NCBI GenBank assembly: GCA_031409655.1
Contig: JANNXQ010000041.1
Span: forward strand, 1-17,324
DNA length: 17,324 bases
Direction of reading: 5' to 3'
DNA from: Chthoniobacteraceae bacterium
Lineage (GTDB): Bacteria; Verrucomicrobiota; Verrucomicrobiia; Chthoniobacterales; Chthoniobacteraceae
Positions 1 through 17,324 of this stretch are shown one piece after another. How positions within the stretch are numbered: position 1 is the stretch's first letter; each line of letters opens with the position of its first letter. Position numbers and translations under genes: made by a program. The notes under the pieces are model-generated. The model was not told the DNA's origin. It did not search any database and worked only from the letters and a program-made list of their open reading frames with translations.

Positions 1-46
1 CGCCCTCGCCCCGAGTGTTCCCTGGGGGCGAGGGCGCCCCTGCTCC
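1..46. repeat. REP-like palindrome, truncated at window edge
   Basis: CGCCCTCGCCCC (1-12) is the perfect inverse of GGGGCGAGGGCG (25-36); the minus strand reads GGAG-CAGGGGCGCCCTCGCCC, a tetranucleotide foot plus GC palindrome. Confidence 0.5.
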
Positions 47-144
47 TTGCCAGCGCCGCCCGGCGTCCATTTGCCCATACGCTCTAAACGGCGCTCTTCG
101 TGTGCTCCTCGATCATGGCGGAGGAGCATGAGGATGCGCGATCC

Positions 145-1314
145 CTACCGTCCCGGCGCCAGCTCGAAGAGATGACCCTTCAGATACTCAGTCTCCGGGA
201 TCGTCGGGATGATCGGGTGATCCAGCCCCTGGCGATAGACCGCGAGCTGCCGCAGCGTCTTCTTCGCATCCACCGTCGCGTCATTGATCACCTCCATGAA
301 AGCCTCCGCACTCACATGATAGCTGCAGCAGTAAGTTGCCAGCAGCCCGTCGGTATTCAGGAGTTTCAGCGCCCGCAGGTGGATCTCCTTATACCCGCGC
401 ATCGCCTCATTCACCTTCCCCTTGGTCTTCGTGAAAGAAGGAGGATCCAGCACGATCAGATCATAGCGCTGCTGCTGCCGATCCAGATCATTCAGCACAT
501 CGAAGACATTCGCCGCCACCGCCTCGACCGCGAGCTGGTTCCGCGCGGCGTTACGTTTGATGAGATCCACACAGTCCACGCTGATCTCCAGCGCCGTCAC
601 CTGCGCCGCCCCGGCCCGCGCACACGCCAGCGCAAAGGCCCCTTGATTCGCAAAGCAATCCAGCACCCGCCGTCCCTTCGCCTGCGCCGCGATCGCCGTG
701 TAGTTCGGGAGTTGATCCAGGTAAAATCCCGTCTTCTGCCCGCGCAGCAGATCCACCTCAAATTCCACCCCCGCGACCGTGATCGGGAAAGGCGCCGGCG
801 CGTCGCCATGCACCACGCCCGTGCGCAGTTCCATGCCCTCCGCCTTGCGGATCGGCGCGTCATTGCGCTCCACGATGCTCTGCGGTGAAAAGGCCGCCAC
901 GAGCGCCTGCACGATCAACTCCCGACGCTGATCCATGGCCATCGTCAGCGTTTGCAGCACCAGATGATCCCCGTAGCGATCCACGATCACCCCCGGCAGC
1001 CCATCGCTCTCACTCCAGACCATCCGGCACAGGCGCAGATCCAGCCCGCGCCGCTCCCGATACTTCACCGCCTGCGCGATCCGGCGCGTGAAAAAATCCA
1101 GATCCAGATCCTGCCGCTGCCGCGAGATCCGCCGCGCGATGATCTGCGACTGGCTATTGTAGATCGCCGTCCCCAGCAGGTGATCGCGCCCATCTTTCAG
1201 CGAGACCACATCCCCATCCTTTGGCTCGCCAAAAGCCTTCAAAATCTCCGTCGCATACACCCAGTCATGCCCATGGAGGATGCGTGAACGAGGTTTGATG
1301 ACGAGGCCGGCCAT
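145..1314 (-). CDS. rlmI: Class I SAM-dependent rRNA methyltransferase, RlmI/RlmK family
   Basis: PUA-like N-terminus (GHDWVY), SESDGLPGVIVDRY, GQKTGFYLDQ, VLDCF, DLIVLDPPSF, C-terminal ETEYLK; start placed at ATG 1314 (MAGLVIKP). Confidence 0.85.
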   Translation of the reverse strand: MAGLVIKPRSRILHGHDWVYATEILKAFGEPKDGDVVSLKDGRDHLLGTAIYNSQSQIIARRISRQRQDLDLDFFTRRIAQAVKYRERRGLDLRLCRMVWSESDGLPGVIVDRYGDHLVLQTLTMAMDQRRELIVQALVAAFSPQSIVERNDAPIRKAEGMELRTGVVHGDAPAPFPITVAGVEFEVDLLRGQKTGFYLDQLPNYTAIAAQAKGRRVLDCFANQGAFALACARAGAAQVTALEISVDCVDLIKRNAARNQLAVEAVAANVFDVLNDLDRQQQRYDLIVLDPPSFTKTKGKVNEAMRGYKEIHLRALKLLNTDGLLATYCCSYHVSAEAFMEVINDATVDAKKTLRQLAVYRQGLDHPIIPTIPETEYLKGHLFELAPGR

Positions 1315-1377
1315 GGTGCGAGGGACGCGGAGGGTAGGGGAGCGAGGCGGAAAGTCAACCGGCGCACTCCAGCCCGT

Positions 1378-1534
1378 GTGGCTCAATTTGAAAATCCGGA
1401 CCGAGACTTTCTCAAACGCAAAGACGCAGAGATGCCGAGGACGCAGAGGTTCTGCCCGGCGCCGCCTCTGCGTCCTCCGCGTCTCCGCGCCTCTGCGTTT
1501 TAAAAATGAGCGGAGAATTTTGAAACTGAGCCAC
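1378..1534. mobile_element. MITE-like element with terminal inverted repeats and internal long palindrome
   Basis: GTGGCTCAATTTGAAAAT (1378-1395) vs ATTTTGAAACTGAGCCAC (1517-1534), 16/18 inverted; inner arms 1414-1449 and 1465-1500 are 31/36 inverted and built of ~9-bp ACGCAGAGG units; CTCCAGCCCG direct repeat at 1367-1376 and 1540-1549. Confidence 0.6.
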
Positions 1535-1582
1535 TACCGCTCCAGCCCGCTCAGCCGGATCTGCTCGTCGTCGCCGCTTGCG

Positions 1583-1891
1583 TCAGCCGCTTCGTCCGCC
1601 GAGTCTTCGGCGGATGATTTCGGGGTCTTGGCGGAGGTCCATGACGCCAGAGACGATGATGCGACGTCCCTCGACCGTGTAGAAGATGCCGCAGGGAAAT
1701 CCGTGAACCAGGAGCCGCCGGTAAGACTCATGAAACACTGGCGCGATCTCCGGGAAAGTGCGGAGCTGCCCGAAAGCCACGTCCAAGTGGCGCATGAAAA
1801 CCTCGCCCCGCCCCACCTGAAACGCCTCGTAAAACTCGAACGCCGTCTGGATGTCGGCATCGGCGGAGAAAAGGAAGACCAGCTCACTCAC
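1583..1891 (-). CDS. Type II toxin, RelE/ParE family
   Basis: ~102 aa from GTG 1891: ADADIQTAFEFYE...FPEIAP...YRRLLVHGFPCGIFY...VMDLRQDP; overlaps the upstream antitoxin by 8 nt. Confidence 0.85.
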   Translation of the reverse strand: MSELVFLFSADADIQTAFEFYEAFQVGRGEVFMRHLDVAFGQLRTFPEIAPVFHESYRRLLVHGFPCGIFYTVEGRRIIVSGVMDLRQDPEIIRRRLGGRSG

Positions 1892-2117
1892 TGCTGAGAG
1901 TCCTGCCGAGGATGCGCTGCTGAATGGCCTCCCAAGTGGTGACCTGGCTGGGGTCTCGGCGGTAAGCCTCCATGCGGCGATCAAGCTCGGCAATCTGTTC
2001 GCGGGAAACCGGAACCTCGGTTGGATGGGCCGCCAGATCGTCCCAAAGCTCGCTGACCAGGAGAAGCTTTTGGGCCGGTGTGAGCCGATTCACGTCGGGA
2101 ATGGTTTCGAGGATCAT
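1884..2117 (-). CDS. Addiction module antitoxin (TIGR02574-like)
   Basis: 77 aa: LTPAQKLLLVSELWDDL...ELDRRMEAYRRDP...TWEAI, the family pattern; directly upstream of the toxin. Confidence 0.85.
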   Translation of the reverse strand: MILETIPDVNRLTPAQKLLLVSELWDDLAAHPTEVPVSREQIAELDRRMEAYRRDPSQVTTWEAIQQRILGRTLSSE

Positions 2118-2123
2118 CCCCGG

Positions 2124-2152
2124 AAAATACCCTCTGCCGATTGGGGGAACAA
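2124..2152 (-). promoter_or_regulatory. Putative sigma70 promoter of the TA cassette, probably leaderless
   Basis: Minus strand TTGTTC-N17-TATTTT, 6 nt before ATG 2117; TA cassettes usually carry their own promoter. Confidence 0.4.
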
Positions 2153-2167
2153 GCTCAGAAGCGCCGA

Positions 2168-2420
2168 GTAGAGTAGGCGAGAAGCGATCGCGGGGGCAAG
2201 CTCTGCGCTGGCCCTGCCGGGTTTGCTCCCGAGCCCTCATCAAACCGTGCAGGCGGCTTTCCCGCACACGGCTTTCCGGGAAAAGGGTCGGTGCGTGCAT
2301 CCGTGAAAGCCGAGCGTTTCTGCACGGATGCACGGACCGACCCCTCGACTGCACCTCCGATTCACCCGGGCTTGTTCAACAAGGGTTGCTTGCCGGCTTC
2401 GCGGCAAAGCAACCTTCCGG
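2168..2420 (-). ncRNA. ORF-less group II intron-derived element 1 at a cassette junction, domain V and VI intact
   Basis: DV AAGCCGTGT-GCGG-GAAAG-CCGC-CT-GCACGGTTT (2274-2242) with AGC triad and 2-nt bulge; DVI ends CCT-A-CTCTAC with bulged A at -7; bounded by GGCGAAC (2427-2421) and TCGGC (2167-2163). Confidence 0.8.
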
Positions 2421-2433
2421 GTTCGCCGTTTGT

Positions 2434-3213
2434 TCACTTTTTGAGTGGCTTTTGGAGGACGTAATAGTGCCCTGTCTTGAATGTCCCGCCTGGTTGCGGC
2501 GCGTATGTGCGGACCTTGATAGAGCCATCGGGTTCAGGTTCAAATCGGATTTGAACGTCCTTTGTTAGCGGGGCTAGTGTAAGTAGGGGATTGGACTTGC
2601 GAATGTAAGCTTCGGCCTCAATAAAGTCGTTGGGCCAGCGGCCTTGTTCCGCGAAGAAACGACGCATACCATGTGCAAGAACATATTTTCGGGCGGCGTG
2701 TGCAACAGGAGCGGGCTGATCCAAGAGGAGTTGTAGAACGTCGGAATACAGCGTGCCTTCGGTGTCAATTTTAGACGCGGTGACAAGGGCAGCGGTTTTC
2801 ATGGGCTCGTCGCCGTTCTTGAGTGTCCAAGCAACTGTCGGTAATCCAAGAGCGCCACACTGCTCCAAACCTGTTAGAGCAATGGACCGACCTTTGGCAG
2901 CGGTTGTGTCACGCGCTAACGAGTCGAAGGTTTTGGCTGCTTGTGTGGGACCGACGATCTTGGGTAGAGCCAGAGCTGCCTCGAACCGTACGTTGAAGTC
3001 AGCGTCGCGAAGTAGCTTTTCGAGTGTAGGCGCTTCGGATTTTGCGGTGGGTCCGAGGGTTTCAAGTTGTTTGATTGCGCCTAGTCGCGTTTGGGGATCG
3101 TCGGAGGCGAGTTGCGCACGGTAGGTTGCAGAGCCGCTTGCCTGACCGTTCAGTGGTAATTGCGGCAGGAAGCTAGCGAACGCGAATACGAAGGTGATGT
3201 GCTGGAGATTCAA
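2434..3213 (-). CDS. Secreted HEAT-repeat protein (cassette 4)
   Basis: Signal-peptide-like N-terminus; HEAT-like units LASDDPQTRLGAIKQLETLG and LLRDADFNVRFEAALAL; TTG start uncertain. Confidence 0.65.
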   Translation of the reverse strand: MNLQHITFVFAFASFLPQLPLNGQASGSATYRAQLASDDPQTRLGAIKQLETLGPTAKSEAPTLEKLLRDADFNVRFEAALALPKIVGPTQAAKTFDSLARDTTAAKGRSIALTGLEQCGALGLPTVAWTLKNGDEPMKTAALVTASKIDTEGTLYSDVLQLLLDQPAPVAHAARKYVLAHGMRRFFAEQGRWPNDFIEAEAYIRKSNPLLTLAPLTKDVQIRFEPEPDGSIKVRTYAPQPGGTFKTGHYYVLQKPLKK

Positions 3214-3269
3214 TTGCGTAGGTTCTTGGGTGGGGCTTTCGGTGCGGAGCTAGACGTTGCTGACGGCGA

Positions 3270-3760
3270 GTAGAGTAGGCGAGAAGCGATCGCGGGGGCA
3301 AGCTCTTCGCTGGCGCTGCCGTTTTCGCTTCCGACCCCTCATCAAACCGTGCAGGCGGTTTTCCCGCCGAGGCGGCGGCGGCGGGGAATAGGGCGGACGG
3401 TGGGCGGGCGAGAGGGCTTTCCGAGTTCCATTCATGCGCTTGGCCTTTGGCTTTCATGCAGGGGTCCACGCCGCACTGCGCGGCGGGCTCCAGAGTCCGT
3501 ATTGAAAGCATACGAAGGGACGGGTTGAGGCCAGGCCCTTCCTCCTGAATCACCTCTTTCGGGGCCACCTCGGGGCCAGTCCATGGCCAGTTGGCACCCG
3601 GAGCAACTCTGAGAAGGCCCTTTCGCAGAAAGTGGAATCCGCAAAGGAGCCGTCGCGACGGTCGGGCGGCTAAAACTCCGGGGCGAAAGCGCGCCTCTGC
3701 CTCACCCGGGCTTGTTCAACAAGGGTTGCTTGCCGGCTTCGCGGCAAAGCAACCTTCCGG
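3270..3760 (-). ncRNA. ORF-less group II intron-derived element 2 at a cassette junction, domain V interrupted
   Basis: Last 37 nt identical to element 1 (3270-3306 = 2168-2204); 69-bp identical 5' block (3702-3770 = 2362-2430); 47-nt insert in DV (3368-3414); bounded by GGCGAAC (3767-3761) and TCGCC (3269-3265). Confidence 0.75.
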
Positions 3761-3820
3761 GTTCGCCGTTGGTTCGACTGGAGAATGCCCCCGTAGATGC
3801 GCCCCAAATAGCAAATAGCG

Positions 3821-4294
3821 TCATAGGGCCGGAGAAGCTGAATCTGTCGGGGTGTATTTGCCGTCCACGAGGAACACGCCGGGGTAAAGTGAAGCAACCA
3901 CGATCGAAACGAGGCGCTCGTCGGAAATGTGCATGATCGAATGAGCAAGCTCCTCAAGAATACAGGCAACCTTGAAAGGGTAGGCCAGCGGTTGCATCTT
4001 GTTGCAGTCCACAAAGACCCACGGCTCAATTGTCACATTGATCGTTTCCGGGCCGGATGGAGAATAGGTAAGCTGCCCGCCAGGAAGGTTGAGGCGGAAG
4101 GGTGCCGTGGCGAACGTAACGTGTGTTTTGCGGACGAAACGCACGGATGGGCCGATGCAGGAGACTGCCTCCCAGAATGCTTTCGCGATCGGAAGCATGG
4201 CAGGCGGAAGCGGATTGCAGCTCACGTCGAACATGTGCCGATACTGCTCTGGAATCCCTGCTTCAATATCGCTGGAAGTAACCGGGGAGATCAT
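3821..4294 (-). CDS. Hypothetical protein (cassette 3) with EELAH zincin-like motif
   Basis: 157-aa ORF filling the interval between GTTCGCC and GGCGAAC; ACILEELAHSIMH resembles HExxH. Confidence 0.6.
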   Translation of the reverse strand: MISPVTSSDIEAGIPEQYRHMFDVSCNPLPPAMLPIAKAFWEAVSCIGPSVRFVRKTHVTFATAPFRLNLPGGQLTYSPSGPETINVTIEPWVFVDCNKMQPLAYPFKVACILEELAHSIMHISDERLVSIVVASLYPGVFLVDGKYTPTDSASPAL

Positions 4295-4305
4295 AGGCGC
4301 GCATC

Positions 4306-4341
4306 GGCGAACGACTCAAGCCTGCAGCGCCATTGTTAGGC
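4306..4341 (-). other. 36-bp internally deleted attC-like site
   Basis: Minus strand GCCTAAC-AATGG-CGCTGCAG-GCTTGAGTC-GTTCGCC; the upstream gene's TAA stop lies inside the R'' box, as is typical of cassettes. Confidence 0.7.
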
Positions 4342-5103
4342 GTTTGGTTTGAGGACATTTAGAACGGCGTTTTCGGTTGCTTCGAGTTCGGTGAAAGTAA
4401 GTTGGTCGCTCTCATCCAGCGAGTGCAACCATAGATTGTAGGTTGGCGCTGTAGAACCATCAGAGGACTTGTCATCGGATCGGGATTCGCTGCTGTCCGA
4501 CCAGCCGAACCAGTCGCCGCAACGGTCATCATTCTTGGATTCGCGGTAGCCGTCCTCGTAGCGCCGGTCGTCGGCTTGGTGGGCGTCCGAATATCCGTCT
4601 TTGGAGTCGTCTTTGGAGTCGCGGTAGCCCTCGTCGTGGCCCCGGTCGTAATCGCGGTGACCGTTTGAATATCCTTTGCTGTAGTCGTCCTTGTCGCCTC
4701 CTCCGCCACGCGTCCAAAACATCGTTGTGCCGTCACGAAGCGTCATAAGAGCGATTCCGTGGCGCTGGGCATACGTAATCGCGCCCCTCTGGAACCCGAC
4801 GGTCGCGACAAGAATGCCTTTGTGAGCGCCCACTGCACGAACTCGGTCATGGAGAACTTGGACGACATCTCGCTTGATGGCGTGGTGATGTCGCTTGCAT
4901 TCGACGAGAACGAGAAACTCGACTGCCAACTCTTGGAAGCGGAGAGTGACGTCGATCTCGAACTCTCCGCTGTCTCCAGTCAGCACTTCCTTGTGAGTCG
5001 CGGTAAACTCTCTCAGGCGGGATCCAAGTGCGGAAAAGTAAGAACGCATCTCTCTCTCGAAGTCAGTCGGACTAATGCTGACGGATTTATCCGTGAACTT
5101 CAT
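4336..5103 (-). CDS. Mrr_cat-type PD-(D/E)xK restriction endonuclease with acidic low-complexity segment (cassette 2)
   Basis: SPTDFE...EIDV...LVECKRH...VVQVL...AHKGILVATVGFQRGAITYAQRHGIAL. Confidence 0.8.
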   Translation of the reverse strand: MKFTDKSVSISPTDFEREMRSYFSALGSRLREFTATHKEVLTGDSGEFEIDVTLRFQELAVEFLVLVECKRHHHAIKRDVVQVLHDRVRAVGAHKGILVATVGFQRGAITYAQRHGIALMTLRDGTTMFWTRGGGGDKDDYSKGYSNGHRDYDRGHDEGYRDSKDDSKDGYSDAHQADDRRYEDGYRESKNDDRCGDWFGWSDSSESRSDDKSSDGSTAPTYNLWLHSLDESDQLTFTELEATENAVLNVLKPNA

Positions 5104-5119
5104 GTGTGCGTGCGAAAGC

Positions 5120-5155
5120 GCCTAACGACAAAAGCCTGCAGCGCCATTGGTCGCC
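5120..5155 (-). other. 36-bp internally deleted attC-like site
   Basis: Minus strand GGCGACC-AATGG-CGCTGCAG-GCTTTTGTC-GTTAGGC; inner 22 nt are 20/22 identical to the 4306-4341 site. Confidence 0.7.
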
Positions 5156-5184
5156 GTTTTGCTCGGATTGCCTTCTCTGCGCAT

Positions 5185-6642
5185 TCATTGGTGATCGTCG
5201 ATAAAATCCGAAGGATCAATAATGCCATCCTTCTGCATCAGAACGAACGCCGCCTGAACTTCGGCCACATTAAGACCGGAGACTGGACCGTAGTATCCGT
5301 TCCCTGTGTCATTTGGCCACAAACTGTTTGGGTTTGTAACTGTATTCCGCATCTCCAGATGAAGATGGGGAGGAAAGGAGGACACGGCACCGATCACTCC
5401 GATGACATTGCCCTTGGCTACGGGGCTTCCTTCTTGGTAGGTGAATGCTGCCTCGCTTCCGATCGTTCCAGGGGAGTTTGGGTTTCCGGCGATGGTATCT
5501 GGGGCGACGTGGACGTAGAGGCTGTCAATGGAATCACCATTCTGTAGCCAATGGCGCACAAGGACGACATACCCAGAGGCCGCTGGTCCGGAAGCTGAAG
5601 CCGGTCTGATGTCAATTAAATGTCCGTTTGCGACAGCCTTGACCGGCTCCCCAACATCGTCCGTGTCGCTTCCGCTATTCCAATCCTCTCCGGCGTGGAG
5701 CCCTCCGAAGAGGGAATAATAGCTTCCGACATCCTGAATATTATACCATCCAGCGCCCGGCGTGGTTGCACCTCGATCGGGCCTTGCCACGGGCGATGCT
5801 GGAAATAGCGTGTTTCGTTCAGGGGCAATTTGCTCGAGCACGCTTCCGGAACCGATTGGATAAGCAAAGTCTGTCGCAATGGAAACACCCGGGGGCAAGT
5901 AGGTTGTTCGGTAAAACTTCTGGGGTTGCGTCGGCGTATCAATGACTTCTGTTCCCGGCGTATCGGAGTTGAACTGTATGAGGGGAAACCATTGGCGGAG
6001 GTTGCTCGACCAAGAGGCAAGGCACATAGCACCGGGCTCAGCGGTCGAGAAAATGAACGTGCATGATCCTTCGGGAGTGAGCTGAAAGCTTTTGAGGGCA
6101 CTGCGGCCATCTGCGGGATCATGTTGGTGGGTCGGTAGCGAACGAAAGCGCGGCGGTGTGCCGGTGTACTCGACGACGTATCCGAAACTAGAAGTGCGTC
6201 CGGAGGAATTGTCGTTCCAGCGTCCGACAATGCCATCCAACTCAAGGAAATTTTCGTTGGCGCCCAAGTTGTTCGGTTCGTTCGCCGACCAGTTTGAATA
6301 GGTGAAAGGCTCGCTGGTCACCCAGCGCCATCCTCCGGCGGGCTCAGGCGAGCCGGTGGGTTGATAACCGCCGATCCAGAAATACGGGTCGGAACGGTTG
6401 GCTACAATTACGTCGTTCTCGGCTGGTGAGGTAATCGTCGCAAGATATCCACCGCGGGCTACCGCGGCGTCGCGGGCTGCAGCCCAAGAAATCGAGGGGG
6501 CAGATACGAACTCATACGTATGTCCGTTGCCCCCGCTGCTGGGTAACCAGACAAACGTTGTTTGGGCGACGCAGCTCCCTGACGCGATCAAAAACGCGGT
6601 GAGAACCATGTATTGCTGACAGGGGTTGCGTTTGGAGCGCAT
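5185..6642 (-). CDS. Secreted C-type lectin domain plus M23 metallopeptidase (cassette 1)
   Basis: Signal peptide; CTLD (GNGHTY, WAAARDAA, GGYLATITS, WIGG, EPNN, WND); M23 motifs HAGED, PVKAVANG, YVH, HLHLEMR. Confidence 0.75.
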   Translation of the reverse strand: MRSKRNPCQQYMVLTAFLIASGSCVAQTTFVWLPSSGGNGHTYEFVSAPSISWAAARDAAVARGGYLATITSPAENDVIVANRSDPYFWIGGYQPTGSPEPAGGWRWVTSEPFTYSNWSANEPNNLGANENFLELDGIVGRWNDNSSGRTSSFGYVVEYTGTPPRFRSLPTHQHDPADGRSALKSFQLTPEGSCTFIFSTAEPGAMCLASWSSNLRQWFPLIQFNSDTPGTEVIDTPTQPQKFYRTTYLPPGVSIATDFAYPIGSGSVLEQIAPERNTLFPASPVARPDRGATTPGAGWYNIQDVGSYYSLFGGLHAGEDWNSGSDTDDVGEPVKAVANGHLIDIRPASASGPAASGYVVLVRHWLQNGDSIDSLYVHVAPDTIAGNPNSPGTIGSEAAFTYQEGSPVAKGNVIGVIGAVSSFPPHLHLEMRNTVTNPNSLWPNDTGNGYYGPVSGLNVAEVQAAFVLMQKDGIIDPSDFIDDHQ

Positions 6643-6660
6643 TTGGAGAGAGCGTTAGTC

Positions 6661-6754
6661 GCCGAACTTGTTAATATACGACTGGGAAAAAGGGTCCAGT
6701 CGCATATTGGGGGGTGCGCCAGTCGTATATTGGAGGGGCCTCCAGTCGCATATT
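6661..6754 (-). other. attI-like site: GTT core plus four phased 13-bp boxes
   Basis: GTTCGGC (6667-6661), 5-bp spacer, then CCAGTCGYATATT boxes at 6673 (inverted), 6696, 6719 and 6742. Confidence 0.65.
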
Positions 6755-6772
6755 TCAATTGCGTAGTGGAAC

Positions 6773-6796
6773 AGGGGTCAGGCAACAAAGCTTGAC
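6773..6796 (+). repeat. Left inverted repeat of the Y1 transposase unit
   Basis: AGGGGTCAGGCAACAAAGCTTGAC is 21/24 inverse to 7861-7884. Confidence 0.75.
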
Positions 6797-6820
6797 AGCT
6801 CAGTCGTGAGGCGGTGAATT
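6792..6820 (+). promoter_or_regulatory. Possible transposase promoter overlapping the left inverted repeat
   Basis: Perfect TTGACA (6792-6797), 17 nt, weak TGAATT, then ATG 6 nt later. Confidence 0.35.
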
Positions 6821-6826
6821 GCGCCC

Positions 6827-7879
6827 ATGCCCCGCAGCCTGCGCATCGAATATCCCGGCGCCTATTACCATGTGATGGCTCGTGGCAACCGGCGCGAGGC
6901 GATCTTTCGAGATCAGGAGGACCGCCGCTTTTTCCTCAAGACCCTCGGCGAAGCGTGCGGGATGACCGGGTGGCGGGTTCATGCCTGGGTGCTGATGGGC
7001 AATCACTACCACCTGATGCTGGAGACGCCGGAGGCGAACCTGGTGGCCGGGATGGGGTGGCTGCAAAACACCTACACGCGCCGCTTTAACACCCGGCACC
7101 GGCTGTGGGGCCGGTTGTTTGGGGATCGCTACAAGGCGGTGCTGGCCGAGGGTGGGAGCGATTACTACTACGAGACGCTGCTGGATTACATCCATCTGAA
7201 CCCGGTGCGCGCGGGCCTGGTGCGGGCGCGCGCGGGCAGGAGTGTGCTGGATTATCCGTGGTGCAGCGTGGGCGGCGGCCATGCGCTGCCGCCTTCAAAA
7301 CGCCCCGCGTGGCTGGCGACGGAGCGGGCGCTGGCGGCGTTTGGGTGCGCGGACACGGCGGCGGGGCGGCGGCGGTTCGTGGAGCGGCTGGATCGCCAGG
7401 CGGTTGAGGAGGAAATGAAGCGCTGCGGGGTGGCGCCGATGCCCGCGGAGGTGGACGCGCGATGCAGCCATTTGCGACGCGGCTGGTTTTGGGGCAGCCA
7501 GGCGTTTGCCGAGGCGGCATTGAAGGTGGCAAAGGGAGTGCTCGAACGGCCAAGGCATCGGACGACTCGGTCGAGCCTCGAAAAGCGCGCGCATGATGAG
7601 GCGCGAGCGGAGGCGCTGCTGGCTTCCGGGCTGGCGGCGGCGGGGTTGACGCGGAATGAAGTGGCGCGGCTGCCGGGGTCGGACGCGAGGAAGGTGGCGA
7701 TCGCGCGGCTGATCTGGGAAGGAACGACGATGTCGCAGGGCTGGGTGGCGGAGCGTTTGCGGATGGGCAGCGCGGCGAATGTGAGCCAGCAATTGCGCCG
7801 GGCCCGGGATGGGGCCTCACAGACGAAGTTGCCCGCGGAACTCAAGCGTCTGATCAATCAGTCAAGAGTTGTTGCCTGA
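6827..7879 (+). CDS. HUH/Y1 transposase (IS200/IS605 TnpA superfamily, RAYT-like) with C-terminal helix-turn-helix-like extension
   Basis: MPR.LRIEYPGAYYHVMARGNRREAIF, HUH motif LMGNHYHL, LFGDRYKA, catalytic YIHLNPVRAGLV, YPW; C-terminal SQGWVAERLRMGSAANVSQ. Confidence 0.9.
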   Translation: MPRSLRIEYPGAYYHVMARGNRREAIFRDQEDRRFFLKTLGEACGMTGWRVHAWVLMGNHYHLMLETPEANLVAGMGWLQNTYTRRFNTRHRLWGRLFGDRYKAVLAEGGSDYYYETLLDYIHLNPVRAGLVRARAGRSVLDYPWCSVGGGHALPPSKRPAWLATERALAAFGCADTAAGRRRFVERLDRQAVEEEMKRCGVAPMPAEVDARCSHLRRGWFWGSQAFAEAALKVAKGVLERPRHRTTRSSLEKRAHDEARAEALLASGLAAAGLTRNEVARLPGSDARKVAIARLIWEGTTMSQGWVAERLRMGSAANVSQQLRRARDGASQTKLPAELKRLINQSRVVA

Positions 7880-7892
7880 CTCCTTTCCTGCC
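7861..7892 (+). repeat. Right inverted repeat of the Y1 transposase unit, containing the stop codon
   Basis: GTCAAGAGTTGTTGCCTGACTCCTTTCCTGCC; TGA stop at 7877-7879 lies inside it. Confidence 0.75.
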
Positions 7893-8196
7893 AAACCGGA
7901 TAGGTATGGATTGCAGTCTGGCGTTTCTGACCTTGGGGAAGACGAGGAGCTGGCTGGGTAATCGAGGGTTCGGGTGCCGACCGTTTCACCCATTTCCATC
8001 CGGGTCATCTGGGTGACATAGGGCCTTCGGCGTGCGTTTGGCATGGCGCGCGGAGCGACGCCATCCACCGACGCATGGGTTTCAACAGGCGGCTAGAGGC
8101 CGCTGAGGCAGACTTCAACGCCAAACGGTTTCGGACATTGACTGGTCTCGTTTGCAGTCTGGCGTTGAGCGTTTGAAGCGTGCCGATCCGGTTCGG

Positions 8197-8225
8197 AAGA
8201 GTTGTTGCCTGACCCCTTTCCTGCC
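8197..8225 (+). repeat. Second direct copy of the right repeat
   Basis: AAGAGTTGTTGCCTGACCCCTTTCCTGCC, 28/29 identical to 7864-7892. Confidence 0.75.
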
Positions 8226-8244
8226 CGCGTCGTTGGCTGGAGAG

Positions 8245-9972
8245 TTACTTGCCCATCTTCAGAAACTCCTCACGAGTCAGGAACCCACCCTTGTCCTGGT
8301 CCCATTTGGTGAAGCGTTCGGCGGCATCGGCGGCATTGGACTCGTGGGTGGTGTAATACTCACGGCTCAGCTTGCCGGTCTTCCCCACGTCGAGTTTCTC
8401 GAAGCGTGCGTTCCGGTCGTCGTTGCTGGCCGGCGCGGCGGGAGCGGCGGGTTTGCTTTTCTTGCCCTTCCCTTGGGACTTGGCCCCGCCAGCGGGAGTG
8501 GAGGAACCCACGGGCGGCAGGTTTTTCGCCAGCGTTTCGAGCAGCGCCTGGTGCTCTGGTTTGTCGGCCAGGCTGACTGTTTCGGTGGGGTCGTTTTGTT
8601 CGTCGTAGAGTTCGGTGGCAACGATCTTGGCGCCGTCGCGCTCGCGCCAGAAGGTGGCCCGCCAGCGGGGGTCGCGGATGCTGTATCCCATGACCGGACC
8701 TCCGTCGGACCCGCGTGGGTATTGGCTGATCGCGACTTTCATTGGGGGAGCCGAGGGGTTCTCGATGAAAGGCTTCAAGCTCATGCCGGTGAGTCCCGTC
8801 GGAGCGGGCAGTCCGCAAAGATCCGCCAGGGTGGGATAGACATCGACGAACTCCACGGGGGCCGTGCATTTCTGTCCGGCGGTCTTTGACTTTGGCACGC
8901 TGATGAGCAGTGGCGCGCGCGCCGCGATCTCGAAGTTAGTGTGTTTGTGCCAGAGGCCGTGCTCGCCGAGTTGCCAGCCGTGATCGCCCCAGAGCACGAT
9001 GATCGTGTTGTCGGCGAGACCTTCTTTGTCGAGCGCATCGAGCAGGCGACCGATCTGCGCATCGGTGTAACTGATGCAGGCATAGTAGCCGTGGCGCAGC
9101 GTCTTGGCGAAGTCCGCAGGGATGGGATTCTCCTTCGGCACTCCTGGGTAGGCATGGAGTTCGCCGTTCGTGTGTCCGGCGAATTCGGGGCTGCCGACCG
9201 GGAGCTTGTCCGTCGTAGGCACGGGGATCTTATTCGGATCGTAGAGGTCCCAATATTTTTTCGGCGCGACGAAGGGCAGGTGCGGCTTCAAAAAGCCGAC
9301 GGCGAGGAAGAAGGGCTCGCTCTTTGACTTCAGCGCGGCGAGTCGCTGCACCGCCTCGGCGGCCGTCGCGCCATCGGGAAGCTGATCGTCTGGCTTCGGG
9401 CTGACTTCAAAGGCGGGGCCTTTCTTGGCTCCTTTGCCGTTCTTTCGCTCGGGGCCGTCTTTTAGCGGGGCGCTGAATTCCTCGGTGTTCACGTCGTGCT
9501 TCGTGACGATCTGCTTCGTCCAGTCCACCGGATCGGTATCCACCGCGCGGCCCTTCGGATACCAGTGCGGCTCATTCCAGGAGCGACCATCTTCGAAGCC
9601 CGAATGGTAAATCTTGCTCAACGCCGCGGTATGGTAGCCATTCGCCTTGAAGTGCTGCGGCAGGGTGACGCAATCCGGCTGCGCGACCCGAAAGTGCGTC
9701 ACCAAATCCCAGACCTTCGTCACGTCGGGACGCAGGCCCGTCATGATCGCCGTGCGCGATGGGCTGCAGACCGCCTGCGCGACGTAGGCCTTGTTAAAAA
9801 CGAGGCCGCGCGCCGCGATCCGGTCGATGTTTGGGGTCTTGACGATCTTATTGCCGTAGCAGCCGAGTTCGGGCCGAAGATCATCGACGGCGATAAAGAG
9901 GACGTTGGGTTTTTGCGCGGCAAGGGCGCTCGCCACGAAAAGGACGGAGCACAGGGTCAGGATGGTTTTCAT
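8245..9972 (-). CDS. Secreted Cys-type sulfatase (iduronate-2-sulfatase-like) with C-terminal EF-hand-like pair
   Basis: Signal peptide, KPNVLFIAVDDLRP, CSPSR, KIYH, KPHLPF, WGDHGW.LGEH..W.KH; tail FEKLDVGKTGKLSREY and FTKWDQDKGGFLTREEF. Confidence 0.9.
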   Translation of the reverse strand: MKTILTLCSVLFVASALAAQKPNVLFIAVDDLRPELGCYGNKIVKTPNIDRIAARGLVFNKAYVAQAVCSPSRTAIMTGLRPDVTKVWDLVTHFRVAQPDCVTLPQHFKANGYHTAALSKIYHSGFEDGRSWNEPHWYPKGRAVDTDPVDWTKQIVTKHDVNTEEFSAPLKDGPERKNGKGAKKGPAFEVSPKPDDQLPDGATAAEAVQRLAALKSKSEPFFLAVGFLKPHLPFVAPKKYWDLYDPNKIPVPTTDKLPVGSPEFAGHTNGELHAYPGVPKENPIPADFAKTLRHGYYACISYTDAQIGRLLDALDKEGLADNTIIVLWGDHGWQLGEHGLWHKHTNFEIAARAPLLISVPKSKTAGQKCTAPVEFVDVYPTLADLCGLPAPTGLTGMSLKPFIENPSAPPMKVAISQYPRGSDGGPVMGYSIRDPRWRATFWRERDGAKIVATELYDEQNDPTETVSLADKPEHQALLETLAKNLPPVGSSTPAGGAKSQGKGKKSKPAAPAAPASNDDRNARFEKLDVGKTGKLSREYYTTHESNAADAAERFTKWDQDKGGFLTREEFLKMGK

Positions 9973-10104
9973 AGGAACTTGGAGATGCCGTTTCAGGTTA
10001 TGGACTGCTGGTCGAGTGGGTGCGCTCCGGGAGGTCGCTCATGAAGTTGGCTGATGGGTCCGAAACGGCGAGCGCAAAGGTTACCCACTTAATGGGAGGT
10101 GCGG

Positions 10105-11427
10105 TTAGAGTTTCGCTGGGGCCAGCTTTGGCGCCAAGAGATGGATGACGAGCAGCGCCACGAGGTACGCCGAACCGGCGATGATGAAGATGGGGACGTA
10201 GCTGCCGGTCTTCTGGAGAATCTCGCCGACGATGAGCGCGATGAGCATGCCCCCGACGGAGCCGGCCATCCCGCCAATGCCGGTCACCGAACCGACGGCG
10301 CGCTTGGGAAACATATCTGAGGTGAGCGTGAAGAGATTTGCCGACCATCCTTGATGCGCGGCGGCGGCGAGTGAGACGAGACCCACTGCGACCCAGAGAT
10401 TGGTGGCCTTGGCGGCAAACATGATCGGCACCACCGCCAACGCGCAAACGAGCATCGCCGTCTTCCGCGCGGCATTCGGGGTCCAGCCGCGCTTGAGGAA
10501 GTGCGAGGACATCCAGCCGCCGCCGATGCTGCCGACATCGGCCACAAGGTAGATGACGACCAGCGGCAGGCCCATCGTCTTGAGGTCGAGGCCGTGGTTG
10601 CGTTTTAAGAAATCCGGCACCCAGAAGAGATAAAGCCACCAGATCGGGTCCGTCATGAACTTGCCCAAGGCGAAGGCCCACGTCTGCCGGTGGGGAAAGA
10701 GGCGGCGCCAGGGGATGGCCACGGTGGATTCCGGGGGGTCGCTCTGGATGTGCGCGAGCTCTGCGACGGACACGCGCGGGTGATGTTCCGGAGCGCGATA
10801 AGTGGCCAGCCACCACGCCACCCACACGAAACCAAGCAAGCCCGTGGCGATGAATGCCCATTGCCAGCCCCAGCGCAGGGTGATCCACGGCACCAGCACC
10901 GGCGTGAGCAAGGCGCCAATGTTTGTCCCCGAATTGAAGATGCCCGTCGCCAGCGCGCGTTCCTTTTTTGGAAACCACTCGGCGACGGTCTTGATGCTTG
11001 CGGGAAAATTTCCCGCCTCCCCGAGTCCGAGCACCACCCGCGCGATGGCAAACCCCGCCGTCGCGCCAGCCAGCAGCACGATCGCCGGGGGATCGATCGA
11101 GACCGTCGGCAGCCGCAACCACGGAAACCAATCCGCGAGGGCATGGGCCATCGCTCCGAGGCTCCAGATGATCACGGCGATGGCAAATCCCCACCGCACC
11201 CCGATGCGATCCATGACGCGCCCTGCGGCCAGCAACCCAACCGCGTAAGCTGCCTGGAAGCTAAAGACGATCGCCGCGTAGGCGCGCTCATCGAAATGAA
11301 ACTGGTCCTGCAAGGTCGGCTTCAGGATGCCGATGACCTGCCGGTCGATGTAGTTGATTGCCGCGGCAAAAAAGAGCAGCGCGCAGATCATCCAGCGGTA
11401 CCGCGTGGTGGCGACGGGGGCGTTCAT
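10105..11427 (-). CDS. MFS transporter, ExuT-like hexuronate/ACS family
   Basis: YRWMICALLFFAAAINYIDRQ, GLGEAGNFPA, EWFPKKERALATGIFNSG, DPIWWLYLFW, HQGWSAN; start at ATG 11427. Confidence 0.88.
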   Translation of the reverse strand: MNAPVATTRYRWMICALLFFAAAINYIDRQVIGILKPTLQDQFHFDERAYAAIVFSFQAAYAVGLLAAGRVMDRIGVRWGFAIAVIIWSLGAMAHALADWFPWLRLPTVSIDPPAIVLLAGATAGFAIARVVLGLGEAGNFPASIKTVAEWFPKKERALATGIFNSGTNIGALLTPVLVPWITLRWGWQWAFIATGLLGFVWVAWWLATYRAPEHHPRVSVAELAHIQSDPPESTVAIPWRRLFPHRQTWAFALGKFMTDPIWWLYLFWVPDFLKRNHGLDLKTMGLPLVVIYLVADVGSIGGGWMSSHFLKRGWTPNAARKTAMLVCALAVVPIMFAAKATNLWVAVGLVSLAAAAHQGWSANLFTLTSDMFPKRAVGSVTGIGGMAGSVGGMLIALIVGEILQKTGSYVPIFIIAGSAYLVALLVIHLLAPKLAPAKL

Positions 11428-11562
11428 GGGGATTGGTGTGGGGGGATTCTGGGGCGATGAGGAGAATCTTTCGAGCATTGTTGGAGGCCACTGCATCGAT
11501 TGACCATTGGCCACCCGGCCAATGCGCCGCGCGGGGAGCGGAACGAGCGATTCTCGGCGGAC

Positions 11563-12690
11563 TTACTTCCCGAGGATTTTGCGCAGCACTGGCTCAAAGG
11601 CGGCGGCCTGGCGCATGAAACCAAGGTCGCTCGGGTGGGAACCGTCGGTGGCACCTTCGGAATCGTCGCCGAGGAGGTCGTCGCCAGGGAGGTAATGGAG
11701 ATCGGTGATGCCTTCTTTCTGCAAAGCGGCGAAGCTTTCGCGCAGGGCCGCATGATTGTCGGTGTGGTGTTGGTCGCGGGCGGGCAGGAGCCAGGCGTTG
11801 GTATTCCGACGGTCCTCGACGAGAAGGATGGGCGTCTTGGGATGGGCCGCGCGGAGCTGCTTGACGAGTGCCGGGCACTTTTTGCGGACCTCGCTGGCGT
11901 TCATGTTTGGCAGGCAGTCGATGACGTAGATCGCCGCGTCCACTTTGCCGAGGAGTTCGCCGACGGCAGCGTCCATGCGGCCATTGCCGGAGAAGCCGAG
12001 ATTGATGACGGGCATGTCGAGGCGTCGGCCGAGGATGGCGGGATGCGCCATGCCCGGCCGCGAGGCGCTGATGCCGTGGGTGATGGAGGTGCCGTAGAAG
12101 ATGATGGGCCGCTCCGTGCGGGGCGGCTGGCGCTCAAATTCCGCACCTTCCTCGACGCCGATCGCGAGGGTCTCGATGCCGTTGCGCAAGGGGAGATAAG
12201 CCAGGTAGTCGCGCATCCCGCCGACGCCGCCTTCGAGCAGCGGCTGCTTGATCATTTGCGTCGCGGGCTTGGTCACGCCGGCCCAGCGCCAGGTGCCGTG
12301 ATCGTCGCGGGCATAGAGGTCGATGCCGCTCGCGCCGGTCGCGGCCATATTGGGCTGTGCCACCTTGTCGGAGGCCAGTGCGTAGTCCGCCCAGATGATC
12401 TTCGCATCGGTGCGGAAGCGCACGAGCAGGCCGGTGCTGTCCTGGCTCAGGCTCCAGACGGGACCGGTGACTTTCCCCTCCGCGAGATCCGGGAGTCGGG
12501 CAAACCAGCGCTTGCGCGGCAGGTCGGTCCAGGCGCGCCCTTCCACGCCCCAGGTTGAGACGTCATGCCACGAGAGCTTGGGTTCGGGTGGGGACTTTTT
12601 TGCGGCGCCTTGGGCAGGCGGACTTTGGGAAAGCGTCGTCGCGGTGAAGGCGTGCAGACAGAGCAGGGCGAGGAGGGAGGATGGGCGCAT
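11563..12690 (-). CDS. Secreted SGNH/GDSL hydrolase
   Basis: Signal peptide, FYGTSIT, INLGFSGNG, DCLPN, DGSHP; start at ATG 12690. Confidence 0.88.
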   Translation of the reverse strand: MRPSSLLALLCLHAFTATTLSQSPPAQGAAKKSPPEPKLSWHDVSTWGVEGRAWTDLPRKRWFARLPDLAEGKVTGPVWSLSQDSTGLLVRFRTDAKIIWADYALASDKVAQPNMAATGASGIDLYARDDHGTWRWAGVTKPATQMIKQPLLEGGVGGMRDYLAYLPLRNGIETLAIGVEEGAEFERQPPRTERPIIFYGTSITHGISASRPGMAHPAILGRRLDMPVINLGFSGNGRMDAAVGELLGKVDAAIYVIDCLPNMNASEVRKKCPALVKQLRAAHPKTPILLVEDRRNTNAWLLPARDQHHTDNHAALRESFAALQKEGITDLHYLPGDDLLGDDSEGATDGSHPSDLGFMRQAAAFEPVLRKILGK

Positions 12691-12851
12691 GGGACAGCGA
12701 TACAGAAAAGTGCGGGGGTCACGCAATGCCGGCGGGACCAGGAGCCGGGCAGTCGCCCGCGGGGAGTTTGGTTTCGGCTATGACACGCGCGTGCCGGGAT
12801 TTCCTTTGCAATCGCGGCGCGCATTCTTAGCTTGCCGCTCACTTTTTTACC

Positions 12852-14459
12852 ATGATCGAAACCGCTCCGAATTACGCCGCTGTCAAACAGGGGCTCATCC
12901 CCATCACGCCGCAGGAAAAGCTGAAACTGGAGAAGGATGGGCTGGATGTGATCCACGATATCTATCGCTACGCAAAGACGGGGTTTGCTTCGATCGACGA
13001 CGGGGATTTTGACCGGATGAAGTGGTATGGGGTGTATCGGCAGAAGCCGAAGGATAGTGGCTACTTTATGATGCGGCTGAGGCTGCCGGGGGGGATCGTC
13101 TCGCCGGTGCAGGCGGCGAAGCTGAGCGAGATCGCGGATCGTTTCGCGCATGGCTTTTGCGATATCACGACGCGGATGACGGTGCAGTATCACTGGCTGC
13201 GGATCGAAGATATCCCGACCATTTTCTCGGAGCTGGCGAGCGTTGGGATCGGGACGAGCGGAGCGTGCGGGGATATCGCCCGCAATGTGGTGGGCTGCCC
13301 GGTGGCGGGGATCAATCCGGATGAAATCCTGGACGCGACGCCGGAGCTCATGGAGGTGAATGCGGCACTGGAGAACAACCGCGAGTTTTCCAATCTGCCG
13401 CGGAAGTACAAGATCAGCGTCTCGGGCTGCTGCATCCATTGCGCGCAGCCGGACATCAATTGTGTGGGGGTCTTCGGGCTGCGCCGCGGGAGTGAAGTGG
13501 GCTACGGGATCAAAGTGGGCGGCGGGCTGAGTTCGGCGCCGAAGCTTTCGGTGCTGCTACCGGTCTTCCTAAAGCCAGCGCAGGTCTGGCCGGTGATCGA
13601 GGCGGTGAGCACGATCTTCCGCGATCACGGCTACCGGCTGAAGCGGAACAATGCGCGGCTGAAATTTCTGGCGCATGATTGGGGCGCGGAAAAGCTGCGG
13701 AGCGAGATCGAGGCGCTGTTGGGATACAAGCTCGATGACCACAGTGACTTTGTCTTTCCGAAGGATTCGGAGACGGATCATTTGGGGGTTCACCAGCAGA
13801 AGCAGGCGGGCCTTTCGTGGGTGGGCGTGTGTTTCCCCGGGGGCCGGCTGCGCAATAGCGCGCTCGGCAAGCTGGGCGAGATGGCGGCGAAGTACTGCGC
13901 GCCGGGGCAGGGGGAGATCCGCCTCACGACCAAGCAAAACCTCCTGATCGTGAATGTCGCGGATGCGAATGTCGCGGCGCTGAAGGCGGCGCTGGATGCG
14001 GAGGGATTTAGCTACGCGCCGTCGAATTTCCGGCAGGGCTGTGTGGCCTGCACGGGCATTGAGTTTTGCAATCTCGCGGTGGCGGAGACGAAGAATCGGA
14101 TGATCGAACTCGTGGAGCAACTCGAAGCGCAGAGCGGCTGGTACCGGAGTAAGATCCGCATCCACTTTAGCGGCTGCCCGAGCTCGTGCGGTCAGCATCA
14201 GATCGCGGACATCGGTTTCCGCGGTGCGCGCACAAAGATCAACGGGGAGATGGTGGACGCTTACGACTGCTTTGTCGGCGGTCGGTTGGGGCAGAGCCGT
14301 CGTTTCAATGAGCTGCTCAAGGGCAAGATCATCGCGAAGGACGTGCATCTCTTTATCGACAAGCTGCTCAAGATCTACGACGCGAAGAAGCAGGGCGAGG
14401 AGACGTTTGCCGACTTCACGGATCGCGTGAAGAAGGACGAAATCCTGGCGGCGCTGTAG
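12852..14459 (+). CDS. Ferredoxin-dependent nitrite/sulfite reductase (siroheme, 4Fe-4S)
   Basis: FMMRLRLPGG, LPRKYKI, ligand motifs ACTGIEFC and SGCPSSCG; substrate (nitrite or sulfite) not determinable here. Confidence 0.9.
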   Translation: MIETAPNYAAVKQGLIPITPQEKLKLEKDGLDVIHDIYRYAKTGFASIDDGDFDRMKWYGVYRQKPKDSGYFMMRLRLPGGIVSPVQAAKLSEIADRFAHGFCDITTRMTVQYHWLRIEDIPTIFSELASVGIGTSGACGDIARNVVGCPVAGINPDEILDATPELMEVNAALENNREFSNLPRKYKISVSGCCIHCAQPDINCVGVFGLRRGSEVGYGIKVGGGLSSAPKLSVLLPVFLKPAQVWPVIEAVSTIFRDHGYRLKRNNARLKFLAHDWGAEKLRSEIEALLGYKLDDHSDFVFPKDSETDHLGVHQQKQAGLSWVGVCFPGGRLRNSALGKLGEMAAKYCAPGQGEIRLTTKQNLLIVNVADANVAALKAALDAEGFSYAPSNFRQGCVACTGIEFCNLAVAETKNRMIELVEQLEAQSGWYRSKIRIHFSGCPSSCGQHQIADIGFRGARTKINGEMVDAYDCFVGGRLGQSRRFNELLKGKIIAKDVHLFIDKLLKIYDAKKQGEETFADFTDRVKKDEILAAL

Positions 14460-14482
14460 GCTGGCGGGCACCCACTCCTGCG

Positions 14483-15814
14483 ATGAAGCGCATCCCCCAT
14501 CTTGCCGTCGGAGTCTTCGCGGTCGCCTTGCTTTCGCCGGCGCTGTGGGCAGTGCCGGTGGATGATCCTTTCCCGAAGAAAATCCAGAAGGGGGACGTGC
14601 GCGTGGAGCTCGCGCCGGTGGCCAAGGGGCTCGTCTCGCCGGTGCATCTCGTGGCGGCGCCGGATGTGGCGGATCGGCTCTATGTGATCGATCAAGTGGG
14701 AGTCGTGCGGGTCATCGAAAAGGGCGCGCTCACCGCGGAGCCTTTGCTCGATGTCACGGCGCGGCTGGTGCCGTTGCAGGTGAATTTCGACGAGCGCGGG
14801 CTGCTCTCGCTGGCCTGCGATCCGGGCTTCAATGACGCGCAGAGTCCGGGGCATCGGCGCATCTTTACCTACACCAGCGAGCCGGCCGCCGCGCGCGCGA
14901 CCTATCCCTTTCTCTACTCGCCGGACGCGCCGCCGAATCACGATGCGGTGGTCGCGTCGTGGAAAGTAACGCCCGGCGCGGTGCCGCGGGCGGACCCGGC
15001 GAGCCGCGTGGAAGTGCTGCGCATCGCGGAGCCGCAGTTCAATCACAATGGCGGGATGATCGGCTTTGGCCCGGATGGGTTTCTCTACATCGGCCTGGGT
15101 GATGGCGGGGCGGCGAATGATCTCGGGCCCGGACACAATCCGGAGATCGGCAATGCCCAGGACCCGCAGGTGGCGCTCGGCAAAATGTTGCGGATCGATG
15201 TGAACGGACGCGACGGCGCAAATGGCGCGTATGGGATTCCGCAGGACAACCCATTTGCGGGTGGCGGTGGACTGCGCGAGATCTTTGCCATGGGCCTGCG
15301 CAATCCGTGGCGCTGGGCCTTCAGCGGCGATCAACTGCTCGTCGGCGATGTCGGGCAGAACAAACTGGAGATGGTCCACCGCGTGGAACGCGGCCAGAAC
15401 TACGGGTGGCATGTGAAAGAGGGCACCTTCAAATTTAACGTCACGGGCAGCATCGACGATGATCTCATGGGACTCCCGCCGGGGTTGACGCCGCCGGTGC
15501 TGCAATACGATCGCGACGAAGGCACCTCGATCGTCGGTGGCTACATTTATCGCGGGCGGGCCTTTCCGGCGCTCGTGGGGAAATACGTCTTCGGCGATTA
15601 CCGCAATGGGAAGACTTTCTCGGGCCGGTTGTTTTTTGCGGACCTTCCGAATGGGGAGATTCGGGAACTGCGGATTGGCAACGACGATCGCGAACTCGGG
15701 TTTTTGCTGAAGGGCATCGGGGTCGATCCGCAAGGCGAGGTTTACCTGTGTGGGAGCCTGAAACCGGGGCCGGCGGGCCGGGATGGGTTTGTGATGAAAT
15801 TGGTGGCACCGTAG
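14483..15814 (+). CDS. PQQ-dependent sugar dehydrogenase family beta-propeller (GSDH)
   Basis: Signal peptide, ERGLLSLA, NHNGG, FGPDGFLYIGLGDGG, GLRNPWR, GDVGQ, NYGW. Confidence 0.88.
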   Translation: MKRIPHLAVGVFAVALLSPALWAVPVDDPFPKKIQKGDVRVELAPVAKGLVSPVHLVAAPDVADRLYVIDQVGVVRVIEKGALTAEPLLDVTARLVPLQVNFDERGLLSLACDPGFNDAQSPGHRRIFTYTSEPAAARATYPFLYSPDAPPNHDAVVASWKVTPGAVPRADPASRVEVLRIAEPQFNHNGGMIGFGPDGFLYIGLGDGGAANDLGPGHNPEIGNAQDPQVALGKMLRIDVNGRDGANGAYGIPQDNPFAGGGGLREIFAMGLRNPWRWAFSGDQLLVGDVGQNKLEMVHRVERGQNYGWHVKEGTFKFNVTGSIDDDLMGLPPGLTPPVLQYDRDEGTSIVGGYIYRGRAFPALVGKYVFGDYRNGKTFSGRLFFADLPNGEIRELRIGNDDRELGFLLKGIGVDPQGEVYLCGSLKPGPAGRDGFVMKLVAP

Positions 15815-15884
15815 TTTGGTGGGCGGGAGTCGTTCGCAAAATGCGCGGCCTAATGTTTTTGGCGCGGGGATGTGATCCCTGCGC

Positions 15885-17324
15885 ATGAACTCCCCAGTCG
15901 TTCTCTCCCGTCGCCGTTGGCTTGGCGTGCTTGGGGCCGTCTTGATCGCGAGCTTTTCGGCGGTGGCCGCGGCTGCGGAAACGCCGAGGCAATTCCGCGC
16001 TGGCGCCGGCACGAGTAACATCACCCCGTCCCTCGGCGGAGAAATCATCGGCGGATTTCATCCTGTGCCTTCGACGGGTATCCACGATGAACTGCACGCG
16101 CGCTGTCTGGTGCTGGACAATGGAGTGACGCAGGTCGGGATCGTCGTCTGCGATCTGGTGGGCGCGGAGAAGCTCCTCTTCGATGAAGCGCGGCGGCTCG
16201 TGACGGAGGAGACGGGTCTGCCGGGCGGGCAGCTCATGATGTCCTGCACGCATACCCATTCCGCGACGAGCGCGCTGGGGAAGGATCGCTTTGCGCCGCA
16301 GGCGCAGCTCGATGAGTATCAGCGTTTCGTCGCCCGCCGGATCGCGGATGGCGTGCGGCGCGCCTTTGGAAATCTGGCGCCGGCGCGCATCGGCTGGGGG
16401 GTGGGTCAGGAGCCGCGCGAAGTCTTCAATCGGCGCTGGTTCATGAAGCCGGGCACGGTGCTGGTGAACCCCTTTGGCGAGACGACGGACCAGGTGAAGA
16501 TGAATCCGCCGCGGGCGAGTGCGGATCTCGTTATGCCCGCTGGCCCGACGGATCCCGAGATCTGCCTCATCGCGGTGCAGTCGCTCGAAGGTCGTCCGCT
16601 CGCCGTGCTCGCGAACTATTCACTGCACTATGTGGGCGGGGTGAAAGGTGCGGAGATTTCCGCGGATTACTTTGCGGTTTTCTGCGATCGCCTCCAGCAG
16701 TTGCTCGGCGCGGATCGGCAGGACCCGCCTTTCGTCGCGCTGATGAGCAATGGCACGAGTGGTGACATCAATAACATCGACTTTACCAAGCCGGGAGAAA
16801 AGCCGGCGCCTTACGAGAAGATGCGCGAGGTCGCGGACCGCGTGGCGCAAGCGGCGCTCCAGACTTACCGCGGGATCGAGTGGCGGGAGTGGGTGCCGCT
16901 CGCCGGAAGGATCGAGCCGCTGGAAGTGGGAGCGCGGCATCCCACGCCGGAGCAACTCGAGCGCGCGCGCTCGATCCTGGCGCGGCCGCCGTCCACGAAG
17001 GCCCGGACCTTGGAAGAGATCTATGCGGAGCGCGCGGTGAAGATGGCGGACTGGCCGGCGACGATCGCCTTGCCGATCCAGGCCTTGCGCATCGGCGACG
17101 TGGCGCTCGGTGGCATTCCGCATGAAGTCTTTGTCGAGATCGGCCTCGCTTTCAAAGAGCGCAGTCCTTTCAAACCGAGCTTCATCCTCTCCATCGCGAA
17201 TGGCTACTACGGCTATCTGCCGACGCCGGAGCAGCACCGGCTCGGCGGCTACGAGACGTGGCTCGGCACGAATCGCGTGGAGCCAGAAGCGTCCACAAAG
17301 ATCCTCGCGAAGCTGCTCGAGATG
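15885..17324 (+). CDS. Neutral/alkaline ceramidase-like hydrolase, probable Tat signal, 3' end outside window
   Basis: Open frame from ATG 15885 to window end, absent from the ORF track: SRRRWL, FRAGAGTSNITP, IHDELHARCLVLDNG, SCTHTHS, ANYSLHY, ISADYF, GYLPT. Confidence 0.8.
   Translation, partial: MNSPVVLSRRRWLGVLGAVLIASFSAVAAAAETPRQFRAGAGTSNITPSLGGEIIGGFHPVPSTGIHDELHARCLVLDNGVTQVGIVVCDLVGAEKLLFDEARRLVTEETGLPGGQLMMSCTHTHSATSALGKDRFAPQAQLDEYQRFVARRIADGVRRAFGNLAPARIGWGVGQEPREVFNRRWFMKPGTVLVNPFGETTDQVKMNPPRASADLVMPAGPTDPEICLIAVQSLEGRPLAVLANYSLHYVGGVKGAEISADYFAVFCDRLQQLLGADRQDPPFVALMSNGTSGDINNIDFTKPGEKPAPYEKMREVADRVAQAALQTYRGIEWREWVPLAGRIEPLEVGARHPTPEQLERARSILARPPSTKARTLEEIYAERAVKMADWPATIALPIQALRIGDVALGGIPHEVFVEIGLAFKERSPFKPSFILSIANGYYGYLPTPEQHRLGGYETWLGTNRVEPEASTKILAKLLEM

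Follow-up and report, generated by a model that had tools for sequence, protein, structure and literature searches.

A probable decayed integron with an attI site beside a putative TIRtron in a Chthoniobacteraceae genome

Introduction

The array described here is close to the CALINs surveyed by Cury et al. (2016, PMC4889954), which, in the accessible text of that survey, are likewise cassette arrays with attC-derived junctions and no neighbouring intI. Shared features are also an IntI encoded elsewhere in the genome and, within the array, insertion elements and a toxin-antitoxin pair. With a C-terminal profile the survey, as far as its accessible text goes, detected intI pseudogenes in the vicinity of just 5% of CALINs; the stubs that accompany sibling sites of our locus, by contrast, are N-terminal. 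Our locus further differs in retaining a recognisable attI, a feature beyond the reach of that survey's search, and an attC model would probably overlook its four junctions, none scoring as a complete attC. In Xanthomonas chromosomal integrons (PMC12444791, accessible sections), truncation or deletion of intI is likewise common, with attI and arrays remaining in place, and transposases lie inside the arrays. However, the Xanthomonas platform is mostly found at a single ancestral position (ilvD), while the attI type described here follows many genes that are unrelated to each other. Group IIB introns in integrons and CALINs (PMC7923331, accessible sections) offer a third comparison, in that they too leave 5'-truncated remnants directly behind attC in cassette orientation; the remnants at our locus were identified as group II, and, in contrast to the published cases, no whole RT gene was found in its genome.

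The transposase gene beside the array has separate relatives. TIRtrons with their TIRYT proteins (Di Nocera et al. 2013, PMC3733652), TnpA-Y1 subclass 2.1 (Quentin et al. 2018, PMC6006769) and RAYT group 1 (Bertels et al. 2017, PMC5581495) share with it, in the portions of these papers available, an HUH-Y1 core with the motifs NHYH and YIHLNP, a long C-terminal extension, terminal inverted repeats (TIRs) fitting GGGGWSAS and several copies per genome. At 350 aa, however, the protein is longer than the subclass 2.1 median of 238. The word integron is absent from the accessible text of PMC3733652 and PMC5581495. A literature search that reached few subscription journals and no supplements found no report linking TIRYT to integrons and none on multi-copy solo attI sites in Verrucomicrobia.

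Results

The window, by which we mean the whole stretch of 17,324 nucleotides analysed (contig JANNXQ010000041.1), contains an integrase-less array of four to five cassettes, flanked as initially annotated by ordinary metabolic genes, an rlmI-like rRNA methyltransferase (145..1314) and a sulfatase (8245..9972), both on the minus strand. All cassette genes also lie on the minus strand. Cassette 1 (5185..6642) encodes a signal-peptide-like start with C-type lectin and M23 peptidase domains, cassette 2 (4336..5103) an Mrr-type restriction endonuclease domain for which PADLOC returned weak matches only, cassette 3 (3821..4294) a 157-aa protein of an unnamed family, and cassette 4 (2434..3213) a HEAT-repeat protein. 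The GC3 of these four is 0.54-0.65; that of rlmI, the sulfatase and the Y1 gene is 0.78-0.81. Five co-oriented cassettes had been proposed. Four of them stand, while the fifth unit, consisting of an antitoxin of the PF09720/TIGR02574 family (1884..2117) and a ParE/RelE-like toxin (1583..1891), is less sure because its GC3 (0.71-0.76) is host-like and no attC was found behind the toxin gene.

A comparison of the rlmI-sulfatase interval across relatives, suggested as a check, did not yield the empty site, since the two genes were not neighbours in any of the five relatives checked, and no strain carrying the same cassettes with an intact intI was found among the relatives compared. A degP-like gene precedes rlmI in two genomes (G002 and G005), and other mobile DNA precedes it in two more (G001 and G003).

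All four junctions appear attC-derived, and all are non-canonical, as had been claimed. None is a canonical folded attC, and a covariance model built from 16 family attC sites found nothing convincing over the window, the top junction scoring 12.3 bits (E 0.16). Junctions 1 (5120..5155) and 2 (4306..4341), both on the minus strand, are 36-bp forms sharing a central deletion, with a degenerate R'' box in junction 1; at both ends they agree with the family consensus. The first part of junction 3 (3560..3767, minus strand) consists of an R'' followed by an atypical attC-like hairpin, which we call type B (3714-3767) and which is conserved in the family, plus a tail. Its second part (3270..3504, minus strand) is a group II intron 3' remnant, comprising the end of an RT frame, an interrupted domain V and domain VI, that ends at an R'-like TCGCCG. 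Junction 4 opens with a second type-B hairpin (2351..2427, minus strand), 94% identical to that of junction 3, and further contains a 60-bp miniature element with TIRYT-type ends (2284..2344) and group II intron domains V-VI in cassette orientation (2168..2276, minus strand; RF00029, 43.4 bits). As to other origins of the type-B hairpin, inspection by eye found no transposase-like frame among those listed behind 18 copies, as would be looked for at an IS1111/IS110 end, and no Rfam 5'-domain matched it as an intron 5' end.

The attI-like site reported next to cassette 1 can be identified, by sequence comparison with one IntI clade, as a true attI (6661..6754, minus strand), with a GTTRRRY-type crossover and putative integrase boxes both present. 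Its core, GTCGTATA-N7-GTTCGGC (6661-6682, minus strand), places GTT at 6667-6665, with crossover expected between 6667 and 6666, and is accompanied by three upstream direct-repeat boxes; counting an inverted copy at 6673-6685, the 13-bp box occurs four times, the others being at 6696, 6719 and 6742. The core pattern was met in 0 of 300 shuffled windows. The same core precedes intI at 8 of the family's 58 integrase loci, and the seven of these eight that were placed on an IntI tree (a quick version, with one 180-aa row, L166, excluded) form one clade (SH-aLRT 96), to which this attI type is tied.

In agreement with the initial annotation, no intI was matched in the window with either TIGR02249 or a clade-specific profile, so the locus lacks the intI next to attI that marks a complete integron. 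Integrase searches of the genome gave matches on other contigs only, with one IntI above the TIGR02249 cut-off, and no cognate IntI for the window's attI was found in the assembly. Given this and the non-canonical junctions, the array is likely frozen. The closest attI copies (L282, L286 and L288) match the window at 80-81% over 111-126 bp, up to position 6770; one metagenomic match (L280), itself an unrelated tandem repeat, was left out before counting. At a distance of 108 nt from the core, the attI sequence of L286 and of L282 leads into a truncated intI (iE 6e-24 and 3e-5, respectively), and L288 retains the same intI start before its contig ends. The window departs from this homology where the TIRtron begins. 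The stretch at 6755..6767 (minus strand) is likely the remnant of a cassette promoter, with the -10 box kept and, at the element end, both the -35 box and the start of intI gone; the spacing in relatives points to this assignment, and their likely -35 box is replaced in the window by the element end. A consensus promoter scan found no promoter in the window's attI region.

Neither the sibling attI sites in the genome nor the closest metagenomic copies have a whole intI or a Y1 gene, and for this reason intI probably decayed before the element arrived. Behind eight other solo attI sites we found N-terminal intI stubs, with none in the same-strand control. The earlier proposal of a frozen array whose intI was displaced by the Y1 element is essentially right, subject to this correction on the probable order of intI decay and element arrival.

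The divergent RAYT-like gene placed about 70 bp beyond the attI boxes proved to be an HUH-Y1 transposase gene encoding 350 aa (6827..7879, plus strand; PF01797, E 5e-11), whose ATG lies 73 bp past the last box. It is enclosed in an element (6768..7884, plus strand) with 24-bp TIRs starting GGGGTCAG (6773-6796 and 7861-7884) that are 88% complementary and fit GGGGWSAS. These repeats, like the group II intron remnants at two junctions and the IntI on another contig, had escaped the initial annotation. Compared with a published motif table, the protein has NHYH at 59-62 and YIHLNP at 121-126, and H60-Y61-H62 and Y121 are unchanged across 26 aligned sequences. A helical C-terminal domain is predicted (pLDDT about 90), with no Pfam match to a C-terminal HTH in any of the 26. 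The best structural match of the model is the REPtron protein E. coli TnpA-REP (PDB 4ER8, E 3e-7). In contrast to REPtrons, however, the protein scores 60 bits against a cut-off of 80 for NCBIfam REP-associated transposases (NF047646), and the element is flanked by TIRs rather than by REP hairpins with a GTAG-type foot. Motifs and ends together suggest a TIRtron carrying a TIRYT of subclass 2.1 and RAYT group 1.

Copies or fragments of TIRYT lie on seven other contigs of the genome, one left end being 96-97% identical, and the family combines conserved ends, the TIR motif being present on the left at 32 of 40 homologue loci and on the right at 25 of 36, with varied neighbours. Copy number and ends indicate that these elements are probably mobile. 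Beyond the TIRtron, a repeated element of about 305 bp (7892..8196) with a nested REP-like repeat (8021-8098) is bordered on both sides by 29 bp duplicated from the right end of the TIRtron (7864-7892 and 8197-8225); the sulfatase stop codon lies 28 bp past the outer TIR copy.

Discussion

We consider it highly probable that the locus is a decayed integron with a real attI, and that the Y1 element is likely a passenger that inserted into an integron probably already in decay. Recombination of attC with attI by a cognate IntI would have given rise to the array, after which intI would have eroded from its 3' side, as at the sibling sites. The TIRtron would then have inserted in the promoter spacer, with the remaining intI stub lost by deletion, and internal deletions and inserted group II introns may have disrupted the attC sites.

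An unlikely alternative is that TIRYT-type elements prefer integron platforms, recognising GGGGTCA or folded att sites, such that the element is a targeted parasite while IntI still does the capturing. Outside the window's contig, 4 of 20 loci with TIR-type elements lie near integron marks, against a background of 0.7%; these counts used strict marks, loose half-site patterns having given many false ones. At one sibling attI a 60-bp TIR element lies 31 bp away from the core; in G005, an R'' is followed directly by a TIRYT (L244), and an intI-headed array ends in a TIRYT fragment (L279). Unrelated repeats, however, were near such marks at 4 of 61 and 1 of 24 loci, and the difference from TIR elements, although trending in their favour, falls short of significance (Fisher p 0.10 and 0.16). 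The element end GGGGTCA also equals sequence at the -35/intI start of relatives, albeit shifted by 7 bp, but GGG(G)TCA occurs in that region at only 7 of 69 attI loci. Among the 78 attI loci examined (70 genomic and 8 metagenomic), the TIRYT profile matched the window itself and none of the 77 others, and no TIRYT gene adjoins any of the four further sites that this attI type has in the window's genome. Conversely, attC lies within 5 kb of a TIRYT homologue at 1 of 40 loci, leaving 39 without.

We regard as very improbable the initial suggestion of an HUH-associated capture platform, in which the Y1 protein would stand in for IntI and, through cleavage of folded single-stranded attC sites, capture or shuffle cassettes at this attI. 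Its position and divergent orientation do mimic intI, its HUH and Tyr motifs are intact, the two 36-bp attC forms are unique to this locus (0 of 150 relatives), and both enzyme classes act on folded ssDNA (PMC8266576, accessible text). The attI, however, retains the boxes seen in front of one IntI clade, an intI or its stub occupies the corresponding place in relatives, and the protein has terminal repeats of its own. The 36-bp attC forms fold no better than shuffles (z +0.8 and +0.9), and the GC3 of the Y1 gene (0.81) is host-like, unlike that of the cassettes. The recurrence of Y1 homologues beside attI, proposed as a check, was not seen: the window's attI motif was present at 0 of 40 homologue loci, and the pairing is confined to 1 of 78 attI loci. 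An assembly chimera joined at a repeated TIR end is scarcely credible, for although the assembly is a draft of 306 contigs with 5.3% contamination and several contig ends carry TIRYT fragments or intI ends, the element is whole, has matched inverted repeats and is embedded in a 17-kb contig, between stretches of unique sequence.

The locus described here is one instance of a wider pattern. The attI motif, in its searchable form, is concentrated in the family, with 56 sites in 28 of 151 genomes; a class-level search found it in 4 of 301 genomes, and the exact pattern, which is too strict, gave five loci, all in one genome, over a species-level genome collection. Single genomes carry as many as six sites of the window's type, placed behind unrelated housekeeping genes. 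Family sites are mostly without intI, often with a short 5' (N-terminal) intI stub, and near-identical attI copies have different first cassettes. G415 has one intI-linked and four solo sites, and G418 has one and five. A tentative reading, which we hold to be possible rather than probable, is a distributed integron, in which the lineage seeds attI-promoter modules, sheds most intI copies and keeps satellites served in trans by one cognate IntI, the Y1 passenger having severed one satellite from its promoter. According to the accessible text of Loot et al. (10.1101/2022.09.11.507474), attI1 inserts into genomes at no significant rate, and thus that route would leave the spread of attI modules unexplained.

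The locus itself matters little, as arrays that lack an integrase and carry insertion elements are common. An HUH enzyme in the role of IntI would, if true, be a new recombination system, but the comparative test argues against it. The family-wide attI pattern offers a direct test of how integrase-less arrays arise, and of whether remote attI sites are used in trans.

Composition of the cassette array

All parts described in the initial annotation were present in the window, which is the entire contig C41 of a draft genome (G000; 6.85 Mb, 306 contigs; C-, G- and L-numbers denote its contigs, genomes and extracted loci, respectively). Four ORFs of low GC3, followed by a toxin-antitoxin pair, occupy 6642-1583 on the minus strand. 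The Mrr cassette contains a 78-bp tandem duplication (4535-4690) that gives rise to an acidic low-complexity tail. Sequence inspection also revealed an ordinary nitrite/sulfite reductase-like ORF (12852-14459), with lower GC just upstream. Two dispersed hairpin repeat families are represented in the window (1408-1506 and 8021-8098; ~25 and ~62 genomic loci).

Identity of the attI site

An attI core, GTCGTATA-N7-GTTCGGC, lies ahead of the cassettes at 6682-6661 with four 13-bp boxes, and was recovered in 0 of 300 shuffles. Across 151 family genomes the core pattern had 56 matches, spread over 28 of them, compared to 4 for the backwards control, and it lies upstream of intI in 8 of 58 integrase loci. 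The 7 core-bearing IntI rows long enough for a quick tree formed a single clade (SH-aLRT 96), the sister row of which (L178) displayed the core at two mismatches; at one mismatch it was absent from the other 50 rows; four rows had <200 bases upstream. In alignment, intI-linked sites, solo sites (those without a whole intI) and the window site were alike in core and repeat box. Judged by this context, the window site is a true attI. A second attI-like sequence precedes single cassettes elsewhere in the genome (C29:62758 and C236:11621), and is common to another family genome (L205, L208).

The Y1 gene and its element

The Y1 gene (6827-7879) starts on the opposite strand, 73 bp past the last attI box, and its motifs and flanking ends class it as a TIRYT. 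Its protein bears the motifs NHYH and YIHLNP, tabulated together for subclass 2.1, Bertels group 1, in a portion of Quentin et al. (PMC6006769) that lists NHYH by itself for subclasses 2.3 and 2.8 as well; according to an excerpt of Bertels et al. (PMC5581495), no other RAYT group is as IS-like as group 1. The 24-bp inverted repeats bracketing the gene, which begin GGGGTCAG, agree with the TIRtron consensus as excerpted from Di Nocera et al. (PMC3733652), and the predicted protein structure (pLDDT 85) resembled TnpA-REP and IS200/IS605 transposases in structure comparison. TIRYT copies or fragments were found on 7 other contigs of the same genome, one with a left end 96-97% identical, and homologues in 48 of 151 family genomes. 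In the homologue loci examined (40 of 95 listed matches, mostly top-ranking, at most 5 kb per side), 32 of 40 carry the left repeat motif and 25 of 36 the right one. Homologues often have TIR ends duplicated in tandem; in the window, two 29-bp copies of the TIRtron right end enclose a 305-bp repeated element (7864-8225). Upstream of rlmI, three genomes of the genus carry differing mobile DNA (L249 in G001, which includes a TIRYT fragment; L250 in G003; window 1315-1583), while a degP-like gene takes that place in G002 and G005.

The intI position

The genomic attI loci examined numbered 70, of which 56 match the core pattern exactly and 14 differ from it at one or two positions; upstream sequence of 1 kb or more was available for 63. 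Of the 70, 7 carry intI whole or in large part and 8 have an N-terminal intI stub of ~25-95 residues in the intI position, with none in the same-strand control; nearest upstream of the remaining sites were many unrelated housekeeping genes (55 scanned). A metagenome scan yielded 9 loci, one of them unrelated. Three metagenomic loci were the closest relatives of the window attI (80-81% identity over 6660-6770): in two of them a stub of intI lies 108 nt from the core, and in the third the contig breaks off after the same intI start. In alignment the window tracks these relatives to ~6768 and then switches to the TIRtron end, where neither the likely -35 box nor the start codon of intI is left. 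Both persist at the sibling sites on C124 and C271.

The initial annotation had raised the possibility that the transposase heads a gene-capture platform. It fails the refutation test set out in that annotation itself: relatives carry intI or its stubs, the TIRYT profile matched only the window among all 78 attI loci, and the attI motif was found in 0 of 40 TIRYT homologue loci. attC sites occurred in 2 of these 40, one of them >9 kb away in a purposely extended locus.

TIR-type elements were nevertheless near integron marks more often than expected by chance (4 of 20 G000 loci outside C41 vs 0.7% background); a sibling attI has a 60-bp TIR element 31 bp away, and in G005 one TIRYT follows an R'' and, outside the 40 homologue loci, a TIRYT fragment lies at the distal end of an array headed by intI. 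A mild target preference for integron sites would account for these cases, but we consider it unlikely, as two unrelated repeat families also exceeded background in G000 (4 of 61 and 1 of 24) and did not differ significantly from the TIR elements. The pattern fits mobile DNA accumulating in dispensable regions.

Cassette junctions

Junctions 1 and 2 (5120-5155 and 4306-4341) are 36-bp attC remnants that retain both family-consensus ends, end two different cassettes, share one central deletion and show no folding. None of 150 related genomes contained this centre-deleted form; L176 has an attC shortened to 42 bp. An attC model trained on 16 sites from the family gave no convincing match in the window; on C201 and C132 it did detect canonical sites, and it matched 28 of the 65 attI loci from genomes other than G000, 7 of which had served to build it.

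Each of junctions 3 and 4 combines an R'' box with a conserved atypical (type-B) hairpin (3714-3767 and 2374-2427) and a group II intron 3' end in cassette orientation. The hairpin is present in 10 of 151 family genomes, starts at a cassette R'' box in nearly all of 19 aligned copies, folds strongly (z -3.4, -4.5) and shows some compensatory changes. In the C226 copy, sequence switches just past GTT, as expected of IntI crossover. Many first cassettes stop exactly at GCCTAA(C) before a few recurring foreign sequences (L144, L154, L160, L166, L170, L179, L034 and C6), a pattern suggesting elements for which the R'' box is a target or a recombination site.

Array activity and proposed history

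One IntI in G000 exceeded the cut-off, that of C132; it is 44% identical to an enzyme of the core-bearing clade and falls in another clade. Two 45-residue C-termini at the ends of C275 and C66, 98% identical to it, are probably further, collapsed copies. A clade-profile search found no cognate intI in the assembly, and, according to the abstract of PMC2095811, only the cognate integrase recognises attI. As the attC sites are damaged and the promoter is cut, the array is likely frozen, unless the assembly misses a cognate gene.

The identity of the attI by context, the breakpoint position, the independence of the element and the junction damage are direct observations. Our reconstruction relies on the integron mechanism in general, for which parts of PMC4889954 provide backing. 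IntI would have built the array, and intI would have eroded before the TIRtron arrived, since sibling sites without a whole intI also lack TIRYT. Insertion was presumably accompanied by an adjacent deletion, because the gap between the outer repeat and the sulfatase stop is only 28 bp, and the 305-bp element may have inserted later at the TIRtron right end.

Dispersal of attI modules

The locus resembles a CALIN with its attI retained, as far as excerpts of PMC4889954, PMC9668308 and PMC12444791 describe these, and its passengers are of kinds already known from arrays (portions of PMC7923331; for IS1111-attC, PMC11187229). Multi-copy solo attI modules stand behind unrelated housekeeping genes in G415 (L134-L138), G418 (L140-L145), G006 (L028-L032) and G000 (C124, C271, C69, C6). 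In each of these genomes one cognate intI or none was found, the N-terminal stubs vary in length, and near-identical attI copies precede different first cassettes. The literature searched gave no description of attI modules dispersed over many loci in this bacterial family. This dispersal is the less ordinary feature of the system, and we tentatively raise the possibility that the modules are candidate sites used in trans.

What the first reader, a model, noticed from the sequence alone, without database searches (positions are those of the whole stretch)
2163..3770. Two RT-less group II intron-derived elements replace attC sites at consecutive cassette junctions
Seen: both junctions read, on the gene strand, GGCGAAC (attC R'') - identical structured 5' block - variable middle - domain V - domain VI with bulged A - CTCTAC - TCGCC or TCGGC. 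The intron 3' end falls exactly at GT^T of the R' box (GTTCGCC), twice. They are only 253 and 491 nt, with no RT ORF, no clear GUGYG start and no recognisable domain I. DVI differences between the copies keep the pairing (GGGAGC vs GGAAGC opposite GCTTCT). Established: IIC-attC introns such as S.ma.I2 insert at TTGT^T on the attC bottom strand, antisense to the genes, and typically have a CGC triad; these are sense-oriented with an AGC triad. Inference: either fossils of a different attC-targeting intron lineage or a domesticated junction element, possibly relevant to how cassettes are made or processed.
Basis: partly seen in the sequence, partly recalled or inferred. Interest (0 to 1): 0.9.

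Follow-up and report, generated by a model that had tools for sequence, protein, structure and literature searches.

The report
Dead intron tails at cassette junctions
Two gene-cassette junctions of a soil-type verrucomicrobial genome each carry the broken-off tail of a mobile group II intron next to an unrelated small hairpin repeat; they are decayed remains of an intron family that homes into integron recombination sites, not a new working element.

Summary
The repeats are real, but each junction element is a mosaic, and only its 3' end comes from an intron. Only window 2168-2278 (copy 1) and 3270-3504 (copy 2), minus strand, match a group II intron.

- **Copy 1:** an intact domain V plus VI (Rfam RF00029, 43.4 bits against a cut-off of 40).
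- **Copy 2:** the last codons of the intron's protein gene and domain VI. Its domain V is split by a 47-nt repeat and no longer scores.
- **The "identical 5' block":** not intron. It is a hairpin repeat with 23 distinct copies in hand, 19 of them with no intron remnant downstream.
- **Parents:** full-length, reverse-transcriptase-encoding relatives exist in related Chthoniobacterales genomes and in metagenomes. At 4 of 4 readable 5' junctions and 5 of 5 3' junctions they sit, gene-sense, at GT^T of the attC R' box (...GGGGTCGT | intron | TAGGC).
- **Own genome:** an integron integrase on another contig, five intron tails and no reverse transcriptase.

"Domesticated junction element" has no support. 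Truncated intron tails in cassette arrays and sense-oriented attC introns are both published, and this scan has noted sense-strand attC introns in other genomes, so this is a new member of a known kind.

The parts
2168..2278 (-). Intron fossil 1: intact domain V plus extended domain VI, ending CTCTAC at 2168
   Evidence: RF00029 43.4 bits at 2168-2276. 85% identical to positions 1891-2001 of the full-length G036 intron. Fold.
2163..2167 (-). TCGGC: right half of the split R' box and start of the antitoxin/toxin cassette
   Evidence: Sequence. Relatives show intron|TAGGC at the same position.
2283..2345 (-). REP-like palindrome filling the middle of element 1; not intron
   Evidence: Copies on C6, C29, C187, C140, C188 and C267. 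Hairpin seen as spurious miRNA hits.
2361..2427 (-). Element 1 5' block: R''-like GGCGAAC (2421-2427), hairpin (2381-2420), GTTGAAC (2374-2380), AAGCCCGGGTGAA
   Evidence: 85-nt repeat. Member of a hairpin family with 23 distinct copies. 11-bp consensus hairpin.
3270..3504 (-). Intron fossil 2: last ~20 codons of the IEP ORF, domain IV 3' side, disrupted domain V, domain VI
   Evidence: 74% identical to G036 intron 1810-2001. Alignment A2. No RF00029 hit.
3368..3414 (-). 47-nt repeat inserted in the 5' strand of domain V of fossil 2, replacing GTGT
   Evidence: Alignment A2. The same segment hits C15, C141, C179, C62, C75, C46 and C286 and many relatives (query 358-414).
3265..3269 (-). TCGCC: right half of the split R' box and start of the HEAT-repeat cassette
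   Evidence: T+TCGCC is the exact complement of GGCGAA in that cassette's own R'' (2421-2427). TCGCCGTCAGCA also follows GT in the attC beside intI on C132.
3560..3767 (-). Element 2 5' block: R''-like GGCGAAC (3761-3767), hairpin (3721-3760), GTTGAAC (3714-3720) and the rest of the conserved module, with TTGCGGATTCCACTTT at about 3629-3644
   Evidence: 87% identical over 204 nt to C124, and similar to C29 (two places), C55, C271 and C69. Alignment A1.
3505..3559 (-). Unassigned 55 nt between the hairpin module and intron fossil 2
   Evidence: No match.
4305..4345 (-). Short attC (GCCTAAC ... GTTCGCC) between the Mrr_cat cassette and the 157-aa cassette
   Evidence: Reads as a centre-deleted form of the classical attC.
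5119..5159 (-). Short attC (GGCGACC ... GTTAGGC) between the lectin/M23 cassette and the Mrr_cat cassette

Best explanation
The window holds a cluster of integron cassettes with no integrase nearby. The cassettes, all on the minus strand, are lectin/M23, Mrr-like nuclease, a 157-aa unknown, a HEAT-repeat protein, and an antitoxin with its partner.

At two consecutive junctions the attC site was first invaded and then eroded:
- **At its R' end.** A group II intron of a Chthoniobacterales lineage inserted gene-sense between GT and T of R' (inferred). Full-length relatives do this, with an apparent 8-bp EBS1-IBS1 pairing to the conserved GGGGTCGT just upstream.
- **Next to R''.** A small hairpin repeat, alone or with a roughly 130-nt module, sits directly after the AAC of the box.

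Later deletions removed about 1.8 kb of intron (domains I-IV and the RT gene) together with the core of the attC. Other small repeats then landed in the gap. What is left is a 111-nt tail (domains V-VI) and a 235-nt tail (ORF end, broken domain V, domain VI).

These tails cannot splice or move, because there is no domain I and no RT anywhere in the assembly. Their one likely consequence, which is inferred and not shown, is that R' now reads AC|TCGCC instead of GT|TCGCC, so the neighbouring cassettes are welded together.

The 69-nt identity of the two 5' blocks suggests one junction was copied or gene-converted from the other, rather than two fully independent histories.
For: 1. **Homology is limited to the intron's 3' end.** e1 158-268 and e2 272-506 match positions 1891-2001 and 1810-2001 of a 2001-nt intron at G036:C714. 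Nothing else matches.
2. **That intron is complete.** RVT_1 128.8 bits and GIIM 52.2 bits; RF00029 47.8 bits; group-II-D1D4-6 40.3 bits, below its cut-off of 49.
3. **Target site.** G036:C714 and the metagenome loci L080, L081 and L082 (IEP 78-81% identical) all read ...GCTGAGCTTGGGGTCGT|GTGCG...CTCTAC|TAGGC, which is 4 of 4 readable 5' junctions. With L083, 5 of 5 3' junctions read TAGGC. Intact attC sites of the same type read ...GCTGAGCTTGGGGTC GTTAGGC/GTTCGGC.
4. **Recognition.** Intron positions 201-208, ACGACUCC, can pair with the 5' exon GGGGUCGU (pairing worked out by eye).
5. **Cassette register in the window.** Each cassette's first bases complement its own R''. Three of the four cassettes checked fit 6 of 6: Mrr (TTAGGC/GCCTAA), the 157-aa cassette (TTCGCC/GGCGAA) and HEAT (T+TCGCC/GGCGAA). 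Lectin fits about 4 of 6. Own contig C29 also fits (fossil|TAGCC with R'' GGCTAAC).
6. **Tails with different breakpoints lie at cassette junctions elsewhere.** G099:C345 has two consecutive junctions with the same hairpin. Others are G107:C25, G036:C714 (second copy) and G036:C480.
7. **Own genome.** Five intron 3' ends, no RVT_1 match, and one larger fragment on C45 with a GIIM remnant of 53.6 bits. An integron integrase lies on C132 (389 bits, cut-off 265), beside an attC ending GGTCGT|TCGCCGTCAGCA.
8. **The hairpin block is independent.** Of 23 distinct copies, 19 have no intron tail within 500 nt downstream. None of the 10 loci from other MAGs has an RF00029 match at E<=0.01.
Against: - Copy 1 keeps an undamaged domain V-VI.
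- The same pairing of hairpin plus intron tail recurs at two consecutive junctions in another genus (G099). This could hint at selection or at a preferred joint product.
- The assembly is 94.9% complete in 306 contigs, and repeats assemble poorly, so a full-length parent in this organism cannot be excluded. Domain V sequence is 30-50 times deeper than the unique cassettes in the metagenome contigs, but that depth sums over all organisms.
- The order of events (hairpin insertion, intron insertion, deletions) is inferred from comparisons, not seen.
- The 5' exon expected for this lineage (...GGTCGT) is not present upstream of either fossil, so insertion at these very sites is inferred from the 3' junction alone.
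- Lectin, one of the four cassettes, fits the R''/R' register only about 4 of 6.
- The last cassette has no recognisable attC.
Confidence: 0.8

Rival explanations
1. Domesticated junction element: hairpin plus domains V-VI has been kept as a working RNA or DNA module that stands in for attC, for example in cassette processing, termination, or as a binding site for an intron protein.
For: The same two-part architecture occurs at consecutive junctions here and in G099:C345. Domain V-VI of copy 1 is intact.
Against: - Breakpoints differ in every copy.
- Copy 2's domain V is split by a repeat.
- The middles are filled with unrelated repeats.
- 19 of 23 hairpins carry no tail.
- G107 has a tail without the hairpin.
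- There is no RT or maturase in the assembly to bind it.
- The intact structure is what a recently derived copy would show anyway.
Confidence: 0.05
2. Non-autonomous mini-introns: the 253- and 491-nt units are ORF-less group II derivatives that still splice or move with a protein supplied in trans.
For: RT-less group II-derived ribozymes exist in the literature (listing only; details recalled). Copy 1 has a catalytic domain V.
Against: - There is no domain I: no D1-D4 model hit at E<=10 and no similarity to intron positions 1-1800.
- There is no GUGYG 5' end.
- The assembly has no RT.
- 111 nt of intron sequence cannot provide exon-binding sites or the catalytic scaffold (established group II intron biology).
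Confidence: 0.03
3. The tails are 5'-truncated insertions made directly by abortive reverse transcription, with each junction hit independently, rather than full-length insertions later eroded by deletion.
For: Only 3' ends survive, with variable 5' breakpoints. Both explanations predict this. The published H.ha.F1/F2 and UHB.F1 are also 5'-truncated (PMC7923331, section 7 and passages).
Against: - The attC sequence that should lie directly upstream of a clean truncated insertion (...GGTCGT) is missing and is replaced by other repeats.
- In G099 both tails join the same attC position, CATGCGCTGCC, with short shared letters at the joints, which looks like deletion.
- The 69-nt identity of the two 5' blocks suggests copying between junctions.
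Confidence: 0.12

Closest known systems
H.ha.F1 and H.ha.F2, truncated group II introns in a Halorhodospira halochloris CALIN (Sonbol and Siam 2021, PMC7923331; abstract, passages and section 7 read)
   Same: - Only the 3' end survives (domains V and VI plus part of the IEP ORF).
- They lie in a cassette cluster without a neighbouring integrase.
- An IS200/605-type transposase gene is nearby, and toxin-antitoxin cassettes are in the array.
   Different: - Different phylum (Verrucomicrobiota against Gammaproteobacteria).
- Those were assigned to bacterial class E, whereas this lineage is unassigned.
- Here the exact junction (GT^T of R') and full-length parents at attC sites are documented, and the tails are fused to a second, unrelated attC-associated repeat.
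Sense-oriented attC introns: UHB.I2 (IIB1/CL1), and the 'unusual' group IIC intron in the top strand of an Enterobacter cloacae attC (both as described in PMC7923331; the E. cloacae paper itself was not seen)
   Same: Same orientation as the cassette genes. Associated with the top strand and the downstream end of attC.
   Different: - Different intron lineage. The IEP here is closest to IIC RTs among solved structures (6ar1, 200 bits, against 150 for the IIB T.el4h RT and 130 for LtrA), but domain V has AGC.
- The window's copies are dead tails, not whole introns.
Group IIC-attC introns such as S.ma.I2 (PMC3001079, abstract and passages; PMC7923331, passages)
   Same: - They home to integron attC sites, next to a DNA hairpin.
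- They cut within a GT/T motif of an R box.
- The IEP has no endonuclease domain.
   Different: - Those insert in the bottom strand, at R'', antisense to the cassettes. This lineage is in the top strand, at R', in the sense orientation.
- Its catalytic triad is AGC. The CGC triad of IIC is recalled and was not tested here.
RT-less group II-derived ribozymes and ORF-less introns (HYER-type; listing only, details recalled)
   Same: No RT ORF. Small size.
   Different: Those keep a complete ribozyme core including domain I. These units keep only domains V-VI (and in copy 2 not even an intact V).

Membership tests
Group II intron (Rfam RF00029, domains V-VI) | Domain V helix with catalytic triad, 2-nt bulge and tetraloop, scoring above the Rfam gathering score | tested here: met
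   Copy 1: 43.4 bits against 40, with a canonical fold. Copy 2 fails this row: no hit at E<=10 and a 47-nt insertion in the 5' strand.
Group II intron (Rfam RF00029, domains V-VI) | Domain VI with a bulged adenosine 6-8 nt from the 3' end | tested here: met
   CCUACUCUAC in both copies. The A is unpaired in the fold of copy 2 and of the G036 intron, and in the Rfam alignment of copy 1.
Functional (self-splicing or mobile) group II intron | Domains I-IV with exon-binding sites and a GUGYG 5' end | tested here: not met
   No D1-D4 model hit at E<=10. No similarity to intron positions 1-1800. The sequence after the hairpin starts TGAACAAG....
Functional (self-splicing or mobile) group II intron | Intron-encoded RT/maturase, in cis or elsewhere in the genome | tested here: not met
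   No RVT_1 match in the 6.85-Mb assembly, which is 94.9% complete. Only a 95-aa GIIM remnant on C45 and about 20 codons in copy 2.
Group IIC-attC introns | Inserted in the attC bottom strand, antisense to the cassette genes | tested here: not met
   The fossils and the cassette ORFs are all on the window's minus strand. The full-length relative G036:C714 follows a stop codon and R'' in the same direction.
Group IIC-attC introns | IEP within the monophyletic IIC-attC clade | not tested
   No reference IEP set was at hand. The only datum is that the nearest solved structures are IIC RTs.
Truncated group II intron remnants in integron cassette arrays or CALINs (H.ha.F1/F2 type) | Only the 3' part (domains V, VI, with or without the IEP 3' end) survives, lying between cassettes of an array without an adjacent integrase | tested here: met
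   for content. for the cassette array. The integrase is on another contig. Upstream of the array lies a Y1 transposase gene, not intI.
Integron attC site | R'' (RYYYAAC) and R' (GTTRRRY) boxes flanking an imperfect hairpin, with R' distal bases complementary to the next cassette's R'' | tested here: inconclusive
   R''-like boxes, a hairpin with one extra C on the 3' side, and the 6-of-6 register are present. R' is split by the fossil, the hairpin belongs to a separate repeat family, and no attC covariance model was available.

The most novel reading that the evidence does not exclude
Hairpin-plus-domain V-VI junctions might be a selected, recurrent product rather than random wreckage. The tail would keep the maturase-binding and branch-site end of the intron exactly at the cassette boundary. 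A reverse transcriptase from a full-length intron elsewhere in the community could then prime on it and copy cassette transcripts, giving an RNA-level route for moving or making cassettes, close to the cassette-formation idea raised for IIC-attC introns. A more modest version is that attC sites of Chthoniobacterales are targeted by two dedicated parasites: a top-strand R'-homing intron lineage and an R''-side hairpin element.
Probability: 0.06. Interest if true: 0.8.

Novelty: new member of a known kind. Interest (0 to 1): 0.3.

Why it matters
As it stands this is ordinary decay. It shows how integron recombination sites in an environmental phylum are disabled by mobile-element insertions and deletions, which fuses neighbouring cassettes.

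Its modest value lies at the level of the lineage. It documents, with full-length parents and exact junctions, a gene-sense, top-strand attC R'-homing group II intron family in Verrucomicrobiota. This adds to the few published sense-oriented cases. The family would be a convenient natural system for asking how intron exon-binding sites adapt to a conserved attC segment.

The hairpin module that sits directly after R'' is a separate lead for people who annotate attC sites.

Tried and rejected
- **Intron start after CTTGT.** I first read the 5' block as a 55-nt attC with the intron starting after CTTGT, because joining CTTGT to TCGCC restores GTTCGCC. I rejected this because GTTGAACAAGCCCGG follows the hairpin in nearly all of the 23 copies, across families and without any intron. 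The supposed empty site on C226 is as well explained by a 10-nt deletion.
- **AACCATGCGCTGCC in G099 as a retained intron 5' end.** Rejected: it is the left part of the classical attC (GCCTAAC CATGCGCTGCAG...).
- **The 5' module as a structured RNA.** RNAalifold on 18 copies gave only the 11-bp hairpin with one covarying pair plus a 3-bp stem. Rfam gave nothing at E<=10 in the window, no credible family match at E<=1 in eight own-genome loci (RF00029 on the C45 locus, a tRNA, a sub-threshold Acido-Lenti-1 hit elsewhere, otherwise sub-threshold miRNA/snoRNA noise), and nothing at E<=0.01 in ten MAG loci.
- **Promoter and terminator scan of 1500-5300.** Nothing beyond chance.
- **Public runs.** No RNA holder is listed. 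Four DNA metagenome runs of one study hold the stretch as contigs. The contigs break at the repeats, and no form lacking the elements was seen. This says nothing about expression or about empty sites.
- **EBS2 search in the G036 intron.** Only candidates downstream of EBS1, which is the wrong place. Left open.
- **Intron class.** Could not be assigned, because no reference IEP set was available. The Rodriguez-Martinez et al. paper on the E. cloacae intron is not in the library.
- **The genome search limits.** It scored only 2-10 candidates per genome, so copy numbers in relatives are lower bounds.
Full report
**Context**

The window is a whole 17.3-kb contig (C41) of a 6.85-Mb, 306-contig assembly that is 94.9% complete. 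Relatives found by an exact pattern are all Chthoniobacterales MAGs, phylum Verrucomicrobiota.

Bases 145-6642 carry minus-strand genes:
- a methyltransferase
- a 117-aa ORF overlapping an Unstab_antitox antitoxin (1884-2120)
- a HEAT-repeat protein (2434-3213)
- a 157-aa unknown (3821-4294)
- an Mrr_cat nuclease (4336-5103)
- a lectin/M23 protein (5185-6642)

Upstream of these lies a Y1 (IS200-like) transposase gene (6827-7879, +), not an integrase. The genome does encode an integron integrase on contig C132 (TIGR02249, 389 bits against a cut-off of 265). Next to it is an attC reading GGCGAAC...GCTGAGCTGGTC GTTCGCC GTCAGCA. The window is therefore a cassette cluster without its own integrase.

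**The observation**

- Two repeat pairs exist: 104 nt at 91% and 85 nt at 94% identity.
- On the gene strand both junctions read stop codon, GGCGAAC, hairpin, GTTGAACAAGCCCGGGTGA, a variable middle...CCTACTCTAC, then TCGGC or TCGCC.
- Rfam's domain V-VI model matches copy 1 at 2168-2276 with 43.4 bits, above its cut-off of 40.
- Copy 2 gives no match even at E<=10. Aligned to intact relatives, its domain V has GTGT of the 5' strand replaced by 47 nt (3368-3414).
- No D1-D4 model matches either copy.
- Folding gives a canonical domain V in copy 1, and a long domain VI with the unpaired A six bases from the end.

**What is intron and what is not**

blastn of both elements against two full-length relatives finds only e1 158-268 (intron 1891-2001, 85%) and e2 272-506 (intron 1810-2001, 74% including the insertion). 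Every other alignment has E>=0.24. The intron-derived parts are therefore 2168-2278 and 3270-3504.

Copy 2 begins inside the last codons of the intron's protein gene (...YGLWTPPR...), as alignment A2 shows.

The middle of copy 1 is a palindrome with copies on six other contigs. The 47-nt insert of copy 2 is another dispersed repeat.

**The parent lineage**

- **Own genome.** It has five copies of the 3' end: C41 twice, C45, C226 and C29. It has no RVT_1 match. C45 keeps a 95-aa maturase remnant (GIIM, 53.6 bits) and then breaks off into unrelated sequence.
- **G036:C714.** This related genome holds a complete 2001-nt intron. It has a GTGCG start and a 502-aa ORF with RVT_1 (128.8 bits) and GIIM (52.2 bits) and no endonuclease domain. 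It scores RF00029 at 47.8 bits and D1D4-6 at 40.3 bits, below that model's cut-off of 49.
- **Solved structures.** The protein is nearest to group IIC RTs: 6ar1 at 200 bits and 7uim at 195, against 150 for a IIB RT and 130 for LtrA. I could not assign a class.

**Target site**

G036:C714 lies eight bases after a stop codon plus an R'' box (GCCTGAC) and a long hairpin. Its junctions read ...GCTGAGCTTGGGGTCGT | intron | TAGGCGAC, so removing the intron restores R' GTTAGGC.

A metagenome scan with its protein gave 41 loci:
- The four closest (78-81% identity) with a readable junction all show the same site. L080, L081 and L082 show it at the 5' side, and L080-L083 show it at the 3' side. With G036 that makes 4 of 4 5' junctions and 5 of 5 3' junctions.
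- The more distant relatives with a readable 3' junction (mostly about 44% identity; 26 loci, L087-L119) all have 3' exons starting with C and no such site.
- The roughly 22 copies of a related intron in G007 are also not at attC-like sites.

Intact sites of this 'classical' type occur after stop codons in several MAGs. They read GCCTAAC CATGCGCTGCAGCGAAC ... GTCGCTGAGCTTGGGGTC GTTAGGC/GTTCGGC.

Intron positions 201-208 (ACGACUCC) can pair with GGGGUCGU. The equivalent loop of the G007 intron (CAAGAGU) pairs with its own, different 5' exon (ACTCTTG). That is inference from sequence.

**Are the window's tails at such a site?**

Their 3' ends abut TCGCC and TCGGC. Three things support this being the right half of R':
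- **Cassette register.** Each cassette's first bases complement its own R''. Mrr (TTAGGC/GCCTAA), the 157-aa cassette (TTCGCC/GGCGAA) and HEAT (T+TCGCC/GGCGAA) each fit 6 of 6. Lectin fits about 4 of 6. The last cassette has no recognisable attC.
- **A second own-genome case.** C29 has fossil|TAGCC, and that cassette's R'' is GGCTAAC.
- **Matching flank.** TCGCCGTCAGCA is also what follows GT in the attC beside intI.

The expected 5' exon (...GGTCGT) is not present upstream of either tail, so insertion at these very sites rests on the 3' junction alone.

**The 5' block**

The hairpin has nine places in this genome and eleven matches in ten loci from seven other MAGs. In all there are 23 distinct copies in hand:
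- 19 have no intron tail within 500 nt downstream.
- 13 carry a conserved TGCGGATTCCACTTT-like tail 49-82 nt further on.

The copies examined lie within about 20 nt after a stop codon and directly after an R''-like ...AAC.

In G099:C345 the same 46-nt hairpin lies exactly between the R'' AAC and CATGCGCTGCC of a classical attC. This happens at two consecutive junctions, each followed by an intron tail of different length and then CTCTAC|TAGGCGA.

The hairpin, or the whole module, therefore looks like a second, independent attC-associated insertion. That reading is moderately supported, at about 0.5. The two short 36-nt sites in the window read as classical attC sites with the centre deleted.

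**Most likely history** (inferred)

1. A classical attC was hit at the R'' side by the hairpin module and at GT^T of R' by the intron.
2. Deletions then removed the attC core and about 1.8 kb of intron.
3. Small repeats filled in.
4. One junction may have been copied onto the other, since the 5' blocks are identical over 69 nt while the tails differ at 9% of positions and in what they retain.

**Function now**

With no domain I and no RT, the tails cannot splice or move. R' is changed from GTT to ACT, so the site should no longer recombine. This was not tested.

**What is already known**

- IIC-attC introns insert antisense in the bottom strand (PMC3001079, PMC7923331; passages).
- Sense-oriented cases are published: UHB.I2, and a top-strand IIC intron in E. 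cloacae.
- 5'-truncated tails with domains V and VI and part of the ORF in a CALIN are also published: H.ha.F1/F2 (PMC7923331, section 7).
- Earlier notes of this scan list several sense-strand attC introns in other genomes. I did not check these.

This is therefore a new member of a known kind. It extends the pattern to Verrucomicrobiota with a well-defined target.

**Limits**

- No RNA data are listed for this stretch, and only metagenome contigs could be laid.
- No attC covariance model and no reference IEP set were available.
- Copy counts in relatives are lower bounds.

Noticed in passing
window 2361-2427 and 3560-3767 (-); L071 (G099:C345); L058-L067: A conserved hairpin, or hairpin plus a roughly 130-nt module ending TTGCGGATTCCACTTT, sits directly after the R'' AAC of attC sites in Chthoniobacterales. 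There are 23 distinct copies in hand. In G099 it lies exactly between R'' and CATGCGCTGCC of a classical attC, as an attC-targeting MITE-like insertion would. No Rfam family matches it.
   Followed up: partly
window 4305-4345 and 5119-5159: Two 36-nt attC sites that look like the roughly 110-nt classical attC of this order with its centre deleted. They still keep the R''/R' register with their neighbours.
   Followed up: partly
window 2283-2345: A 63-nt REP-like palindrome with copies on contigs C6, C29, C187, C140, C188 and C267. A Y1/RAYT-type transposase gene lies at 6827-7879.
   Followed up: no
window 3368-3414: A 47-nt C-rich repeat (CTCTCGCCCGCCC...CCCTATT...) inserted in domain V of fossil 2. 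The same segment is dispersed over at least 7 own contigs and many relatives.
   Followed up: no
window about 1415-1515: A long palindromic element (AAAACGCAGAGG...CCTCTGCGTTT) at the downstream end of the cassette cluster. Similar elements follow hairpin modules at two places on C29.
   Followed up: no
window 6700-6790: Three to four direct repeats of ATATGCGACTGG/ATATACGACTGG, with an inverted copy, between the first cassette and the Y1 transposase gene. They could be transposon-end or attI-like sequence.
   Followed up: no
window 4535-4690: A 78-nt tandem duplication (74% identity) inside the Mrr_cat cassette ORF.
   Followed up: no
G007 (L050, L051 and about 20 more places): A related genome carries about 22 near-identical full-length copies of a sister intron, with 5' exons such as CTATTG and CTCTTG. 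They are not at attC sites, so attC homing is specific to one sublineage.
   Followed up: partly
L078 (G101:C29:1-140): An intron 3' end is followed directly by TGCATGCCGCGAAGCCGGCACACTTGT, which resembles the loop half of the hairpin repeat. This juxtaposition is unexplained.
   Followed up: no

Follow-up and report, generated by a model that had tools for sequence, protein, structure and literature searches.

Recurrent 36-bp attC sites in a Chthoniobacteraceae cassette array: probable scars of an attC-targeting IS110/IS1111-type element

The cassette array and its two 36-bp sites

The DNA analysed here (the window, 17,324 nt) is the entire contig C41 of a 6.85-Mb draft genome (G000) of the family Chthoniobacteraceae. 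On its minus strand, five cassettes follow an attI-like site (6755-6661); in order, they encode a Lectin_C/M23 protein, an Mrr_cat protein, a 157-aa unknown protein, a HEAT-repeat protein and an addiction-module pair. The features that bear on the two 36-bp sites are as follows.

6773..7884, plus strand: Y1_Tnp (RAYT-like) element; gene 6827-7879 between 24-nt inverted repeats; adjoins the attI-like site
6661..6755, minus strand: attI-like array head; three 13-nt direct repeats, an inverted copy, then AACAA/GTT
5156..6666, minus strand: cassette 1; 485-aa ORF (6642-5185) with Lectin_C and Peptidase_M23 matches; R'/R'' match 6/8
5120..5155, minus strand: site B, 36-bp deleted attC; join at 5136/5135, identical to that of site A; R'' ends in ACC
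4336..5125, minus strand: cassette 2, between the two 36-bp sites; 255-aa ORF (5103-4336) with an Mrr_cat endonuclease domain (PF04471, E 3.8e-16); first bases match its own R'' at 8/8
4306..4341, minus strand: site A, 36-bp deleted attC; R'' 4341-4335, 6-nt spacer, GCTGCAG 4328-4322, GC 4321-4320, 7-nt spacer, R' 4312-4306
3761..4311, minus strand: cassette 3; 157-aa ORF (4294-3821) with no Pfam match; R'/R'' match 9/10
3270..3760, minus strand: foreign DNA in place of the cassette 3 attC; a repeated element from right after R'', then a group II intron 3' end

The layout suggests that 6661-6755 is attI. Four more copies of this site lie in G000 (C6, C69, C124 and C271), the one on C69 near an apparent intI 3' end; it also occurs at L120 and L184. 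These copies have no adjacent intact intI and are unlike the site beside the intI of contig C132, which is intact. The 3' end of the C132 intI recurs at the ends of contigs C275 and C66, and an apparent further remnant lies at about 21790 on C69, so G000 has or had several intI copies. The terminal repeat of the Y1 element (6773-6796, 7861-7892) is found a third time about 330 nt further on (8197-8225), and hairpins at 2285-2343 and 1408-1506 have ends that resemble it. Two 78-nt tandem repeats, 74% identical, lie within the sequence for the acidic C-terminal portion of the Mrr-domain protein (4535-4690).

The attC of cassette 3 ends abruptly right after R'', and foreign DNA, group II intron 3' ends among it, has taken the place of the remaining attCs of the array. 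A shorter copy of the foreign DNA behind cassette 3 lies at 2168-2420, with an RF00029 match at 2168-2276. The repeated element that begins after R'' has 8 copies genome-wide, each replacing the remainder of an attC; its starts were located at 3757-3768 and 2417-2428 (minus strand) in the window and on C29 (two copies), C55, C69, C124, C226 and C271 of G000. A peptide beside one copy resembles what we take to be the end of an IS91-type transposase, and it had no Pfam match. The group II intron 3' ends (window 3270-3500 and 2168-2276, minus strand; G000 C45 and C226) are oriented like the cassette genes and stop before R'-like remnants.

Sites A and B lie 3' of a cassette gene, and the ends of the cassettes are complementary, as expected of attC. 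The original prediction of two sites of equal length, 36 bp each, whose inner 22 nt are identical at 20/22, is confirmed, both on the minus strand. The 25-nt motif occurs twice in the window and none of 200 shuffles reached two copies, even allowing 3 mismatches; the full mini-site pattern has only these two occurrences in the whole 6.85-Mb assembly. The layout first proposed for the sites holds overall, with three corrections. The left spacer is 6 nt long (AATGGC) and is followed by GCTGCAG, as in full-length sister sites of genome G002, so that the L'' remnant of site A is GCTGCAG and the join falls at 4322/4321; and R'' of site B ends in ACC, not AAC. In the attC consensus, R'' ends in AAC and R' starts with GTT. 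Site A has both triplets. Its R' reads GTTCGCC, the third correction, and departs from GTTRRRY; R'' and R' are non-complementary in both sites.

Folding agrees with the prediction that the normal hairpin cannot form. Neither site folds better than shuffled sequences (z from -0.02 to 1.43), the pairing probability of AAC with GTT is at most 0.035 against 0.90 in the parent site described below, and the bottom-strand R''/R' pairing typical of attC is absent. At most two bases of L' are left, and an L''/L' duplex with extrahelical bases is not formed. Given the lack of an L duplex and of an extrahelical base, the unpaired R boxes and one lost AAC, both sites are probably inert. With no L box left, IntI probably cannot use such a site, and cassettes 1-3 would be fixed as a fused block.

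Whether the short sites reflect an assembly collapse, as had been asked, was checked in contigs from four runs (X1-X4) of one study, at a level where rare variants are dropped. One 3098-nt contig of X1 covers 3741-6838 at a depth of 12.3 with zero differences and bridges both sites, and one contig of X2 covers 3741-5242 at a depth of 7.2 and bridges both unchanged; the analysed DNA may itself derive from X1 and X2. In X4, site B (5120-5155) is bridged at a depth of 2.4, and one weak joint from 4215 to 4531, with 20 letters on its short side, skips site A. None of the listed X3 pieces bridges either site.

Parent sites, recurrence and the elements at the same point

Sites A and B are genuine attC remnants with an internal deletion. 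Genome G002, of the same genus, has intact attCs of 170-171 bp whose left arm and right spacer match site A (L185). Compared with these parents, part of a full attC has been lost while both ORFs stay open. The join reads GCTGCAG/GC, and the two parental ends brought together in it have no bases in common, so that it shows no microhomology. Since the two sites are sister sites of one genus attC family, their 20/22 identity does not require copying, and the suggestion that a minimal site had itself been copied is not supported. In a DNA search of 60 relatives, the same cassettes were not found with a full or IS-filled attC; the matches were short and fell on the attI-like site and an attC left arm. 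Elsewhere in G002 (L187, on C177), an attC right arm stands head-to-head with an inverted right-arm copy.

The search of related genomes and metagenomes that had been proposed recovered the same join in three other DNAs: two unrelated metagenome contigs (L126 and L132) and the family genome G078 (L280). This bears out the view of a stereotyped scar rather than random decay. Among the five 36-bp sites in four DNAs, the left spacer occurs in four versions and the right spacer in five, suggesting that the sites arose independently. All five have 22 nt between the core triplets, with spacers split 6/7 or 5/8.

The 36-bp form is rare (2/151 family genomes). In 401 genomes of the class, only G000 was recovered, 8 others in this set belonging to the family. 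The mini pattern with spacers of up to 7 nt gave one chance match in 150 relatives and missed L280, which has an 8-nt spacer. A generic scan for short attCs found 15 loci in metagenomes (2 of the 36-bp type, 3 of 43-44 bp, 7 other short forms and 3 apparent chance matches) and 15 in the genome_contigs collection, none of them of the 36-bp type; the exact motif had 0 matches in genome_contigs. In viral contigs, the 15-mer had 108 loci, none in an attC context, and further viral scans gave 4 coding-sequence matches, then 0, and no relative of the transposase. The 43-44-bp attC recurs in metagenome contigs L133, L136 and L137, with GCCTGAGC at L'; an insertion into L' could have left it as a mirror-image scar. 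In L126, at about 845-865 (oriented) upstream of the scarred cassette, an A/T-rich stretch is fused to an attC right arm whose 8-nt spacer is that of the scar.

The letters of the join are also found at an insertion. On contig C45 of G000, an attC left arm ends in the identical GCTGCAG/GC and continues into an insertion sequence whose transposase gene, on the opposite strand, is of the IS110 family (PF01548 and PF02371 above cut-off). The left-arm pattern had 20 matches in 11 of the 151 family genomes, against 1 for the reversed control. These matches comprised 12 junctions of the C45-type element, spread over 6 genomes, together with 2 scars, 5 ends of a second element type and 1 further case. 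The position within attC is the same in 12/12 junctions and in G057 and G005. The left-arm pattern itself selects for this position; a protein search of 96 genomes, which does not, found relatives of the C45 transposase in 6 others: the close ones (G014, G005 and G057) sit at this attC point, which is not seen for the distant ones (39-47% identity). The transposase of the second element is only 25% identical to that of C45, yet this element uses the same insertion point and likewise has GC at its end. No copy of it was found in G000; its end, GCTTTT, matches the scars best, whereas the resident element matches the GC only. The GC that had been read as the last two bases of L' may be that, and it is equally the end of an IS. 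Beyond the far end of the inserted IS, the attC stem continues undamaged. Genome G513, which has complete copies of the element on its contig C10, carries an IS in each of three successive attCs, and two adjacent scars are thus plausible.

The C45-type element has about 316 nt of non-coding DNA upstream of its transposase gene versus about 130 nt downstream, and the second element has its long non-coding region downstream. The C45-type non-coding region contains a segment that matches the target and is preserved across 6 copies; in G057, where the target differs, the segment differs accordingly. Putative guide segments match both target strands, the top-strand match first, a reading from sequence with one covarying case. 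The subterminal repeat of the C45 element is only 6 bp, and one parse gives end extensions of 7 and 3 bp; a 3-bp extension is the comparison value for IS1111-type ends. An internal CTGCAG on C45 was considered as the far end of the IS and rejected, as it is conserved inside the non-coding region.

At the right junction L281 (G000 C45, 1660-1692), the IS end supplies a GTTRRRY-type box that is predicted to form a 33-bp hairpin with R'' (pairing probability 0.98). More generally, the ends of both types mimic attC arms (L281, L287 and L290), and the left end of the second element pairs into the R' spacer. A 33-bp site followed by a cassette, as from an IntI crossover at the IS-end GTT, was found at none of the 12 junctions. 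Another IS110-family element (L254, G000 C201, about 1622, minus strand), 29% identical to the C45 one, lies at G/TT of an attC R' box, and a similar gene lies near the G078 scar.

Full-length sites with one additional G at the same point were also found. The left arm with this +G had 14 matches in 150 genomes, of which 4 are clearly attC-derived (in G000, G078, G054 and G065), 2 are doubtful and 8 lack attC context. The three +G sites that keep the L' arm have no compensating base in L' for the L'' GCTGCAGGC. From their sequence, these four other attC sites likely carry an IS excision footprint. Genomes G000 and G078 each have an element junction, a +G site and a scar, a co-occurrence that comes from two genomes and from draft assemblies, which often miss IS copies. 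The intact target GCGCTGCAGCGAAC is no longer present in G000, where two remaining full-length attCs on C201 each have a target mismatch, and a related pattern is absent from G078. In G065, there are 11 intact sites versus 1-2 +G sites. Both G065 and G054 have a +G site and no junction match in the left-arm scan.

Proposed origin of the scars and alternatives

We propose, with a probability of roughly 0.6, that the 36-bp sites are scars of an attC-targeting IS110/IS1111-type element that was lost together with the attC stem. The repeatable precise excision suggested in the original prediction would then be the right class of answer, and its agent is most likely an element residing on another contig. 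In a first step, the IS would insert at the fixed L'' point, opposite to the cassette gene, giving R''-spacer-GCTGCAG followed by the IS end GC; this insertion geometry is seen in G000 and its relatives. In a second step, the other IS end, which begins with CTGAG, would replace L'' and pair with the L' arm, so that the old stem refolds with its foot at L'. Folding places the foot of the refolded stem at AAG/CTCAG in 5/6 left junctions, L268 not folding as predicted, and the refolding is proposed from these models. In a third step, the IS would be lost with the stem, and GCTGCAG(G)C would be joined to the L'-R' spacer. If only the IS were lost, in the ordinary way, the attC would keep its full length and gain one G at the insertion point.

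The third step may have been enzymatic. Tentatively, we favour a recombinase that cleaves the near-palindromic CTNAG duplex at the foot of the stem on its wrong arm, a possible route that we would not call probable. A recombinase-independent deletion from the GC or GCTT(TT) end of the IS to the same letters at L' is a more doubtful candidate, and both routes give the same letters. In a more specific and rather unlikely form of the enzymatic route, the ends of these putatively RNA-guided elements would rebuild the interrupted attC arms and the recombinase would excise from the folded site, a cut on either CTNAG arm giving the +G or the 36-bp product. Cutting and sealing of both arms of an intact hairpin by the recombinase was rejected, as it fits the join only with the element orientation reversed. 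The pre-deletion state of either scar was not found in our searches. The two-base swap footprint of IS621 type was seen in 0/5 genomes, and since IS621 geometry predicts such a swap and not +1, the +1 offset is unexplained by the published chemistry.

One alternative holds that the IS leaves cleanly except for a +G footprint and that the hairpin is deleted later, when replication slips from the new GC to that of L'. Full-length +G sites do exist, and so do short attCs with microhomology joins (L138, 38 bp; L139, L184 and L294, 42 bp each, with two of these three possibly representing the same DNA). However, intact sites far outnumber +G sites and offer the longer repeat AGC, at which slippage would leave one base fewer, i.e. 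35 bp. This 35-bp form was absent from the 151 family genomes, its 8-nt-spacer version had 0 matches in both collection scans, and the count is 5 for the 36-bp form versus 0 for the 35-bp one. Two successive events of this kind are therefore unlikely.

It is also quite unlikely that the hairpin was deleted without any IS, by slippage or by a hairpin nuclease and end joining, and that the join fell by chance on the IS insertion point. The many other short attC forms of 38-48 bp indicate that stems are lost by several routes, and L' could itself have supplied the GC as its final two bases. Against this stand the lack of microhomology at the join relative to the known parent family and the identical join in five sites with different spacers; moreover, the +G sites would be left unexplained.

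A functional minimal attC lineage, still recombined by IntI and copied onto new cassettes, has little to recommend it. The constant 22 nt between the core triplets, despite the 6/7 or 5/8 spacers, would fit such a lineage, but it follows from the two spacers of the parents summing to 13. L126 and L132 fold with R'' and R' paired (0.96 and 0.58-0.75, respectively), so that residual IntI activity of the 36-bp class is conceivable from these predicted folds, whereas L280 and the window copies do not fold in this way and one copy has lost AAC. An intact intI is present in the genome, and one truncated site is described as still used by IntI1 in the portion covered of PMC4670013. The 36-bp sites, however, have neither an L duplex nor an extrahelical base, and removal of extrahelical bases cut attC x attC deletion 130- to 490-fold in the accessible part of PMC2727003. 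The form is, in addition, as rare in the family as stated above, with no other case among the 401 class genomes.

Deletion by IntI through L-box cleavage, or by the neighbouring Y1 transposase, is highly improbable. Both genes are in the genome and the Y1 gene lies 1.6 kb from site B, but the two cut points are not preceded by a shared dinucleotide, and L-box cuts, to judge by symmetry with the R-box cut, would not give the join. The role envisaged for the Y1 protein is not borne out, as the flanks (1.2-1.5 kb) of L126, L132 and L280 contain no Y1 match. Finally, although the evidence is at contig level from one study and two runs are possibly the source, an artefact of the library or the assembly, such as collapse at a hairpin or at a repeated IS, is the least credible origin, since unbranched contigs at a depth of 7-12 run through both sites with no differences, the full-length sister sites are assembled without difficulty and the same join occurs in three unrelated data sets.

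Relation to known truncated attC sites and significance

Loss of an attC-targeting IS together with the stem would link two phenomena that are both already known, truncated attCs and attC-targeting IS. Truncated attCs of fused cassettes are described in class 1 integrons (blaGES-1/aacA4, aadA10 and aadA1; consulted portion of PMC4670013). There, the truncated GES-1 site is inert and one truncated aadA1 site is reported active. As in these cases, part of the attC is lost here, both genes are kept and the block is expected to move or stay as a unit. The GES-1 site retains 6 bp of the 1L core, whereas the scars described here keep R'', most of L'', both spacers and R'; and, in contrast to the class 1 cases as that portion presents them, one join recurs in five sites of four DNAs and coincides with an IS insertion point. 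Compared with a canonical attC, as outlined in the accessible part of PMC2727003, the scars preserve R'', a spacer, the start of L'', a spacer and R', 3' of a gene in an attI-headed array. They lack the L''/L' duplex, the terminal stem and the extrahelical bases, which are needed for efficient attC x attC deletion, and measure 36 bp versus 170 bp in the parent.

The C45 element resembles the IS1111-attC group (ISKpn4, ISPst6 and ISPa25; consulted sections of PMC11187229) in its DEDD transposase, its single fixed attC position and its non-coding matches to both target strands, the top-strand match first. In that group, however, the long non-coding region lies downstream of the transposase gene, while in the C45 element it lies upstream and the subterminal repeats are of 6 bp only; the end extension given there for IS1111-type elements is 7 bp. 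Given this upstream position of the non-coding region, we would not file the C45 element in the IS1111-attC group, with which it was compared by description. The consulted sections of that account describe no footprint or deleted site. Nor did our literature search, which did not extend to the original papers on the IS1111-attC group, turn up any account of the scar or footprint.

As with IS621, a CT core is common to the target and the element ends (PMC11208158, in part). In the accessible part of that source, strand cuts lie after the CT core and four bases upstream, two positions stay mismatched until they are repaired, and the retained GC of the scars falls on positions 6-7, those mismatched after exchange. 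IS621 excision occurs at a low rate (PMC13626964, in part) and is documented by PCR of the expected junctions, with no +1 or stem-deleting products in the parts covered of the two papers (PMC11208158, PMC13626964).

Cassette fusions are described as rare and little understood (consulted portion of PMC4670013). A recurring truncation tied to a specific agent offers a testable route to fixed, operon-like cassette blocks. If the proposed loss of the IS with the stem is true, the scars would be a natural sign that IS110/IS1111 excision can be unclean, with +1 footprints and loss of neighbouring folded DNA, a point of relevance where these recombinases are employed for scarless editing. Counting +G and 36-bp marks could also show how often an IS has visited a cassette array in the past. 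Should excision from the folded site prove true, it would provide a defined enzymatic route to truncated attCs and fused cassettes, and 36-bp products with complementary R boxes might remain IntI substrates.
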